A stretch of 40,217 nucleotides of DNA from a virus (lineage: Duplodnaviria > Heunggongvirae > Uroviricota > Caudoviricetes). Below the pieces are notes generated by a model. It did not search any database. It had not been told where the DNA came from and saw nothing but the letters and a program-made list of their open reading frames with translations. Numbering within the stretch: position 1 is the first letter of the stretch; each line of letters opens with the position of its first letter. The DNA lies in the IMG/VR virus record IMGVR_UViG_3300042154_003418, positions 1 to 40,217 of that record; one strand, given 5' to 3'. Below are positions 1 to 40,217 of this stretch, piece by piece. Both the position numbers and the translations under genes were made by a program.

Positions 1-107
1 GGAGCTTGGCCTTGATAAGGATTGCTGTAAGGTGCCGATGTTTTAAAGATTGTGTCATTTTTAGTTCCGGCTGCAAATTCGCGTAAGTTTGGATTAGTTG
101 GATTCAT
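1..107 (-). CDS. Hypothetical protein, 5' part only (MNPTNPNLREFAAG...), runs off the window start
   Basis: ATG at 107, just downstream of the uvsE stop; open frame to the window edge. Confidence 0.35.
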   Translation of the reverse strand, partial: MNPTNPNLREFAAGTKNDTIFKTSAPYSNPYQGQA

Positions 108-111
108 GGTA

Positions 112-1119
112 TTATGTTAGTTGTTTGATTAGTTGAGTGCTTGCCAAGTTTTTTTGTTTTGATTCACACATTATATCGGCAACTGGACTAAAAGTCAAGG
201 CCCAAGTATTGCATGCTGTGTTCCAGTAGTAGTCACTGTGAGCACGCAATTTGGCACTGGTAAAGCCCATGGACTTAAGTTGCTGCAAGTCGGGTCGCAC
301 TGTGGGGTCGTGGTCAACAATGCAATCTTCGCGGCTAACACTGTAATGAACCACAGGACGCACGCCACGCCAGCTATCAGTTACACGCTTGAAACGAGGG
401 TCAGTGGGCTCAATATACTCGCCAGTATTAATCCAGTGATGGTGAATGTCTAACACAAGAGCACAGGTATCAACCAGCTCTAGGCTGGCATCAAGACCCC
501 AGGTAAACTCGGCGTTTTCAATGGTTAGTGTGTTGCGTGCTTCGGGGCTAAGCTTGCGCATGGCAGCTTTGATGCCTGCTGGACCCAGCTTGCCGCCTAC
601 ATGCACATTGCACTTGAAGTCTTGAAACTGCTTGCCGTAACCCATGTAGCGAATCAAGTCTGCATGATACTCGAATTCGACAATGCTGTTTTCAACAACG
701 CCGGGATTTTCTGATGCTAACACACAGAACTGGCCTGGGTGGAAGCTAAGACGAATATCATTGGCACGGGCAAACTCGCCGCACATGCTCAGGTAGTATT
801 CAATTTTGGCAACTACATCGGGTTGAAAGTAGAATGGCATATAGTCATCATGAGTATATGCAGGCAGCAAGTCTGATGTAATACGAAACATACGCTGATT
901 GGCAGGCTGCTTGGCAACCCACTTTAGCTGGCGATAGAACGTGCTCAAGTTGTGGTTGAGCAAATCCCACAGCTTGGCACGCTGTGCATCTGGTGTCTGG
1001 CGAGCCAGGTACGTGATGGTTGTGGACTTGGTGTTTAAGTCTGAGTGTGCTTTATCATGCTCGCTTTGGATTTTACAAGCAAAGCCGATGCGATTGATGT
1101 TTGGATTAAATGTGTTCAT
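112..1119 (-). CDS. uvsE: UV DNA damage endonuclease (UvsE/UvdE family)
   Basis: Motifs RIGFACK, RMFRITSDLLP, RLSFHPGQFCVLAS, HVGG, TIEN, LVLDIHHH. Confidence 0.92.
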   Translation of the reverse strand: MNTFNPNINRIGFACKIQSEHDKAHSDLNTKSTTITYLARQTPDAQRAKLWDLLNHNLSTFYRQLKWVAKQPANQRMFRITSDLLPAYTHDDYMPFYFQPDVVAKIEYYLSMCGEFARANDIRLSFHPGQFCVLASENPGVVENSIVEFEYHADLIRYMGYGKQFQDFKCNVHVGGKLGPAGIKAAMRKLSPEARNTLTIENAEFTWGLDASLELVDTCALVLDIHHHWINTGEYIEPTDPRFKRVTDSWRGVRPVVHYSVSREDCIVDHDPTVRPDLQQLKSMGFTSAKLRAHSDYYWNTACNTWALTFSPVADIMCESKQKNLASTQLIKQLT

Positions 1120-1126
1120 AGCGATA

Positions 1127-1155
1127 ATTATACTAAATATAACACACTATGTCAA
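1127..1155 (-). promoter_or_regulatory. Sigma70-like promoter for uvsE
   Basis: TTGACA-N17-TATAAT on minus, 8 nt upstream of the ATG. Confidence 0.8.
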
Positions 1156-1163
1156 CTGTAAAA

Positions 1164-1397
1164 TTATCGACCAACTAACCCAAAGCAGATTCTGCACACA
1201 GGAAAGTCATCTAAATCAGTTTTGTGGTCTGTGCCCCAAATACCGCAGTGCGAGCATTCTTTTACCCACTGTTCTAGTAGGTAGTCATCAACATCTTCAA
1301 TGTCTACGCCTGCGTCTATGCAGGCTTGTGTTAGTGTTTTGCGAGTACCACTCAGCTGTTTAGTTAGTCTGCGGTAAGTTGGGTTTGTATCGGTCAT
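1164..1397 (-). CDS. Small putative zinc-binding protein
   Basis: 77 aa with CxxC...CxxC; lies in the minus-strand operon. Confidence 0.6.
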   Translation of the reverse strand: MTDTNPTYRRLTKQLSGTRKTLTQACIDAGVDIEDVDDYLLEQWVKECSHCGIWGTDHKTDLDDFPVCRICFGLVGR

Positions 1398-1836
1398 CTA
1401 GGTGGGGGTGGGTTTTCTCGAATTCTAACAAGAACATAATACAGCAGGCTGCATGAGCCAGGTGACTTAGGCCCGACTCGGGGTCACAGTCTTCACCATC
1501 ATTAAATGCTGTAATGTGTCGCATTGCTGCGCTTAAGGGTCGGCTCCAGGCAAAGCCTTTGCGCCAGTTGTGTTCTGCGTACTTTTGTGCACCAAACTTT
1601 AGCACTGCGGCTGTTTGGTTCATGGCTTCAGTACTCAACAAGTGTAGTGGTAGTTTGTCCACATCAAATTTTAGTGCGGTACCATATTGTTTTTCAAGTG
1701 CTTCAATTGTAATAGTTGGAACACTAACTCCGCTAAGGCCACTATCGCCTGCTGGAGTGTTGAGGCCAAATACTGTTATGTGATCAATTTCGTTTAATTT
1801 AGGCATTTTTTGATTGTTTGGGTTTAAGTAGTGCAC
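1360..1836 (-). CDS. dATP/dGTP diphosphohydrolase domain protein (DUF5664-like); start may be the internal MPKLN
   Basis: KFDVDKLPLHLL, VLKFGAQKYAEHNWRKG, AAMRH, DPESGLSHLAHAACC motifs. Confidence 0.85.
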   Translation of the reverse strand: MHYLNPNNQKMPKLNEIDHITVFGLNTPAGDSGLSGVSVPTITIEALEKQYGTALKFDVDKLPLHLLSTEAMNQTAAVLKFGAQKYAEHNWRKGFAWSRPLSAAMRHITAFNDGEDCDPESGLSHLAHAACCIMFLLEFEKTHPHLDDRYKPNLPQTN

Positions 1837-1951
1837 ATACTCTAGCTGCGCTGGTTTCTTTTATGTCTACCAAGGGCTCTAGTTTATTTCGCTTGCAATA
1901 ATCAAGATACGCACTTAGTGCATAGGTTTTAATAAACTCGCTGAATTTCAT
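1799..1951 (-). CDS. Hypothetical protein (50 aa, MKFSEFIK...)
   Basis: First ORF after the minus-strand promoter at 1983-2011; overlaps the next gene. Confidence 0.5.
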   Translation of the reverse strand: MKFSEFIKTYALSAYLDYCKRNKLEPLVDIKETSAARVCALLKPKQSKNA

Positions 1952-1982
1952 AAATAGTTGGCCCAGATGTGCTAGAGTTGTA

Positions 1983-2087
1983 ATTATACCACGCGGGTAC
2001 CACCAAGTCAACACAAAAATTTTTTATGCCGATTGGCGCACAGCATGAAAATTTTGACTTGCCTGTGCACGATGTTTGAGTTATAAT
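1983..2087. promoter_or_regulatory. Divergent sigma70-like promoter pair
   Basis: Minus: TTGACT-N17-TATAAT (2011-1983). Plus: TTGCCT-N17-TATAAT (2059-2087). Confidence 0.75.
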
Positions 2088-2117
2088 GTAACTTCACGCA
2101 ATTTTTTAAAAGAAAAT

Positions 2118-2381
2118 ATGGACATTAATCTGCTTGTACAGCGTTTGCAACATGGAGATAGTTACACAGTGCAAGATGGGGACAATGATCCTTACCAGGT
2201 ACACACCCCGCCCACGCACCTAACCATCAAAGCAGCAAACGCTATTACTGCCTTACACAACCAAATGCAACAATCTAATCAAGCACTGTTTAACTTGCAG
2301 CGTCAATTAGAAGAACTGGCCCAAGCATATGAAACACTTCGAAATCCTAGTACTCCTGCAACACCTGGCGGAGAAACTTGA
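2118..2381 (+). CDS. Hypothetical coiled-coil protein
   Basis: ORF after the plus promoter; Q/L-rich helical C-terminal half. Confidence 0.6.
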   Translation: MDINLLVQRLQHGDSYTVQDGDNDPYQVHTPPTHLTIKAANAITALHNQMQQSNQALFNLQRQLEELAQAYETLRNPSTPATPGGET

Positions 2382-2440
2382 CACAGGTGGTGGTACTCAG
2401 CTGGAACAGCGTAGCTTTGATTGCATCATGGAGATATTAA

Positions 2441-2902
2441 ATGAAAACATTAAAACTAGGTGTGCTAGCAACCAGCCTGTTGTTGGCGGGAACCCTGGGC
2501 ATTGGAACATTAGCTCCAACAACCCCAGTTGAGGCACGAGTCTCAGACATAGACTGTCTAGCCCGCAACATCTATCACGAAGCCCGAGGTGAACCGCTTG
2601 AGGGTCAGCTTGCTGTGGCACAGGTTACACTAAACCGTGTGCAAAGTGGTGCGTTTCACAACACAGTATGTGGCGTTGTTTACGCACACCGCCAGTTCTC
2701 GTGGACACTAGACAAAACAAAACGAGTACGCGATGCAAAAGCTTGGCGTGCTGCACTGGATATTTCTCGTGCTGTGCTTACCAAATCCATAGATTTGCCC
2801 GAATTTAGGGCCACCTACTTTCACACACGCCAAGTAAAACCTTATTGGGCCAAAAATAAAACACGGGTTGCTGTTATAGGAAATCACATTTTCTATAGTT
2901 GA
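2441..2902 (+). CDS. Cell wall hydrolase, SleB/Hydrolase_2 family, with N-terminal signal/TM segment
   Basis: CLARNIYHEARGEPLEGQLAVAQVTLNRV, QFSWT, IGNHIFY. Confidence 0.9.
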   Translation: MKTLKLGVLATSLLLAGTLGIGTLAPTTPVEARVSDIDCLARNIYHEARGEPLEGQLAVAQVTLNRVQSGAFHNTVCGVVYAHRQFSWTLDKTKRVRDAKAWRAALDISRAVLTKSIDLPEFRATYFHTRQVKPYWAKNKTRVAVIGNHIFYS

Positions 2903-2927
2903 CCCACACAGCTTGTTGTGATATAAT
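2899..2927 (+). promoter_or_regulatory. Sigma70-like promoter
   Basis: TTGACC-N17-TATAAT. Confidence 0.7.
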
Positions 2928-2950
2928 AAACACATCAAGGAACAAAATAT

Positions 2951-3706
2951 ATGAAAATCAGACTTTTATCAGACCTACACACAGAATTCCGCTTGCCATA
3001 TAAAACGGCCGAGTTTGCTGAATATCGTGGCGAAGACGTGCTTGTGCTTGCAGGCGATATCGCATCAGGCTCAACCAACACCATGGAAGTTATCAACTTC
3101 TTTAAAGCTCAAGGCTTTCCAGAAATTATTTACGTGCCAGGCAACCACGAGTACTATGGTACCAGCTTTGACGACTTTAACACCAAAATGGCCGCAAAGT
3201 GTGCCAACATTGACGGTGTGCACTACCTGAATCCAGGTAGTGTGACTATTGGTGGCGTGCTGTTTGTGGGTGCTACATTGTGGACTAACTTTGCTGATAA
3301 TCCGTTTAGTCAAAGTGCTGCCAAGCGCGGCATCAATGATTTTCGTGTGATTGGTGGGTTTGATGTTAATCGTTGTGCACAAACTTACTACCAACACTTG
3401 GACTATATCCAAAATCAATATGAGAATCGTGACAACAACAAAGTTGTGGTTGTCACACACTTCCTACCAGCACGTGAGTGCATTGCACCACGTTGGCGTG
3501 GAGCTAACCTACTAAATGACTACTTTGCTAATAATCTTGGTGAGTATATTAGTACTATGTCTGATGCTACTTGGCTTTTTGGCCACACACATGATGCTAC
3601 AGATATTGTGCTTGGTGATACTCGTGTGGTTGCTAATCCTCATGGTTACTACAATGCCATGAACGATGGTGTTGGTTTTGACCCACATAAAACTATCACA
3701 GTATGA
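2951..3706 (+). CDS. Calcineurin-like metallophosphoesterase
   Basis: SDLH, LAGDI, VPGNHEYY, THFLP, FGHTH motifs. Confidence 0.9.
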   Translation: MKIRLLSDLHTEFRLPYKTAEFAEYRGEDVLVLAGDIASGSTNTMEVINFFKAQGFPEIIYVPGNHEYYGTSFDDFNTKMAAKCANIDGVHYLNPGSVTIGGVLFVGATLWTNFADNPFSQSAAKRGINDFRVIGGFDVNRCAQTYYQHLDYIQNQYENRDNNKVVVVTHFLPARECIAPRWRGANLLNDYFANNLGEYISTMSDATWLFGHTHDATDIVLGDTRVVANPHGYYNAMNDGVGFDPHKTITV

Positions 3707-3873
3707 AAAACCTCTCAGACTATATTAATGCAATGTTGCTAACACTGCTTGGTGATCATGACTTGATTGCCAAGTGGTGGAATAGTCCCAACGGTGCGTT
3801 TGACATGCAATGCCCACAAGATGTGGACGAAAACACAATTAAATCTTACCTAGAAAACTTTTTATTTAAATGA
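3703..3873 (+). CDS. 56-aa protein resembling the MbcA/ParS/Xre antitoxin C-terminal domain (DUF2384-like)
   Basis: Not in the ORF track; ATGA overlaps at both ends; AKWWNSPNGAFDMQCPQD motif. Confidence 0.55.
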   Translation: MKNLSDYINAMLLTLLGDHDLIAKWWNSPNGAFDMQCPQDVDENTIKSYLENFLFK

Positions 3874-4808
3874 AAACAGCCCGAGACCTTATCACAGCCC
3901 GTATCCTAGCCGACTCAGTTTCACCAGACGGCGTTCGCATGACTACTTTTGAGATTGAGTACCCCAGGTTTATCCTAGCGGAACTCAACACTCACCGTAT
4001 GTTGTCAAAGAATAGTGCAAGTAGCCGAGCTATTCCAGTTAAAACCATGCACGAACATATGGGGCAAACACCAGCACAGCCAGTGCACTGGGGCAAGAAT
4101 CAGCCAGGTATGCAGGCTAATGTAGAACTAACCGACAATGACTTGGCCGATGCCAAGTTTATGTGGCAGCGTGCACAGCAAGATGCCATGCACTGGGCCA
4201 GTCAAATGGCTGAACGTGTGGGACTACACAAACAAGTAGCCAACCGTATCACAGAGCCTTGGATGATTATGAAAACTGTGATTAGTGGCACAGAGTGGGC
4301 TAACTTTTGGTGGTTGCGTGCTCATGCCGATGCACAGCCAGAAATTCATGAGTTGGCTGTGAAAATGTTTGCAGCCTATAACGCATCTAACCCACAAGCA
4401 CTTCAACCAGGTGAGTGGCATGTTCCCTATGTTCGCACTGACAGGAGCATTATTGATAACAGTCTTTGCTACTATGATAATAATGGTGACGACCTTGACG
4501 CAGAAGAAGCTCGTGTTATCAGTGCCAGCTGCTGTGCACAGGTCAGCTACCGCAAAAATGACGACAGCTATGAGAAGGCACACAAGATCTTCCGTCAGCT
4601 AATCGAATCGCAGCCTTGCCATGCTTCACCAGTTGAGCATCAAGCTACTCCCATGGAATCCTGGGCATATGAAACAGCGCAAGACGACCCACAACATCTT
4701 CGTAATTACGGTTACACACACATGACCATGGACGGTGAGTTGTGGAGTGGCAACCTGCGTGGCTGGATTCAGCATCGCAAACTTATCCCCGGTGAGGCAC
4801 AGTGGTAA
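3870..4808 (+). CDS. thyX: FAD-dependent thymidylate synthase
   Basis: TFEIEYPRFILAELNTHRMLSKNSASSRAIP, HASPVEHQA. Confidence 0.88.
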   Translation: MKTARDLITARILADSVSPDGVRMTTFEIEYPRFILAELNTHRMLSKNSASSRAIPVKTMHEHMGQTPAQPVHWGKNQPGMQANVELTDNDLADAKFMWQRAQQDAMHWASQMAERVGLHKQVANRITEPWMIMKTVISGTEWANFWWLRAHADAQPEIHELAVKMFAAYNASNPQALQPGEWHVPYVRTDRSIIDNSLCYYDNNGDDLDAEEARVISASCCAQVSYRKNDDSYEKAHKIFRQLIESQPCHASPVEHQATPMESWAYETAQDDPQHLRNYGYTHMTMDGELWSGNLRGWIQHRKLIPGEAQW

Positions 4809-4809
4809 C

Positions 4810-5166
4810 ATGAACGTAGTAATCTATACGCAAGACTTTGAACCAATTAAGGTAATTGATTTGCCTGTGTGGTTGCTAGAGCAAATGGAACAGCAGGGCA
4901 GTGTACGTGTGGCGGTGTTGCAGCCAGTGCGAACAACCACTGGCAACGACCATGCGGACTTTCAAATGCCGCCAATTGTTACCATTTATTGCGAAAAGCT
5001 GCGTTGGAAAGACGGCACCACAAAGCCAATACTAATTACCTACGATGAAGAACTGGCACTTACACTCAGACCTGAATGGCTACCAGGTCAACAAGGTGCC
5101 GTAAACAATTACAAGCAACATATTCGCAACTTAACAAACAGCCTTATTCGTGTAATGCGAAAATAA
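4810..5166 (+). CDS. Hypothetical protein (MNVVIYTQDF...)
   Basis: ATG 1 nt after the thyX stop; same frame as track ORF 4735..5166. Confidence 0.65.
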   Translation: MNVVIYTQDFEPIKVIDLPVWLLEQMEQQGSVRVAVLQPVRTTTGNDHADFQMPPIVTIYCEKLRWKDGTTKPILITYDEELALTLRPEWLPGQQGAVNNYKQHIRNLTNSLIRVMRK

Positions 5167-5170
5167 ACCG

Positions 5171-5199
5171 TTGAAGTCTCTTGCCCATTAGTGTATAAT
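5171..5199 (+). promoter_or_regulatory. Sigma70-like promoter
   Basis: TTGAAG-N17-TATAAT followed by an AGGAG RBS. Confidence 0.7.
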
Positions 5200-5225
5200 A
5201 AACACATATTCAGGAGACTTCAATC

Positions 5226-5420
5226 ATGTATTTTTGCGTAAAATGTTCAGACGATGTTCGCCCACAACGCTGGGCATTGGGCCATCACACATGCTTGCCG
5301 TGCGGCGAAAAAGTTGCACGTGCCTTCAAGCACTGCATTGTGCCCATGGCCAAGTCCAACTACCAGCCGGTAACTGATCTTGCAACACTCAAACAACTCA
5401 ACAAATATGCTAGAACTTAA
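5226..5420 (+). CDS. Small zinc-finger protein (DksA/TraR-like spacing)
   Basis: CVKC...CLPC; good RBS. Confidence 0.6.
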   Translation: MYFCVKCSDDVRPQRWALGHHTCLPCGEKVARAFKHCIVPMAKSNYQPVTDLATLKQLNKYART

Positions 5421-5613
5421 AATTACTTGTGATACCACAGACGAAGTTAACATCTATGTGAACGCCGTGGGTTTGCACAACTTGCTGGGCGACTTGCGTA
5501 ACGCACTTCGCAATGCTTACAAACACGGCGACGATGCTAGTGTACTCAAAGTTGTGCAAGACTTTTACACAGACATTACAAAAGCTGTAGACCACAGCCA
5601 AGGGCCATACTAA
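5407..5613 (+). CDS. Hypothetical protein
   Basis: Tightly coupled ORF in the early operon. Confidence 0.55.
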   Translation: MLELKITCDTTDEVNIYVNAVGLHNLLGDLRNALRNAYKHGDDASVLKVVQDFYTDITKAVDHSQGPY

Positions 5614-5819
5614 TGAACCGACAAATTCAAGAACTTGCTGAACAGTGCGTTTCATGGTCGGACGGATCAACCTGGACCAGTCGCAAAGAATTTAACCAAG
5701 AAAAGTTTGCAGGACTCATGATTGAACAGTTCTTGGAAATTGTACACAACAATCTACATCCACAAGCATATGCACAAGTGCTAACAGCTGTACAACAACG
5801 ATTTGGAATTACCCAATGA
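5613..5819 (+). CDS. Hypothetical protein
   Basis: TAATG coupling to the previous ORF. Confidence 0.6.
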   Translation: MNRQIQELAEQCVSWSDGSTWTSRKEFNQEKFAGLMIEQFLEIVHNNLHPQAYAQVLTAVQQRFGITQ

Positions 5820-5953
5820 TTGCCCAGCTGCTAGACCAGGCGTTTGTTTGGTTTGTTAAAATCTTAACTTACATAGCCGCAGGTCTAACAGTTAGTATAT
5901 GGCTATTGGTAATCATTGCACTATTTGCTAACCTTTATAAACTACTAAAATGA
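5816..5953 (+). CDS. Small membrane protein (45 aa)
   Basis: ATGA overlaps at both ends; hydrophobic core. Confidence 0.5.
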   Translation: MIAQLLDQAFVWFVKILTYIAAGLTVSIWLLVIIALFANLYKLLK

Positions 5954-6264
5954 AACAACCCAAATACAACATCACTCGCGAATTCAATCAGTGGTTTTTT
6001 GATGAAAAATACCCTGAGCTCGGCAGCAATCGTGCACAAGTTTACATGACTGGCAATCCACACAATCGTGAGAACCGCGACTACTGGATGCGTCAGGCAT
6101 TTGTAGCAGGTGCTAATTCCATGCTGGGCGAAGTCAACTTGTGCCTACTTGAGTGGGCTTGTGCGGCTGAGGGTCTTGACCCAGAACTTGTAACTCCCAG
6201 CGAAGTCTATGACCGTGCTCGTGAGAACTTGCACAGCCACATTCGTCAACTGGAGCTGTTTTAA
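5950..6264 (+). CDS. Hypothetical protein
   Basis: Coupled ORF, 104 aa. Confidence 0.6.
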   Translation: MKQPKYNITREFNQWFFDEKYPELGSNRAQVYMTGNPHNRENRDYWMRQAFVAGANSMLGEVNLCLLEWACAAEGLDPELVTPSEVYDRARENLHSHIRQLELF

Positions 6265-6464
6265 TGAAGTTACGCAAAATGCGTCGCCGAGCTAATCAAA
6301 AGCGAGGCTTTGGTTATGGCAAACGCTGTCCCGAGTACTTTCGTGGATGCATAGTTTGCGAAGCCTATCACTACTATGACCAGCACAAGCGCTGGCCTAC
6401 ATTTGACCAAGCCAGTGAAATTTGTCGAAGACATATTTTAGAGGATATTATTTATGCGAGTTAA
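6264..6464 (+). CDS. Hypothetical basic protein with CxxC
   Basis: TAATG coupling; CIVCEAY. Confidence 0.55.
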   Translation: MKLRKMRRRANQKRGFGYGKRCPEYFRGCIVCEAYHYYDQHKRWPTFDQASEICRRHILEDIIYAS

Positions 6465-7128
6465 AATCGGACCACACCCCCAATGGTGGGGGCCTTATCA
6501 AATTGCAGAGCTACTTTGTTGGTGGGCCAAGCCTGTTGCTGACGAATACGGTATCAAGTCAAAGCCACATTGGGTTCATGAGTTTGGTACTTGGTTGGCT
6601 GAGAACTCAGACGGGTCGGATAGCTGGATTACCCGAACTTGTCAGTGGATTCAAGACCACCGCAAGCGACATGTTTACGTTAAAATCGACAACTATGATG
6701 CATGGGCTGCTGACCACACACTGAGCTTAATCGCACTGCCACTCTTAGAAAAACTGCGAGATACCAAACACGGCTCGCCCAATGTTGATGATGAAGATGT
6801 TCCAGCTGGCATGGGGCTTCGCAGTACCGAAGCGCCACCCACAGAACATGCCTGGGACACTGATGAAAACTTTCACGACCGCTGGGCTTGGGTCTTGGAC
6901 GAAATCATTTGGGCACACCGTCAAGAAGCACTTGACGATCCTGATAGTGAAGCTTGCTGGACTCATGATGTACCAGATGCCAATTGGCCTTATCCTAGTG
7001 AAGCCACTGGCATTGAGCGTATGCTTGGCCGTATCAAGTGCGATGACGTTGCACTGGCCAAACTCACAGCTCGCAAACAAAACGGTTTCCGACTTTTCGG
7101 CAAATATTACCAGTCACTGTGGGACTAA
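6454..7128 (+). CDS. Conserved phage hypothetical protein
   Basis: 224 aa; VKIDNYDAW...WVLDEIIW...FRLFGKYY pattern typical of a common phage family. Confidence 0.7.
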   Translation: MRVKIGPHPQWWGPYQIAELLCWWAKPVADEYGIKSKPHWVHEFGTWLAENSDGSDSWITRTCQWIQDHRKRHVYVKIDNYDAWAADHTLSLIALPLLEKLRDTKHGSPNVDDEDVPAGMGLRSTEAPPTEHAWDTDENFHDRWAWVLDEIIWAHRQEALDDPDSEACWTHDVPDANWPYPSEATGIERMLGRIKCDDVALAKLTARKQNGFRLFGKYYQSLWD

Positions 7129-7131
7129 CAA

Positions 7132-7404
7132 ATGGAAACACATATGATTCTTATCTATATTGTTGCAACTATTGCCATAATCACAATTGTAGGTGTGCTG
7201 GTATGGTTTGCTGTTAATGATCGCAGACTAAACTGCACCAACAATGGTTGTACTCAAAGCTGTGATCAAGGCCGCACCTGCACTTGTGGCTGGCCAGGCA
7301 CCACTGAGCAGTGTACTGCGGTTTGCTTGGAAACTCAACGCAGGCATCAGCTTGATGACGAGTTTAATAACTCTAACTGGCCGTTTCCGGTCAAGCGACC
7401 ATAA
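7132..7404 (+). CDS. Membrane-anchored Cys-rich protein
   Basis: N-terminal TM segment then CTNNGCTQSCDQGRTCTC. Confidence 0.6.
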   Translation: METHMILIYIVATIAIITIVGVLVWFAVNDRRLNCTNNGCTQSCDQGRTCTCGWPGTTEQCTAVCLETQRRHQLDDEFNNSNWPFPVKRP

Positions 7405-7451
7405 GTGTTGTATTTTAGCAACAAAACTTAGCCACAATTGCAGAAATGCAC

Positions 7452-7480
7452 TTGTGGCTTTTTGCCGTTTGGGGTATAAT
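7452..7480 (+). promoter_or_regulatory. Sigma70-like promoter
   Basis: TTGTGG-N17-TATAAT with a downstream AGGA RBS. Confidence 0.6.
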
Positions 7481-7506
7481 ATATACTTATTGAACAGGAA
7501 CAAACC

Positions 7507-7713
7507 ATGACACTAGACACACTGATTTTTAAACTGGATGTGCTTCGGGCTCAGGCCGGTACAGGCAACTTGCAAGTGCTATTTCGTGACCCTGGCATTG
7601 GCATGTTATATGACGAAGTTCATCCAGCATTGGGCGAAGTTCGTAGCGACGATAACTTAGATATGTTTGATGCTTTTGATTTGATGGTAGGCGACTACTA
7701 CGTGGAGATTTAA
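7507..7713 (+). CDS. Hypothetical protein
   Basis: ORF after promoter and RBS. Confidence 0.6.
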   Translation: MTLDTLIFKLDVLRAQAGTGNLQVLFRDPGIGMLYDEVHPALGEVRSDDNLDMFDAFDLMVGDYYVEI

Positions 7714-7714
7714 A

Positions 7715-7978
7715 ATGATCAAACCTGGAACACTTTGCATGATTCGTGGCGTACCACTCGGTACTCGTGGGGCTGACTGCAATGGCAAGATTGTTGTGGT
7801 TGAGGGTCTGCAAGATGACATCCACTATGGCATACTTTATAAGTTTGTACCGGAATTGCACACAAAAATTCCAGTGCCATGTGGTGTCGACACTAGCCCC
7901 GCACACTACTTGCATCCACTTGACAACCCCACAGATGACGCCCTTGACACACATTCAACCAGATTGGAAACACAATGA
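7715..7978 (+). CDS. Hypothetical protein
   Basis: Coupled ORF. Confidence 0.55.
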   Translation: MIKPGTLCMIRGVPLGTRGADCNGKIVVVEGLQDDIHYGILYKFVPELHTKIPVPCGVDTSPAHYLHPLDNPTDDALDTHSTRLETQ

Positions 7979-8178
7979 AATTTTACAACAGACCCTCAGT
8001 ATACACCAACCTCCGTCAATACTGCCACCACGCTAAACCTGACGAAGTCATTGATGTGTGTGCATGGGCTAACGGCGAAGGCTGGGATATCTCCGTTGGC
8101 CAAAAACTGGTGGCACTCACACACGGTGAATTACAAGCAATCCTAGTGCTTTGCAACACCGCACATCCACGAGACTAA
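7975..8178 (+). CDS. Hypothetical protein
   Basis: ATGA coupling. Confidence 0.55.
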   Translation: MKFYNRPSVYTNLRQYCHHAKPDEVIDVCAWANGEGWDISVGQKLVALTHGELQAILVLCNTAHPRD

Positions 8179-8179
8179 C

Positions 8180-8458
8180 ATGCAACAAATTGTAATCAAC
8201 GCACAACACGGCGGGTTTGGTGTGTCAGAAATGGCCCGAGCCAGATATCGTGAAATCTGTGGCAAGGAACTAGACGAGTACACAGTTGAACGCAATGATC
8301 CACACTTTGTGCTTGCTGTGCAGACCCTGGGCAGCGAGCAAAGCAGCGGCAGTTATGCCAAACTCAAAGTTGTGGAAATTCCAGACGATGTAGTGTGGAC
8401 AATAATGGAATATGATGGTCGTGAGTGGGTTGCTGAAACACACCGTACCTGGAGTTAA
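8180..8458 (+). CDS. Conserved phage hypothetical protein
   Basis: IVINAQHGGFGVS...RNDP...VVEIPDDV.W.I.EYDGREWVAE pattern. Confidence 0.7.
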   Translation: MQQIVINAQHGGFGVSEMARARYREICGKELDEYTVERNDPHFVLAVQTLGSEQSSGSYAKLKVVEIPDDVVWTIMEYDGREWVAETHRTWS

Positions 8459-8460
8459 CA

Positions 8461-8640
8461 ATGATGAAGTCTAACACACAGTATGTATCAGGTGACACCA
8501 ACACAGTGCCGCCACATGTGCAAGTACAGCTTTACAGGTTAGTCAAAGACCTGGATGCCATACACAACTTCCACAGTGGGCTTGACGTATACTATCAGCT
8601 GTTGGCTGTGCTAAACAAACACTTTGCAAAACTACCATGA
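8461..8640 (+). CDS. Hypothetical protein (59 aa)
   Basis: Fills the gap between coupled ORFs; not in the track. Confidence 0.45.
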   Translation: MMKSNTQYVSGDTNTVPPHVQVQLYRLVKDLDAIHNFHSGLDVYYQLLAVLNKHFAKLP

Positions 8641-8798
8641 ACAATTACATCAACTACAAGCAGCATGTGCTAGCCAAAAACTCACAGGCTTATGAACTGT
8701 GGCAGTTTGCACAAAAAACCGGTGAGTATAAAGCACTAGACCAACACTTGAAGCTGTTGGCACAACAACAAAAGCAATTGCTGGAGCGATACCCATGA
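8637..8798 (+). CDS. Hypothetical protein (53 aa)
   Basis: ATGA overlaps at both ends; not in the track. Confidence 0.5.
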   Translation: MNNYINYKQHVLAKNSQAYELWQFAQKTGEYKALDQHLKLLAQQQKQLLERYP

Positions 8799-9115
8799 AC
8801 ATTCAAGAACTACTAGACCAAACTCCCAGACTACGTGCTTGGGCTGCAATCGGCCCGGTGCAACACGCAGAATTGACGCAGTTTGCACAACTCCTACTCA
8901 ACTCGCAAGCACAAGCACTAACTGCTGATAGTGTGTTGGTCAAGCCCGGCGATCAAGTTTGGGTATTAAGCTCACTGCGTGTACCCATGCCCACCACTGT
9001 ACGCAAGCTACAAGCATACACCACCTACACACTTTTCGGTCCAGTGCCTGTGTGTGAATCATGGTCAACTCGCGAAGCTGCCAACAAATACTTGAAAGAA
9101 AACTATGGCAATTAA
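8795..9115 (+). CDS. Hypothetical protein
   Basis: Coupled ORF. Confidence 0.55.
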   Translation: MNIQELLDQTPRLRAWAAIGPVQHAELTQFAQLLLNSQAQALTADSVLVKPGDQVWVLSSLRVPMPTTVRKLQAYTTYTLFGPVPVCESWSTREAANKYLKENYGN

Positions 9116-9428
9116 ACCCACACACCAAATCGCCTACAACTACTGCATGGCCAACATCCAGCAAAGTGCTGCGGTTGACCAAGTTAACACAGCACTCCGC
9201 AGTTTAGGGTCGGACAACTACCTGTTTAGCATGTGCGAGCCAATAGAGAGTGCGTATACCAAACTTGTTGAAGAATTACTAGGGCCAGAACTCTGGGACT
9301 GGCTGACCTGGTGGATGTATGAAACTGACTGTGGCCAACGCCAAATGCAGTTTTACATTGATGGTACAGAATACGATCCCACACAAATGACACTTTACCG
9401 CTTCTTGGAGATTGTTGATGCTGAGTAA
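9105..9428 (+). CDS. Hypothetical protein
   Basis: Coupled ORF; WLTWWMYETD motif. Confidence 0.6.
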   Translation: MAIKPTHQIAYNYCMANIQQSAAVDQVNTALRSLGSDNYLFSMCEPIESAYTKLVEELLGPELWDWLTWWMYETDCGQRQMQFYIDGTEYDPTQMTLYRFLEIVDAE

Positions 9429-9588
9429 ACTAAAACAAACACCAACTAAAGTCCTCTTGGCCATGCTGCTACTGCTGGTACTGTTTGTGGCAATACTGTT
9501 GTTTATTCCACCACTGGCAGGCAGCATTGTTGTGGCACTGGCCACTGGCTGGAGTGTTTTTACTGTACTCAACTACTGGATTGGATAA
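9418..9588 (+). CDS. Small two-TM membrane protein
   Basis: Hydrophobic 56-aa ORF overlapping the previous gene. Confidence 0.5.
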   Translation: MLSKLKQTPTKVLLAMLLLLVLFVAILLFIPPLAGSIVVALATGWSVFTVLNYWIG

Positions 9589-9592
9589 TACC

Positions 9593-9865
9593 ATGCGAAT
9601 CATCAAACACAGACTGCACCCTGGCATGAACAAGATTCAAGTTGAAGCTGACCACATATGCAAGCTCAGGTACATCAACGATCAAGACGGCCGTCTTATG
9701 GGCTGGTTTGAAGTTGCTGCTGATGTGGACTTGCACTTACAACCACATGAGTATGAAGTTTACCTGGCCATGACTGGTGAAACAGTTCCAGACGGCTACT
9801 GTTATGTGTGCAGCTATCAACAGCACCAAGCTGGTGGTTACTTTGTGGTACATGCTTTTGACTAA
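9593..9865 (+). CDS. Hypothetical protein (MRIIKHRL...)
   Basis: Internal ATG of track ORF 9485..9865; beta-rich small phage protein. Confidence 0.55.
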   Translation: MRIIKHRLHPGMNKIQVEADHICKLRYINDQDGRLMGWFEVAADVDLHLQPHEYEVYLAMTGETVPDGYCYVCSYQQHQAGGYFVVHAFD

Positions 9866-9959
9866 AGTCTAGCCGATTTGTTGCTACCTGCAATGTAACA
9901 AAACTCCAACAGACCAAGTTGGCTGAAAACCACATCAGCCGCAACCCTAAAAATCACCC

Positions 9960-9988
9960 TAGACAAACACCACCATAAAGGTTATAAT
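9960..9988 (+). promoter_or_regulatory. Sigma70-like promoter with a near-leaderless downstream gene
   Basis: TAGACA-N17-TATAAT; ATG only 6 nt after the -10 box. Confidence 0.65.
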
Positions 9989-9994
9989 ATTTAC

Positions 9995-10252
9995 ATGCAA
10001 AACAAAACTCAATACTTGATCTGCAAGTTGCAGGAGGAAGCAGCTGAGGTAATTCAAGCGGTTTCAAAAATCAACCGCTTTGGCGAACAAAGCCACCATC
10101 CTGATCGCACAACCACTAACAAACAAGAACTCGTCCAAGAACTAGAAGATTTCCTTGCAATTCTCGCAGTCTTAGAACAATCACAATGGCTAGACCTGAC
10201 CCCAAGTCGCAGTAATATTGCCAATAAAGCCCAAGCGCTTATTCAAGGTTAA
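9995..10252 (+). CDS. MazG-like nucleotide pyrophosphohydrolase
   Basis: KLQEEAAEVIQAVSK...ELEDFLA (ExxE...ExxD). Confidence 0.7.
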   Translation: MQNKTQYLICKLQEEAAEVIQAVSKINRFGEQSHHPDRTTTNKQELVQELEDFLAILAVLEQSQWLDLTPSRSNIANKAQALIQG

Positions 10253-10308
10253 ACCAGAGCCTGGCTACACAAAAAATCATAAACTATCTCCTAGCTAAAA
10301 TTTACACC

Positions 10309-10337
10309 TTGTTTTTTCGAAAAAAGTGTGCTATAAT
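10309..10337 (+). promoter_or_regulatory. Sigma70-like promoter upstream of D2-like gene
   Basis: TTGTTT-N17-TATAAT. Confidence 0.55.
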
Positions 10338-10635
10338 ATTAGTAATTGAAGAAACAGAGTACTAGGGCAGGAGTTAGTAACAGTAACACCGAGGAAGTTG
10401 GAAAGTCTATAGATCTTTCCAATCTTCCACGGTTATGTAAACTGTGTAAACTAACTCCGCTGCCCTACAAACTGCCAAAATGGCCACAAGTATTTTTAAC
10501 TTTTATTAACCCATTATTGTGGTTGGAGTGGGTGCGATAACAAAAGCAATCGCCCCACCTCGACCGCTTTCATACTCTAGAACTAATCTTCTAGACCCAC
10601 AACTGATCCACTTTAGGGTCAATTCACGTTAGATT

Positions 10636-11649
10636 ATGAACGATATTAAACTACTAGACTTTCCAGGCTTAGCCAGAGACTTTCAACAAACCTACACTCA
10701 ACTACGAGACGAACGATTACGGCTAGCCCAGGCTGTTGCAGAACGCCGCTATCGACAACAGTATAACCAATTGGTCCAGCAATTTTCAGGTTACGATTCG
10801 GAAGCAGGTAGTGACGGCATTGAAGAATCGGTTCGAGAATCACTGGGCGAGTTCGACCCACAAGCGGTTCAACTGCCAGAATCGGTATTACGTGAGTGTA
10901 AACACACGGCTAAGAGTAGTGTGGTTGAAGCTTGGAGTCTTAAAAACTCCCTTCCACAAAAGCTAACTTGGCTGCCGCATCAGCTGTTAGCATACTTTGG
11001 CACTTGGCAGGCTGTTCGTGACGACACAGGCAAGTATAGTGCCACACTAACCTGGGATGCCAACACCAGGGCTCGCGGCGACTACTACGCCTTAGGGTCG
11101 GCATTGCTGGCTACCTCCACTCGCACAAATTTTTTCAAGGATGCGCCTAAGGGTAATCAGCAGTACAAAAGTGTAATCAACCCACTTGTACCAATTATCT
11201 TAGCAGGATTTAAAAAGTATCAAGGCATCAACTATTCAGATTGGAATCCAGTTGGTTTGGAAACTTTGCTAGACCCTGAATTGGCCAAGCTTGTAGGTGT
11301 TTCGGTGCCGGAACTTTCACACAGCGAATTAATTGCGCTACGCAACACTGCCCTTACAGACAAAGAAGGTGCACGAGCAGGTATCCCCAATAATCCAGCT
11401 ACTTGCACCAAGCTCAATCACCTTGGTAATACGGCCATAGGTCACCTACCAAAACTTGCCAAATACATGGTACTACAAACCTGGGCAGCACATCCCAGCA
11501 ATCGTAATGAGTATATGATCTTAGACCCTAACAATTGGGATCACATTCCAGAGCCCCTGATCGGCAAAGATATTTTCTTGCCCAAACCACTTCAAGCCAC
11601 ACAACCCAGAATGGTTACCAGCTATTCGGAACTACCATGGGATGCTTGA
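10636..11649 (+). CDS. D2: T5 D2-like protein
   Basis: NPLVPIILAGFKKYQGINYSDW and LPKLAKYMVLQTW...RNEYMI...PEPL...PW recall T5 D2; precedes a D3-like gene as in T5. Confidence 0.7.
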   Translation: MNDIKLLDFPGLARDFQQTYTQLRDERLRLAQAVAERRYRQQYNQLVQQFSGYDSEAGSDGIEESVRESLGEFDPQAVQLPESVLRECKHTAKSSVVEAWSLKNSLPQKLTWLPHQLLAYFGTWQAVRDDTGKYSATLTWDANTRARGDYYALGSALLATSTRTNFFKDAPKGNQQYKSVINPLVPIILAGFKKYQGINYSDWNPVGLETLLDPELAKLVGVSVPELSHSELIALRNTALTDKEGARAGIPNNPATCTKLNHLGNTAIGHLPKLAKYMVLQTWAAHPSNRNEYMILDPNNWDHIPEPLIGKDIFLPKPLQATQPRMVTSYSELPWDA

Positions 11650-11962
11650 AATGAAATACACCAAAGAAATTTGTGACCACATGGTTCAAGCCTATAATTC
11701 AGGGGTTACGGTGCCACAGCTAGCACAGGAGCTGGACGTGCCCGAACGCAGCATAATTGCCAAGCTATCGAGCCTGGGAGTCTACCAGAAAAAGAGCTAC
11801 TTAAACAAGCGTGGTGAAACGCCGGTGAAAAAGTCAGAGCACATCGAACGCATTGCCATACTCTTGAACACCAACCTAGAATTGCTAGAATCATTAGAAA
11901 AAGTCAACAAAACTGTGCTGGTCATGATCGAACGCGCGCTCACCGACCCTAAACTGCCATAA
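11642..11962 (+). CDS. D3: T5 D3/A2-family HTH DNA-binding protein
   Basis: YT.E...MV..Y..G.TV..LA..L....RSIIAKLS..GVY...KK....I...L....ESLEK.NK; paralog of three other ORFs in the window. Confidence 0.7.
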   Translation: MLEMKYTKEICDHMVQAYNSGVTVPQLAQELDVPERSIIAKLSSLGVYQKKSYLNKRGETPVKKSEHIERIAILLNTNLELLESLEKVNKTVLVMIERALTDPKLP

Positions 11963-11998
11963 TTGCACACAATCCGACTTAATTGACGCTACAAACGC

Positions 11999-12035
11999 AA
12001 AAGCCCCATTATCATGTGATATTGGGGCTTTTTTG
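11999..12035 (+). terminator. Rho-independent terminator after D2-D3
   Basis: AAAAGCCCCA...TGGGGCTTTT followed by a T run. Confidence 0.85.
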
Positions 12036-12050
12036 TTTGTGTAATTCTCA

Positions 12051-12172
12051 TGTTCGAATTTGTCCCAAATTCGAACACGTTAGCTCTAAGTGTACGTTAC
12101 TGCTGCACTTGTTGCAGCTTAGGGTCATACAACACCTAAAGAATCTTTAGCACTTGTTGCAGCTTAGGGTCA
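12051..12172. repeat. 12-bp-arm inverted repeat plus a 23-bp direct repeat
   Basis: TGTTCGAATTTG-tcc-CAAATTCGAACA (12051-12077); GCACTTGTTGCAGCTTAGGGTCA at 12105 and 12150. Confidence 0.9.
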
Positions 12173-12192
12173 GTACTCACAAGAATCCACAC

Positions 12193-12230
12193 TTGACAAC
12201 AAAGGTTCTGCACTGGTATAATTTGGCGCA
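12193..12230 (+). promoter_or_regulatory. Promoter cassette copy (TTGACA-N18-TATAAT-TTGGCGCA)
   Basis: Direct sequence match; faces the terminator at 12283. Confidence 0.7.
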
Positions 12231-12282
12231 GACCGCAACAGACTAGGTGTAAAAATGTCGAGCTGACCAAAACACCCAAAAC

Positions 12283-12317
12283 AAAAGCCCCAAGAGTAGC
12301 TAACTCTTGGGGCTTTT
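12283..12317. terminator. Bidirectional intrinsic terminator
   Basis: 15-bp stem AAAAGCCCCAAGAGT/ACTCTTGGGGCTTTT with T tracts in both directions. Confidence 0.85.
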
Positions 12318-12485
12318 GAACAATCACGAGTGCACTCGCTGTTAGTTTTTAGTCTCACACGACGACTTACTGGGGGTACCACCCACGCTAACTGCATCGA
12401 CCCTAAACTGGAGCACGGTCGCAGGGCATTAGGTTATTGCCTGTGTAGCTCTAGCAGGGGAGAAAGTATTGGTTCGGCTCTTCAG

Positions 12486-12777
12486 CCCACCACACGGTTT
12501 ACGACACTGGGCTTTGTCGACTGCTATAGATTAACGACTGTTGCAGTTCGGGGTCGGGTGCTACGGTTCCAGCGCATGCACCACTTTTAGCGACTCGGGG
12601 TCGGGTGCTCCAGTCGAAGCTTTTGCACCACTTTTAACGACTTAGGGTCGAGTGCTCAGTTTGCGATAAGCACCACTCAGGGGCCATTTAACGACAATCC
12701 GTGTCGGGCCACATTAACGAGGGCCAAGCTCGGGTACGTAAGTGCACCAGGCTGCCAAGACCATTTTACGTCGGTAC
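12486..12777 (-). repeat. Array of repeated hairpin units (CGAC-loop-GTCG-YTAAA alternating with GGTGC-N13-15-GCACC)
   Basis: 32-nt repeats at 12578 and 12625 (28/32 identical, period 47) plus degenerate flanking units, one with a compensatory CGAG/CTCG stem. Confidence 0.75.
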
Positions 12778-12918
12778 CAGATAAGACGGCAGTTTATATA
12801 GTAACTGCTCACTAGGCTTACTCATTTCCAGCTAATCACTTTCAGTGGTGGGTCCATCCGGTTTTCGCTTTCGCTACTAGGCTTCAAGAGTCAGTCACAT
12901 CCCGGTTTCGCTGGGTTT

Positions 12919-13025
12919 TCATCCTGACCCTAAGGTACGGCAAGCGGTGATGTGGGAAAATCACGCACACTTGCTGTGAGGCCTTAAGGTTTCGCACAAC
13001 TTGCATGTGCTCATCAGAGGGTTGG
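12919..13025 (-). ncRNA. Hammerhead ribozyme, type I
   Basis: CUGAUGA-GCACA[UGCAAGU]UGUGC-GAAA core; 9-bp stem III (ACCUUAAGG/CCUUAGGGU); GUC cleavage triplet; short stem I (CCU/AGG). Confidence 0.8.
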
Positions 13026-13236
13026 TATCGCATACGGGTAACGATCCCGTCTAGGTACCTTGAAAGGGTACTGACCTCACCTGAAGTCGAATGCGATATG
13101 TTAAATTAGCCACGCAGGTATTTTACTACTTACCATACGGAACATCGTCCAGATATTACGGGCTAAAAAGGTTGGGCTGCGACTAGAGTTTGTTCGGTCG
13201 CAATCAAGTTGTTATCCCAGCATCGAGTGCTGAGCC

Positions 13237-13594
13237 TCATAACACCCATAAGTTAATCGGCCAACGTAATGGTCCACACTCAAATCGTAGATATAGGATG
13301 CGTAAGCTAAGTTTTCTGGCTTAAAGGTTGCTGCCTTTCCATACTTCGCCGCTTACTCCAACAGAGCCTATCGCCGTAACAATTATAGTTGCGCTACTAG
13401 ATTACTGCCACCAGCAAGTAGCTGGCCGATTAACTTATGGATTCATAACACCCATAATAAAGTACCCAGCAAATTCTTGCAGAGTTGCAGCATTCTACCA
13501 CTTTCGCCGTCTCGGCCGAGACCTACCGGTGGGGTTAATCTGCATACATCTAACAAGCAAACCAGGCTAGCACTGTCTGGGTACTTTATTATGG
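13237..13594 (-). repeat. Two tandem domains, each closed by a perfect 18-bp stem and followed by an identical 15-nt handle
   Basis: 13246-13263 pairs with 13423-13440; 13452-13469 pairs with 13577-13594; TCATAACACCCATAA at 13237 and 13443. Confidence 0.9.
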
Positions 13595-13682
13595 ACACTA
13601 AGGGCTGTGGCTCGGTTCCCGAAGGTATTCCCCACAATTAAGACGCTGCTTGACGCGACCGCTGTCACCCAATCTATACTAT

Positions 13683-13991
13683 ATTATAACATACAACAGT
13701 TAACATAATCAAGATAATATTTAGTAGCCTTGTTAACTGCTGTTGTCTTATCGCTTTCTAAGTATATATTATATCAAACTCAATTAACAAAATCAACAAA
13801 AGAATTCCAATCGTTTCCTCAAGACTAGCTTCGCAGGTGTGTCGACGTACAGTGACTGGTTAGTGATTGCGGCTGCTGAGGCAGAACTGGCACCGGTTGA
13901 TTAATCACACGGTATTCATTAAGCCATTCCCGACTGGGTTCTTTGTTAATTTCTAAGTATATATTATATCGCGAAATGGGTCACAGATCAA
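13683..13991 (-). promoter_or_regulatory. Three tandem minus-strand promoters upstream of the ncRNA
   Basis: TTGATT-N18-TGnTATAAT (13712-13683), TTGATT-N17-TATAAT (13796-13768), TTGATC-N17-TATAAT (13991-13963); the latter two share the leader ATATACTTAGAAA. Confidence 0.75.
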
Positions 13992-14014
13992 GTGTAGATT
14001 TTGTGACCCTAAAC

Positions 14015-14323
14015 TTAAGCAAGTTCTGCAACCAGACGCTCAAGCACTTCGTGGTTGGCCTTTTCCAGGCTTTCAAACACTTCTGGAGCAACGCCGCAGG
14101 CAAGTGCCAGCTTGTCCACCAGTTCGGCTTTACGCACACGGTGTTGGCCGGTGGCCTTGGTTTTGGCCACGTACACGCCTTCGCGGCTGAGTTTGGCCAC
14201 TACACTGCGTACGGTTTTGCCCAGGGTCTCGGCCAGTTGTTCCACGGTCTTGCCCGACTGGTAGCCTGTGACGAGTTCCACGGTTTGCTCGGGAGTGTAG
14301 TTTTGAGGGGTTGCTTTAGTCAT
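14015..14323 (-). CDS. A2: T5 A2/D3-family DNA-binding protein, paralog
   Basis: NYTPEQT...GKTVRSVVAKLSREGVY...ESLEKAN; RBS AAAGGA; the 195-aa track start is an upstream extension. Confidence 0.8.
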   Translation of the reverse strand: MTKATPQNYTPEQTVELVTGYQSGKTVEQLAETLGKTVRSVVAKLSREGVYVAKTKATGQHRVRKAELVDKLALACGVAPEVFESLEKANHEVLERLVAELA

Positions 14324-14363
14324 CATATGTCCTTTGGTTGGTTTCTGCGCTGTTGAAGATTCT

Positions 14364-14392
14364 ATTATACGTGAATCAGAAGGGAACATCAA
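14364..14392 (-). promoter_or_regulatory. Promoter of the A2-like paralog
   Basis: TTGATG-N17-TATAAT-AGAATCTTCAACA; the same leader recurs at 15852-15870. Confidence 0.75.
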
Positions 14393-14507
14393 GATCAAAA
14401 TTTTCGTCTTGAGTGGTAGTATCACAAAACATTTCCGATAGTTCCGCATCCACAAATTCATCGAATGCCGCATACTGATACGCTGTGAAAAATTCGTTTG
14501 TTGCCAT
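14376..14507 (-). CDS. 43-aa acidic peptide ending ...DENFDLDVPF (SSB C-terminal-tip-like)
   Basis: Own promoter (TTGCAG-N17-TATAAT near 14536-14564) and AGGAGA RBS; 11 D/E and no K/R. Confidence 0.65.
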   Translation of the reverse strand: MATNEFFTAYQYAAFDEFVDAELSEMFCDTTTQDENFDLDVPF

Positions 14508-14579
14508 CTGCCGTTATCTCCTGTTGATGTAATAATTATACAAAACTTGGACACTTGCTGCAATATCAAAAATTTCGTC

Positions 14580-14700
14580 TTGACACTGTAAAGCTTTTGC
14601 ACTTATAATTTGGCGCAGCAAACCCTCAAGTTTTTGCACTTGACCGCGCACTGGCGCAAGGCCCAAGGTTTTGCACTTGACAAGGTTTCGCACTGGCGCA
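14580..14700 (+). promoter_or_regulatory. Promoter cassette copy plus two degenerate TTTTGCACTT...TGGCGCA repeats
   Basis: TTGACA-N18-TATAAT-TTGGCGCA at 14580-14617; repeats at about 14632-14658 and 14669-14700. Confidence 0.7.
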
Positions 14701-14724
14701 GCACGGTTACCGTGCTGGTTAAAT

Positions 14725-14824
14725 TGTGACCCAGCAGTCACAAACTAGACCGATCAGTCGCAATCTATACCGATCAGTCGGTGACCAGACTGTTCAGTCG
14801 GCATCTATACTGTGCAGTCACAAA
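14725..14824. repeat. Five tandem 20-bp iteron-like repeats with internal dyads
   Basis: AC-N4-CAGTC in phase every 20 bp (e.g. CTATACCGATCAGTCG, CCAGACTGTTCAGTCG). Confidence 0.85.
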
Positions 14825-14923
14825 ATGCCTGGTACAGTATAATTATGACCGGGCGGTTTCGGCGCAAGAATCGTGCCAGGTGGCACAAAAACAACACCCA
14901 ATTGTAACAGTTTGTAACAGTCG

Positions 14924-15013
14924 TTGACACGGGCCGCAAAATTGTGGTATAATTTTGGCGCAGTTTTGCAAACAAAAGTATTCATTTTTGTTTGCAAACA
15001 AAAGTACTCATTT
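14924..15013 (+). promoter_or_regulatory. Promoter cassette with GTTTGCAAAC palindrome array
   Basis: TTGACA-N18-TATAAT-TTTGGCGCA, then TTTGCAAACAAAAGTATTCATTTTTGTTTGCAAACAAAAGTACTCATTT. Confidence 0.8.
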
Positions 15014-15024
15014 GTGGACAAAAT

Positions 15025-15053
15025 AAAACCCGCATAATAGCGGGTTATTATTA
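15025..15053 (-). terminator. Intrinsic terminator (probably bidirectional)
   Basis: AACCCGC-ataata-GCGGGTT with A/T flanks. Confidence 0.7.
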
Positions 15054-15296
15054 AATAAATGCGGATCTGGGGATTTTAACCAATTGATTGAGATAATCAA
15101 TCTCCCATTCATAATGGGCGAATGTCTCATAATCATAATCACCAGTCATTGCCAGCAAATAATCGGCGGCAATATTAATATAGTTTGGCCGAATTTTGGA
15201 GAATGGCAAACCATTATAATCGCTTGGATTAATATCTAATTGGCAAAATGTGAGAATCACGGGTTTATCGGCAAAACTTGGCAAATTGAAAAGCAT
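15051..15296 (-). CDS. Hypothetical protein (MLFNLPSF...)
   Basis: ATG coupled to the upstream acidic ORF stop. Confidence 0.55.
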   Translation of the reverse strand: MLFNLPSFADKPVILTFCQLDINPSDYNGLPFSKIRPNYINIAADYLLAMTGDYDYETFAHYEWEIDYLNQLVKIPRSAFI

Positions 15297-15297
15297 T

Positions 15298-15435
15298 TTA
15301 TTGTTCCTCAGAAAAGTAAACCACACGGTTAACGGCCGGCACATTATCATAATCCTGATTTTCTAAACCAGCTTCTTCTAATGTGAGAAAATCGGTTAAA
15401 TCTTCCCATTGCATTTGGTCAACCAAATCAAACAT
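15298..15435 (-). CDS. 45-aa acidic peptide (MFDLVDQMQWEDLTDF...)
   Basis: AAAGGA RBS; 12 D/E versus 1 R; not in the track. Confidence 0.55.
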   Translation of the reverse strand: MFDLVDQMQWEDLTDFLTLEEAGLENQDYDNVPAVNRVVYFSEEQ

Positions 15436-15455
15436 TATATTCCTTTTGAAAAAAT

Positions 15456-15500
15456 CCTATTATATGGGATAATCCCATATAATAGGGCTTTCGCCCTATT
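15456..15500 (-). terminator. Terminator hairpin overlapping a 31-bp palindrome
   Basis: AATAGGGC-GAAA-GCCCTATT on minus; CCTATTATATGGGAT-A-ATCCCATATAATAGG. Confidence 0.7.
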
Positions 15501-15502
15501 AA

Positions 15503-15835
15503 TCAAATTGGCTTAGAATTAGCCAATGCTGAAAAAATCTTTTCCAACGCCGTTTTATTGGCTTTTGTAAGAGATTCGATCTCATTTTCAGTCAATTTGA
15601 GAATCGCGCCGATTGCATCAGCGTGAGCATCTTTTTTGACTACTGGAGCACCAGTTTTGGAAACGTAGGTTTTAGCCACGTAAACTTTTTCGCGTGACAG
15701 TTTAGCCACAACTGAACGAACGGTTTTGCCCATGCTTTCAGCAATTGATTCCACTGTGACACCAGCCGCATAATCGGCCACCATTTTAGCGGTTTGCTCT
15801 GCGGTATAGTTGACCGCCTTAGTTGCTTTTTCCAT
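15503..15835 (-). CDS. A2: T5 A2-like DNA-binding protein, paralog
   Basis: VNYTAEQT...GKTVRSVVAKLSREKVY...VKKDAHADAI...ESLTKANK. Confidence 0.8.
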   Translation of the reverse strand: MEKATKAVNYTAEQTAKMVADYAAGVTVESIAESMGKTVRSVVAKLSREKVYVAKTYVSKTGAPVVKKDAHADAIGAILKLTENEIESLTKANKTALEKIFSALANSKPI

Positions 15836-16024
15836 TTTGATTTCCTTTCAGTGTTGAAGATTCTATTATATCAGGTTTTTGGCTTTTTGCAAGAAAAAAG
15901 AAAATTTATTTTTCTTTTCTTGATCTGCTACCAAATCCGATCATTTGGTGGCATGAGTCTATTATACTGGGTTTTTGCCTAAAAAGTCAGGTGTGCGAAA
16001 ATACAACATAGGTGGAAACCCCTA

Positions 16025-16091
16025 TTGACAACCTGAAAAATCCGTGGTATAATTTGGCGCCAACTATATAAGCATTTGCTTATATAAGCAA
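16025..16091 (+). promoter_or_regulatory. Promoter cassette with TATATAAGCA palindrome
   Basis: TTGACA-N17-TATAAT-TTGGCGCC, then TATATAAGCA-TT-TGCTTATATAAGCA. Confidence 0.75.
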
Positions 16092-16183
16092 ACACGCATG
16101 AATTTTTGGCGCCCACACCCAATTATACCACGAAAATCCGTTGTTTTTTAATCCCCTACAAAAAATAAGTTATACGAAAAAAC

Positions 16184-16276
16184 TTGACACGGGCCAAAAT
16201 CATATGCTATAATTTTGGCGCAGTTTTGAAAACAAAAGTATTCATTTTTCAAAATGCAAACTTTTGTTTTCAAAAT
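16184..16276 (+). promoter_or_regulatory. Promoter cassette with a co-varied palindrome
   Basis: TTGACA-N18-TATAAT-TTTGGCGCA; 16-bp arms TTTTGAAAACAAAAGT/ACTTTTGTTTTCAAAA. Confidence 0.8.
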
Positions 16277-16279
16277 GGC

Positions 16280-16305
16280 AAAAGCCCCACCTGGGGGCTT
16301 TTATT
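16280..16305 (-). terminator. Intrinsic terminator
   Basis: AAAAGCCCC-acctg-GGGGCTTTT. Confidence 0.75.
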
Positions 16306-16555
16306 ATCTTTTTGGTTTAATCTTATAATATAAGATAATCCCAATAAATACGATGTTGGCGGTATAGTTGAATATCAGGGGCCAATGCCATTTAGGGATA
16401 ATATAAATAATAGTGAATATCTCACCAACGCCCCACATAATCAAAAAACTCCAAGTTAATCCGTCCGAGTTTTTGGTTTTATAAGATTCTATTGCTTGTG
16501 GTAATCCACAAAATGCCAATAATATAGAACCAATCCAGCCAATATATTCCATCAT
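16304..16555 (-). CDS. PQ-loop / SemiSWEET-like 3-TM membrane protein
   Basis: GLPQAIESYKTKNSDGLTWSF motif; three hydrophobic helices. Confidence 0.8.
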   Translation of the reverse strand: MMEYIGWIGSILLAFCGLPQAIESYKTKNSDGLTWSFLIMWGVGEIFTIIYIIPKWHWPLIFNYTANIVFIGIILYYKIKPKR

Positions 16556-16675
16556 TTGATTATCTCCGTGATAGTTTGAATTTGAAAAGGGTTAGTATCA
16601 TATCTAGAATCTAACCGTTTATCTTCTGAAAAGTGCAAAACCAGTGCAATAATCCAAAGTATTTTCATTTGGTTA

Positions 16676-16705
16676 ATAATCGGGGTTATTAGCCCCGATT
16701 ATTAT
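16676..16705 (-). terminator. Intrinsic terminator
   Basis: AATAATCGGGG-ttattag-CCCCGATTATT. Confidence 0.7.
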
Positions 16706-17404
16706 TTATTTTGCAACAAACCAGTTTTTAGTTTGAAAATCGCGCCAATTATAAGGCTTGATATTATCTTTCCAATTGCGTTTTTTGAGTATGGCTTTCA
16801 AAATCGGCAATTCAAAATCACGGGCATCTTCTAATGCGGTATGCGGTTCTTTTACAAACTCGCCATTAATAAAACCGCATACAATCTCCGCATTAGTTTG
16901 GAAAGTCATATTACCCTGAACAGTGGGTTTATTAAATGCGTGATTATCAAGGGCAAATTGGCGATAATCTTTTTTATTGCAAATATTACCAACTGAAGCA
17001 GACCACAAACAAAACTCTTGAGTAAAACCCGATAAATCAATTCCAGTATTAAGGCATTTTGATTTATCAAAAGCCAGATTATAGGCAGTCAATTGGGGAT
17101 TATATTTGCCAATGGCTTGGTTAATCCATTTATTAATGGCATTAACTGAAGCCACCATTCTAGTGCCATTATCTAACATAATAGCATAATTGGATTTACG
17201 TTTTTCCAAACCAGAATAACCCCAAATATCATTGGCCGCTTTATCATGAAACAATTCATGAGTGCCATAATGACCGGCAACTAATACCGCACATTGATTA
17301 TAAATTTTGCCTTCGCGGTCAACGATAATAATCGCAAAATCTGCGACTGTATCGGCCATTGTGGTTTCTGTATCGAGAATCGCAAAATACTGTTTTTTAG
17401 CCAT
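16706..17404 (-). CDS. DEDDh 3'-5' exonuclease (DnaQ-like)
   Basis: ILDTETT (ExoI), AYNLAFD (ExoII), HTALEDA (ExoIII); likely start MAKKQ. Confidence 0.85.
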   Translation of the reverse strand: MAKKQYFAILDTETTMADTVADFAIIIVDREGKIYNQCAVLVAGHYGTHELFHDKAANDIWGYSGLEKRKSNYAIMLDNGTRMVASVNAINKWINQAIGKYNPQLTAYNLAFDKSKCLNTGIDLSGFTQEFCLWSASVGNICNKKDYRQFALDNHAFNKPTVQGNMTFQTNAEIVCGFINGEFVKEPHTALEDARDFELPILKAILKKRNWKDNIKPYNWRDFQTKNWFVAK

Positions 17405-17514
17405 TTGGTTTCCAATTACCGGATACTGCCGGAATTCGCAGATTGTAGCGTTTTGCTGCAATAGAGTTATTATACCCGATATTTTAGGAAATCGGGCAAA
17501 ACCTGCAAATTATT

Positions 17515-17730
17515 TTAAAAAAAGTTGTTGTAAATTCCCAACAAGTTTGCCAAGAAAAATGTACCATTTAGTACACCAAGCGAACGATCACGGCGAACAA
17601 AAGCCACAATCAACCACGACAAAGAACCAAAAGTAAACAAAACGTACCCCAATTTAAACATTGCGCTTGCAACTGCAAACGAACCCAAAATTGAAACCAA
17701 AGTACCAAACCAACTGAGAATATTAAGCAT
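17515..17730 (-). CDS. Small 3-TM membrane protein
   Basis: 71 aa, highly hydrophobic (WFGTLVSILGS...SLGVLNGTFFLANLLGI). Confidence 0.65.
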   Translation of the reverse strand: MLNILSWFGTLVSILGSFAVASAMFKLGYVLFTFGSLSWLIVAFVRRDRSLGVLNGTFFLANLLGIYNNFF

Positions 17731-18106
17731 TTTTTGTAATCGCCATTTTGTGAAAAGGATTTGCAGGTAAACCATATTCTAACATGATTTTTTGCCAATT
17801 TTCGCCATGCCCGCAAATTTTTTCGGATTCGCCAAAAAGATTATAATCGGCTTGATGGATAATTTCATGCGGAAGTATTACATCAATCATTGTATTGAAG
17901 TATTCTGGTTTAGCTTTGAAAAATTTGTAACCCAAATGTATGCGGTTTTCAGTTTGAAAACATTTGCCAGCGCAACGCCAAATGTAAGGGTTAAGTTCTA
18001 TCTTAGGCTCATTGTAGTGAACCAGTGGAGTATAAATTTCGCAAAGTGTATCCCAAATCATTACAGTCTCACGCTGTATGAGGGTTAAGAGTGATTTTTT
18101 GTCCAT
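17723..18106 (-). CDS. SprT-like zinc metalloprotease
   Basis: CAGKC, ILPHEIIH (HExxH), GHGENWQKIM. Confidence 0.85.
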   Translation of the reverse strand: MDKKSLLTLIQRETVMIWDTLCEIYTPLVHYNEPKIELNPYIWRCAGKCFQTENRIHLGYKFFKAKPEYFNTMIDVILPHEIIHQADYNLFGESEKICGHGENWQKIMLEYGLPANPFHKMAITKNA

Positions 18107-18217
18107 GCTGAAATTATACCCCAATAAAACCCGATTTTTTCGCAGATCACATAAAAAGAAGTGTAACAGTTGGCCCACGCTGTTACAATTATTTATGTTG
18201 TTTTTTTGCAAAACCCC

Positions 18218-18302
18218 TTGACAGGGGCTAAAATTATGTGGTATAATTTTGGCGCAAACTGCAAACCAAAGTATTCATTTTGGTTTGCAAACAAAAGTGT
18301 TA
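18218..18302 (+). promoter_or_regulatory. Promoter cassette with palindrome abutting a minus-strand stop codon
   Basis: TTGACA-N18-TATAAT-TTTGGCGCA; TGCAAACCAAA-GTATTCAT-TTTGGTTTGCA. Confidence 0.8.
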
Positions 18303-18452
18303 CCTGTCAAAAATGAAATTTTTATATTCTCGCAGATTATCACGATAATTAAAAGTCATAATCATAAGAACCGGCAACATTAATGTAATCAATATTTTAT
18401 CCGGGCGATTATAAACAAAGTGTTTGATTAATCTTGCAAATGCTTTAATCAT
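18300..18452 (-). CDS. Small membrane protein (MIKAFARL...)
   Basis: AAGGA RBS; hydrophobic segment. Confidence 0.5.
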   Translation of the reverse strand: MIKAFARLIKHFVYNRPDKILITLMLPVLMIMTFNYRDNLREYKNFIFDR

Positions 18453-18453
18453 T

Positions 18454-18609
18454 TTATTTTCCTTGTTTATATTTTCTACGATGTTGTTCAATATCTATGG
18501 TAACCCATTCAAATGCTTGTTTAATACCTATATAAATATATCCAAGTAACAGAACCGGAATTAAAAGATATTCAAGATAATATGAAGCAATAAACCAGAA
18601 TTTTTTCAT
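18454..18609 (-). CDS. Small membrane protein (MKKFWFIASYY..., 51 aa)
   Basis: GGAG RBS; not in the track. Confidence 0.5.
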   Translation of the reverse strand: MKKFWFIASYYLEYLLIPVLLLGYIYIGIKQAFEWVTIDIEQHRRKYKQGK

Positions 18610-18644
18610 TATATTCTCCAAATAATCCCCTAGGGGATTATATT

Positions 18645-19121
18645 TTAGTGACCTTGTTTGCTTGGAACATAAACCCCGCGAATATTAAAGCGATCACAAA
18701 CCGCTTTTAAATAAGTGGTATTATCCTCATAAAATGTAAATTCAGCATCACGGAAATTCTTTAAATTAAAGAATTTAGCCAAACCCGCAATTTTGAGTTT
18801 ACCGCCTGAAGTAGTATCACCATCACAACGACTGATAATATAATCAGGCTCACCCAAAACAGTTTTAATAAACTCATTATCAGCATCACGCAAAACTCGC
18901 GCAGTGGCAATAATCACAAAAGTATTATCGTCTTGCAAATCTTTACGATATTGGGATGCTAATGGCAATAATGAATCATCCATTGCACGATATTCATTCT
19001 GTCTCCAATAATCCAAATCAATACGTTCGCCATTATCGTCAACGATTGTACGATATCTGTGCAAACTGCAAACAATAGTACCATCCATATCGTAAATCGA
19101 AACCTTTGTGATCTTAGCCAT
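18645..19121 (-). CDS. dmp: HAD-family deoxynucleoside-5'-monophosphatase, T5 Dmp-like
   Basis: IYDMDGTIVCSLHR, DDSLLPL, IIATAR, FTFYEDN align by eye with T5 Dmp motifs; own promoter TAGACA-N17-TATAAT near 19163-19191. Confidence 0.8.
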   Translation of the reverse strand: MAKITKVSIYDMDGTIVCSLHRYRTIVDDNGERIDLDYWRQNEYRAMDDSLLPLASQYRKDLQDDNTFVIIATARVLRDADNEFIKTVLGEPDYIISRCDGDTTSGGKLKIAGLAKFFNLKNFRDAEFTFYEDNTTYLKAVCDRFNIRGVYVPSKQGH

Positions 19122-19243
19122 TTTGCATCCTTGTGCGTTGTTGATGTAGTAATTATATCACGGGTTTAGGGATTGTCTAGGCTTTTTTTGTTGTTGAGAC
19201 AAAATAAAGTGTAACAATTGGCGGCGACTGTTACAATTGTTTT

Positions 19244-19355
19244 TTGCACAAACGGGCTTTTGTATGGTATAATTATGTGGTGGTAATGTGTGCCAAAAAT
19301 TTGGCGCCAACTTGCAAACAAAAGTATTCATTTTTGTTTGCAAACCAAAGCGTTA
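19244..19355 (+). promoter_or_regulatory. Split promoter cassette with palindrome
   Basis: TTGCAC-N18-TATAAT; TTGGCGCC at 19301; TTGCAAACAAAA-GTATTCAT-TTTTGTTTGCAA. Confidence 0.7.
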
Positions 19356-19523
19356 CAATTTACCTTCCATTATCAATTGACGTTCCGCATACAAAAGTAT
19401 TCGTTTTTTATCCGCCTCACCTTCGCAATTTGGATATTCTAATTCTTTTTCAAGTTTATTAAAATATTCCACCAATTCACACATTTTGCGAGTTAACTCA
19501 TATTGTGGTTTGATAGTAATCAT
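19353..19523 (-). CDS. Hypothetical protein (MITIKPQYEL..., 56 aa)
   Basis: AGGA RBS; stop abuts the palindrome cassette; not in the track. Confidence 0.5.
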   Translation of the reverse strand: MITIKPQYELTRKMCELVEYFNKLEKELEYPNCEGEADKKRILLYAERQLIMEGKL

Positions 19524-19738
19524 TTTCAGCATCCTGTCATCATTGCAAAATAATCTTCAAATTCTTGATCTGTCCAAACCCAACTAGGGCAGGTATTCAT
19601 AAGCATATCATAATATATGCCGGACAAATTGTGGACAATGTAGGTGTTTGTGTTCATAGGTGTATTATAGCAAAGAATCAAGCCTTTGACGATTGTATTT
19701 ATTAATCAGCCCGATTTAAAAAATCAATCATGTAAGCG

Positions 19739-19874
19739 TTGACACGGGCACAAATTGTGTGGTATAATTTGGCGCCCATATATAAGCATATGCTTATATA
19801 TGGATACGCTGATATATGGGCTGGGCGCAGTTGCAAACCAAAGTATTATATTTGGTTTGCAAACAAAAGTGTTA
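19739..19874 (+). promoter_or_regulatory. Promoter cassette carrying both palindrome types
   Basis: TTGACA-N18-TATAAT-TTGGCGC; perfect 28-bp palindrome CCATATATAAGCATATGCTTATATATGG (19776-19803); TTGCAAACCAAA...TTTGGTTTGCAA. Confidence 0.8.
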
Positions 19875-20192
19875 ATTAAACATCATATCGCGCACAGCTT
19901 CTGCAACTTCTTCATTGCAGCGACATTGTACAGGCACAGCCCAAAATGCTCCACAATTCAAACGCTCAAGTGCAATATACTCGCCCATTTTGCGCTTGAA
20001 TTCATCATCTTTAAAATCACATTGTGCGATTGCAACGTGGACAAACTCACTGCACAAATTGCCAGGCATTGCAGGCACAACCACCACGGTCAAGCCTTCT
20101 GCGGCAAAGCTAAAGATTTCACCGCCAGCACCCTCAACATTTTCTTTGAGTGCTTTACGGTATGCCTTTTGTTCACGGTTCAATTTAGTCAT
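19872..20192 (-). CDS. Hypothetical protein
   Basis: GGAG RBS; 106 aa. Confidence 0.65.
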   Translation of the reverse strand: MTKLNREQKAYRKALKENVEGAGGEIFSFAAEGLTVVVVPAMPGNLCSEFVHVAIAQCDFKDDEFKRKMGEYIALERLNCGAFWAVPVQCRCNEEVAEAVRDMMFN

Positions 20193-20237
20193 GTTACATT
20201 CTCCAGTTAAAAAACAATTATATCACAATGGTGGATT

Positions 20238-20256
20238 GTAGGGGCAAAGCCCCTAC
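20238..20256 (-). terminator. Intrinsic terminator after an A2 paralog
   Basis: GTAGGGGC-aaa-GCCCCTAC. Confidence 0.6.
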
Positions 20257-20262
20257 AGTTTA

Positions 20263-20586
20263 TCAGGTCTTTTCAGCCTTGATGAAATCCGCAATGGCTT
20301 TCAATGCTGTTTTGTTGGCTTTTGTCAGCGATTCAACATCAGCTTCATTCAAGCCCAATGCATCACCAATGTAATCGGCAACAGCATCCTTTTTGATTAC
20401 AGCCTCACCAGTTTTGGATACATAAGTCTTAGCCACATAAACTTTCTCACGCGAAAGCTTGGCAACCACAGAACGCACAGTTTTGCCCAATGCTTCAGCA
20501 ATGGTTTCCACAGTTTTACCGGCTTGATAGTCGGCAACCATTTGCAGGGTTTGCTCAGGGGTATAGTTCACAGTTTTAGCAGTCAT
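20263..20586 (-). CDS. A2: T5 A2-like DNA-binding protein, paralog
   Basis: VNYTPEQT...GKTVRSVVAKLSREKVYVAKTYVSKTG...ESLTKANKTAL. Confidence 0.8.
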   Translation of the reverse strand: MTAKTVNYTPEQTLQMVADYQAGKTVETIAEALGKTVRSVVAKLSREKVYVAKTYVSKTGEAVIKKDAVADYIGDALGLNEADVESLTKANKTALKAIADFIKAEKT

Positions 20587-20678
20587 TTCAATTTTCCTTT
20601 CAGGGTTTCATTACAAAAGCAAAGTATATCACAAAAGGCAGGGCAATGCAAGCCATTGCCAACACCATGTCAAAAAAT

Positions 20679-20873
20679 TCACGCATTTTTAGCCTCACAT
20701 TCGGCCGCATAAGCCAACATATTTTGTGCATCACACAGTGCATTATATGCTTTGCGAACCAAAGTATCCTTATCGATACCTTCGCTATTTTGAGCACGAT
20801 AGTATGCAACCAATTTTTCAGCATATGCAAGAGCAAGTGTTTGTGTTTGTGTCATAGTGTCTTTCGTTGTCAT
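20679..20873 (-). CDS. Hypothetical protein
   Basis: First ORF after a minus-strand TATAAT near 20880. Confidence 0.45.
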   Translation of the reverse strand: MTTKDTMTQTQTLALAYAEKLVAYYRAQNSEGIDKDTLVRKAYNALCDAQNMLAYAAECEAKNA

Positions 20874-21125
20874 GGGTTTATTATATCATGCTTTTGCAGT
20901 TGGTCAACAGTTTAATTGAACTGTTACAAACTGTTACATGTTAGCTAGTTGGTTCACAAATCTGTTAGGAAACAAAAGTACTCATATTATAGTAGGTTTA
21001 CAAACAAACTGACTAGGGGCGGTTAGTAGACTAAAGTTTACACATACGCCGTGGCACCCACCCACACGCGGCCTATGGGGTAAAAATCCCAAAACCATCT
21101 GGGTGCCGTACCATGCCTCAGCCGA

Positions 21126-21220
21126 CCCTAAACCGCCCCCATCGTCCCCACCCACCCCAAATCATCCCAACTGACCCCAAACCCCACCAAAAAAATCCAC
21201 TTGTGAGACCACCCGCCCCC
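21126..21220 (-). other. G-quadruplex-forming tract (G-rich on minus)
   Basis: Eight C3-5 tracts within 21126-21185 on plus and two more at 21212-21220. Confidence 0.65.
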
Positions 21221-21249
21221 ATGGTATAATTGCCCCAAAGGATACCACT

Positions 21250-21726
21250 ATGACGCAAAACCTACCTGCTGAAACACTCAACATCGCCCCAGAAGCCCTG
21301 GAAGTAGCCAACTGCTACCTGCAGCTGCAAGACGCCCGACGTGTGGCTGATGAGCTGGACTTGGCACCTACCCTGGTTGCGGAAATCTTAGCCCGCCGTG
21401 AGGTCAAAGCGTATATTGACCATGTGTTCATGGACACCGGCTACAACAACAAGTTTCAAATGCGTGCCGCTATGGACGCACTACTCAAACAAAAGTTTCA
21501 AGAACTGCATGAATCACAAACTGGATCGACCAAAGATATTGCTGAGCTGCTACAAATCAGTCATAAAATGTCGATGGATTTACTAGACCGTGAAATTCAG
21601 CTGGAAAAACTGCGTCAGGGTCCTGGTGGCCCCTCAAAGCAAGTGAATGTTCAGATCAATGAAGGCTTAGACGGAAGCAAGTATTCGCAGCTGGTGTCAC
21701 GTCTTATTAGTGGTGAAGGAGTCTAA
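21250..21726 (+). CDS. terS: Terminase small subunit (T5-like)
   Basis: PEALEVANCYLQ...YIDHVFMDTGY...KDIAELL; directly upstream of TerL; promoter TTGTGA-N17-TATAAT. Confidence 0.75.
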   Translation: MTQNLPAETLNIAPEALEVANCYLQLQDARRVADELDLAPTLVAEILARREVKAYIDHVFMDTGYNNKFQMRAAMDALLKQKFQELHESQTGSTKDIAELLQISHKMSMDLLDREIQLEKLRQGPGGPSKQVNVQINEGLDGSKYSQLVSRLISGEGV

Positions 21727-23012
21727 TGCTAACCATTAGCCGACCAGATGTTGAGTGCGAACTTATTCAAGAGTTTCCAGCACAAACTCGTTTTATCAAA
21801 CTACCCATCGTCAACTACTTGAAACTCTTGGGCATTTATGAAACCATCAACAGACCCCAAACCGCACTAATCAATGCCATCAACGACCCCAAGTACCGTT
21901 TTGTGTGCGCTGCGCTAGCGCGCCGACTTGGCAAAACCTACATAGCCAACGTGGTAGGCCAATTGGTGAGTTTAGTGCCTGGCTCAAATGTGTTAATCAT
22001 GTCGCCCAACTATAATCTTAGTGGGATCTCTTTTGAACTACAACGCCGCCTTATCAAGCACTTTGACCTAGAAGTTGCACGTGATAACCTAAAAGACAAA
22101 ATAATTGAGTTGGACAATGGTTCGACTATTCGTATGGGTTCGTTGAGCACTGTGGATTCATGCGTTGGCCGCAGTTACGATCTTATCATATTTGACGAAG
22201 CAGCGCTTGGATCGGATGGTGAAGCCGCATTCAACGTTGCACTCCGACCCACACTAGACAAGCCTGGCAGCAAAGCCATTTTTATATCAACACCACGTGG
22301 TCGCAACAACTGGTTTAGCCAGTTTTGGAATCGTGGCTTTAGTTCGGAGTTTCCAGAGTGGGTGAGCCTGCAAGCGGACTATTCGGAGAATACGCGCATG
22401 CAGGAATCTGATGTGGCCGAAGCTCGCCGGTCAATGTCGCGTGCGGAATTTGAACAAGAATACTTGGCATCGTTTACTGTGTTTGAGGGTCAGATTTATA
22501 GCCTAGCGGCTAGTGATGTGTTGGAACCTCCGCCGGATTTGCTGGGCGAAGCCATTGCTGGCTGTGACCCGGGCTATCGCGACTACACGGCTTTTGTGGT
22601 TATTATCTATGATATGGCCACCGATGTGTTCTGGATTGTGGATGAGTACTTGAAAAACGAAGCTACCACCGCCGATCATGCCAGTGCGTTTGCGGAGCTG
22701 TGTGCCAAGTGGGGTGTGGAAACCATTTTTATTGACTCGGCTGCTGCACAGTTTGCCAGTGACCTGGCATACATCTACGACTTGGCTTCAACTAAGGCGA
22801 AGAAAGACGTCTTACCCGGAATTGCATATGTACAAACACTGGTAGCTCAGGGCCGTTTAAAAGTAGCTCCTCATTGCACACATTCATTAGCGGTGTTTGA
22901 CCAATATCGCTGGGATACCAAAGAAGGTTTACAACGTGAACGTCCCAAGCATGATGACTATTCACACATGGCTGATGCGATTCGTTATGCTCTTTATACA
23001 TATACATTGTAA
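21726..23012 (+). CDS. terL: Terminase large subunit
   Basis: ARRLGKT (Walker A), LIIFDEAA (Walker B), ISTPRGRNNWF, C-terminal nuclease with DPG and HMADAIRYA. Confidence 0.95.
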   Translation: MLTISRPDVECELIQEFPAQTRFIKLPIVNYLKLLGIYETINRPQTALINAINDPKYRFVCAALARRLGKTYIANVVGQLVSLVPGSNVLIMSPNYNLSGISFELQRRLIKHFDLEVARDNLKDKIIELDNGSTIRMGSLSTVDSCVGRSYDLIIFDEAALGSDGEAAFNVALRPTLDKPGSKAIFISTPRGRNNWFSQFWNRGFSSEFPEWVSLQADYSENTRMQESDVAEARRSMSRAEFEQEYLASFTVFEGQIYSLAASDVLEPPPDLLGEAIAGCDPGYRDYTAFVVIIYDMATDVFWIVDEYLKNEATTADHASAFAELCAKWGVETIFIDSAAAQFASDLAYIYDLASTKAKKDVLPGIAYVQTLVAQGRLKVAPHCTHSLAVFDQYRWDTKEGLQRERPKHDDYSHMADAIRYALYTYTL

Positions 23013-23158
23013 ACGGTATTGTACTTAATATTCTATTATACACGGTTTGGATTGGTTGTTCAAGTCAAAATACTCTACCTGCAACATAAATTCTGGTATT
23101 GACTTTTTGATGCATACCATGTATAATACTAGTAATCTCAAGAAGGTCCAAGTAAAAA

Positions 23159-23590
23159 ATGGCCAAGAACACAAACAATCGTATCCCAGTAAAGTGGGTT
23201 CGCGACAAAGCCAAGGCGGCATACGATAAAAAACCTCAGTGCTTTATTTGCGACACAAACAAAGACCTGGAACTTCATCACCTACACTCAATCACAATCT
23301 TGTTAGAAACGTGGTCTGCGCACAAAGGTTACGATATATCAACAGACGAAGGCATCTTAGCTGTTCGTGATGAATTTATTGCTGAGCACCATACAGAGTT
23401 ATACGATAAAGTTTACACCCTTTGTAATCCGCATCATGTAGCGCTGCACTCAATATATGGCAAAGCTCCGCCAGTAGGTTCCGAACCTAAACAGCAGCGT
23501 TGGATCGAACTCCAGCGATCAAAGCACGTTCATGGTGATAAAGCCGTAGCCACAAGCACGCACAACTCGTTTTTCTCACGATTTATTTAA
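23159..23590 (+). CDS. HNH nicking endonuclease (T5-like, between terL and portal)
   Basis: CFIC...LELHH...TLCNPHH...H; synteny with T5. Confidence 0.8.
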   Translation: MAKNTNNRIPVKWVRDKAKAAYDKKPQCFICDTNKDLELHHLHSITILLETWSAHKGYDISTDEGILAVRDEFIAEHHTELYDKVYTLCNPHHVALHSIYGKAPPVGSEPKQQRWIELQRSKHVHGDKAVATSTHNSFFSRFI

Positions 23591-23599
23591 GGAAAAACA

Positions 23600-24784
23600 A
23601 TGAGTTGGATAGCAAAATCACAAGACTGGATTCGCCAAAAGCTGAATCCTGCACAAGAACGCATTGCACAAGATGCTGGGACGCAAGTTGGTACGGATGC
23701 AAAGATCACGTACTTTCAAAGCTTTCAGAAGCTAGAAGCAGTTAATCGAAGTGTTAGTTTACTAGTAAACGCAGCAGCCAGCCTAGACTACGACGTCAAA
23801 GACAAAGTGCACGATGGTGTTGTTGCTGGCATTCGCCAAAAAACACTAAATACACTGCTTAACTTTCGTCCTAACCCTTATCAAAGTGCACAAGACTTTC
23901 GCAGTGCACTGTTCACAGATTTCGTACTAGAAGGCAATGCTTTCGTACACTTTGACGGTACTTTTATGTACCACCTGCCTGCAGACAAAGTAGAAATCAT
24001 GACTGACACCAAAACATTTATTCGTGGCTTCCGCTACAATGGATTGGTAGACTTCAAAGAGTCCGAAGTTTTTTACTTTCGTGACCTGAGTTCGGATAGC
24101 ATCTATCGCGGATCAAGCAGACTGGAAAGTGCAGATCGCAGCGTTAAATTGCTGTACTCAATGCAAACCTTTCAAGAAAACTTCTTTGATAATGGTGCTG
24201 TGTTTGGGCTAGTACTTACCACAGACAATACACTAAGTCAAGTTGCCAAAGAAAAAACAATTGCCTACTGGTTGCAAAAGTACAACGTCAAAAACGGTGG
24301 CAAGCGACCAGTGATCTTGGATTCAGGCCTAAAGCCACATCAGCTAGCCGAAACCAACTTCAAAGACATGGATTTTGATGTCAGCATCAAAACTCATGGC
24401 GAAAAAATCATGCAAGCTGTTGGCGTGCCGCCAATCTTGCTGCAAGGCGGCAACAATGCCAACATTTCGCCAAACCTTCGACTATTCTATTTAGAAACAG
24501 TACTGCCAATGAACCGCAAGTTTATTAGTGCTGTAGAACGCTACTTTGGTTACGACGTAGAAGCTATTACCAGCTCCGTTAGTGCCTTGCAGCCAGAATT
24601 AAAAGACATTGCTGCTTACCACTCAACTTTGGTAAACGCTGGTATTATTTCAGCCAACGAAGCTCGACAAGAGTTGCGCTATGAAGCCAAAGCCGGCAAT
24701 GATGATTTACGAATTCCTGCAAACATTGCAGGTTCAGCCGCAAATCCTAGCACTGGAGGACGTCCCGCCTCCACCAAGGAATAA
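23600..24784 (+). CDS. Portal protein (HK97/T5 pb7-like)
   Basis: PNPYQSAQDF, FFDNGA, GVPPILL, GIISANEAR. Confidence 0.92.
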   Translation: MSWIAKSQDWIRQKLNPAQERIAQDAGTQVGTDAKITYFQSFQKLEAVNRSVSLLVNAAASLDYDVKDKVHDGVVAGIRQKTLNTLLNFRPNPYQSAQDFRSALFTDFVLEGNAFVHFDGTFMYHLPADKVEIMTDTKTFIRGFRYNGLVDFKESEVFYFRDLSSDSIYRGSSRLESADRSVKLLYSMQTFQENFFDNGAVFGLVLTTDNTLSQVAKEKTIAYWLQKYNVKNGGKRPVILDSGLKPHQLAETNFKDMDFDVSIKTHGEKIMQAVGVPPILLQGGNNANISPNLRLFYLETVLPMNRKFISAVERYFGYDVEAITSSVSALQPELKDIAAYHSTLVNAGIISANEARQELRYEAKAGNDDLRIPANIAGSAANPSTGGRPASTKE

Positions 24785-24798
24785 CACAAAGGGGTATT

Positions 24799-26724
24799 AT
24801 GGTAGATAAAAGTAAAGTACTGTTTATAAACAGTTCTTTTACAAAGAGCAGTCTACCTGCCGCAGACGAAGCTGATGAAAGCGTAACCATTGAAGGTTAT
24901 GCATCCACAGTTGACGTTGATAGACATGGTGATATTGTTCCTGCCAGCGTGTGGGAAAAAGGTGTCGAGAACTACTTGAAAAATCCAGTAATTCTTGCAT
25001 ACCACAATCACAGTGAACCTATCGGCAGGATGATCGAGCATCGCGTTGACGCAAAAGGTTTGTGGATTAAAGCCCGAATCTCTAAAGCGGCTGGAGATGT
25101 TTTTAGTCTTGTAAAAGACGGCGTGCTAACCGCCTTTAGCATTGGTTTCCGTATCGCTGATGCGGAATATAATTCAGCCTTAGAGCTGTTTGTTGTAAAA
25201 GAACTGGAACTGCACGAAATCTCAGTTGTGAGTGTTCCAGCTAATCAAAATACACTATTTAGTCTTTCTAAGGCGTTTAACACGGCCGAAGAATTTAAGA
25301 GTTTCAAACTGCAATTTGCTAACCCAAGCGACTCAGCTAAAGGGCTAGAAGCCTCCGGCGAAGCAAAAAGCGAAATTAACGAGGAATGGAAAATGGATCC
25401 AAAAGAACTACAAAAAATGTTGGCTGACGCTGCTACTGCTGCTGCCGAACAAGCCACTAAGTCTCTGCTAGCTGCTCAAGAAAAAGCTGCTACTGAAAAA
25501 GCTGCTGCCGATGCGCAACAAGCTGACCTAGACGCAAAAATCAAAGCTGCTGTTGCACTAGCAACACCAAGCACAACTGGTGCTGAAGCACTACTAGCCG
25601 AAGTTGAGAAGCGTTTTGCTGCTCAAGCCGACGAAACTAAGTCTGTGGTTGCAGGCCTAGAAGCTAGCCTAAAAGAGAAGGCAGCTGAATTAGAAGCCAT
25701 TCAAAAATCACGTATGCAATTCACAGACAACAAAGCCGGTGAAATGTCTTATGCTGACAAAGAAAAGGCGGTTCTGTTAGCCAAAATGGCTGGCCGAGGT
25801 TTAGAAGGCACTAAGTTTGGCCAACAAATGGTCCAAAAGTATGGTGCTCACGTTCCAAGTGCAACTTGGGAACTAGAAGTTTCACTAAACATGGAAAACG
25901 AAGTTCGCCGTCGTTTAGTTGTTGCTCCTAACCTACGTGGTATTGCAATGCAAACCAACGTGATGACTATTCCTGTGAACCCAGAAGCTGGTGTTGCAAC
26001 ATGGATGGCTAACACAGCATTCGGTACAACAGCCTCAGCTGGTAGCAACGCAACACACGCGCTAAAAGAAATCACTTTAAACGCATACAAAGTTGCCACA
26101 AACGAATATGTTGCATACGAAGAAGAAGAAGACAGCTTACTGGCAATTATGCCTGTTATCCGTGACGCCATGGTTCGCCGTGTTGCTCGCGCTGTTGACC
26201 GTGCTATGCTGCGTGGTGAAGGCACAGGAAGCGACCCAGTTAAAGGTCTAGCAGGTTATGACGCAGTAAGCGCAGTTACACTAGATGTAAGCGATGCTGA
26301 CAAAATGACAGTTGCCAAGCTACAAGCTATGCGTCGTGACCTAGGTGCTTGGGGTCTAGATCCTTCAGAACTAGTTTACATCGTAAGCACAGAAGGTTAC
26401 TACGATCTGTTAGAAGATACAAACTTCCTAACGGTTGACAAAGTTGGCACAATTGCTACATTGTTAACAGGTCAAATCGGTGCAATTGGTAACACACCAG
26501 TTATCGTAAGTGCCGAATTCGCAGACAAGGCTGCTAACTCTGTTGGCGCTATCTGTTTTGCACCAGGTAACTTCTTGGTTGGTAATCAGCGCGGTCTACG
26601 TGTTGACACACAAGACCTAGTAGAAACACAACGTCGTGTTATGGTAGCTAGCCTACGCACTGGCATGACTCAAGTTACAACTAACCTAGGCCCAGCAGTT
26701 TCGGCCCTACGTTACGTAGCTTAA
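24799..26724 (+). CDS. Prohead protease fused to HK97-fold major capsid protein; internal start at 25393
   Basis: S78 protease motifs (EGYAST..DRHGD, HNHSEPIG, FSIGF, EISVVSVPAN), then delta domain and capsid; GAGGA RBS before the in-frame ATG at 25393. Confidence 0.9.
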   Translation: MVDKSKVLFINSSFTKSSLPAADEADESVTIEGYASTVDVDRHGDIVPASVWEKGVENYLKNPVILAYHNHSEPIGRMIEHRVDAKGLWIKARISKAAGDVFSLVKDGVLTAFSIGFRIADAEYNSALELFVVKELELHEISVVSVPANQNTLFSLSKAFNTAEEFKSFKLQFANPSDSAKGLEASGEAKSEINEEWKMDPKELQKMLADAATAAAEQATKSLLAAQEKAATEKAAADAQQADLDAKIKAAVALATPSTTGAEALLAEVEKRFAAQADETKSVVAGLEASLKEKAAELEAIQKSRMQFTDNKAGEMSYADKEKAVLLAKMAGRGLEGTKFGQQMVQKYGAHVPSATWELEVSLNMENEVRRRLVVAPNLRGIAMQTNVMTIPVNPEAGVATWMANTAFGTTASAGSNATHALKEITLNAYKVATNEYVAYEEEEDSLLAIMPVIRDAMVRRVARAVDRAMLRGEGTGSDPVKGLAGYDAVSAVTLDVSDADKMTVAKLQAMRRDLGAWGLDPSELVYIVSTEGYYDLLEDTNFLTVDKVGTIATLLTGQIGAIGNTPVIVSAEFADKAANSVGAICFAPGNFLVGNQRGLRVDTQDLVETQRRVMVASLRTGMTQVTTNLGPAVSALRYVA

Positions 26725-26731
26725 TACCCAG

Positions 26732-26755
26732 CAAGACCCTTCGGGGTCTTGTTTT
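26732..26755 (+). terminator. Intrinsic terminator after the capsid gene
   Basis: CAAGACCC-TTCG-GGGTCTTG-TTTT. Confidence 0.9.
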
Positions 26756-26800
26756 ATAAATGTACTCTGGTGCATTTATAAAACAAGAAAGGTATGCTAA

Positions 26801-27367
26801 ATGGGACTAAATTTAATCACAAAAGCGGAATATAAAACATACGCTAGCATCACCAGTACTAATCAAGATGCAGAAATCGACCTACTGATTCCAAAAGTAA
26901 GCGAACTAGTAAAAACATATTGCCGCCGCACATTCGTAGACTACTACGACGAAGCAAAAACTGAAGTATTTGACGGAGGCTACGGCTCGCTGATATTAAA
27001 AGAAACACCTGTTACACAAGTTATCAGTGTTCAACAAAGCACCGACTATGGCCAAACTTACACTAAACTAACAAAGTTTGCAGATTGGGTACCCACAGGA
27101 GATTTTGTAGTAGCAATTGATCCCAGCGGATTTAAGCCAATGATCAATGGTTACAAGGTAAGCTATTTTGCTGGATACGAAACAGTACCAGAAGACTTGC
27201 GTTTGGCAGTACTAGACTTGGTTACATACTATCGCAAAAATGATGGTGCTATTCATTCAACTAAAGCACCCGGCACAAACGCCGTACAGATTGAATATAT
27301 TTCAACTACTAGCTTGCCTGCACATATTAAACGAGTACTAGACTTTTATGTGGCGGATTATACATGA
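26801..27367 (+). CDS. Head completion / head-tail connector (T5 p144-like)
   Basis: LITKAEYK.Y, ID.LI..VS..VKTYC.R, Y.AGY..VPEDL.LA; position after capsid. Confidence 0.8.
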   Translation: MGLNLITKAEYKTYASITSTNQDAEIDLLIPKVSELVKTYCRRTFVDYYDEAKTEVFDGGYGSLILKETPVTQVISVQQSTDYGQTYTKLTKFADWVPTGDFVVAIDPSGFKPMINGYKVSYFAGYETVPEDLRLAVLDLVTYYRKNDGAIHSTKAPGTNAVQIEYISTTSLPAHIKRVLDFYVADYT

Positions 27368-28806
27368 GTGCTGAAAACTTTATTAAGATTTTTAAAGATA
27401 AAAGAAAAAATATTGATGAAGTATCAGACTATGCCGATTATGCTCAGTGGACTAAAACGAATAAGACCTGGTTTAACAAGAACCGAAGTGAATTAGAGGA
27501 TCTAGGCTTAAGTAAATATGTGGGATTAGTCGTATCTCAAACAAAAGCAGATGAATTAGGCGTAGGTAACGCTTTTAAGGCTTTGGCCGCAGAACATTCT
27601 GGTAATACCTCAAATGAGAAAAAGCCTATTGTAGATATTATAGATGGGGTACCCGTAATACTATTTTCCGATGTTGCATTTAAAGACGGAATTGAACGAA
27701 CCCTAGATAAGTATTTTGGTAAAGGTACTAGCACTAAGTTTAAAGATTTAGGCTTGATTAAAGGTCATATATATGGTTTCATGACTGGCGCCGTACTAGG
27801 TGCTAGAGATGACTTATATAACTTTCTTACGTCTTCTAAAAATGAAGCCCTGCCTATTATGTCAGAGAATGAAGCAGACTACGCTTTAAACTTTTTAGAT
27901 ATATTGATAAGGCACTTACAGAAGTTGGATATTGAGTCCGCAGAACTAAAAACTCTAAGTAGTCCTGCGTTTTTAAAGTATAATAAGAGTGCTACCAACT
28001 TTATAATTGAATTACAGTCGGAAGTAGATAATGCAGCTTCCGCAAAATTAGTTCAAAAATTAGCTGGGCAAAAATCGGGAAGTACAGGTATTCGTGCTTT
28101 AGTTAATCCTACAAGCACCCAGCAAAAAGCCCTAGAGGGCATCTTAGAAATACTGAAATCGGACAAGTCATTTTCACCTGAAGAAATACTGGACTTTAAA
28201 AGTTCTCCTTCACTAAAGGACTTAATAGTAGACGAGATACTAAGCGAAGGTTTTGGCCTAAGTAGAAAACATCCAAAAAATATATCTAGCCCTAGAATTA
28301 AATTACCTAGTAATATTATTACTGCATATGTCAATCAAGAGGCTAAGAATAAATATAGAAAAGACTTAAAAGGCACTATCAATGACGCAAAAGCTAGTAT
28401 GCAAAAGATCAAGGCTACTAAGCAAAAGCACAAAGAAGTACGCAGACGACTAAAAAATGTTACTGGGGCTGCCGGAGTTACTAATCTAAATAGCCTGCAT
28501 AGCCTTCTTAATGCACAGCTACAAGATGTAATCAGTGCCAACATGGGTGACGGAAATTCACGCAATGTACTAAACTACAGAACAGGTCGATTAGCTAGTA
28601 GTGCTAAGGTTGAAAAGCTAAGTGAGTCTCGCACAGGTATGATTACTGCTTTTTATAGTTATATGAAAAACCCGTATGCAACTTTTAGTGAGGGTGGTCG
28701 TCAGCAATATCCCAAATCGCGTGACCCTAAACTGCTGATATCAAAGTCAATTCGCGAAATTGCAGCAACCCAAGTAGGTAACAGATTAAGGGCAGTAAAC
28801 GTATGA
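27364..28806 (+). CDS. Tail completion protein (T5 p143-like C-terminus) with a long N-terminal extension
   Basis: LNYRTGRLASS, YSYMKNPYATF, RDPKLLISKSIREIA; synteny. Confidence 0.7.
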   Translation: MSAENFIKIFKDKRKNIDEVSDYADYAQWTKTNKTWFNKNRSELEDLGLSKYVGLVVSQTKADELGVGNAFKALAAEHSGNTSNEKKPIVDIIDGVPVILFSDVAFKDGIERTLDKYFGKGTSTKFKDLGLIKGHIYGFMTGAVLGARDDLYNFLTSSKNEALPIMSENEADYALNFLDILIRHLQKLDIESAELKTLSSPAFLKYNKSATNFIIELQSEVDNAASAKLVQKLAGQKSGSTGIRALVNPTSTQQKALEGILEILKSDKSFSPEEILDFKSSPSLKDLIVDEILSEGFGLSRKHPKNISSPRIKLPSNIITAYVNQEAKNKYRKDLKGTINDAKASMQKIKATKQKHKEVRRRLKNVTGAAGVTNLNSLHSLLNAQLQDVISANMGDGNSRNVLNYRTGRLASSAKVEKLSESRTGMITAFYSYMKNPYATFSEGGRQQYPKSRDPKLLISKSIREIAATQVGNRLRAVNV

Positions 28807-29240
28807 GTCGTAGAACTTCAATTGTAAAAGCGCTAGCAGAAAAACTTAAACTAATTGACGGCAACCTACCTTATCAAGTCAATCTTAGTAATAACGCATT
28901 TGCCAAGCTAAAGTTCTGGGACGAAGTCCAAGACTTTCCTGCGGTGTACTGCACACCGGGTTCGGAAATGCGTGAATACCATCCAGGCGATTTCGCATGG
29001 GGATTTTTAGGTGTTGCTGTTAAAGTTTACTGTCGCGGCGAAGAAGCTCAAGACGAGCTTGAAAAACTATTAGAAGACATAGAGCATTGCGTAGACAGCA
29101 ATAGAAATCTGGTCTATGATACCAATACTGGATATGATACCACAGAGATTTTAATCCAGTCAATTACAACTGATGAAGGGCTATTAGCTCCCTATGCGGT
29201 TGGTGAAATTAACTTACAAGTCCGATACCAGATTATGTAA
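28803..29240 (+). CDS. Tail terminator (T5 p142-like)
   Basis: FWDEVQDFPAVY, SITTDEGLLAPYAVGEI. Confidence 0.8.
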   Translation: MSRRTSIVKALAEKLKLIDGNLPYQVNLSNNAFAKLKFWDEVQDFPAVYCTPGSEMREYHPGDFAWGFLGVAVKVYCRGEEAQDELEKLLEDIEHCVDSNRNLVYDTNTGYDTTEILIQSITTDEGLLAPYAVGEINLQVRYQIM

Positions 29241-29317
29241 GAAACCGTACCGAACGTGCCAGCAACAGATAAATGTCTAGTTAAGGTACCGTGGTACTAA
29301 CTAAAAGGAAATGAGAT

Positions 29318-30451
29318 ATGTCATTTAATTTAATTCGCAACAGTCGAGTATTCTTTACTACGAACGTTAATTCAGGCACAGGTGTAGTGGCCTCAACAGG
29401 CTTTACTCCAACTAACACACGTGAAATCCAAGTATTGGATGGTTTCAGCTTTAGCCAAAACACAACTCAAGAAACTGTTACACTAAACGAAGCCGGTGCT
29501 ACACCTGTTCGTGGACAGCGCAGTTTTAACACAGCTCTTGATCCAGCAGACTTTTCGTTTACAACTTATATGCGCCCTGCTGACAGTGGTGTTAATATTA
29601 CTTGTGAAGAATCTGTGTTATGGAACGCAATGTTCTCTGATGGTGCTATTGGCAGCGGCACAGCTGCTTGGACTGACGGCGTTGCCGCAGCTACTTGTAC
29701 AGTTGAAAACAGTGATACTCACCAGCTACAAAAGTTTGGTATGATTATTACTATTGACACCACTACATTTATTATTGATAACTGTGTGTTAAACACAGCC
29801 ACAATTGATTTTGGACTAGACGCTATTGCATCAATTCAGTGGGCAGGTCAAGGCGGTGTGCTACGTCAAATCGCAACACCAACACTAAGCGGTACTGGTA
29901 CTATTACTTTTGCAGGCAGCTTAACTGGTACTGCATTGGGTAAAAACACAACAGCTCCTTATATTGCCAACAAATTGTCAACAGTTACCTTGGATGCTGG
30001 CATTGGCGCAGGTGGTACAGCATACACACTAGCATTAACTGGTGGTAGCTTAACAATCTCCAACAACGTTACTTACTTAACGCCAGCTAACTTAGCTGAA
30101 GTTAACAAGCCAGTTACTTACTTTACTAGCACTCGTGCTATTAGCGGTACTCTAAACTGCTACTTGCGTACAGGTAGCGGAAACAGTGCCGACCTAATGT
30201 CGCAAATGTTAGCAACTTCTAGCAGCGATGTTAACCCTGCTTACTACATTAAGATTGCAGTGGGTGGAAGTGCTAACGTAACACACGTTGACTTTACAAT
30301 GCCTGCCGTTGTACTTTCTATTCCAGCTGTAAACGCTGAACAAGTTGTTTCAACAACTATCAACTTTACTGCACAAGGTTACACAGGTTCTGCATTTGAC
30401 ATTGGTCAATCAAACGAACTAACTATCGACTACGTTACAGCAAACGCTTAA
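29318..30451 (+). CDS. Tail tube protein (T5 pb6-like, without C-terminal Ig domain)
   Basis: RNSRVF, EIQVLDGFSFSQ, EAGATPVRGQRSFNTALDP.DFSF.TY. Confidence 0.85.
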   Translation: MSFNLIRNSRVFFTTNVNSGTGVVASTGFTPTNTREIQVLDGFSFSQNTTQETVTLNEAGATPVRGQRSFNTALDPADFSFTTYMRPADSGVNITCEESVLWNAMFSDGAIGSGTAAWTDGVAAATCTVENSDTHQLQKFGMIITIDTTTFIIDNCVLNTATIDFGLDAIASIQWAGQGGVLRQIATPTLSGTGTITFAGSLTGTALGKNTTAPYIANKLSTVTLDAGIGAGGTAYTLALTGGSLTISNNVTYLTPANLAEVNKPVTYFTSTRAISGTLNCYLRTGSGNSADLMSQMLATSSSDVNPAYYIKIAVGGSANVTHVDFTMPAVVLSIPAVNAEQVVSTTINFTAQGYTGSAFDIGQSNELTIDYVTANA

Positions 30452-30464
30452 TCGGTCTTTTTAA

Positions 30465-30496
30465 AGGGTTGGCCTGATCCCCAACCCTCTTTTTTC
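30465..30496 (+). terminator. Intrinsic terminator
   Basis: AGGGTTGG-N8-CCAACCCT followed by a T run. Confidence 0.75.
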
Positions 30497-30512
30497 AACC
30501 TAATACAATAAT

Positions 30513-30932
30513 ATGTCAAATATCTCTTTAAAATCTCTGTTAGTTCCTTCAAAATCTGTAGAGGTCGAGTACCCTGGATTTGCTGGGTTTAAAATTAGTG
30601 TTGCGTTCTTATCGCGTGAAACACTTTTAAACATTCGTAAAAAGTCAACTAAGACCAGCTTCAAAAACCGTCAGGCATCTGACGATTTCAACGAAGACAT
30701 GTTCTTGCAGCTTTATGTTGAAAATGCTGTAAAAGGCTGGAGTGGGCTAAAACTAAGTTACTTGGAGCAGCTAGCACCAGTTGACTTAACAGGACAAAAT
30801 CTTGAAGATGAGCTGGAGTATACTGCAGAAAATGCACTGTACTTGATGAAAAATTCCAGTAACTTTGACGCATTTATTAGTGAACAGGTATCAGACTTGG
30901 GAAACTTTTCCACGAGCAGCAACAAACGCTAA
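30513..30932 (+). CDS. Tail assembly chaperone (gpG-like)
   Basis: Position between tail tube and TMP; slippery heptamer near its end. Confidence 0.75.
   Translation: MSNISLKSLLVPSKSVEVEYPGFAGFKISVAFLSRETLLNIRKKSTKTSFKNRQASDDFNEDMFLQLYVENAVKGWSGLKLSYLEQLAPVDLTGQNLEDELEYTAENALYLMKNSSNFDAFISEQVSDLGNFSTSSNKR
30899..30905 (+). other. Programmed -1 ribosomal frameshift site G GGA AAC
   Basis: XXXYYYZ heptamer in the correct phase; the -1 frame stays open into ORF 30953..31291. Confidence 0.8.
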
Positions 30933-30952
30933 GCGAGCTGCTCACTAACTAC

Positions 30953-31291
30953 ATGCAAAACTCCAGTGTTGGTATGACCAAAGACCAATACTACGAGATG
31001 TGTGAAGCACTTGGTACTGAACCGCTTGAGCATGAAGTACCAGTGGAGTTAGAAGATTTTCCAATTGAAATGCAGCAAGCATTTGCAGTGTACCGAATGT
31101 TACGAGATGAGTGGGATAGTATGAGTGGTCTTTACCTAGGCAAAAGCCTAATAGGTATCACAGAAGTATTGTCAGCCACAGAAATCGAAGCAGAAGACAC
31201 TAAGTTTATTACTATGTTAGTTAGGTTAATAGACTATGTTCGTGCGCAAGAAATAAACACCAAAAAAGCAAACCAAAAACCCGCGACTTAA
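30953..31291 (+). CDS. Tail assembly chaperone C-terminal part (gpT-like, frameshift product)
   Basis: In the -1 frame relative to 30513. Confidence 0.75.
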   Translation: MQNSSVGMTKDQYYEMCEALGTEPLEHEVPVELEDFPIEMQQAFAVYRMLRDEWDSMSGLYLGKSLIGITEVLSATEIEAEDTKFITMLVRLIDYVRAQEINTKKANQKPAT

Positions 31292-31308
31292 AACCTCGCG
31301 GGTTTTTT
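31275..31308 (+). terminator. Intrinsic terminator
   Basis: AAAAACCCGCGA-N9-TCGCGGGTTTTT. Confidence 0.8.
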
Positions 31309-31327
31309 GCGTTAAAAATTTTTTGGT

Positions 31328-31356
31328 TTGACACTGGAATGGTTACATGATATAAT
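31328..31356 (+). promoter_or_regulatory. Sigma70-like promoter for the TMP operon
   Basis: TTGACA-N17-TATAAT. Confidence 0.75.
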
Positions 31357-31416
31357 GGTCTGTAGCAAAAATTGATGCAATTTTAAAAGCCAATAGTTCT
31401 AAGTAAAGGAGCAATA

Positions 31417-34400
31417 ATGGCAACAGTAAAAATTAATTTAAGTCTTGAAGATACTAGTAATAGTGTTAAAGCACGTAAAAAAGACGTTGAAGATTTAAAC
31501 AAAGAATTAACAAAAACAAAACAGCTTAGTACTGGAACTCAAAGTGGTAGTCGAGCTGTAAAAGCAAGCCTTACGCCTGGTATGGGCGGAGAAGGCACAG
31601 AGTATGGTCGAGCTCGTGGCGGTATGGGTGCCACAGGTGCAGCAGGCCGTGACTTTGCTAACCAAGCGCAAGGCTTGGGCGGATTAGTTCGCCTATATGC
31701 AACATATGCTGCCAACGTATTTGCAGTAAGTGCTGCTTTTAATGCACTGTCTCAGGCAATGAATACCACTAACATGGTAAAAGGTTTGGATCAGCTTGGT
31801 GCGGCGAGTGGCGTAGCTTTAGGCAGCTTAGCTAAACGATTTGAGCAAGCTAGTGGCGGTGCTATTAGTTTGCGTGAAAGTATGGAAGCCACAGCCAAGG
31901 CTGTTTCAAGTGGGCTATCGCAAGCACAGTTCTTGAAACTTGGTGAAGTAGCTAAAAAAGCTTCTCAGGCACTTGGCGTAGGCATGAGTGATGCAGTTAG
32001 TCGTCTAACACGCGGTATTACTAAACTAGAACCTGAATTGCTGGACGAATTGGGTATTTTTACCAAAGTTGGTAAAGCCACAGAAGACTATGCTCGTAGT
32101 GTTGGTAAAAGCGCAAATGCACTAACAGACTTTGAACGTCGTCAAGCATTTGCAAATGCTGTGCTAGCTGAGGGAGCCCAAAAATTTGGTGAAATTAAGA
32201 TTGATACCAATCCTTACGATAAGTTACTGGCTACATTAAAAAACGTAGCTCAAAGTATTGGTGAAATAATTAACGTGGCAATTGTTCCGCTTGTAAGCTT
32301 ACTAGCTTCTAGCCCTGCAGCCCTTACACTTGGTATCGCTGCACTTGGTTCTATGATTGTCAAGCAAGCAATTCCTGCTATTGGCGAATATCGTAAAAGC
32401 TTACGTGAAGCTGCTGCTGTATCTAAAGAACTTGCAGAAAATAAACTAGCTCGTGCAGAAGGTGTTGCAGAAGCCCGTAGAGCAGATATAAAAGCACGTT
32501 CAGAAGCCGCAGCCGAACTAGCTACTACTAAAGTTCAAGAATTGGAAGATAAGCTGCGCAATCAGTCAAGCGGCCGAATTCGTAAAGATGTGCAAAAAAT
32601 ATTGGCACCTACTCGTAGTATTCTAGATATTAAAGATACTGAAATAGCTAAACTAGACTCTATAGGTAGTAAACTAAAAACGCAAGATAATATATATAAG
32701 CAATTAGCTGCAACAATTAATGAAGCAAAAAATGCTAATTTAGCCTATATTAAAACAGAAAAAGATCTAGAAAAAGAACGTCAAGAAAAACCTGGTAAAG
32801 CATCAACATTAGGTGTTCTGCGTGCAGATGCAGAGCGTCAGCGTAAAAGTGCTGCCGGTTCAGAAATTATTAGCAAAGCTGGAGATACTGCTGCTATTGA
32901 TGGATTCCGTGTGGCCTACGCGGAAATGATCGAACAGATTAAAACTGAAAAACTTGGTAAAGTACGCGGAGCTATAACCGGTATAGCTGGAGCAGCTAAT
33001 GCAGCCATTACTCGTATAGGCGGACTCGTCAGTGCTTTTAGTGGCTGGATAGCAGTAATTACAGCAGTTATTGGAGCTTACCAAATGTTAAGCGGATTAC
33101 TATCTAGTAATGCTGCAGAACAAGAAAAACTAAATGAAACATTAACTAACGGAACAGAAGCCGTCAAAGCTTTAAACTTAACTTACGATAAGTACCGTAC
33201 TAGTTTAAGCAGTGATGCTATTATTGCTACTGCAACTGCATTTACAAATCTAAGTGACAATATAGGATCTACAGTAAAAGCTCTTCAAGAAGCCGACGCT
33301 AAGTCGGGAGTGTTTGATCGATTTATTGATGGTATAAAATCTGTGTTTGGTCAAGACCTAAAATCAGATTTTGAGCGTGGAATTGCTTTTCAAGTTTCAG
33401 AAGGTTTGAAGGGGATCACCGACCCTAAACTTAAGAAAACCGCAGAAAATAAACTAAAAGAACTACTTGGTATTCAAACACTAACAGCCAAAGCTATTAG
33501 TGGAGCACTAAGCGATATTGACAAGTCCGAGATTATTGCCAAAGGTGAACAAATTGCCAAAGTGTTCGATGCAGCAAGCCGTGCCGGACAAAAAACAGCA
33601 AATACCTTGAGTGCAATAAAAGACGGTTTTACTGCACTTGATCGATCATATACAACCTTATCTAATTCAATAACTCAAAAAGATCCGCTAACAGACTTTG
33701 GCAGAGAACTTGCAATGCAAGGTTTTAACTTAGCCGAAGCGTTTAAGGATCCTGTGGCAAGTGTAAGCGCACTTCGTGATATCTTAACTGATGTTAGTAA
33801 ATTAAAGCTACTGTCTCCTGAATCACAACAGATTTTAATACAAAGCAAGGACGCATTTCTATCTTTGGCTAATTCTGCTGAATTTTATGAAAAATTAATA
33901 GTTGAATCAGAAAAACGCGTAAAAGGTCTAGAAAAGCAACGTGATAGTAGACTTAATAAAGCCCCTATACAAAAACAGCTTGATCGTGAACAATCCGACC
34001 TTGCCCGTTTCCGTGATAGATTATCAGATACTAAGGCAGGGCTACAGGTAATTTCCAAAGAGTTTGCACGTGCTAGTGAAGAATCAATCAAAAAAGGCTT
34101 TGAATTAGTAGAAGGAAGCTTTTCCAGAGCTCTAGCAGCCGGAGTTTTAAATAATCAAAAAGCTTTGCTGGATTACTTACCTAAAACAGAGGGTACGCTG
34201 TCTCTGGGTGTGTCAATAGAAAATCAAAAACTTGAGCTACAAAAACAAGAAATATTGGAAACTCAACGCTTGATCAAAGAAATGGAACTATTGCCTATAC
34301 GCCTTGAAAAGGCATTGCTAAGTGCTGATATAGAAAAACTTCTTTTAACTGAAACTTCCGGACCAGTCAGACAAGCGGCTAGGGATAATCCAAGACTAAA

Positions 34401-36051
34401 AGAGCTAGAAAAACGTGAAAAAGTATTAACCAGTAAAAATATATCAAAAGGTATTAGCAGCGGTGAATTTGAAAAAACTCCAGAAACGTTAAAAGCTTTG
34501 CAAGATCAACAGGGTACTTTTGCAAAAATAGCAGCTATATCTAGTCAACAGCAGATGAACCTTGTTAAAACACAAGCAGATACAGTTGCTGCACAGTTTG
34601 CCAAAACAAAAAATGAAATAGATAATGAACTAAAGCAAGCTATACAAGATCGCGAAACTTACTTAAAAGGTGACGGGTTCCGCAGAGATACCTTAGAAGA
34701 GCAGCAAGACACTATTGCCGCATATACAGCCAACGAAGCAAGACTAAATAAGCAAATATCACTACTGGGCACCCAAGAACAAATAGCTGTTTTTACAAAA
34801 ATACAAATAGAAGCTCAAGGCAAAGGGTATGACAAAATAGCCAAACTAGCAGGCAGTGCTGTTGAAACCGCAAAAACTCAGCTGGGAATATCTTCTGGTC
34901 TTATTGATGCCTCGAACGAAACTAACAAGAATGAAACTGACAGAAAAAACAATCTTGATAGTCAATTAGAAATAATGAAACTTCAAAACATTGCGCTAGA
35001 ACGTGATACAGCACTAACAAAAATTACCGGAGATACTGAGCTGGCTTTGTTAGATATACGTAAACAAGAATTACAGCTAGAGTACGAAAAGGGTATGATT
35101 ACCTTAGATAATTATAACCAACAGCTGGATTCTTTGGGCCAAATTGATCGTGCAAAACAGCGTGAAGCTAAAACAGCTGCACTAGTGCAGAAATATACTA
35201 CAGACGCTTTGGCTTATGCCAAAGAATTAGCTGGTGCAAATACCGCACAAATACCTGAAATACAAGCAAGATTTGCAGCCGTACAACAAATTTATAACGC
35301 CGAATTAGATGGTATTGCCAAAGTGTATACAGCAACAGAAGCACTTGCTGAACAGCAAAAAGCACTACCACAACGCCAACAAGCATACACTGAACTATTT
35401 ATAAGTGCATTTAAATCAATGGAAGACGCAATTGTAGAGTTTACCAAAACCGGTAAGCTAAGCTTTAGCTCTATGATTGAAAGTTTTATAGAAGGCTTAT
35501 TACGTTACGAACTTCAGCAACAACAAGCAATGTTATTTAAAGGGCTGGGCGGAGCTTCAGGTATAGTTGGAGCAGGTATGAACCTGCTAGGTCTTTCTAG
35601 TGGCGCCTATGGAAGCGGATATACTGCCGCGCAACTAGCAACACTACCAAATGCAAAAGGTAATGCCTTTGATTATGGACTTCAAGCATTTGCCAAAGGC
35701 GGTGCATTTACCAACCAAATCGTTGACTCACCAACACTGTTTAAATTTGCTCGCGGCACAGGCTTAATGGGCGAAGCAGGTCCAGAAGCTATTATGCCCC
35801 TAAAGCGTGACAGCAACGGCAACCTTGGAGTTAGTAACCCCGGTGGTGGTGGTGGCAATGTTGAAGTAGTTGTCAACAACTATTCAACTGCACAAGCCGA
35901 AACACGTGAAACAACCGACTCGCGCGGTAATCGTCGTATTGAAGTTATTGTTGGAGATATGGTTGCTCAAGAAGTGGCTAAAACCGGTTCCGCAACACAA
36001 AATGCGTTCTCTAGTACTTATGGTACCAGACCTGCACTAGCAAGGAGATAA
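31417..36051 (+). CDS. Tape measure protein
   Basis: 1544 aa, helical and Ala-rich; N-terminal GGLVRLYATYAANVFA (T5 pb2-like); C-terminal FAKGG...GEAGPEAIMPL. Confidence 0.9.
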   Translation: MATVKINLSLEDTSNSVKARKKDVEDLNKELTKTKQLSTGTQSGSRAVKASLTPGMGGEGTEYGRARGGMGATGAAGRDFANQAQGLGGLVRLYATYAANVFAVSAAFNALSQAMNTTNMVKGLDQLGAASGVALGSLAKRFEQASGGAISLRESMEATAKAVSSGLSQAQFLKLGEVAKKASQALGVGMSDAVSRLTRGITKLEPELLDELGIFTKVGKATEDYARSVGKSANALTDFERRQAFANAVLAEGAQKFGEIKIDTNPYDKLLATLKNVAQSIGEIINVAIVPLVSLLASSPAALTLGIAALGSMIVKQAIPAIGEYRKSLREAAAVSKELAENKLARAEGVAEARRADIKARSEAAAELATTKVQELEDKLRNQSSGRIRKDVQKILAPTRSILDIKDTEIAKLDSIGSKLKTQDNIYKQLAATINEAKNANLAYIKTEKDLEKERQEKPGKASTLGVLRADAERQRKSAAGSEIISKAGDTAAIDGFRVAYAEMIEQIKTEKLGKVRGAITGIAGAANAAITRIGGLVSAFSGWIAVITAVIGAYQMLSGLLSSNAAEQEKLNETLTNGTEAVKALNLTYDKYRTSLSSDAIIATATAFTNLSDNIGSTVKALQEADAKSGVFDRFIDGIKSVFGQDLKSDFERGIAFQVSEGLKGITDPKLKKTAENKLKELLGIQTLTAKAISGALSDIDKSEIIAKGEQIAKVFDAASRAGQKTANTLSAIKDGFTALDRSYTTLSNSITQKDPLTDFGRELAMQGFNLAEAFKDPVASVSALRDILTDVSKLKLLSPESQQILIQSKDAFLSLANSAEFYEKLIVESEKRVKGLEKQRDSRLNKAPIQKQLDREQSDLARFRDRLSDTKAGLQVISKEFARASEESIKKGFELVEGSFSRALAAGVLNNQKALLDYLPKTEGTLSLGVSIENQKLELQKQEILETQRLIKEMELLPIRLEKALLSADIEKLLLTETSGPVRQAARDNPRLKELEKREKVLTSKNISKGISSGEFEKTPETLKALQDQQGTFAKIAAISSQQQMNLVKTQADTVAAQFAKTKNEIDNELKQAIQDRETYLKGDGFRRDTLEEQQDTIAAYTANEARLNKQISLLGTQEQIAVFTKIQIEAQGKGYDKIAKLAGSAVETAKTQLGISSGLIDASNETNKNETDRKNNLDSQLEIMKLQNIALERDTALTKITGDTELALLDIRKQELQLEYEKGMITLDNYNQQLDSLGQIDRAKQREAKTAALVQKYTTDALAYAKELAGANTAQIPEIQARFAAVQQIYNAELDGIAKVYTATEALAEQQKALPQRQQAYTELFISAFKSMEDAIVEFTKTGKLSFSSMIESFIEGLLRYELQQQQAMLFKGLGGASGIVGAGMNLLGLSSGAYGSGYTAAQLATLPNAKGNAFDYGLQAFAKGGAFTNQIVDSPTLFKFARGTGLMGEAGPEAIMPLKRDSNGNLGVSNPGGGGGNVEVVVNNYSTAQAETRETTDSRGNRRIEVIVGDMVAQEVAKTGSATQNAFSSTYGTRPALARR

Positions 36052-36054
36052 AAT

Positions 36055-36423
36055 ATGGCAATTCCAACATGGCCAACAGCCGGCAACTTTCCGCAAAGCC
36101 CCCAAAAGGGGTTTTCGGAAAGCATTGGTGTTAATGTAATACGAACCCAAACCGACATGGGTCCGGCAAAGCAACGTCGCAGAAGCCGTCGTCCAAGTAC
36201 AATGGATGTTAGCTTTATAATGACCACAGCACAGACTCAGACACTGGAAGCTTTTATCAACAATGACTTGCAGGGAGTAAATCGTTTTACATTTACTCAC
36301 CCGCGTCTTTATACCATGATTGATGTTCGCATTGTGCCACAAAGCGATGGCGAATTTTTCAAGCTGCAGTACCTGGCACCAGGCTACTGGCAGACTTCCC
36401 TTAAACTAGAAGTGTTACCATGA
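36055..36423 (+). CDS. Distal tail / minor tail protein
   Basis: WP..FPQ, IRTQTDMGPAKQRRR, FTFTHP; position after TMP. Confidence 0.75.
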   Translation: MAIPTWPTAGNFPQSPQKGFSESIGVNVIRTQTDMGPAKQRRRSRRPSTMDVSFIMTTAQTQTLEAFINNDLQGVNRFTFTHPRLYTMIDVRIVPQSDGEFFKLQYLAPGYWQTSLKLEVLP

Positions 36424-36950
36424 GCAGAATAAGCACACTAAGCGCAGCAGCCGTTCGTGCAATGTTTTCGTCAGAAACGTCAGAAACACTAATAATGCTG
36501 CTTACTATTTATGACCCTGAAACGAGTACTACTCCAGTATTTCGTTTTGCAGACACATATACTGGCAGATTAGCTAGCTTAACCACAGATGCAGAAATTG
36601 TATACGGCGTACCCAGTCGTGGCCAAGACTATGTGTTCTTGCCAATGACCCTAAACCTGCCCAGTGAGCAAGACACAGGGGTTGGTACTTGCTCACTTAC
36701 CTTACAATACGTAACACGCGAAGCAATTGAACTTATTCGCACAGAACTAACAAAACCTGTGCGAGTAGGTATTGAACTTGTATTGAGCGGTACGCCCAAT
36801 ACTGTGGAAGCAAGTTTTCCTGGCTTTTATATTACATCAGCTACGTATAATGCGGATGCGATTACTTTTGAGTTAACAATGATTAACTTATCACGTGAAC
36901 CCTTTCCGTGCTATAATTTTATTCCCAGCTACTTTCCAGGACTATTCTAA
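36420..36950 (+). CDS. Minor tail protein (DUF1833 / lambda gpL-like)
   Basis: LLTIY...FRF...Y.FLPM.L.LP...EPFP...F.P..FPGLF. Confidence 0.75.
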   Translation: MSRISTLSAAAVRAMFSSETSETLIMLLTIYDPETSTTPVFRFADTYTGRLASLTTDAEIVYGVPSRGQDYVFLPMTLNLPSEQDTGVGTCSLTLQYVTREAIELIRTELTKPVRVGIELVLSGTPNTVEASFPGFYITSATYNADAITFELTMINLSREPFPCYNFIPSYFPGLF

Positions 36951-39900
36951 TGGATTACAACAAGTACATAGGGTTACCCTACAAAGACAATGGCAGAGAC
37001 ACAAGTGGCGTAGACTGCTGGGGCTTAGCTCGACTATTTTATCAGCAAGAGCTTGGTATTGAATTACCAAGCTATACGGAGCTGTATGCCGGAGCTCACG
37101 ACCCACAAGTTTCACAAGCCCTTGACGCCTACAAGGACACTTGGCAAGATGTTAGTCATGGTGCTGCAGGTGACCTGTGCTTGTTTAATATTTATGGTGA
37201 ACCAGCACACGTGGGTGTGTACATTGGTGAGCGTAAGTTCCTACACGCTCGCGAGGGCCGCGATAGTGTAGTAGAGTCATTGGACAGCGCACAGTGGTCA
37301 AAGCGTTTTGCAGGATTTTACAAGTATACTGCAAAACCATCTGCTATTCAACTAACCGGAGCACCTCATCCACTGCAAACACAAGTCCTATACGACTGGA
37401 CTGTGGCAGGTACCACTGTTAGTGACTTAGCCAATTTTGTAAAACAAAAGTACTCGGTAAGTGATCGCTTAGCCAGTAAACTGGTTATTTTAATCGACGG
37501 AGTACCTGTTGCACAAGACAGTTGGGACACCACTGTGTTGTGTGAAGGTCAAACAGTTGCATATAAGTGTGTGGCCACAGGTCGTAACGCTACACGACTA
37601 CTGTTAACACTGGCTGTTGTTGTGGTATCTGTTAAGTTTGGCCCCCAAGCTGGTCAAGCATTAGCAGGAGTCGGTGCAAGTGCAACTACTGTTGCAGCAT
37701 ACACTGCTGCAGCTAGCATGGCAATTAATATGGCCGGCATGGCATTAGTAAACGCTATTGCACCTGTGCGTATGCCGGGTCAAAATGCTGACCCTGGCAG
37801 CGCAGCAGGCCTAAACCTGTTTACGGGTGCTAGCAATCAGGCAAGTCGTTTTGGCGCAATTCCTGTGGTGCTGGGAAAAATGCGCGTTACAGGCGTACTT
37901 GGTGCCACTCCTTATGTGGATACCCTAACTGACACAAGCTTGTTAAACTTGTTAATTGTGTGGGGCTACGGTCCACTAAAAGTAGACGATATTTGTGTGG
38001 GCACAAACCCAATCAGCAACTACTACAACAAAAAAGATGACGCTGACCTAGAATTTGCACAAGATATTCCACTGCCTGTTACATTATACGGTAACGCAAC
38101 CGATCCAGGTAGCGCTGCAGAAATTGCATTCAACAAATTGTACGGCCGTGATGTTGAACAGCAGCAAGTTAATATTCAGCTTGTAAACAACTCTGAAGAT
38201 GGTAATCCTTGGCAAGAAGTAGCTTTTGCACAAGACAATACCACAGCAGTTGACTTAGCTTTTACTTTTCCAGAAGGCATGCGTCAACTGGTAATCAGCG
38301 GAGATGCCGCAGGTGCTATACAGCAAGCCACAGCAGCAGTTGAAATTCAACTACGCAAGAAAAAATCTGACGGAACTTGGCCAGCCTGGGCCCCTAGACC
38401 AAGCTATGCTTTTGGTGACTATAGTGCACAAACACCCAACTCTGTGGCCTATAGTGACACATTACTTCCTATTCCTGATAGATTTAGTCCTCAAGAAGGC
38501 ATCTACAAAACTTTAACTCAACGACACGTGTATGCACTAAGCGACACCGGTACAATAGTTAAGTTTAGCGGTGCGGCAGCCGATGACTATAATAGTATAA
38601 GCGAGGAGCTATTATCAGAATATAAATCTGGCAGCTATGCTGGATTAGCTGGCAGTGATGCTGATCAAACAACTTATACCATAAACCCAGTATTACCCTT
38701 AAACGGATATAAAAAAATATGTACTGTAATACAGCAGGGCGGTAGTTTATCTAGTATAGAAAACCACCTGTCTTCGTATACAGGATACTATGGTCTAGAA
38801 GCTAACGCTACTCAACTAAATATATTTAATAGCTATAGTGGAGGAGACGAAGGAGGTAGTTACTATCAAGTAAATAACGGTATAAAAGTGGAAATTAAAA
38901 GTGGGGCAATATACGCACTAACTAGTAATCAACCTGTTGCGGGTCAGTCTGTTGTTGTGTTTAATCGCAGCAATCTTACAACTTATGGAGCAGTTGCAGC
39001 CAACAGTGACAGAGCTTGGTCTAAATTCTTGCAAGAAAACGCAGTATGGTCACCAGGGTCTAGCCCTACATTTGATATGACTGTAAATGTAGAGTTTCCA
39101 TATACTGGATACTACCATGTTGAAGCCAGTGCAGACGATGAAGGCACTGTGTACGTAGACAACCGCCAAGTTGTTGGAATACCAATTCCTGGATTTGCAA
39201 GCACCGTTAGTAACTTAGTGTATTTAGAGGAAGGTACTTATCCTGTTAGAGTTTTTGCAAAAAATAGTGGTGGTCCGGCCGGAATAGCTTGTACTATTAC
39301 TTTTAATGAAAACGGTGGCCTAAATAATCTACCAACGCCAGACACTATTTTGGTATTTGGTACTCCTGGATTTTATCACAAACGCAAAGATGCTTTTAAC
39401 TTTGTTTACAAGATCAAAAACTTGTCACAAGGATTTTACGAAGCACGAGTACGTCGTGTAAATGACGATGTAACAGAGCCCGAAAGTTCTCTGAGAAATT
39501 ATAATAAGGTTGCACTACTAAGTGCTACAGCCTATGGTAATGCAATTGACCCGATTACTAACCTGCCGCAGGGGCCAATTAATAAAATACCAAACACTAA
39601 CTTAGCAAAAACAGCTATACGTATACAAAGTACCAGCAAAGCCAACGGTAGTATTGATGGTGTAAATGCCTTAGTACAAACCATATGCCAAGACTGGGAT
39701 CCGTATATGGGGTGGACTCCCAAAGCTACAAGTAATCCTGCTAGTTTATTTGTTTATGTACTAACACATCCTGGCAATGCTTACCGCATTAAAGCACAAG
39801 ATGTTGAGTCTCAAATAGACTTACCAACAATACAAAATTGGCATGGGTACTGTAAAAATCTCAAGTTTGAGTTTAATAGCGTAATTACGCAAACTCAAAG

Positions 39901-40217
39901 CGTAATGGACGTATTACGAGATATTTGTGCAGCAGGTAAAGCTAGTCCAAGTTATGTTGATGGTAAGTGGACTGTTGTGGTTGACCAAGCTCGTCCATAT
40001 GTTACACAGCATTTTACGCCTCACAATAGTTGGGGCTTTGAATCTACCAAATTACTACCAAGGCTGCCGGACGCGTTCCGCGTTACTTTTGCTAACAGCG
40101 ACAAAGCCTATCAAGCAGATGAAATTTTAGTATTTAATTTTGGCAAAACCAAAGCCACAGCAGAAGTATTTGAAGAACTTAGTCTGCCTGGTGTAACCAA
40201 CGCCAAGCAAGCAAAAC
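36950..40217 (+). CDS. Tail tip protein: NlpC/P60 domain fused to gpI-like and gpJ-like domains (truncated by the window end)
   Basis: Not in the track because incomplete; ATG overlaps the upstream stop; YIGLPY..GR...G.DCWGL, HVGVY, LHA, then RFGAIPVVLG, LIVWGYGP, FTFPEG, SNPA...YVL. Confidence 0.88.
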   Translation, partial: MDYNKYIGLPYKDNGRDTSGVDCWGLARLFYQQELGIELPSYTELYAGAHDPQVSQALDAYKDTWQDVSHGAAGDLCLFNIYGEPAHVGVYIGERKFLHAREGRDSVVESLDSAQWSKRFAGFYKYTAKPSAIQLTGAPHPLQTQVLYDWTVAGTTVSDLANFVKQKYSVSDRLASKLVILIDGVPVAQDSWDTTVLCEGQTVAYKCVATGRNATRLLLTLAVVVVSVKFGPQAGQALAGVGASATTVAAYTAAASMAINMAGMALVNAIAPVRMPGQNADPGSAAGLNLFTGASNQASRFGAIPVVLGKMRVTGVLGATPYVDTLTDTSLLNLLIVWGYGPLKVDDICVGTNPISNYYNKKDDADLEFAQDIPLPVTLYGNATDPGSAAEIAFNKLYGRDVEQQQVNIQLVNNSEDGNPWQEVAFAQDNTTAVDLAFTFPEGMRQLVISGDAAGAIQQATAAVEIQLRKKKSDGTWPAWAPRPSYAFGDYSAQTPNSVAYSDTLLPIPDRFSPQEGIYKTLTQRHVYALSDTGTIVKFSGAAADDYNSISEELLSEYKSGSYAGLAGSDADQTTYTINPVLPLNGYKKICTVIQQGGSLSSIENHLSSYTGYYGLEANATQLNIFNSYSGGDEGGSYYQVNNGIKVEIKSGAIYALTSNQPVAGQSVVVFNRSNLTTYGAVAANSDRAWSKFLQENAVWSPGSSPTFDMTVNVEFPYTGYYHVEASADDEGTVYVDNRQVVGIPIPGFASTVSNLVYLEEGTYPVRVFAKNSGGPAGIACTITFNENGGLNNLPTPDTILVFGTPGFYHKRKDAFNFVYKIKNLSQGFYEARVRRVNDDVTEPESSLRNYNKVALLSATAYGNAIDPITNLPQGPINKIPNTNLAKTAIRIQSTSKANGSIDGVNALVQTICQDWDPYMGWTPKATSNPASLFVYVLTHPGNAYRIKAQDVESQIDLPTIQNWHGYCKNLKFEFNSVITQTQSVMDVLRDICAAGKASPSYVDGKWTVVVDQARPYVTQHFTPHNSWGFESTKLLPRLPDAFRVTFANSDKAYQADEILVFNFGKTKATAEVFEELSLPGVTNAKQAK

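Follow-up and report, generated by a model that had tools for sequence, protein, structure and literature searches.

Gene content and promoters of the locus

The window analysed here is a stretch of 40,217 nucleotides (IMGVR_UViG_3300042154_003418:1-40217) from a viral genome of 104,217 nt (G000), a distant, uncultured relative of T5. The genes between 14 and 21 kb lie on the minus strand, an assignment made in the first-pass annotation and supported by Pfam and PHROG matches and conserved synteny. They form a pre-early-like block (14015..20586) that includes several small ORFs and encodes A2-family DNA-binding paralogs (phrog_1725; 14015-14326, 15503-15835 and 20263-20586), a PQ-loop protein (16304-16555), a phrog_20187 protein (16706-17461), a SprT-like protein (17723-18106) and a PNK-like protein (18645-19121), all on the minus strand. 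Four paralogs of phrog_1725, the T5 A2 family, lie in or beside the region, their likeness to A2 being remote (27% identity). The region runs collinear with the terminal repeat of T5; judged by this synteny, the cluster of elements described below lies within the pre-early (first-step-transfer) terminal-repeat region, and the genes around it are probably the first sent into the host.

Facing this block are promoters of exceptional quality. The perfect consensus TTGACA-N16-19-TATAAT occurs nine times in the window against an expectation of 0.10, and the whole genome contains ten such promoters in total. Seven of the nine matches are on the plus strand (12193, 14580, 14924, 16025, 16184, 18218 and 19739; span 12193-19775), as had been noted at first pass. 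All seven score 12/12 for the sigma70 hexamers, the spacer being 18 nt in six and 17 nt in one (16025), and six carry the TGn of an extended -10. Directly 3' of every one stands T(T)TGGCGC, in the form TTGGCGC or TTTGGCGC, and these seven are the only GGCGC-box promoters in the genome, all within 12.2-19.8 kb. The earlier remark that gene promoters here mostly use a 17-bp spacer was not borne out, promoter-like sites on the minus strand having weak -35 boxes and spacers that range from 16 to 18. None of the copies leads into a plus-strand ORF that has a start signal, in agreement with the first reading.

Organization of the individual cassettes

P1 (class I, 12193..12320, plus strand, as are all the following) comprises a promoter (12193-12222) with GCACTGG within its spacer, a TTGGCGC box (12223-12229) and a bidirectional terminator (12282-12318) shared with a convergent large ncRNA; its predicted RNA of about 90 nt, ending at that terminator, folds at -35.4 kcal/mol (z -5.6). 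In P2 (class I, 14580..14720), the promoter (14580-14609) and TTGGCGC (14610-14616) are followed by an array of TTTGCACTTGAC..GCACTGGCGCA units that lack a promoter (TGGCGC at 14652 and 14694) and then by a GC hairpin; an orthologue is present in the close relative G001. P3 (class II, 14924..15050) consists of a promoter (14924-14953), TTTGGCGC, a pal-2 hairpin (14966-14998), a second GCAAACAAAAG repeat 26 nt further on and a bidirectional terminator (15027-15046) right ahead of the stop of the minus-strand gene 15051-15350. Its fold has a z of -5.4, and orthologous versions of its hairpin are rearranged between close relatives. P4 (16025..16151) has a promoter with a 17-nt spacer (16025-16053), TTGGCGCC, the pal-1 hairpin TATATAAGCAtttGCTTATATA and a second GGCGCC at 16107; it opposes, face-to-face, a minus-strand promoter (16151-16122), and its promoter half is missing from G001. 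P5 (class II, 16184..16305) carries a promoter (16184-16213), TTTGGCGC, a 17-bp hairpin (16223-16275) and a bidirectional terminator (16280-16302) adjoining the stop of the PQ-loop gene, and gives a fold of -37.3 kcal/mol (z -8.3). Hairpin and terminator thus fold together in P1, P3 and P5, with z values of -5.4 to -8.3.

The remaining copies end against minus-strand ORFs. P6 (class II, 18162..18302) begins with a TGTAACAG..CTGTTACA hairpin (18162-18187) that resembles a bidirectional terminator, followed by the promoter (18218-18247), TTTGGCGC and pal-2 (18260-18302), whose final TTA is the stop codon of the minus-strand ORF 18300-18491. The first terminator is met only at 18622-18641, so that the predicted antisense RNA would measure about 390 nt. 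A degraded eighth cassette (19207..19355), already recognised at first pass as a split copy at 19244, is real (19245-19307) and is intact in its G001 orthologue; it comprises a TGTAACA hairpin (19207-19232), TGCACA-17-TATAAT (19245-19273), a 27-nt insert, TTTGGCGCC (19300-19308) and a pal-2 (19312-19355) terminating in the stop codon of the minus-strand ORF 19353-19532. P7 (19739..19874) has a promoter (19739-19768), TTGGCGCC, a pal-1 hairpin, a second GGGCGCAG and a pal-2 that terminates in the stop codon of the minus-strand ORF 19872-20192, with the next plus-strand terminator at 20229-20265 (fold z -5.4). P7 and its opposing ORF lie within a G000-specific stretch without counterpart in G001. 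The first-pass description of a palindrome followed by a convergent stop or terminator therefore fits: downstream hairpins and terminators are present, and three convergent stop codons (18300, 19353 and 19872) adjoin the end of the hairpin module.

Distribution among relatives

The dedicated, repeated, gene-less cassette recognised in this one sequence is conserved far beyond it. The motif search in related genomes that had been recommended recovered the 38-nt unit in more than 117 IMG/VR contigs, at 229 exact sites, whereas only 57 stretches with the unit were found in 596 Gb of bacterial genomes and none of the cultured phages searched carries it. Four near-complete relatives of about 100 kb have 5-7 copies each, all on the same strand and grouped in a single cluster of 5-8 kb that lies upstream of terS/terL; the orientation toward these genes, which lie 1.5-3.5 kb downstream, is kept in G000-G002 and G004. 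In 93 of 204 copies the neighbouring genes to either side are both antisense, and genes downstream of copies are antisense in about 133 and sense in about 40. The homology breakpoints between G000 and G001 (15054, 16313, 18298 and 19346) are all cassette 3' ends, and the ORFs replaced or added between the two genomes lie between a hairpin and the next terminator.

Variation among copies is of the kind that sigma70 accepts. The 241 non-exact copies show TTGAC[A/G/C] and TA[T/C/A]AAT with the TG retained, 359 relaxed copies change only at positions sigma70 tolerates, and about 255 of these 359 have TGN as the triplet ahead of the -10. The elements are, by this sequence evidence, almost certainly sigma70 promoters, and the cassette is a real, conserved module whose purpose is read here from sequence.

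Palindromes, terminators and the GGCGC box

The spacer is a co-varying reverse complement of the -10 and discriminator, giving a palindrome from -27 to -1. Its mean perfect stem is 7.38 bp, compared with 5.28±0.09 after spacers are permuted among copies, and compensated variants are seen. A second hairpin begins 0-10 nt past the GGCGC box in 186 of 204 copies. These downstream hairpins are DNA-perfect palindromes, and their mismatches (n=51) comprise 12 G:T and 10 A:C; the lack of a G:T excess argues for their maintenance as DNA and against maintenance as RNA helices. A limited set of palindrome families recurs across genomes, and hairpin sequences differ widely among copies of one genome. At least three repeat families occur in the cassettes (pal-1, pal-2 and GCACTGG iterons). 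The motif GCAAAC(A/C)AAAGT occurs eight times, exclusively in cassettes and on the plus strand, paired exactly 26 nt apart; it lies in the loop of some copies and the stem of others. Of the 204 copies, 82 (~40%) are followed by a terminator-like site within 140 nt, against 7 of 204 after shuffling, leaving about 60% of copies clade-wide without one.

The box had been taken for a GC-rich discriminator of the stringent type. Its position fits in most copies, at about -4 to +1, but in insertion variants it travels with the arm of the palindrome and stands 14 nt more distant from the -10, in the split copy it likewise stays beside the arm and away from the -10, and GGCGC units without a promoter also occur. 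This attachment to the arm, together with a genome-wide strand-specific bias, argues against the box being no more than a stringent discriminator. Once the cassettes are masked, no pentamer in the pooled genomes G000-G004 is more strand-asymmetric than GGCGC (87 vs 218, p 4e-14), irrespective of gene direction, and AGGCGC counts are 6 vs 64. T-preceded GGCGC, exactly the cassette context, is spared from this depletion (54 vs 64), so the bias may be unrelated to the cassettes and reflect, for instance, avoidance of inverted Type III or ISP host restriction sites. Of the GGCGC sites compared between G000 and G001, 4 of 7 on the plus strand are conserved versus 3 of 22 on the minus strand.

Functional interpretation

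From the observed sequence, orientation, conservation, structure potential and breakpoint coincidence, we infer promoter activity, RNAs and an effect of those RNAs, and we tentatively favour, at somewhat below even confidence, cassettes that are real host-RNAP promoters serving as boundary and antisense modules. Very strong sigma70 promoters would form the core of a non-coding module that marks the 3' edge of every pre-early gene unit and is conserved within an uncultured T5-like phage clade. On DNA entry they would fire counter to pre-early transcription, toward the left genome end, and the transcript would begin in or just past the GGCGC box and immediately fold into a perfect hairpin. Copies followed by a bidirectional terminator (P1, P3, P5; ~40% clade-wide) would yield a stable ncRNA that is short, at 30-130 nt; where accessory ORFs are inserted between hairpin and terminator (P6, the split copy and P7), antisense RNA would run over them. 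Head-on transcription and hairpins could together act as a directional boundary that insulates adjacent gene units and damps accessory genes, while the 38-nt unit may serve as a homology patch for gene-module exchange, like the promoter-early stem-loops (PeSLs) of T4-type phages. Several observations sit uneasily with such boundaries: the cassettes are flanked in any case by bidirectional terminators distinct from them, so that a boundary role seems partly redundant; a plain promoter needs no -27 to -1 palindrome co-varying with the -10; the GGCGC strand bias is left unexplained; and close relatives differ by a rearrangement of the P3 hairpin, the hairpins being DNA-perfect without G:U bias. 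The decoy role for host shut-off raised at first pass is probably to be set aside, as seven sites per genome seem too few to titrate RNA polymerase.

The chief rival, which we regard as a real though unlikely contender, holds that the GGCGC box and palindromes are a DNA-level signal read on one strand by a phage or host protein, with the promoter loading RNA polymerase at the box or being switched by a nick. A T5-type site-specific nick is the leading candidate, an injection-pause or packaging signal being alternatives. The box following the arm rather than the -10, the promoter-less units, the DNA-perfect palindromes, the asymmetry outside cassettes whatever the gene direction and the better conservation of plus-strand sites all suit this explanation, whereas the sparing of T-preceded GGCGC speaks against it. 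For a nick in particular, the T5 injection-stop nick has a palindrome after it and TTTGCAC before it, like the TTTGCACTGGCGCA units here, and the cassette strand corresponds by synteny to the nicked (minus) strand of T5 (PMC10644984). Against it, T5 nick sites lack an upstream promoter and are spread along the genome without clustering, the T5 genome shows no GCGC strand asymmetry, only 5-6 nt are common to the box and the T5 site, and the window has no DnaA-box cluster like that of the T5 iss. A more specific and decidedly improbable version places a T5-type nick or strand-specific signal on the non-template strand at the promoter start point. If true, virion DNA would enter pre-nicked, promoters with GC-rich starts could open without supercoiling, and opening would be restricted to freshly injected DNA, giving a burst of backward transcription in the first minutes only; the long-unexplained T5 nicks would be tied to two-step injection, and the avoidance of stray GGCGC on that strand would be explained.

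It is improbable that the cassettes encode trans-acting sRNAs or RNA decoys, hairpin RNAs that would be made in the first minute and act on host factors, defence or phage mRNAs. P1, P3 and P5 do have the expected order of promoter, 5' hairpin, single-stranded stretch and intrinsic terminator, and the terminated share clade-wide, the paired motif confined to plus-strand cassettes and the recurrence of hairpin families across genomes agree with it. The stems lack G:U bias, though, hairpin sequences are diverse within one genome, most copies are unterminated, the conserved motif shifts between loop and stem, and an Rfam search of the cassettes matched no family. The short RNAs proposed at first pass fit three of the eight copies here (predicted RNAs of ~90 nt) and the terminated fraction of the clade, not the remaining copies.

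Slightly less probable again are putative operators for the A2-family paralogs, in which accumulating pre-early proteins would switch the backward promoters and so time pre-early shut-off or second-step transfer. Four paralogs at hand, at least three repeat families, few palindrome families common to several genomes and DNA-perfect palindromes placed over the -10 and past +1, where a repressor would block RNA polymerase, are consistent with it. Half-sites co-vary within single copies of one genome, however, which argues for structure or copy-correction rather than recognition by a single protein, and the A2 similarity is remote. Finally, feeding of late terS/terL transcription in concatemers, with antisense silencing of pre-early genes, is highly improbable despite the conserved orientation, since several plus-strand terminators intervene (15027-15046, 16280-16302, 18622-18641 and 20229-20265), terS has its own promoter (21201-21230) and no antiterminator was identified.

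Comparison with known systems

The lambda oop RNA and the PR'-tR' 6S transcript also come from strong constitutive promoters that yield short, terminated non-coding transcripts, and oop converges on the 3' end of a gene, to which it is antisense. Unlike the cassettes, each is present once and has a known partner (cII, Q), and they have no repeated cassette, GGCGC box or promoter-embedded palindrome.

The first-step-transfer DNA of T5 contains the untranslated regions RR1-RR3 and an injection stop signal (Davison, bioRxiv 10.1101/866236). Conserved non-coding repeats, inverted repeats and palindromes among terminal-repeat pre-early genes are common to both, but T5 has paired DnaA boxes and large inverted repeats, whereas DnaA boxes are unenriched in the window. 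No consensus backward promoters are described there (10.1101/866236), and we found no promoter of the cassette kind in the T5 terminal repeat. The T5/BF23 nicks follow the consensus R|GCGCRGG, all on one strand (AY543070 annotation; PMC3517423; PMC10644984), with major nicks at AAAA|GCGCAGGG and GAGA|GCGCAGGG (PMC3517423). The cassettes share the GCGC core after a purine (G|GCGC) and the restriction to one strand, their plus strand being the late-gene coding strand like the nicked minus strand of T5; the terminal-repeat nick, too, lies in a repeat-rich injection-stop region beside a palindrome and a TTTGCAC repeat. In contrast, T5 needs RGG after GCGC where the cassettes have AG or C, its sites are dispersed over the genome and lack a promoter, and GGCGC has no strand bias in T5, nicking in the cassettes being putative.

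The closest analogues are the PeSL cassettes of T4-type phages (Arbiol et al. 2010, PMC2839356; Comeau et al. 2014, PMC4122927), which qualify the first-pass impression of an undescribed element. Both are repeated intergenic modules (~70-100 nt in PeSLs) with a strong sigma70-like promoter and a stem-loop between the -35 and -10 or overlapping the -10; both are concentrated among small accessory genes and coincide with indel or replacement breakpoints of close relatives, here G000 and G001. New here are the co-varying spacer, the DNA-perfect palindromes, the terminated ~40% of copies, the breakpoints at 3' ends and the GGCGC asymmetry. The impression of novelty holds in that PeSLs are co-oriented with genes, drive ORFs and end in a Shine-Dalgarno sequence and start codon, whereas the present cassettes are antisense and gene-less, keep to one strand within the pre-early region of T5-like siphoviruses, and add an invariant GGCGC box and a second perfect palindrome.

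Results

Opposed consensus promoters

The first-pass annotation placed at least seven sigma70 promoters on the plus strand, facing minus-strand genes from 14 to 21 kb and lacking a downstream ORF, and each of these observations was reproduced. The pattern TTGACA-N16-19-TATAAT has nine matches in the window against 0.10 expected, and seven of the nine are on the plus strand, at 12193, 14580, 14924, 16025, 16184, 18218 and 19739 (cassettes P1 to P7). The spacer is 18 nt in six of these seven, TGn is likewise present in six, and a box (TTGGCGC or TTTGGCGC) lies directly 3' of all seven. The circular 104,217-nt assembly, whose first 40 kb make up the window, contains 10 perfect-consensus promoters; all seven with the box lie within 12.2-19.8 kb. 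The minus-strand orientation of the 14-21 kb genes is true for ORFs with family matches, which encode three small DNA-binding paralogs and PQ-loop, SprT-like and PNK-like proteins.

No plus-strand ORF stands behind any cassette. Overlooked small ORFs were rejected, as none has a start signal, and tRNA or known RNA genes were rejected as well: ARAGORN gave a single tRNA-like element, at 13023-13097(-), and Rfam returned nothing relevant at the gathering threshold or at E<=1 for the transcribed parts of the cassettes. On sequence grounds, the case for reading the cassettes as promoters is strong, and a plain promoter would require neither the box nor the co-varying palindrome described below.

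The unit has the consensus aaaCcCTTGACAcGGgCCAAAATTATATGnTATAAT(T)TTGGCGC. Its promoter palindrome, one of the repeat elements of the region alongside pal-1, pal-2 and the GCACTGGCGC units, extends from about -27 to -1, with a spacer arm GCCAAAATTATA that is the reverse complement of TATAATTTTGGC and a TGn loop. The arms co-vary (ATTGTA/TACAAT, ATTTTA/TAAAAT, CCGAAAT/ATTTCGG, GCCGATTTTAT/ATAAAATCGGC and matched A/T-run lengths), and an insertion variant has a longer stem, with GGCGCC displaced 14 nt from the -10. Measured in a flexible register, since loop-length variation blurs a fixed-register pairing test, the mean best perfect stem across 359 copies was 7.38 bp, versus 5.28±0.09 with spacers permuted among copies and 2.75 with spacer letters shuffled. 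The window copies have a less perfect palindrome (stems of 4-8 bp), and P1 and P2 have a GCACT spacer instead.

Distribution of the cassette

The motif search of related genomes proposed in the first-pass annotation was productive. An exact 19-base pattern matched more than 117 IMG/VR stretches at no fewer than 229 sites (at least 206 unique), often with several per contig on one strand, and a profile search found a further 241 non-exact copies. Four near-complete relatives of ~100 kb carry 5-7 copies apiece on a single strand in one 5-8 kb cluster; a reversed-pattern control in near-complete relatives gave 0 matches. The 39-nt unit is absent from cultured phages and GenBank phages. A general bacterial promoter or a mimic of host rRNA promoters was rejected, as 596 Gb of bacterial genomes yielded only 57 stretches, the multi-copy ones resembling mis-binned phage contigs. 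Of 204 copies, 93 have antisense long ORFs on both flanks; the downstream ORF is antisense in ~133 and sense in ~40.

Homology breaks at cassette ends

Against a close relative (G001, whose genes are ~80% identical at the nucleotide level), conservation is higher in the promoters and most hairpins than in the genes. The degraded eighth cassette near 19245 is intact in G001, the promoter half of P4 is missing from it, and the P3 hairpin there uses the same motif, rebuilt inverted rather than direct. Collinear homology is broken at 15054, 16313, 18298 and 19346, each of which is a cassette 3' end; replaced or extra ORFs occupy the interval from the hairpin to the bidirectional terminator that follows it, and G001 has no equivalent of the P7 stretch. 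Breakpoint behavior of this kind has been described for promoter-early stem-loop (PeSL) cassettes of T4-type phages (PMC2839356, PMC4122927). The likeliest function, in our tentative view, is that of a boundary/antisense module with PeSL-like exchange; this reading and the four alternatives considered below are not mutually exclusive. The GC content is 33-37% across 15000-20000 versus 43-49% in the flanks, consistent with exchange of accessory genes in this region.

Strand bias of GGCGC

A signal acting at the DNA level through GGCGC is a possible alternative, though a doubtful one. Outside 12-20 kb, GGCGC occurs 15 times on the plus strand versus 43 on the minus strand, a bias that tracks absolute strand and not gene direction (7 versus 21 in plus-strand genes, 3 versus 17 in minus-strand genes). 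With cassettes masked, the cassette strand and the other strand hold 16 and 46 sites in this genome (p 1.8e-4), 17 and 47 in G001 (p 2.3e-4), 8 and 38 in G002 (p 9.2e-6) and 17 and 45 in G004 (p 5.0e-4); the counts in G003, 29 and 42, do not differ significantly (p 0.15). An all-k-mer screen of these five genomes returned GGCGC as the most asymmetric pentamer (87 versus 218, p 4e-14) and AGGCGC as the top hexamer (6 versus 64). Depletion on the cassette strand outside cassettes is 2.5-5x, with T-preceded sites spared (54 versus 64), and among alignable sites 4/7 on the plus strand versus 3/22 on the minus strand are kept in G001. From these strand biases we infer that GGCGC is read strand-specifically by something in the clade; candidates are a nickase, a signal for injection or packaging, and the need to avoid a Type III-like enzyme of the host. 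A link between the bias and the cassettes is suggestive.

The minus strand of T5 carries the major nicks, which read R|GCGCRGG (PMC3517423). T5 itself, the positive control for the nick idea, shows no GCGC strand bias, and a literature search on a T5 nickase or nick function yielded nothing usable. An opposite GGCGC bias in G005, which is not a close relative, was rejected as a tandem-array artefact. That phage (an IMG/VR contig of L016) carries about a hundred GGCGCTCAAGGCG-type units in tandem on one strand at ~85-94 kb, and also three TTGGCGC promoters.

Hairpins and predicted transcripts

A near-perfect hairpin begins 0-10 nt past the box in 186 of 204 copies, with stems mostly of 10-13 bp whose sequences form families differing between copies and between genomes. 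In 82/204 copies the next 140 nt include a terminator-like site, versus 7/204 after shuffling. P1, P3 and P5 are predicted to give folded hairpin-plus-terminator RNAs of ~90 nt (z -5.4 to -8.3), as trans-acting sRNAs might; we consider such a role unlikely, and the DNA-perfect stems weaken an RNA-only reading. The hairpins have no RNA-type wobble bias (12 G:T versus 10 A:C among 51 mismatches), and without a G:T excess the palindromes look maintained at the DNA level. In P6, the degraded copy and P7, the hairpin is followed by an antisense run into small ORFs, and these small ORFs take their stop codons from the final TTA of the hairpin module. GCAAAC(A/C)AAAG occurs eight times in the genome, always on the plus strand and within cassettes, in pairs exactly 26 nt apart.

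Setting in probable first-injected DNA

Neither megablast nor blastn found close phage relatives in GenBank; the terminase alone finds T5-like Vibrio phages, to whose large terminases it is ~49% identical. In reverse orientation, the window shares the T5 gene order: the late genes (terS, terL, portal and others) come first, the terminal repeat and its pre-early genes next, and the early genes last. The phrog_1725 profile, matched by the T5 pre-early DNA-binding protein A2 (E 4e-52), is also matched nearly end to end by the three minus-strand paralogs and a fourth at 11642-11962(+), with 27% identity to A2 in pairwise comparison. Together, the collinearity and these paralogs place the cassettes inside probable first-step-transfer DNA. 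The cassettes point toward the end expected to enter first, on the homologue of the T5 nicked strand. With A2-family proteins encoded nearby, the palindromes could serve as their operators, which we consider improbable. In the four relatives, the clusters lie 1.5-3.5 kb upstream of terS/terL and are co-directional with them. Late read-through is considered very improbable; RNA-polymerase decoys for host shut-off, suggested in the first-pass annotation, are unlikely from numbers alone.

The fourth paralog overlaps the end of 10636-11649(+), a 337-aa protein without known family, and the two may be an A1/A2-like pair on the far side of the putative ncRNA region. At two minus-strand gene promoters, 18104-18118(-) (TATAAT-TTCAGC-ATG) and 20871-20885(-) (TATAAT-AAACCC-ATG), six bases separate TATAAT from ATG, putting its A in seventh position. 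Their mRNAs are probably leaderless pre-early transcripts, a reading that would start the SprT-like gene at 18106, not 18211. A C-rich, ORF-free tract of ~180 nt with CCCA/CCCC repeats (21040-21225) immediately precedes the promoter of terS (21201-21230) and is a candidate physical genome end or packaging site; 20680-21008 has no homology in G001.

Discussion

T5-like phages are a model for DNA injection in two steps. The present clade offers a cleaner, more stereotyped version of T5-type first-injected non-coding DNA, and bears on two of the oldest T5 puzzles: the role of this repeat-rich DNA and the reason for strand-specific GCGC nicks. Its 38-nt promoter-palindrome unit has a fixed GGCGC box and is always backward and always in the pre-early region. 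Hundreds of natural variants already reveal which positions co-vary, and the unit provides experimental handles in promoter activity, nick mapping and A2-family protein binding.

Some neighboring elements also recall T5. The ORF-free, GC-richer 1.3 kb at 12330-13670(-), bounded by a minus-strand promoter (13683-13712) and a bidirectional terminator (12282-12318), contains the tRNA-Glu-like element at 13023-13097 and, between 12548 and 12641, tandem repeats of 47 nt; it probably encodes a large structured ncRNA, analogous to the 719-nt 'RNAX' beside a tRNA in T5. Two copies of iteron-like GCACTTGTTGCAGCTTAGGGTCA lie immediately upstream of P1 (12105-12172), and iteron-like TTTGCACTTGAC..GCACTGGCGCA units lie 3' of P2 (14617-14700). 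Between P2 and P3, 14725-14830 holds about six spaced (C/T)CAGTC(A/G) motifs, for example CCGATCAGTCG and CAGCAGTCACAAA, partly kept in G001. A DnaA-box cluster like that of the T5 iss is not enriched in the window. Both sets of iterons share TTTGCAC with the T5 DRD repeats beside the injection-stop nick. The nick within the T5 terminal repeat has TTTGCAC before it and a palindrome after it, and the TTTGCACTTGAC..GCACTGGCGCA units adjoining P2 are similar and promoter-less. The breaks in homology with G001 at cassette ends, in turn, resemble those at PeSL cassettes (PMC2839356, PMC4122927), extending the idea of promoter/stem-loop cassettes as gene-module exchange junctions from T4-type to T5-type phages.

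Follow-up and report, generated by a model that had tools for sequence, protein, structure and literature searches.

Results

The RNA locus occupies the largest gene-free gap of the phage genome

The window studied here is a stretch of 40,217 nucleotides from the 104-kb genome of an uncultured T5-like phage, and it contains a gene-free, RNA-encoding stretch of about 1.7 kb. The first-pass annotation had noticed some 2 kb of DNA devoid of credible ORFs, and this observation holds: positions 11962-14015 (2053 nt) form the largest gap without an ORF of at least 100 aa in the whole 104-kb genome, no ORF longer than 86 aa is found in this interval, and of 29 distinct homologous regions at most 10 share any one peptide of at least 30 aa, whichever strand is translated. 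Both genes adjoining the locus match the same DNA-binding-protein/regulator families, phrog_1725 and phrog_323, and ten neighbouring ORFs scanned against Pfam and PHROG showed no ligase, nuclease or RNA-modifying enzyme. The terminal repeat of the phage record is only 127 bp long, as is typical of a circular assembly, and the record therefore does not give the true genome ends; since this repeat is an assembly overlap, the suggestion that the RNA is delivered with pre-early DNA has no basis.

On the minus strand of the ORF-free gap we observed three sigma-70 promoters and a 16-bp terminator, and the region as a whole contains 11 promoter-like sites against 2.9 ± 2.0 in shuffled sequences. The most distal promoter, P1 (13963-13991; TTGATC, 17-nt spacer, TATAAT), is preceded by a TTTAGGGTCA motif at 14004-14013, and its cassette recurs in inverted orientation at 12164-12222 (repeat pairs I4 and I14). 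A leader RNA of about 170 nt (13788-13958, minus strand) with the conserved start CAGUCGGGAA.GGCUUAAUGAAUACC would follow from P1; it is kept in most loci, where by eye it ends in a U-run just ahead of the next promoter, and is probably a separate small RNA or an attenuator. P2 (13768-13796; TTGATT, 17-nt spacer, TG-TATAAT) carries a -10 box and start region that are an exact 21-nt copy of those of P1 (repeat family D7). P3 (13683-13712; TTGATT, 18-nt spacer, TG-TATAAT) would start the main RNA at about 13676, and in relatives too a promoter at this position precedes GGGUGACAGCGG. An extended -10 promoter at 13683-13712 with two more upstream had been proposed before, and all three were found.

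At the other end lies an intrinsic minus-strand terminator (12278-12318), with a U-tract after its stem. It had been described earlier as a 15-bp element at 12283-12317; its stem has 16 pairs (12318-12282). The terminator can also be read, more weakly, on the plus strand, and it is kept across loci as TTCAAAAGCCCC...GGGGCTTTTGTTTTG. Aimed into it from the plus strand is a convergent consensus promoter (12193-12222; TTGACA, 18-nt spacer, TG-TATAAT) with 12 of 12 consensus matches, which is the mirror image of the P1 cassette and is kept in nearly all loci; copies of TTAGGGTCA lie upstream of it, at 12119 and 12164.

A probable hammerhead ribozyme lies within the predicted transcript

The element at 12923-13021 on the minus strand is very probably a type I hammerhead ribozyme, judging from its sequence and its variation among relatives. 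It comprises a stem I CCU/AGG, the core segments CUGAUGA, GAAA and GUC, a stem II of 5 bp with the loop UGCAAGU, and a stem III of 9 bp continued by a paired extension (an insert of about 45 nt). The cut is predicted between GUC and A, that is between 12926 and 12925. The internal hammerhead postulated earlier is borne out in its core and stems, and the cut would give RNAs of 751 and about 646 nt. The core positions C3 U4 G5 A6 N7 G8 A9 and G12 A13 A14 are invariant in 34 of 34 distinct sequences (N7 being U or C), H17 is C in 30 sequences and A in four, and the closing pairs A15.1-U16.1 and G10.1-C11.1 are found in 34/34 and 32/34, respectively.

RNAalifold recovered stems I, II and III unaided. 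Among the cells of these stems 93% are paired, nine pairs are compensatory and 80 cells are altered on both sides; the covariation score is 0.397 versus 0.151 in shuffles, a value that none of 500 shuffles reached, and it fell to 0.10 or less when the partners were slid by 1-3 columns. The G-U pairs of stem III (UG in 12 and GU in 11 of the 34 sequences) would be C-A mismatches on the opposite strand, which assigns the structure to the minus strand. A model built for this hammerhead, R1, scores 113.5 bits at the window site, its sole match in the genome, and matches 49 of 56 loci as well as 26 of 32 further loci that had been reached via the independent 5'-module pattern; it has no match in phage T5 or Vibrio phage 234P1. 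The Rfam hammerhead models gave no match, either at gathering score or at E<=10, plausibly because of the insert in stem III.

Hammerheads are known to flank genes in prophage transcripts (PMC3088659). The present element shares with these bacterial and prophage type I hammerheads (Perreault et al. 2011, PMC3088659) a consensus core, three covarying stems, a GUC/GUA triplet, a phage setting and the presumed cutting of a long phage transcript. Unlike them, it is embedded in a non-coding RNA and not placed between genes, it has the long paired extension on stem III and a stem I of only 3-5 pairs (CCU/AGG, CCA/UGG or CCUU/AAGG), it shows no recognisable loop-loop contact, in two relatives it bears a GACCCUAA element within stem II, and it is missed by the models of Rfam 15. 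Loop II is conserved as UGNAANU and, by eye, has no covarying partner in the flanks; loop II and stem I were not seen to form any consistent tertiary contact or pseudoknot.

Two further candidates at the ribozyme were rejected. A pseudoknot of the loop II bases AAGUU with an upstream AACUU can form in some loci only, is neither conserved nor covarying elsewhere, and is displaced by the tRNA in the window. A second site for the same hammerhead to cut, GUUUAGGGUC(AGG) at 12398-12408, would have allowed excision of a circularisable RNA; the window bases that follow GUC there (GAU) cannot form stem I, in one relative (L025) stem I is CCA/UGG, yet the distal site reads AGC, and in relatives the AGG forms a local pairing with CCUG further downstream.

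A tRNA-Glu adjoins the probable ribozyme

At 13023-13097 on the minus strand, ARAGORN identifies a tRNA-Glu with anticodon UUC and an encoded CCA. It forms a cloverleaf, also recovered by the minimum-energy fold, with a 7-bp acceptor stem TATCGCAT/ATGCGATA and UUC in a 7-nt loop. The stem at 13026/13091, previously read as closing a multiway junction, is real and is this acceptor stem; the supposed junction is the tRNA-Glu gene, which the first-pass annotation had not recognised. The core of the tRNA is non-canonical, with U14, C15-G48 and a T-loop AUCGUUA (A54/U58), the same bases being present in one relative (L033), and direct reading adds U13-G22, A46 and a 4-nt variable loop. The tRNA-Glu annotated in Rhodobacter phage RcXuper shares 78% identity with it. 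Because the Rfam tRNA model does not match it at E<=10, it may be a tRNA look-alike and not a working tRNA; a canonical tRNA-Glu at the same site in another relative (L008) scores 50.5 bits with that model.

Besides the window, 10 loci carry a hammerhead-adjoining tRNA-Glu(UUC), always Glu according to ARAGORN. In eight of them it lies directly 5' of the ribozyme, and the other two (L005 and L021) have an intervening element of about 100 nt. At least three distinct tRNA-Glu sequence types occupy this site, and the nearest relatives, L003 and L004, have no tRNA.

Ribozymes of the HDV-like type cut at the 5' edge of their own sequence. Here the predicted cut falls 97 nt past the CCA end, and the hammerhead therefore does not itself make the 3' end of the tRNA. 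According to one report (PMC10879173), theta (HDV-like) ribozymes adjoin phage tRNAs and are linked to tRNA maturation. The present locus resembles those described there in having a predicted self-cleaving ribozyme directly 3' of a phage tRNA, and differs in the position of the predicted cut and in that the hammerhead is kept in relatives without a tRNA. In one subclade (L109, L114 and L098) a promoter is found between the tRNA site and the hammerhead, which assigns the ribozyme to the 3' RNA, whose leader it would trim.

The presence of a tRNA raises the question of whether the locus is a decayed tRNA cluster, or else a set of unannotated small protein genes. T5-like phages do carry tRNA clusters, and in four of the relatives (L047 and L050-L052) 4-10 tRNAs lie at a distance of a few kb. 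Against this, ARAGORN finds a single tRNA here, the other modules are conserved and covarying and are not cloverleaves, and no ORF is conserved, so that we regard such a tRNA graveyard, or a group of small genes, as highly improbable.

The 5' part consists of junction modules and long-stemmed cargo domains

The first module of the main RNA, module a (13602-13670, minus strand), is a three-way junction made of GGGUGACAGCGG, a variable hairpin, CGUCUUAAUUGUGG, a loop and GAGCCACAGCCC. In 24 sequences its junction bases and both outer helices are invariant while the variable hairpin covaries at five pairs, and the module-a motif was found in 61 viral stretches. The same architecture is repeated in modules c and d (13171-13247, minus strand), which read GGUGUUAUGAG, a hairpin, AUAACAACUUGAU, the hairpin GCGAC..GUCGC and AGCCC; among 16 sequences 10 of their 19 pairs show compensatory changes. 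For the TGCGAC/GTCGCA stem pointed out earlier, the same number of sequences gives a hairpin with compensatory changes in six of seven pairs.

Between these two junctions lie two cargo domains on the minus strand, each of them followed by GUGUUAUGA. Cargo domain 1 (13452-13594) is closed by the repeat 13452-13480/13566-13594, which in relatives is a 19-bp helix, unpaired in 3 of 152 cells and with compensatory changes at nine positions; in eight sequences, 15 of the 33 predicted pairs of the domain show compensatory changes, and its inner hairpin (13507-13523) has an invariant self-complementary GGCC loop. Cargo domain 2 (13246-13440) would be closed by a perfect 18-bp helix (13246-13263/13423-13440). 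It is missing from the nearest relatives L003 and L004, and no homologue of it was found. The two 18-bp closures of the first-pass annotation are thus both present as inverted repeats, that of cargo domain 1 covarying, and the C(UUCG)G loop and the GGCC-centred palindrome that it had singled out are present as well. Compared with 20 dinucleotide shuffles, the folding energy has a z-score of -3.4 for the 5' part and of -2.5 for the 3' part.

The 3' RNA is an array of small hairpins and pseudoknots

The 3' RNA is built of small GACCCUAA hairpins and pseudoknots, all on the minus strand. After the hammerhead comes a variable hairpin (12828-12915; CCCAG...CUGG), which in the window holds an insert with the motif CCUAGUAGC, a GAAA hairpin and GAAAAC; by eye, its closing stem changes in step across relatives. 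Module G (12755-12828) reads GAAAUGAGUAAG-CCUAG, a hairpin, CUAUAU...CCGUC, a loop UUAUCUGGUACC and GACGUAAAAUGGUCUUGG; it is 89% identical in L009 and L015, its two hairpins show compensatory changes, and its anchor AGUA-CUAG is found in all 29 distinct regions.

Next, at 12548-12695, come three tandem units of 47-54 nt with the pattern GUCGYUAAAAGU-GGUGC, 14-16 variable nucleotides, GCACC-CGACCCYRA. They recur with a period of 47 nt and 81% identity (repeat D1), and other loci contain related units with periods of 37-47 nt. By direct reading, the next unit (12516-12556) is an H-type pseudoknot, with a CGAC/GUCG stem whose loop ACUGC pairs with a downstream GCAGU. The equivalent unit is 100% paired in nine relatives; within its loop and the downstream segment, variation is limited to two positions each, and these covary with one another. 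Module H (12465-12516), made of CAAAGCCCA...UGGUGGGCU-GAAG-AGCCGAACCAAUACU, is 84% identical in L006 and L021 and contains a covarying hairpin with a four-base loop (GGCU/AGCC, GGGU/ACCC, GAGU/ACUC and GGCA/UGCC). The last module (12345-12408) opens with GUUUAGGGUC, the motif copied in reverse, ends in ACUAAAAAC and is present in 26 of 29 distinct regions.

ToxI-type repeats fall in the same size range as the units of 37-47 nt seen here, each of which has an A-rich UAAAA(A)U tract. The 3' RNA could accordingly be a decoy array that mimics a type III antitoxin or soaks up an RNA-cutting defence protein, the hammerhead serving only to release it. The units include at least one type that is an H-type pseudoknot with covariation, close relatives have anything from one to four units, and the promoters are strong and should be readable by the host RNA polymerase. 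Such an array would also have a phage precedent in pseudo-ToxI (PMC3475682). Shared with ToxI and pseudo-ToxI are tandem, phage-encoded, pseudoknot-forming RNA units that are about 36-47 nt long and contain A-rich tracts. However, the units here differ from one another, with at most 81% identity in the window, and antitoxin repeats are almost the same from copy to copy. None of the Rfam antitoxin families was matched at E<=10, the locus goes with no known toxin partner or host, and the flanking genes tested include no endoribonuclease family. Toxin mimicry also leaves unexplained why the 8-mer is scattered in coding DNA, and we consider this explanation unlikely.

Compensatory changes preserve RNA helices

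The word GACCCTAA occurs 25 times across the 104-kb genome, where we take about three copies to be expected by chance. Thirteen of the copies lie within 9-14 kb, their orientation flips at the RNA locus, and copies are also found in coding DNA. With the word scattered in this way through the genome DNA, part of the conservation seen could reflect a function at the DNA level. One may then regard the locus mainly as a control region, perhaps at a replication origin, where the paralogous DNA-binding proteins encoded on either side would bind promoter cassettes and a cluster of GACCCTAA sites serving as operators or iterons, the RNA being a by-product. The excess of the word and its change of orientation, the motif-plus-promoter cassettes that flank the locus as inverted repeats, and the DNA-binding/regulator families of the neighbouring genes all agree with this. 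Yet in at least six modules compensatory changes, strand-specific G-U pairs among them, keep RNA helices intact. The ribozyme core does not vary, and the spacings of the units (37, 39, 44 and 47 bp) are out of phase with the DNA helix. Moreover, a 2',3'-cyclic phosphate end, such as hammerhead cleavage would leave, cannot prime DNA synthesis. Control at the DNA level as the main function thus appears quite improbable. A replication-primer reading of the RNA was ruled out, since one end would be a cyclic phosphate and the 3' RNA would end at the terminator, so that neither end can prime DNA synthesis.

The RNA family was found in one phage clade and varies by module gain and loss

The RNA locus was found in one uncultured T5-like clade, on about 68 IMG/VR contigs; 52 syntenic loci were reached via the neighbouring 195-aa gene and resemble the window in nucleotide sequence, block for block. 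The RNA family is absent from phage T5 and Vibrio phage 234P1. A megablast/blastn search of the region and of one other version (L047) against 50,697 phage records gave only two matches, both to tRNA-Glu, and a search of bacterial genomes with the 5'-module pattern gave a single 2.9-kb contig of a metagenome bin, which offers no clue to the host. We found no description of this RNA family in a full-text literature search of incomplete coverage.

Collecting homologues and looking for covariation had been proposed as a check, and the outcome, about 68 loci with compensatory changes in at least six modules, indicates on comparative grounds that this is a conserved, structured, minus-strand non-coding RNA locus. 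The single ornate RNA of about 1.4 kb imagined at first did not survive the comparison: we observed instead a chain of modules with cargo at fixed sites, ranging from 0.59 to 1.39 kb among homologues, the window copy being the longest. That the RNA is modular was a sound expectation, as modules are gained and lost among relatives, and self-processing would be expected of it.

The RNA might be read as a divergent member of a known large phage RNA family, GOLLD or ROOL, and GOLLD is linked with tRNAs. Like them (PMC5737381; bioRxiv 10.1101/2024.12.08.627333), the present RNA is several hundred nucleotides long, multi-domain, phage-borne and near or around tRNAs. These are resemblances only: the size of the 5' RNA is indeed similar, as had been remarked, and kinship does not follow from it. 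As the first-pass annotation had said, the RNA is not recognisable as either of them. A cmscan of the whole window against Rfam 15 (4227 families) gave no match at gathering score, and with permissive filters no family, GOLLD, ROOL and the hammerheads included, matched positions 11800-14200 at E<=10. In contrast to GOLLD and ROOL, with which it has no match in sequence or structure, the present RNA is a variable module chain with a predicted internal ribozyme, and its length varies more than twofold through module gain and loss; our literature search turned up no hammerhead in either family. We therefore consider it extremely improbable that the locus is a divergent member of one of them.

Discussion

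We propose that the locus is probably a non-coding RNA operon of an uncultured T5-like (Demerecviridae-related) phage clade, a chain of modules that processes itself. Starting at the stacked sigma-70 promoters, the host RNA polymerase would read the minus strand as far as the terminator (12318-12282). The transcript would carry, in order, two related three-way junctions, two long-stemmed cargo domains, the tRNA-Glu(UUC), the hammerhead and the 3' RNA of about 646 nt, and these modules would fold separately along it. Self-cutting between GUC and A would leave a 5'-hydroxyl on the 3' RNA and a 2',3'-cyclic phosphate on the 5' part; in the window the ribozyme would also uncouple the 3' RNA from the tRNA-carrying unit. 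RNase P and host 3' nucleases may then free the tRNA. Two product RNAs had been foreseen, and four appear likelier once this release is taken into account, with end products of about 580, 75, 97 and 646 nt. We hold it likely that transcription and cleavage actually take place, and release of the tRNA seems more likely than not.

Concerning the function, our best guess, offered tentatively, is a set of RNAs for host takeover or counter-defence, in which the tRNA-Glu would replace, or act as a decoy for, a targeted host tRNA and the 3' units would titrate an RNA-binding protein or nuclease. Phage tRNAs are known to evade tRNA-cleaving defences (PMC11555353), and the locus resembles the counter-defence tRNAs of T5-like phages in providing a single specific tRNA from a strong promoter, although expression is predicted here. 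It differs from them in that no tRNA-Glu-targeting defence is known here, that the tRNA lies within a large non-coding RNA and that its tertiary core is unusual. In the same way, the comparison with ToxI and pseudo-ToxI (PMC3475682) ends at units that are non-identical here, with no known toxin and no Rfam match.

A more specific version, which we find rather unlikely, would see a self-processing counter-defence RNA island, a heavily transcribed precursor whose exchangeable cargoes are set free by the ribozyme and host nucleases. Among the cargoes would be a tRNA-Glu re-engineered to resist or decoy a tRNA-cutting defence and GACCCUAA pseudoknot arrays titrating an RNA-binding nuclease or regulator. 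In this version the conserved self-complementary GGCC loops might also bring domains together as multimers, like those of ROOL and GOLLD.

Nothing ties the RNA locus to a defence system.

To our knowledge, only a few large structured RNAs have been described from phages, and a function has been assigned to none of them. The present RNA operon comes with about 68 natural variants, clear module boundaries, a built-in ribozyme that would fix the 5' end of one product and cargo that is swapped between close relatives, and it is therefore well suited to covariation-guided modelling, cryo-EM and cleavage assays. It also indicates that real variants in phage genomes escape the curated models for hammerheads and tRNAs. 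Finally, a tRNA-Glu with co-varied tertiary pairs that always stands beside a ribozyme hints at selection acting on tRNA-Glu in the host of these phages.

A gene-free region with its own promoters and terminator

The 40-kb window opens a 104,217-bp IMG/VR phage record. Since its terminase shares about 49% identity with the terminases of Vibrio Demerecviridae, whose genomes measure 113-117 kb, we consider it a distant T5-like phage. The direct terminal repeats of the record span just 127 bp (1-127 and 104091-104217), in contrast to about 10 kb for the T5 type; such a length fits a k-mer overlap left by circular assembly of the contig. The first-pass annotation had suggested that the RNA may be delivered with the pre-early DNA; with the repeat read as an assembly overlap, this placement is unsupported.

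Between the plus-strand gene ending at 11962 and the minus-strand gene ending at 14015 lie 2053 nt, the largest ORF-free gap of the genome. The longest ORF there has 86 aa and none is conserved among relatives, in agreement with the initial view that no credible ORF is present. Both flanking genes (11642-11962, plus strand; 14015-14602, minus strand) have matches to phrog_323, a D5-like transcriptional regulator family, and to phrog_1725, a family of DNA binding proteins.

The minus-strand promoters and terminator that had been proposed were recovered by scanning: three good sigma-70 promoters, namely P1 (13991-13963) and two with a TG extension (13796-13768 and 13712-13683), and a terminator with a 16-bp stem and a U-tract (12318-12282). 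All the repeats listed earlier were found as well, and both halves of the region fold more stably than shuffled sequences (z = -3.4 and -2.5).

The conserved leader downstream of P1 (13788-13958, minus strand; about 170 nt) begins CAGUCGGGAA.GGCUUAAUGAAUACC... and contains the CUUAAU motif also present in modules a and d of the main RNA. In most relatives it ends with a closing stem and a U-run directly before the next promoter, and it may be a separate small RNA. The RNA locus is also flanked by inverted, inward-facing copies of a cassette (TTAGGGTCA, a spacer and a AATCYACACTTGAY promoter) at 12101-12222 (plus strand) and 13963-14030 (minus strand). The left copy, kept in nearly all loci, is a perfect consensus promoter pointed at the terminator of the RNA and would therefore produce a short antisense RNA.

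Distribution of the locus

Using the neighbouring 195-aa gene, we recovered 52 syntenic viral loci. By blastn, the gene-free region is conserved in blocks, the strongest being 13023-12909. L003 and L004, the closest relatives at about 80-89% identity, have neither the tRNA described below nor the 13443-13251 domain; both elements were therefore inserted or deleted at fixed sites. A pattern search with the 5' module matched 61 viral stretches, and most of the newly found ones have the ribozyme too; all searches combined, the hammerhead is present in about 68 contigs besides the window. The locus was not found in phage T5 or Vibrio phage 234P1, among 50,697 deposited phage records or in a search of bacterial genomes. 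RNA length ranges from 591 to 1392 nt, the window copy being the longest.

A more distant subclade (L047, L050, L051 and L052) carries the hammerhead at about 9500-10700 with a GUA triplet, 4-10 tRNA genes a few kb upstream, different 5' and 3' RNA domains and an ORF directly after. In 17 of 29 distinct relatives we also observed a conserved module absent from the window, CACGGAUAUCC-[hairpin]-GGACUGAAACGUGCA, seemingly a hairpin whose internal loop is GA-rich.

A very probable hammerhead ribozyme

The internal hammerhead suspected in the first-pass annotation is supported by the comparison. The core C-U-G-A-N-G-A ... G-A-A-A and the U-H site do not vary among 34 distinct sequences, and RNAalifold recovers stems I, II and III unguided. 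In the alignment 93% of cells are paired, both sides being changed in 80 cells; the covariation score of 0.397 (0.151 ± 0.012 in shuffles) is reached by 0 of 500 shuffles and falls to 0.10 or less once pairing partners are slid. Since G-U pairs are frequent in stem III, the structure belongs to the minus strand. Stem I is short (CCU/AGG, CCA/UGG or CCUU/AAGG). On these comparative grounds the window hammerhead is very probably real.

With Rfam 15 we obtained zero matches over the whole window at the gathering score, and in the RNA region no hammerhead, GOLLD, ROOL or tRNA match even at E ≤ 10; the RNA thus stays unrecognised as GOLLD or ROOL. The models probably miss the hammerhead because its stem III has an additional paired extension. 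The predicted cut lies between C12926 and A12925; with a start near 13676 it would give products of 751 nt and about 646 nt, close to the sizes first estimated.

In three loci (L022:6979-7162, L023:7126-7258 and L101:711-822) stem II has a long insert, which itself includes a GACCCUAAACUG...UUUUAAAU element; the L101 hammerhead has A at core position 7.

A tRNA-Glu beside the ribozyme

The TATCGCAT/ATGCGATA pairing, previously read as closing a multiway junction, belongs to a tRNA-Glu(UUC) called by ARAGORN at 13097-13023. ARAGORN also finds a tRNA beside the hammerhead in 10 further loci, tRNA-Glu(UUC) every time. It is immediately 5' of the ribozyme in eight of them; in L005 (7082-7181) and L021 the two are separated by an element of about 100 nt with the 3' end ACCACCA. 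The corresponding position in L009, L011 and L015 is occupied by a hairpin and, after it, GCCCACCA, similar to a CCA-ended minihelix.

At least three tRNA-Glu sequence types occupy this site. One of them, that of L008, is canonical and scores 50.5 bits with the Rfam tRNA model; the type of the window and L033 gave no match to that model, and keeps a complete cloverleaf that shows compensatory changes from one copy to the other. Read directly, it has U14, C15-G48 and A54/U58 against the usual A14, G15-C48 and T54/A58, which suggests that tertiary pairs have changed in concert. The window tRNA is 78% identical to the annotated tRNA-Glu of Rhodobacter phage RcXuper.

Further modules and a recurrent word

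Among the relatives collected, covariation was seen in other modules besides the hammerhead, and these are predicted to be RNA structures. Module a (13670-13602, minus strand) forms a three-way junction whose junction bases are invariant and whose variable arm covaries; its plan recurs in modules c and d (13247-13171, minus strand), which include a 7-bp hairpin with six of seven pairs covarying. Cargo domain 1 (13594-13452, minus strand) is closed by a 19-bp helix whose pairing is kept through many double changes, and contains a hairpin with a covarying stem and an invariant GGCC loop. Downstream of the ribozyme lies a variable hairpin. On the same strand it is followed by module G, with its two covarying hairpins, by tandem units of 47-54 nt identified by repeat comparison and by a pseudoknot unit; module H and a 3' module then come before the terminator. 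The counterpart of the pseudoknot in nine relatives is 100% paired, its sole two variable loop bases covarying with the sole two variable downstream bases.

The genome contains 25 copies of the word GACCCTAA, frequently extended to GACCCTAAACTGC (about 3 expected, a rough estimate); 13 of them lie in 9211-14013. The word runs in the same direction as the two long gene arms: copies between 12.9 and 54 kb lie on the plus strand and those between 71 and 101 kb on the minus strand. Several fall within coding regions, and the word stands upstream of the mirrored promoter cassettes at either flank of the RNA locus. The two flanking gene products are candidate readers of the motif. Its reverse complement forms the 3' strand of hammerhead stem III with the cleavage triplet, and within the RNA it is part of hairpins and pseudoknots that covary, which gives it an RNA role at this locus, whatever its DNA role.

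Proposed processing and role

As deduced from sequence, the host polymerase would transcribe a precursor which the ribozyme would then cleave. Three loci, L109, L114 and L098, have a consensus promoter between tRNA and hammerhead, and there the ribozyme would only remove a short leader from the 3' RNA; the conserved job of the ribozyme would therefore be to set a defined 5'-hydroxyl end on the 3' RNA. In the window, tRNA unit and 3' RNA are fused and the ribozyme would also uncouple them. The tRNA 3' end, 97 nt upstream of the cut, is not generated by the hammerhead and would need RNase P and host 3' nucleases.

Altogether, the locus is a real and conserved phage RNA, modular and so far undescribed. 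It carries a tRNA-Glu as cargo and, very probably, a hammerhead, and belongs with kinds already known, the large phage RNAs and phage hammerheads. Its stacked strong promoters, the fast cargo turnover in close relatives and the exclusive use of tRNA-Glu would fit a candidate function in host takeover or counter-defence.

Follow-up and report, generated by a model that had tools for sequence, protein, structure and literature searches.

TIGR arrays consist of 36-nt units, each made of two 8–12-nt repeats and two ~9-nt spacers, run to 5–15 units and lie beside a Nop gene (PMC12045711). Type III antitoxins comprise tandem repeats, nearly identical to one another, that precede a terminator and a ToxN/AbiQ/CptN/TenpN gene (PMC5086642). 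In T5, a non-coding, repeat-rich region of 1.66 kb with paired DnaA boxes borders the pre-early genes (bioRxiv 10.1101/866236). Decoy RNAs of the CsrB/RsmZ type, whose partner is CsrA/RsmE, carry one short word in many hairpin loops, with a copy number that varies between lineages, and the word recurs in mRNAs. The recognition loops of CopA, RNAI and Sok sit on small hairpins, comprise 5–7 nt with a Y-U-N-R motif and are complementary to sites in other RNAs. CRISPR mini-arrays combine identical repeats of ~24–48 nt, which match a host CRISPR repeat or adjoin cas genes, with unique spacers of ~26–72 nt. Here, we compare these systems with a hairpin array at positions 12486–12777 of a window of 40,217 nt, the opening 40 kb of an IMG/VR phage record (IMGVR_UViG_3300042154_003418) that measures 104,217 bp and has terminal repeats, and conclude that the array is real and represents an RNA module, both conserved and quick to rearrange, within a new family of phage non-coding RNAs (ncRNAs).

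The array resembles each of these systems in part. With TIGR arrays it shares two alternating conserved elements, two variable segments, a phage context and a terminator at the end; however, the phage units are 37–47 nt long or irregular (the 47-nt period here extends over 2.3–2.5 copies), the 'spacers' of 5–107 nt (5 and 14–16 nt in this phage, 10–107 nt in its relatives) are structured and conserved, and a Nop gene is lacking. Like ToxI and pseudo-ToxI (PMC5086642; PMC3475682), it features tandem RNA units of ~36–47 nt, A-rich single-stranded joints and expansion in phages, but only ~20–32 nt of each unit are repeated, the adjoining gene is not a toxin gene, Rfam returns no ToxI, and neither a pseudoknot nor unit-length processing is in evidence. 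The injection-stop region and small stable RNAs of T5 provide a further parallel, being a gene-free stretch of 1.5–2 kb that lies next to small early genes and abounds in repeats, inverted ones included, on the one hand, and modular, cassette-like small structured RNAs on the other. The position of the array beside small minus-strand genes is compatible with such an injection-stop region; unlike its T5 counterpart, however, the region is here transcribed, its RNA including a ribozyme and a tRNA, the array is devoid of paired DnaA boxes, and there is no similarity to cultured phages.

The initial annotation had also likened the array to a multi-site protein sponge such as CsrB, and this remains the best functional analogy. 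One short word is displayed in many hairpin loops (three canonical and three related hairpins here, 0–6 in relatives), the copy number varies between lineages, and the word is also present in mRNAs. The sequence side of the comparison did not hold, as the displayed word is GACCCUAA, with the loops reading CCUAA or CCCGA, and not GGA, and Rfam detected no CsrB/RsmZ. Moreover, the array has no known CsrA-type partner, carries swappable structured cassettes between the sites, is encoded by a phage on an RNA predicted to be released by a hammerhead, and is accompanied by the word in reverse complement. Finally, its small hairpins with CUAA in the loop recall the antisense recognition loops of CopA, RNAI and Sok, from which they differ by occurring in several copies per RNA and by having candidate targets only, with no lineage-specific covariation.

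The phage and the transcript carrying the array

The source is an uncultured, freshwater, T5-like phage, the genome of which codes for terminase, a capsid protease–major head fusion and thymidylate synthase. ORFs of 90 aa or more are absent from the interval bounded by the stop codons of a plus-strand gene (11962) and a minus-strand gene (14015). On the minus strand, three sigma70-like promoters (13991–13963, 13796–13768 and 13712–13683) and a 16-bp intrinsic terminator (12318–12282) frame a transcript of ~1.4 kb (13675 to 12282). This ncRNA contains a tRNA-Glu(UUC) (13097–13023), directly followed by the core of a type I hammerhead, CUGAUGAG (13017–13010), then by the stem II hairpin and CGAAAC. 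The cleavage-site strand, CCUUAGGGUC (12935–12926), is found at the end of a long stem III, and the cut is predicted to fall after CCUUAGGGUC. Stem I of the hammerhead covaries among related phages, pairing ACCCU with AGGAU here, AUCCA with UGGAU in L008 and AACCUU with AAGGUU in L007 (L numbers denote related loci throughout). From the cleavage site to the terminator, the 3′ fragment comprises ~645 nt (12925–12282) and holds the array in its middle.

An Rfam search of the region, at both the gathering and the E≤10 thresholds, returned no family for the array or the ncRNA; ToxI, CRISPR, CsrB/RsmZ, pistol, hatchet, twister, GOLLD and ROOL were all without a match. When positions 11900–15100 were compared by BLAST with cultured phages, the tRNA was the sole match. 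Metatranscriptome contigs from three freshwater studies fall on 12347–12843 and speak for presence and continuity only, with DNA carry-over being possible; as the RNA-library data are contigs, not reads, the missing cover over 12916–13680 carries no evidential weight. Two of the RNA-library contigs, each of ~610 nt, span the entire array, and both differ from the window by changes of unit size: 103 nt are replaced by 18, 38 nt by 71, and 27 nt are inserted.

The adjoining genes encode a 337-aa protein without a family match and two small HTH-like paralogs, none of which is an evident RNA binder; for the 337-aa protein, PHROG, Pfam and Atlas provided no lead. Repeats of the DnaA-box-like TTTTGCACT occur at 14590–14695, outside the array. 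The notion that the transcript gives rise to an RtcB-made circular RNA was rejected, since the genome has no RtcB gene.

Array anatomy and cassette turnover

About 45 related RNAs of uncultured phages have a common layout. The relatives, comprising 29 non-redundant viral RNAs, 17 metagenome loci and L061, a fragment binned in a MAG, were retrieved by exact-pattern scans with the conserved 5′ motif, with a degenerate pattern of the constant hairpin (viral contigs) and with the 20-mer CGACCCTAAGTCGYTAAAAG (metagenome contigs). All non-coding pattern matches in viral contigs belong to this RNA family and lie downstream of the hammerhead, and the remaining 16 are in-frame coding coincidences.

In the phage under study, positions 12476–12780 (minus strand) hold ten short hairpins. 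The array as initially annotated is real: six hairpins of the form CGA[C/G]-N5-14-[C/G]TCG occur within 292 nt, whereas 2000 dinucleotide-preserving shuffles average 0.09 and never exceed 2. Its assignment to the minus strand, and to RNA-level hairpins, is borne out by stems that covary across relatives, by the location between promoters and terminator, and by the RNA-library contigs that cover the region. The unit layout was likewise recovered on this strand as GGUGC-(14–16 nt)-GCAC(C), CGAC-loop-GUCG and YUAAAAG. Repeat finders confirmed the 47-nt period over 12548–12657 (2.3 copies, 80% matches; 2.5 copies on the RNA strand), and the copies of the 32-nt repeat core disagree at 4 positions out of 32, equalling the 28/32 identity reported before. 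The minimum free energy of the array region (−94.5 kcal/mol) does not distinguish it from shuffled sequences (−97.7 ± 4.8; z = +0.67), and the centroid structure contains the GGUGC-type hairpins and lacks the 4-bp CGAC/GUCG stems. The support for the hairpins is thus comparative, not energetic.

From its 5′ end, the array begins with the anchor CUGGUACCGACGUAAAAUGGUCUUGG (12755–12780), which is conserved in most relatives and served as the reference point for comparing arrays. It is followed by H0, GGUGC-ACUUAC-GUACC (12733–12748), present in the centroid structure and kept in L023, L029, L038, L064 and L076, and by H1, CGAG-CUUGGCC-CUCG (12718–12732), with UUAAUG behind it. The CGAG/CUCG stem of H1 had been taken for a compensatory swap within the repeat, an interpretation that we abandon, as H1 is a distinct conserved hairpin, with identical sequence at an identical position in more than 10 relatives, including L014, L026, L029, L039, L051, L061, L064, L073–L077 and L079. 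True compensatory changes are found elsewhere, namely in the terminal hairpin T1, where CGAC/GUCG turns into CAAC/GUUG, and in the covarying stems of T2 and A3. Next comes H2, CGAC-ACGGAUU-GUCG followed by UUAAAUG (12692–12706), which is identical in L039 and has ACGGAC in L064.

The central part of the array alternates cassettes (A) with punctuation hairpins (B). Cassette A1, GGUGC-UUAUCGCAAACUGA-GCAC (12652–12674), is part of the centroid structure, identical in L039, altered by a single change in L064 and nearly identical in L078 as well. Hairpin B1, CGAC-CCUAA-GUCG followed by UUAAAAG (12638–12650), represents the canonical form; its exact 20-mer is found in 17 metagenome loci and its 18-mer in many viral loci, the non-coding copies always being in this RNA family. 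Cassette A2, GGUGC-AAAAGCUUCGACUGGA-GCACC (12604–12629), again appears in the centroid, and its ortholog in L038 differs at 3 of 26 positions. In B2, CGAC-CCCGA-GUCG followed by CUAAAAG (12591–12603), the loop is of a variant type shared with L064, L073 and L078. Cassette A3, GGUGC-AU-GCGC-UGGAA-CCGU-A-GCACC (12557–12582), forms a conserved two-tier hairpin, identical in L039, identical apart from one stem base in L078 and nearly so in L064; in an alignment of 12 sequences, all three pairs of its outer stem covary with none broken, and the inner stem and hairpin are invariant. B3, CGAC-CCCGAACUGCAACA-GUCG followed by UUAAUC (12535–12556), has an extended loop, with the extension fitting the family consensus ACYGYAGCA.

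Two further hairpins terminate the array, T1, CGAC-AAAGCCCAGU-GUCG (12502–12519), and T2, GGCU-GAAG-AGCC (12476–12487), the latter closing it just beyond the 292-nt span. In the alignment of relatives, pair 4–19 of T1 is G-C in eight sequences and A-U in two, and T2 shows double-sided changes in three of its four pairs, with 97.5% of the cells paired. Taken together, the T1 and T2 helices are 96% paired with 10 doubly changed cells; their covariation score is reached by none of 500 shuffles, and pairing collapses to 8–34% in all slid registers of the alignment. CUGAAGAG, at 12476–12487, was weighed as a possible second hammerhead core and dismissed, since it corresponds to this GAAG-loop hairpin and the covariation breaks the core (e.g. 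CAGAAGUG). Further downstream, in the 3′ domain, CAGUUUAGGGUC (12399–12410), the reverse complement of the word displayed in the loops, is found in nearly all relatives, with its extended consensus mirrored.

Across the family, the constant hairpin CGAC-CCUAA(+ACYGYAGCA)-GUCG with its trailing UUAAAAG is near-invariant, occurs in 0–6 copies per RNA and punctuates stem-closed cassettes or segments of 10–107 nt. Its loop, 5–16 nt long, always starts with CCUAA or CCCRA, and many loops continue as far as CCUAAACYGYAGCA. Of ~36 stems, 30 read CGAC/GUCG; the UGAC/GUCG and AGAC/GUCU forms were also counted, and a CCAC/GUGG form was read by eye in L014 and L023. Among 40 segments, 17 are closed by a terminal helix of their own, compared with 5.2 ± 2.3 (maximum 10) in shuffles, and many of the family's 'cassettes' are linkers of only 10 nt. 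The same cassettes recur across phages in different orders, and several longer ones are common to L014, L039, L050, L066, L070, L073, L074, L078 and L079. Tandem periods likewise vary, measuring 47 nt (×2.5) in our phage, where the units are alike only in flanks of ~32 nt (75–80% match), 44 nt (×2.2, 98% identity) in L008 and 39 nt (×2.3) in L029; in L013 and L052, a pair of hairpins spaced by 37 nt was read from the hairpin positions. Unit amplification has thus arisen independently in several lineages.

The organization into constant and variable elements, as originally described, is therefore real and conserved in ~45 relatives. The proposal that it encodes guides in the manner of TIGR or mini-CRISPR arrays does not stand, as the inserts are structured, shared among phages and, when their turnover is compared between relatives (L039, L064, L078 and L038), as conserved as the repeats. 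In the phage's own genome, the inserts have no other match at up to two mismatches. The lack of a Nop-domain gene noted for the window extends to the whole 104-kb genome, as judged by PF01798, with which control genomes gave matches. We conclude that the inserts are conserved, covarying hairpin cassettes and not spacers. Repeat-plus-variable layouts in phage RNAs can thus be strings of cassettes, which calls for caution when viromes are mined for CRISPR or TIGR arrays.

The loop word across the genome

The loop word, GACCCTAA, which in its RNA form GACCCUAA constitutes the 5′ stem and the loop of the constant hairpin, is present in 25 copies genome-wide, with ~3 expected. Even when positions 9000–14100 are masked, it remains the most over-represented 8-mer (14 copies versus 1.05 expected under an order-3 Markov model, z = 12.7), ranking ahead of a tRNA T-arm word and of the −10 promoter word. 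The dispersed copies follow gene direction, being on the plus strand at 21–54 kb and on the minus strand at 71–101 kb, and their strand switch (54–71 kb) coincides with the convergence of two gene blocks. Within called ORFs, GACCC[TC]AA occurs 19 times in sense and three times in antisense orientation, an enrichment confounded with replication direction. Codon-pair bias alone does not account for the excess, because 13 of the 15 Asp-Pro-Lys/Asn triplets use GACCC[TC]AA, compared with 16 of the 54 other Asp-Pro pairs (Fisher p = 1.7e-4). Five related phages also display an excess of the word (14–26 copies versus 4–8 of a control word), strand blocks, and a mixed-orientation cluster of the word at the RNA locus.

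The reverse complement of the word has its own distribution. It is found at the hammerhead site in most, not all, lineages, and copies are located 13–21 nt upstream of the −35 boxes of the outermost ncRNA promoter and of a convergent plus-strand promoter at 12193. It also occurs in the transcripts of the convergent operon, and the positional pattern recurs in relatives. An extended consensus of 17 nt, GACCCTAAACYGYAGCA, is kept in both orientations. A literature search for the loop word retrieved miR-125b papers only. The link between the loop of the array and an oriented, genome-wide word, which ties a non-coding RNA to a genome-wide sequence signal, is a new and testable point.

Candidate functions of the array

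We tentatively propose, at a probability of roughly 45%, that the array is a multivalent display or decoy platform for a factor that reads the loop word. The hammerhead would cut the ~645-nt 3′ fragment from the ~1.4-kb early ncRNA, with the array as its modular middle, and each constant hairpin, marginally stable with its 4 bp, would present GACCCUAA in single-stranded form next to the single-stranded UUAAAAG. The array would in this way dock or titrate a sequence-specific factor that reads the same word elsewhere. The interchangeable cassettes, each helix-closed and abutting the next constant hairpin, would add binding modules or space the sites, and selection would repeatedly alter the hairpin copy number. 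This proposal builds on observations of the array's anatomy and conservation, of covarying stems, of turnover in copy number and of the word's status across the genome; its further steps, namely that the partner would be a protein and that titration or scaffolding would proceed through binding, we infer. Since the CGAC/GUCG stem barely varies, the covariation support for the constant hairpin is thin. Furthermore, a single-strand RNA-binding protein would not read the word in both orientations, so that the conserved reverse complement favours base pairing or the recognition of double-stranded DNA. Phages have few large structured RNAs, mostly of unassigned function, and the constant hairpin of 20 nt provides a concrete handle on one of them.

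There is a small chance that GACCCTAA, extended as GACCCTAAACYGYAGCA, is a strand-oriented signature word of the clade, read by a dedicated factor that the array, together with the complement, would titrate, load or time. The complement, TTAGGGTC, contains GGGTC, which we take to be a T7-type priming site, and a primase or helicase would be one candidate reader. TTAGGGTC would be on the lagging-strand template if the origin were central, as in T5. If true, the array would serve as an RNA decoy of a signal, in DNA or RNA, that spans the whole genome; regulators of this type have not been described so far.

Other readings of the same features have to be weighed against a display or decoy platform. 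The constant-hairpin loops, GACCCUAA(ACYG...), might instead pair with RNA containing UUAGGGUC, which we regard as unlikely. Candidate partners in cis are the 3′-domain site (12399–12410) and the hammerhead cleavage-site strand (12926–12935), and those in trans are sites in the convergent plus-strand operon (9204–9211, 10613–10620, 11092–11099, 12119–12126 and 12164–12171), with 10613–10620 preceding the ATG of the 337-aa gene by 15 nt. Retention of CAGUUUAGGGUC in the 3′ domain of nearly all members, with the extended consensus in mirror image, agrees with such pairing. So do same-strand copies of the word at ~+60–105, +820–1110 and +1380–1660 nt past the terminator in most relatives, which imply that the opposite-strand operon mRNA carries the complement, and, in L003, a hairpin, CGACCCUAAGGCGUAGCAAGUCG, that is complementary over 16 contiguous nt to the 337-aa gene of that phage. 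The CUAA of the loop presumably fits the YUNR U-turn motif of antisense-RNA loops. However, beyond the shared 17-nt consensus, the 3′ site shows no cognate-specific covariation with the loops or with the outside sites (permutation p = 0.31–0.66), and for loops versus outside sites p is 0.07 overall, falling to 0.02 when the first downstream site is taken by itself. Drift of the 3′ site is seen in L066 (UUGUGGGUC) and L075 (UUCUGGGUC), where the loops are still GACCCUAA, and the hammerhead site is unrelated in the L007 group. Moreover, most genome-wide copies are in mRNA sense and therefore not complementary to the loops, which counts against this explanation. That the loops pair specifically and at long range with CAGUUUAGGGUC in the 3′ domain was rejected in view of the missing permutation signal, and RNAalifold found only four weak pairs in the 3′ domain. 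Somewhat less probable still is that the constant hairpin and UUAAAAG form a processing signal, with a host or phage endoribonuclease cutting the A-rich linker and freeing the cassettes as small stable RNAs, akin to the helix-clamped small RNAs of T5-type tRNA regions. The cassettes are indeed self-closed, conserved and reshuffled like independent cargo, with the constant element flanking each, and the presence of a ribozyme and a tRNA in the same RNA suggests a processed multi-module transcript. Nevertheless, many 'cassettes' are mere 10-nt linkers, and the ~610-nt contigs that run across the whole array indicate that cleavage at every unit does not extend to all of the RNA.

We consider it highly improbable that the array, with its repeat GCACCCGACCCUAAGUCGUUAAAAGUGGUGC, is a TIGR or mini-CRISPR guide array or a mimic of a type III (ToxI-like) antitoxin. 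The alternation of two repeats with two variable parts is superficially similar, the unit of 37–47 nt is of a suitable size, and pseudo-ToxI repeat expansion is known in phages (PMC5086642). However, the variable parts are too short for a CRISPR mini-array or are structured hairpins, conserved and common to several phages, for which the genome holds no target. The units do not amount to near-identical tandem copies, the first gene further downstream is HTH-like and on the opposite strand, and neither the genome (for Nop) nor Rfam (for ToxI and CRISPR) yielded a match. A search of 185,579 species-representative genomes of bacteria and archaea for the repeat 18-mer uncovered no array; its four single matches comprise one fragment of the same RNA family (L061) and three unrelated sequences. 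The repeats might also act as DNA, forming a cluster of sites at which a protein would recognize GACCCTAAACYGYAGCA in duplex or unwound form, with the RNA hairpins being secondary, a scenario to which we assign a low likelihood. The flanking HTH paralogs might control promoters through these sites, or the locus might be an analogue of the T5 injection stop or a signal for replication priming or loading. Conservation of the 17-nt consensus in both orientations points in this direction, as do the copies 13–21 nt upstream of the −35 boxes of flanking promoters, here and in relatives, the strand switch between 54 and 71 kb where gene blocks converge, and the analogy with the repeat-rich non-coding region of T5 (10.1101/866236). 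On the other hand, a DNA site leaves unexplained why the array copies alone are framed by CGAC/GUCG at a variable distance and by UUAAAAG, and why neighbouring stems covary, and, demonstrably, what occupies the region is an RNA gene that contains a ribozyme and a tRNA. Were the repeats to act as DNA, the products of the flanking HTH-like genes (11642–11962 and 14015–14329) would be candidate readers of duplex GACCCTAAACTGCAGCA.

A signature word repeated along the phage genome

The 8-mer GACCCTAA, the loop word of the constant CGAC/GUCG hairpins of the RNA's array, is also the most over-represented 8-mer of the entire 104-kb phage genome, and it remains so when the RNA locus (9000-14100) is masked, with 14 copies against 1.05 expected (z = 12.7). 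Across the whole genome its copies are segregated by strand, lying on the plus strand at 21-54 kb and on the minus strand at 71-101 kb; within the window, we located it at 21124, 28723, 33421 and 36647 (plus strand) and at 9211, 10620, 11099, 12126 and 12171 (minus strand). The same pattern recurs in five related phages, and Asp-Pro-Lys/Asn codons show a preference for the word. Its complement, TTAGGGTC, includes GGGTC, a T7-primase-type site, and the strand switch is compatible with an origin at the centre of the genome, the position reported for T5.

Genes and repeats around the RNA

The complement of the signature word occurs twice at the upstream 337-aa gene, both in the window (10613-10620 and 11078-11100) and in the related locus L003 (5979-5986 and 6457-6464): one site precedes the start codon by 15 nt, and a second lies within the ORF, at the codons for YYALGS. 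In L003, complementarity between the RNA's hairpin loop and the internal site extends over 16 nt. The RNA gene is bracketed by two convergently oriented genes for paralogous HTH-like proteins of ~105 aa (11642-11962, plus strand, and 14015-14329, minus strand; phrog_323/phrog_1725) with a weak IF2_N-like match. A copy of the signature word adjoins the end of each, and the arrangement is kept in L003 and in another related locus, L005.

A perfect TTGACA-18-TATAAT promoter followed by a conserved GGCGCAG start is found on the plus strand (12193-12318); a short plus-strand transcript would converge with the big RNA and share its bidirectional terminator. Further copies of the TATAATTTGGCGCAG start occur at 14580 and 14924, and this start is kept in relatives. 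Between divergent promoters adjoining the RNA locus (within 14590-14810) sit 4-5 copies of the DnaA-box-like word AAGNTTTTGCACTT, spaced by 37 nt, and four copies of the 20-nt tandem repeat ACCGATCAGTCGCAATCTAT, reminiscent of T5's injection-stop region with its DnaA boxes and many repeats.

Variable and conserved parts of the RNA

Directly 5′ of the hammerhead, the minus strand carries a tRNA-Glu(UUC) (13023-13097), shared with eight related loci (L007, L008, L023, L033, L050, L051, L065 and L068) and absent at that point from L003, L006, L013 and L014; the tRNA itself is therefore an optional cassette. The 3′ domain holds an additional conserved minus-strand hairpin (12422-12443; loop AUAACCUAA), the stem of which, judged by eye, varies between relatives with pairing kept (CAGGCA/UGCCUG, ACACC/GGUGU, CCCC/GGGG, ACGCAA/UUGCGU). 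It lies ~20 nt ahead of the UUUAGGGUC site, with which it may form a local pseudoknot. Three freshwater metatranscriptome studies yielded contigs of close relatives (85-99% identity) that lie within the 3′ fragment, at 12347-12843, and the whole stretch is present in ~18 lake-water DNA runs.

Follow-up and report, generated by a model that had tools for sequence, protein, structure and literature searches.

The minus strand of the phage DNA analysed here carries, at positions 13022-12921, what is very probably, on the evidence of its sequence, a real hammerhead ribozyme that would cut itself between positions 12926 and 12925. The ribozyme is present in about 60 related phage contigs, where it forms part of a conserved non-coding unit spanning 0.65-1.7 kb across uncultured T5-like phages. 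The window (the whole stretch analysed, 40,217 nucleotides) comes from an IMG/VR virus record that is complete and has direct terminal repeats, a genome of 104,217 bp with 23 tRNA genes. Its fused protease-capsid protein showed 35-38% identity to those of Vibrio and Aeromonas Demerecviridae, and the virus is therefore regarded as a distant, uncultured T5-like phage.

All the core nucleotides of a hammerhead were found by direct reading of the minus strand, in the following arrangement:

13018-13022, minus strand: 5' strand of helix I, ACCCU, positions 2.5-2.1 (direct reading; pair counts)
13011-13017, minus strand: core C3 U4 G5 A6 U7 G8 A9, read as CUGAUGA from 13017 to 13011 (direct reading)
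12994-13010, minus strand: helix II, GCACA/UGUGC, with loop UGCAAGU and the G10.1-C11.1 pair (direct reading, RNAfold)
12991-12993, minus strand: core G12 A13 A14 (direct reading; protein-anchored alignment)
12927-12990, minus strand: helix III, 9 pairs plus a distal hairpin extension (direct reading, RNAfold)
12981-12936, minus strand: distal hairpin extension of helix III, 46 nt (RNAfold)
12926, minus strand: C17, with the predicted scissile bond on its 3' side, 12926/12925 (hammerhead numbering)
12921-12925, minus strand: 3' strand of helix I, AGGAU, positions 1.1-1.5 (direct reading, pair counts)

The complete core claimed in the preliminary description, including the G10.1-C11.1 pair, is thus present on this strand. 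Helix I is where both open ends emerge, which gives the topology of a type I hammerhead, again in line with the earlier claim. Helix III, previously given as a 9-bp stem with one G-U, is formed by the pairing of ACCUUAAGG (12990-12982) with CCUUAGGGU (12935-12927); it begins with A15.1-U16.1 and contains a single U.G (12987.12930) among its nine pairs. The further paired extension that had been described (GCAAGU/GCUUGC and GUGAU/AUCAC) was reproduced by RNAfold, together with helices II and III, as segments of 2, 7 and 5 pairs, including GCAAGUG/CGCUUGC and GUGAU/AUCAC. The GUC site and the predicted cut at 12926/12925 were likewise borne out, the position following from hammerhead numbering and residue 17 being C or A in the family. 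The helix II loop, UGCAAGU, is compatible with a GNRA tetraloop closed by U.G.

Stem I had been singled out as weak, and helix I of the window indeed consists of three Watson-Crick pairs (CCU/AGG), followed by the C13021.A12922 mismatch and the A13022-U12921 pair. Across the relatives, position 2.4-1.4 was U-A, C-G or C.A, the last in about half of them, the window included. Given this distribution, the short helix I is a trait shared by the ribozyme family and not a fault of the window copy. It might slow cleavage or make it switchable, as had been suggested, or might favour release of the 3' product. The nearest-neighbour model yielded a minimum free energy of -32.3 kcal/mol for a register in which the cleavage site is base-paired with core nucleotides, and placed the ribozyme-competent fold (-29.5 kcal/mol) 2.8 kcal/mol above it, with energies that leave out the tertiary interactions of the hammerhead core.

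A relaxed hammerhead descriptor (CUGANGA, GAAA and H17, with a minimum of 3 pairs in helices I and II and of 4 in helix III, the latter opening with A-U) matched the 104,217-bp genome once, compared with 0.037 matches per dinucleotide-shuffled genome, and a strict version (at least 5 pairs in helix II and 8 in helix III) produced no matches in 300 dinucleotide shuffles. The family was aligned with MAFFT, and a covariance model made from this alignment also gave a single match in the genome (120 bits, E value of 7e-35). Across approximately 250,000 windows, the expectation of one chance match of such quality is, by a rough estimate, of the order of 0.1-1; coincidence is therefore still conceivable for a single match, and it is conservation that carries the argument.

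To begin with, a DNA pattern built on the core retrieved 45 IMG/VR loci with 40 distinct sequences, which are invariant at the pattern letters by construction. Leaving helix I free in the pattern added no family members and rendered only 7 non-ribozyme matches. Since the pattern fixes its own letters, a ribozyme-blind set was used, consisting of 52 loci fetched through the upstream protein gene (14015-14602, minus strand), with the ribozyme not serving as a criterion. The covariance model located the ribozyme in 44 of the 52, on the strand of the gene every time, and six of the eight misses were contigs ending 260 nt or less from the anchor gene. In this protein-anchored set, C3, U4, G5, A6, G8, A9, G12, A13, A14, A15.1 and U16.1 were invariant. 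The conserved core was observed in 36-37 of the 38 distinct sequences, the remainder being alignment gaps, and the A15.1-U16.1 pair in every aligned sequence. Position N7 was U or C, with A in one divergent member (L075), and H17 was C in 33 sequences, A in 3 and G in none. Both are hammerhead positions known to tolerate variation.

The helices, for their part, varied in a compensatory manner. RNAalifold on the raw MAFFT alignment recovered the helix bases only, and pairs were therefore counted on the specified structure. In the unfitted alignment, standard pairs occupied 84.7% of the cells versus 73.1% in shuffles, with none of 500 shuffles reaching 84.7%; when the partner was slid by one to three columns, 25-44% of the cells were paired. 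The model-fitted, protein-anchored alignment gave the same covariation picture. Helix II showed double changes at all five of its pairs, with 93.5% of cells paired and with variants such as GCACA, GCUGA, GCCGA, GCAUA, GCCAG and GCUUA, among others. Covariation was detected at five of the nine proximal pairs of helix III, whose 3' strand drifted through CUGGGGG, CUGUGGG and CUGGAGG, each with a matching 5' strand. Helix I was the weakest helix (74.5% of cells paired). Even so, its 2.1-1.1 pair changed from U-A to A-U in three lineages (L068, L079/L081 and L076) and its 2.2-1.2 pair from C-G to U-A in L075 (CCUU/AAGG), and the U-A and C-G variants at 2.4-1.4 were compensatory as well. Its length ranged from 3 to 7 pairs, being 6 in the short subtype described below, 7 with wobbles in L075, and 5 in L091 and L076. 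An invariant core, variation only at N7 and H17, and compensatory changes in the helices make up the pattern expected of an active hammerhead, and at the level of sequence this pattern is the signature of a hammerhead under catalytic constraint and not of a mere junction.

The loop II consensus, U-G-N-A-A-K-U, corresponds to a U.G- or U.U-closed GNRA tetraloop. No covarying partner for loop II was found in the 60 nt of 5' flank or the 90 nt of 3' flank, and a search for a helix I extension or a loop II pseudoknot revealed no consistent partner. The GNRA loop may dock on the invariant CC/GG of helix I. Some divergent members depart from the common architecture. An extra U between A9 and G10.1 was present in L065 (4470-4680), L066 (4620-4775), L075 (4600-4790) and L091 (4297-4430); the first three of these also bear an insertion of 35-80 nt within helix II that contains the GACCCUAAAC motif. 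Another member, L095, has U.U at 10.1-11.1 and may be impaired.

The sequences surrounding the ribozyme provided the following features:

13991-13963, 13796-13768 and 13712-13683, minus strand: three sigma-70-type promoters, within 13683-13991 (consensus scan)
13023-13097, minus strand: tRNA-Glu (UUC) gene, CCA encoded, ending 1 nt before helix I (ARAGORN)
12282-12925, minus strand: predicted 3' cleavage product, about 650 nt, ending at the terminator (terminator scan)
12318-12282, minus strand: intrinsic terminator with a 16-pair stem and a U run (terminator scan)

Each of the three promoters has 10 of 12 consensus matches, two of them with an extended -10, and the promoter block upstream of the ribozyme is conserved in relatives. 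The unit from promoter to terminator measures 1.4-1.7 kb without a credible gene, and no open reading frame of 100 aa or more was found between these promoters and the terminator, in agreement with the earlier placement of the ribozyme inside a phage non-coding RNA. The predicted 3' product contains CGAC-loop-GUCG hairpin repeats. Between 12486 and 12777 on the minus strand, CGAC-loop-GUCG-UUAAAAG repeats alternate with GGUGC...GCACC hairpins, an arrangement kept in L019 and partly in other relatives. On the plus strand, a perfect sigma-70 promoter (12/12, with extended -10) at 12193-12222 is aimed into the minus-strand unit at its 3' end and terminator; as it faces that unit, antisense transcription is possible. 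The protein encoded upstream (14015-14602, minus strand) matched a D5-like regulator/DNA-binding family in PHROGs. It is one of three paralogous small proteins around the unit, the others being encoded at 11642-11962 (plus strand) and 15503-15835 (minus strand), and the three share PHROGs families (D5-like transcriptional regulator, DNA-binding protein).

In a short subtype, represented by L009, L014, L017, L022, L026 and L039, an 82-nt ribozyme lies about 290 nt downstream of the promoter, and in most sequences the hairpin of an intrinsic terminator begins 8-9 nt past the cleavage site. Given this position immediately before a terminator hairpin, the ribozyme of the short subtype probably makes RNA ends. 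After that terminator, these phages carry a second small promoter-to-terminator RNA gene with the GACCCUAAG motif.

The tRNA-Glu gene next to the ribozyme of the window gave a 78% blastn match to phage tRNA-Glu genes. Comparison of 13018-13105 with a near-identical relative (L019, whose flanks are at least about 95% identical) showed that the gene is missing there, the difference being a clean indel of 79 nt; relative to L019, the insertion sits exactly at the 5' edge of the ribozyme. This clean insertion is a sign that tRNA genes are mobile cassettes in these phages. At least four other lineages, in which the tRNA-Glu sequences have diverged, show the same adjacency (L003/L005, L051/L061, L076 and L059); in L024, L032 and L040 the tRNA is 100 nt upstream of the ribozyme, and the majority of family members have no tRNA nearby. 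The two tRNA-Glu (UUC) genes at 13023-13097 and at genome positions 100735-100809 (both minus strand) have T-loops that start with A54 (AUCGUUA and AUCGAAA, versus UUCGAAU), and the Rfam tRNA model did not report the tRNA-Glu of the window even at an E value of up to 10, despite the ARAGORN call and a perfect cloverleaf. The tRNAs at the corresponding place in L051, L024 and L032 have a canonical T-loop.

A recurrent DNA motif overlaps the ribozyme. There are 25 copies of TTAGGGTC in the genome versus about 3 expected (approximately 8-fold over-representation), on both strands and both within and between genes, with GCAGYTTAGGGTC as the extended consensus. The 3' strand of helix III with the cleavage site (UUAGGGUC) is one such copy. 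Those in the window include the following:

14012, 12933, 12406 and 11952, minus strand: copies of TTAGGGTC
12119, 12164 and 12642, plus strand: copies of TTAGGGTC

Hairpin loops of the non-coding unit repeatedly contain the reverse complement of the motif, GACCCUAA. The motif is possibly a protein-binding or recombination site, and part of the conservation of the helix III 3' strand may have a DNA-level cause.

Three other explanations have to be weighed against a self-cleaving ribozyme. One is that the element is a hammerhead-shaped three-way junction whose cutting has been lost or is negligible and which is kept as a structural module of a larger RNA. It would fit the very short helix I of the window and of about half of the relatives, the competing register favoured by the minimum free energy, and the conservation of loop II and of the helix III tip beyond catalytic need, which suggests contacts elsewhere in the RNA. 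However, a structural junction would not be expected to hold eleven catalytic or junction nucleotides invariant while its helices drift, nor to restrict variation to N7 and H17 and avoid G at position 17, and the members with a helix I of 5-7 pairs have an identical core. We consider an inactive junction improbable.

That the ribozyme serves to mature the neighbouring tRNA-Glu, in the way that phage tRNAs are matured by HDV-like theta ribozymes, is an idea to which the single nucleotide between tRNA and helix I, in the window and in the other lineages with diverged tRNAs, lends some appeal. Nevertheless, most family members have no tRNA near the ribozyme, L019 retains the ribozyme without one, and in three members the tRNA is 100 nt away. 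Moreover, type I hammerheads are cut at their own 3' end, and as this end lies 97 nt past the CCA in the window, cleavage would not release the 3' end of the tRNA. Since most members lack a tRNA and the cut falls so far past the CCA, the ribozyme is not primarily a tRNA-processing device, and we hold the maturation role to be very improbable. Lastly, the conservation could be a DNA-level feature, an inverted pair of TTAGGGTC motifs (for example, protein-binding sites), with the likeness to a hammerhead being coincidental. The abundance of the motif on both strands, also inside genes, and the presence of the helix III 3' strand among its copies speak in its favour. Yet the motif leaves unexplained the core (CUGAUGA and GAAA), the covarying helix II, the compensatory changes of helix III at drifted motif copies and the fixed strand relative to promoters and terminators, and coincidence of this kind is hardly credible.

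Transcription of the unit would start at up to three phage promoters (13991-13683) and stop at the strong terminator (12318-12282). With all three helices in place, the short helix I included, the transcript would cleave itself on the 3' side of C12926, with no need for a host RNase. The upstream product would measure about 750-1030 nt, depending on the promoter used, and would comprise the upstream modules, the tRNA-Glu and nearly the whole ribozyme, ending in a 2',3'-cyclic phosphate. For its part, the downstream product, of about 650 nt, would begin with a 5'-OH at A12925. In the long subtype the ribozyme would separate two long non-coding domains; in the short subtype the cut would remove the terminator hairpin only, thereby setting the 3' end of the upstream RNA.

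The role that we favour for the ribozyme, with reasonable though not high confidence, is thus to form RNA ends and to separate the parts of a modular phage RNA operon. A broader proposal is considerably more tentative, namely that the hammerhead is the obligatory end-maker in an undescribed class of modular non-coding RNA operons of aquatic T5-like phages, with ends that might resist host exonucleases and the 5'-end-dependent RNase E, and with a 5' boundary that might act as a docking point for repeatedly gained and lost tRNA-Glu cassettes. The idea that 2',3'-cyclic phosphate and 5'-OH ends protect the products, and would thus provide stable and defined RNAs, comes from general knowledge of bacterial RNA decay. 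No RtcB ligase, which could use the ends made by the ribozyme, was found in the phage genome.

The comparison with databases placed the family outside what the Rfam models and the cultured phages searched contain. Rfam hammerhead models gave no match to the window, to a 211-nt stretch or to 12 related loci, either at the gathering score or at an E value of up to 10, probably because of the long helix III (about 60 nt), and a search of the window and of 136 kb of related loci brought no family above threshold except tRNAs, GOLLD and ROOL being among those without a match. The covariance model found no significant match in the five genomes of cultured Demerecviridae searched (T5, pVp-1, TS3, D420 and KIT04); a 10-bit match in T5 was rejected because it has no hammerhead core. 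When the whole unit was compared with GenBank phages by blastn, the tRNA matched and nothing else did, and megablast with 20 kb gave no match. Among prokaryote genomes, two true copies were found, on small metagenome-assembled-genome contigs that resemble mis-binned phage fragments, and a match in Halomonas was dismissed as a chance match. Literature searches found no paper linking hammerheads to T5-like phages. Hammerheads are absent from the theta-ribozyme paper (PMC10879173), and a paper on 224 candidate RNA motifs mentions them in passing only and holds nothing resembling the present RNA.

Phage genomes have been known to contain hammerheads since 2011, and an established purpose is still rare among bacterial and phage copies. 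The present ribozyme is a family-level addition to a known ribozyme class in a new and informative context, not a new kind of ribozyme. That context is unusually clear: each transcript has a single ribozyme, always in the same position between conserved non-coding modules that have their own promoters, and in one subtype the terminator follows immediately. It points to a concrete and testable role, the formation of defined RNA ends without host RNases. Well-conserved hammerheads whose helix III is long escape the current Rfam models, so that hammerheads are probably undercounted in phage annotations.

Among known systems, the closest are the type I hammerheads of bacteria, prophages and phages (RF00163, Hammerhead_1), which have been reported in intergenic regions of phages PaP3 and Bcep176 (Perreault et al. 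2011, PMC3088659). The present ribozyme shares with them the core, the three-helix junction, the open helix I, C at H17 and an intergenic location in phages. Unlike them, it is missed by Rfam, has an unusually short helix I and a helix III of about 60 nt, and is embedded in a conserved non-coding unit; no stem I/stem II pseudoknot was found. HDV-like theta ribozymes adjoin phage tRNAs (Kienbeck et al. 2024, PMC10879173), and the window resembles that arrangement in having a small ribozyme of the self-cleaving type directly 3' of a phage tRNA gene. However, theta ribozymes have an HDV-like fold and cut at their own 5' end right after the tRNA, whereas the present one has a hammerhead fold, would cut at its 3' boundary, 97 nt past the CCA, and has the tRNA as an optional neighbour.

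GOLLD and ROOL are long, ORF-free, structured RNA loci of phages and prophages, often found beside tRNAs. The present locus is similarly a long ORF-free RNA locus of phages, but it is modular and cassette-like in appearance, contains a hammerhead and has no Rfam match to either family; to our knowledge, a self-cleaving ribozyme is not a described feature of GOLLD or ROOL. In Agrobacterium tumefaciens, a mobile element has triple hammerheads that flank ardA and cut its polycistronic transcript into pieces (Perreault et al. 2011, PMC3088659). The phage ribozyme is similarly predicted to cut its transcript into pieces; in contrast to the ardA hammerheads, which flank protein-coding genes, it is a single ribozyme placed between non-coding modules.

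Follow-up and report, generated by a model that had tools for sequence, protein, structure and literature searches.

Stem-closed passenger RNAs in an exchangeable slot of a T5-like phage genome and their predicted release by host RNase III

Introduction

In a gene-free stretch of a phage genome, two unrelated sequences stand side by side, each closed by a perfect stem and each followed by the same short word. What are these two cassettes, would they leave the transcript that contains them, and what might they do afterward? We address these questions for the window, a 40,217-nt stretch of DNA from the start of a complete phage genome of 104,217 nt (IMG/VR record IMGVR_UViG_3300042154_003418), using homologous loci from related viral contigs. 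Positions are those of the window unless a contig or the genome is named, and the features are collected in Table 1.

Results

Genomic setting and predicted transcript

The phage is placed among the T5-like phages by its structural genes and terminase. Both cassettes lie between two convergent genes for D5-like DNA-binding proteins (11642-11962, plus strand; 14015-14329, minus strand), which point into the non-coding region from either side. A polycistronic precursor would be transcribed by the RNA polymerase of the host from a predicted promoter whose TATAAT box recurs at the equivalent position in relatives; together with a predicted terminator, this promoter delimits a predicted transcript of ~1.4 kb that includes the tRNA-Glu. 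Many copies of the word GACCCTAA and of its complement are found, in both orientations, between 11945 and 14030 of the window and in most relatives. Tandem 20-nt repeats (14709-14808) adjoin a strong plus-strand promoter without a downstream gene.

The cassettes are non-coding, end-paired RNAs in a tRNA-containing transcript, with lengths that vary by non-triplet indels. Given these indels, the 64- and 80-amino acid open reading frames over the cassettes are not conserved, and protein coding was rejected. Rfam searches at the gathering threshold and at E-values up to 10 gave no match over the cassettes, and blastn against cultured phages returned tRNA or chance words only. As a guide to the host, a scan of bacterial genomes for the upstream domain D1 was discarded: its sole match was a 2.9-kb contig in a Saccharibacteria metagenome-assembled genome, probably misbinned phage DNA. 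A permuted tmRNA missed by ARAGORN (L365:8700-9050; genome about 94,700-95,050) has a tag peptide ending in ALAA, which we take to be of a betaproteobacterial type and use as a host hint only.

Table 1. Features of the non-coding locus, in transcript order, with window coordinates
Feature	Position	Strand	Remarks
Sigma70-type promoter, predicted (TTGATT, 18 nt, extended TG-TATAAT)	13683-13712	-	Would drive the non-coding transcript
Domain D1, conserved 5' RNA module upstream of the slot	13602-13670	-	91 distinct homologues
7-nt linker	13595-13601	-	Pairs with the handle; supplies the partner (AG) of the RNase III distal box
Cassette A, 18-bp closing stem and 107-nt three-way-junction cargo	13452-13594	-	
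Predicted mature RNA A (131 nt, 11-bp end stem, 2-nt 3' overhang)	13457-13587	-	6/6 determinants
Cargo A hairpin, self-complementary loop hexamer GCUAGC (13566-13571)	13563-13575	-	Predicted
Cargo A arm tip, perfect 14-nt palindrome, core CGGCCG	13509-13522	-	Predicted
Handle copy 1, stem A end and orphan D2 5' strand	13443-13457	-	RNase III proximal and distal boxes
Cassette B, 18-bp closing stem and 159-nt cargo	13246-13440	-	
Predicted mature RNA B (183 nt)	13251-13433	-	5/6 determinants
Cargo B 5' hairpin, loop UUGCUG (13412-13417)	13407-13422	-	Predicted
Cargo B distal hairpin, loop CAGCAA (13328-13333), complementary to the 5' loop	13323-13338	-	Predicted
Handle copy 2, stem B end and true D2 5' strand	13237-13251	-	
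Domain D2, pseudoknotted module, D1-like layout	13174-13247	-	12/16 pairs with compensatory changes (36 sequences)
tRNA-Glu(TTC), optional	13023-13097	-	Further processing point in the same transcript
Hammerhead-type core, putative, start (CUGAUGAG)	13004-13017	-	Motif present in the window and relatives, downstream in the transcript
Intrinsic terminator, predicted	12282-12318	-	Likely transcript end

Closing stems, the handle and the flanking domains

On the minus strand, two perfect 18-bp stems that open with CCATAA and close with TTATGG enclose 107 and 159 nt, just as the original prediction had described them (~107 and ~159 nt). The identical sequence that it placed after each stem is indeed there twice as a 15-mer, but the first six of these bases belong to the stem, and only GTGTTATGA lies beyond it. 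The 15-mer occurs in exactly two copies, with no other in the 104-kb genome at up to two mismatches, and a bare search of viral contigs with it returned mostly single chance matches. It consists of two parts: TTATGG, the stem end, and GGGTGTTATGAG, the start of domain D2.

Domain D1, which is nearly invariant among 91 sequences, and domain D2 bracket the slot that holds the cassettes, and neither matched an Rfam family. They have a layout in common, with a GGGY...GCCC closing helix, a pseudoknot and a conserved UURAU. A twister-like ribozyme identity for the two domains flanking the cargo was considered and appears unlikely, since the pseudoknot strand order and the conserved residues misfit by eye and Rfam gave no match. 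Within D2, GGGTGTTATGAG takes part in three helices with compensatory changes (36 sequences). A second clade has a different D2 start, and there the sequence after the cargo changes accordingly. The handle is kept in relatives when homologous loci are compared, in line with the conservation that had been expected, and the proposed cassette design stands; the handle is nevertheless not a dedicated cassette tag, because it is the 5' strand of D2, pairs there with covariation, and reads differently in the other clade even after a cargo. Handle copy 1 is an orphan D2 start that would derive most simply from recombination between an A allele and a B allele, and the doubling in the window is probably a recombination scar. 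Contig L308 is an independent case of a doubled handle.

The stems exceed 18 bp. The 7-nt linker on the 5' side pairs with the handle, which extends the duplex to about 24 bp in a register that is fixed in relatives, and linker and handle change together in the second clade. In cassette A of the window, the outer extension is rich in G-U and pairs weakly, with a probability of about 0.25-0.3. Conserved columns hold G-U pairs that assign the RNA to the minus strand.

RNase III register and predicted products

Registers along the stems were scored with the six RNase III determinants of PMC1540722, which derive from E. coli: four in a proximal box of W-W, A-U, W-W and G-C next to the cut, and two in a distal box of U-G and U-A. 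A substrate is also expected to have a duplex of ~22 bp, or one of at least 11 bp to one side of the cut. Twelve alleles were excluded: the stem is offset in five, all of family C, and the other seven are not simple cassettes. The best outer-half register was identical in 50 of the 52 scored alleles, which are related, so that counts are not independent; 27 of them reached 6/6 and 16 reached 5/6. Random 25-bp stems of the same make-up reached 6/6 at any register in 0.7% of cases. The outer-half match reflects in part sequence that is also constrained by D2, and second-clade alleles have only 3/6 in this half.

Cassette A scored 6/6 and cassette B 5/6 in the same register. Their 18 perfect base pairs are extended to about 24, the proximal box is 4/4 in both, and the distal box is 2/2 in A, where the outer half pairs weakly, and 1/2 in B. 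The two pairs between the cuts are mostly A-U in both columns and depart from the G-C that E. coli RNase III targets favor in vivo, a preference rather than a requirement (PMC6212723). As a control, T7 R1.1 was scored, and its upper stem was recovered together with the mismatch known to adjoin the cut. In T5, the annotated 5' ends of RNAIII, RNAIV and RNA2H coincided with the best of nine registers (4/6, 6/6 and 4/6, respectively); the 2-nt overhang was exact in two of the three RNAs, the annotated 3' end of RNAIV being 1 nt short.

Seven unrelated stems of the tRNA island also carry a 4/4 proximal box at the cassette register, and several of them start on the CCA end of a tRNA. At least seven stems starting with CCATA close unrelated RNAs in this island (L365:7700-17000; genome 93,700-103,000, minus strand), where the intervening segment of the two-piece tmRNA resembles another CCATA stem.

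No RNase III gene was found in the phage genome, and the host enzyme is therefore implied. RNase III release of separate small RNAs, one of the routes originally put forward, is thus predicted with a likely cutter on the strength of the register test and the T5 and T7 controls; a phage-encoded form of the enzyme is not supported.

We put the probability that slot passengers are cut from a non-coding precursor by host RNase III at roughly 70%. The slot between D1 and D2 would be a processing point carrying a passenger RNA, two of them in the window, each closed by a duplex of ~24 bp. Host RNase III would cut both strands, 7 nt into the arm that starts with CCAUAA and just before the final UAUGG. 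The products would be linear RNAs, ~131 and ~183 nt long, with protected ends and an 11-bp end stem, and cleavage would free the handle for D2 folding. The released RNAs could then pair through their loops, homotypically at two sites for A and within or between molecules for B. What the sequences show directly are the stems, their covariation, the fixed register, the exchange among relatives and the complementary loops; transcription, the cut and its enzyme, and loop-loop assembly are steps that we infer from them.

An exchangeable slot between D1 and D2

Relatives were gathered through the adjacent gene and a pattern for D1. Among distinct alleles with a recognizable D2, 32 had a short linker in the slot, 8 had a bare hairpin there, and ~49 carried a stem-closed cargo. 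The stem-closed cargos comprise families A, B (short and long), C and D, with at least five cargo families in all, and the slot of contig L182 is filled by a tRNA-Glu. Two cargos in tandem were found three times: in the window, in L308, where the handle is doubled too, and in L343, with no handle in between. Mapped onto the adjacent-gene tree, which is short and poorly resolved, slot content required 18 changes versus 18.8 with shuffled labels. One contig has the same D1 at both ends, followed by an A-filled slot in one case and an empty slot in the other (L242:1-360 and L226:14215-14400), which suggests that A-filled and empty alleles occur in one population. Because the slot varies, its content is scattered on the tree, and empty and A alleles follow the same D1, the cargos are best described as optional and exchanged.

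Alleles without a cargo retain a processing signal in the form of a bare hairpin with the same boxes, a tRNA, or a linker with an RNase E motif. The motif RNWUU, taken from PMC5222698, is present in 17 of 27 short linkers of empty alleles, compared with 4.5 in shuffles. The slot looks like a cut point that is able to carry a passenger. A family A pattern had no copy beyond the slot, and HMMs of all cargo families gave no convincing copy elsewhere in the genome and collected contigs; two family B patterns were uninformative, one without matches and the other non-specific. Further RNAs clamped by CCATA were seen outside the slot in the related contigs L253, L269, L166, L083 and L257, some of them with a palindromic GCGGCCGC segment.

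Conserved loops in the cargos

In cargo A the closing stem meets a 3-bp hairpin and a long, irregular arm at a three-way junction (19 homologues). Compensatory changes were present in 26 of the 38 pairs of the family A structure (19 homologues), and 97% of family A cells were paired, compared with 32-50% in slid controls; because of this covariation and these controls, the stem pairing is judged to be beyond chance. The hairpin loop is palindromic in 18 of the 19 homologues with five different palindromes, and the arm-tip core is perfectly palindromic in 18/19 with four variants. A six-base palindrome in a 7-nt loop cannot pair with itself intramolecularly, so pairing between copies is the simplest reading, and cargo A would pair with itself at two sites. 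Co-fold homodimer energies of cargo A were uninformative, as the closing stem alone can swap strands. Family C has the cargo A layout with a GGCA tetraloop and a tip that is often palindromic, and it scored 33-47 bits against the family A model, in part through the stem.

In all 16 B-type cargos examined, the 5' hairpin carries the loop (U/G/A)UGCUG on a stem that varies yet remains paired. CAGCA was found in 13 of the 16, usually in a hairpin loop, and in the window UUGCUG and CAGCAA match perfectly over six bases. This contact may be intramolecular or join molecules hand in hand. The remainder of cargo B is divergent, its nearest relatives being those of L317 and L149. Taken as predicted contacts, the conserved loops of A and B suggest self-assembly.

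Comparison with known RNAs

T5 RNAIII, RNAIV and RNA2H (AY543070), to which no function is assigned, resemble the cassettes: they are multi-stem RNAs of 100-190 nt from a T5-like phage, with a long end helix and co-transcribed tRNA, and their annotated 5' ends lie at the RNase III register. The cassettes differ from them in lying outside the tRNA island, in the exchangeable slot between two RNA domains, and in their conserved self-complementary loops, and covariance models and HMMs gave no match to the cassettes in the T5 tRNA region. T5 RNAX (L364:13849-14567), a stable RNA of 719 nt, has a promoter of its own and a tRNA-Arg behind it; it may be a functional counterpart of the slot transcript.

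RNase III stalks such as T7 R1.1 and the flanks of 16S and 23S rRNA share with the cassettes a duplex of ~22-24 bp with proximal and distal boxes (PMC1540722, PMC6212723). Stalks are cut in a polycistronic precursor, as is proposed here, but in the cassettes the place of the stalk loop is taken by a small RNA that can be exchanged, and the outer arm also provides the next domain with its first strand. The self-assembling RNAs manA, EGFOA (bioRxiv 10.64898/2026.07.01.735769), ROOL, GOLLD, OLE (PMC12990946) and phi29 pRNA oligomerize via kissing loops, palindromes or GNRA-receptor contacts, and several of them are associated with phages or tRNA arrays. The formation of cages through kissing loops, as in manA and other short phage-linked RNAs, makes assembly of the cargo RNAs plausible as a prediction. 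Conserved complementary or palindromic loops are common to the cassettes and to manA, ROOL, GOLLD and pRNA, assembly of the cassettes being predicted from sequence; Rfam and covariance models of manA, EGFOA, ROOL, GOLLD, OLE and pRNA had no match in the cassettes. A 458-amino acid Ro60/TROVE-like gene with Y-RNA-like elements on its flanks (L365:11884-13260; genome 97,883-99,259) was noted in the phage, and its product is a candidate binding partner of structured RNAs.

Alternative explanations

The stems might merely insulate inserted domains of one long uncut RNA, with the cargos as peripheral domains of a large, ornate molecule. Any insertion between two folded domains requires a closing helix, and the cargo loops could make tertiary contacts within such an RNA. 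We regard this as unlikely, since the extended stem ties up the 5' strand of D2 and thereby works against the folding of that domain, bare hairpins keep RNase III boxes where there is no cargo, a tRNA occupies the same slot in L182, and the annotation of the T5 analogues gives discrete RNAs whose ends lie at the matching register. Recognition of the handle by a phage protein, on RNA or on DNA, for example as a cassette recombination site like an integron attC, would fit the exchange of cassettes, their occasional tandem arrangement (the window, L308 and L343), and the empty and filled alleles behind the same D1 on one contig. It appears very improbable nonetheless: G-U pairing is strand specific and favors RNA, the handle varies with the type of D2 and not with the cargo, the tandem junctions differ in all three cases, and homologous recombination in the conserved D1 and D2 flanks suffices for swapping.

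Both remaining alternatives start from the paired ends. Like the msr-msd RNAs of retrons, the cassettes have paired 5' and 3' arms around a structured insert, and these long arms on RNAs of 140-250 nt resemble the a1/a2 arms; a G directly follows the stem in six aligned short family B members and in most of family B. The cargos could then be retron-type RNAs, or decoys for reverse transcriptases of host retrons or defense systems, but we give this very little credence. The absence of a reverse transcriptase, noted earlier for the window, extends to the complete genome, with a control search that was positive elsewhere; no more than 9 of the 19 family A members have a G at the matching position, so that an invariant branching G is lacking in A; and the would-be DNA copy of B folds no better than shuffles (z +0.66), without an msDNA-like hairpin. 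The corresponding fold of cargo A had a z of -2.14 and an irregular stem. The conserved features are predicted RNA loop-loop contacts, and the suggested likeness to a1/a2 arms was set aside. Ligation of the released RNAs into covalent circles, another early suggestion, would profit from the 11-bp stem that holds the cut ends together. It is hardly to be expected, as no RtcB or RNA ligase family matched in the phage (the T4 Rnl1 search being without a working control) and the annotation of the T5 analogues describes linear RNAs whose ends are defined. RNase III products carry a 5'-phosphate and a 3'-OH, which RtcB is not known to join.

Discussion

Release of slot passengers by host RNase III explains the locus best, and part of it is familiar: RNAs of this kind are already known from T5 annotation, and RNase III stalks are textbook knowledge. 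New, with no counterpart in Rfam or in the literature searched, are the families of cargo, the slot that allows exchange, and the loops that can pair. That search, from which older T5 papers were mostly out of reach, found no paper on these cargo families or on T5 stable RNA processing.

As to function, the weakest step of the account, we offer the tentative guess that the cargos are optional, exchangeable counter-defense or decoy RNAs. We prefer this to a structural or packaging role, given that the slot can be dispensed with and that what it holds is scattered on the adjacent-gene tree. The broader proposal of a T5-like hypervariable slot, in which RNase III-released, multivalent RNAs would self-assemble into dimers, rings, cages or condensates and be exchanged as counter-defense or decoy modules, is more doubtful still.

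For decades the stable RNAs of T5 have stood in the annotation with no function assigned. The locus yields a testable processing rule with exact predicted ends; the rule also fits the annotated RNAs of T5 itself and is therefore testable in E. coli with T5. It also offers several undescribed RNA families of 130-250 nt in which loop complementarity is kept through sequence change, and this recommends them directly for work on natural RNA assemblies by native gel and cryo-EM. For the phages, a single position in a transcript would be solved in three ways, by an RNase III stem, a tRNA or an RNase E-type linker, which makes the slot a compact example of how phages divide up non-coding operons.
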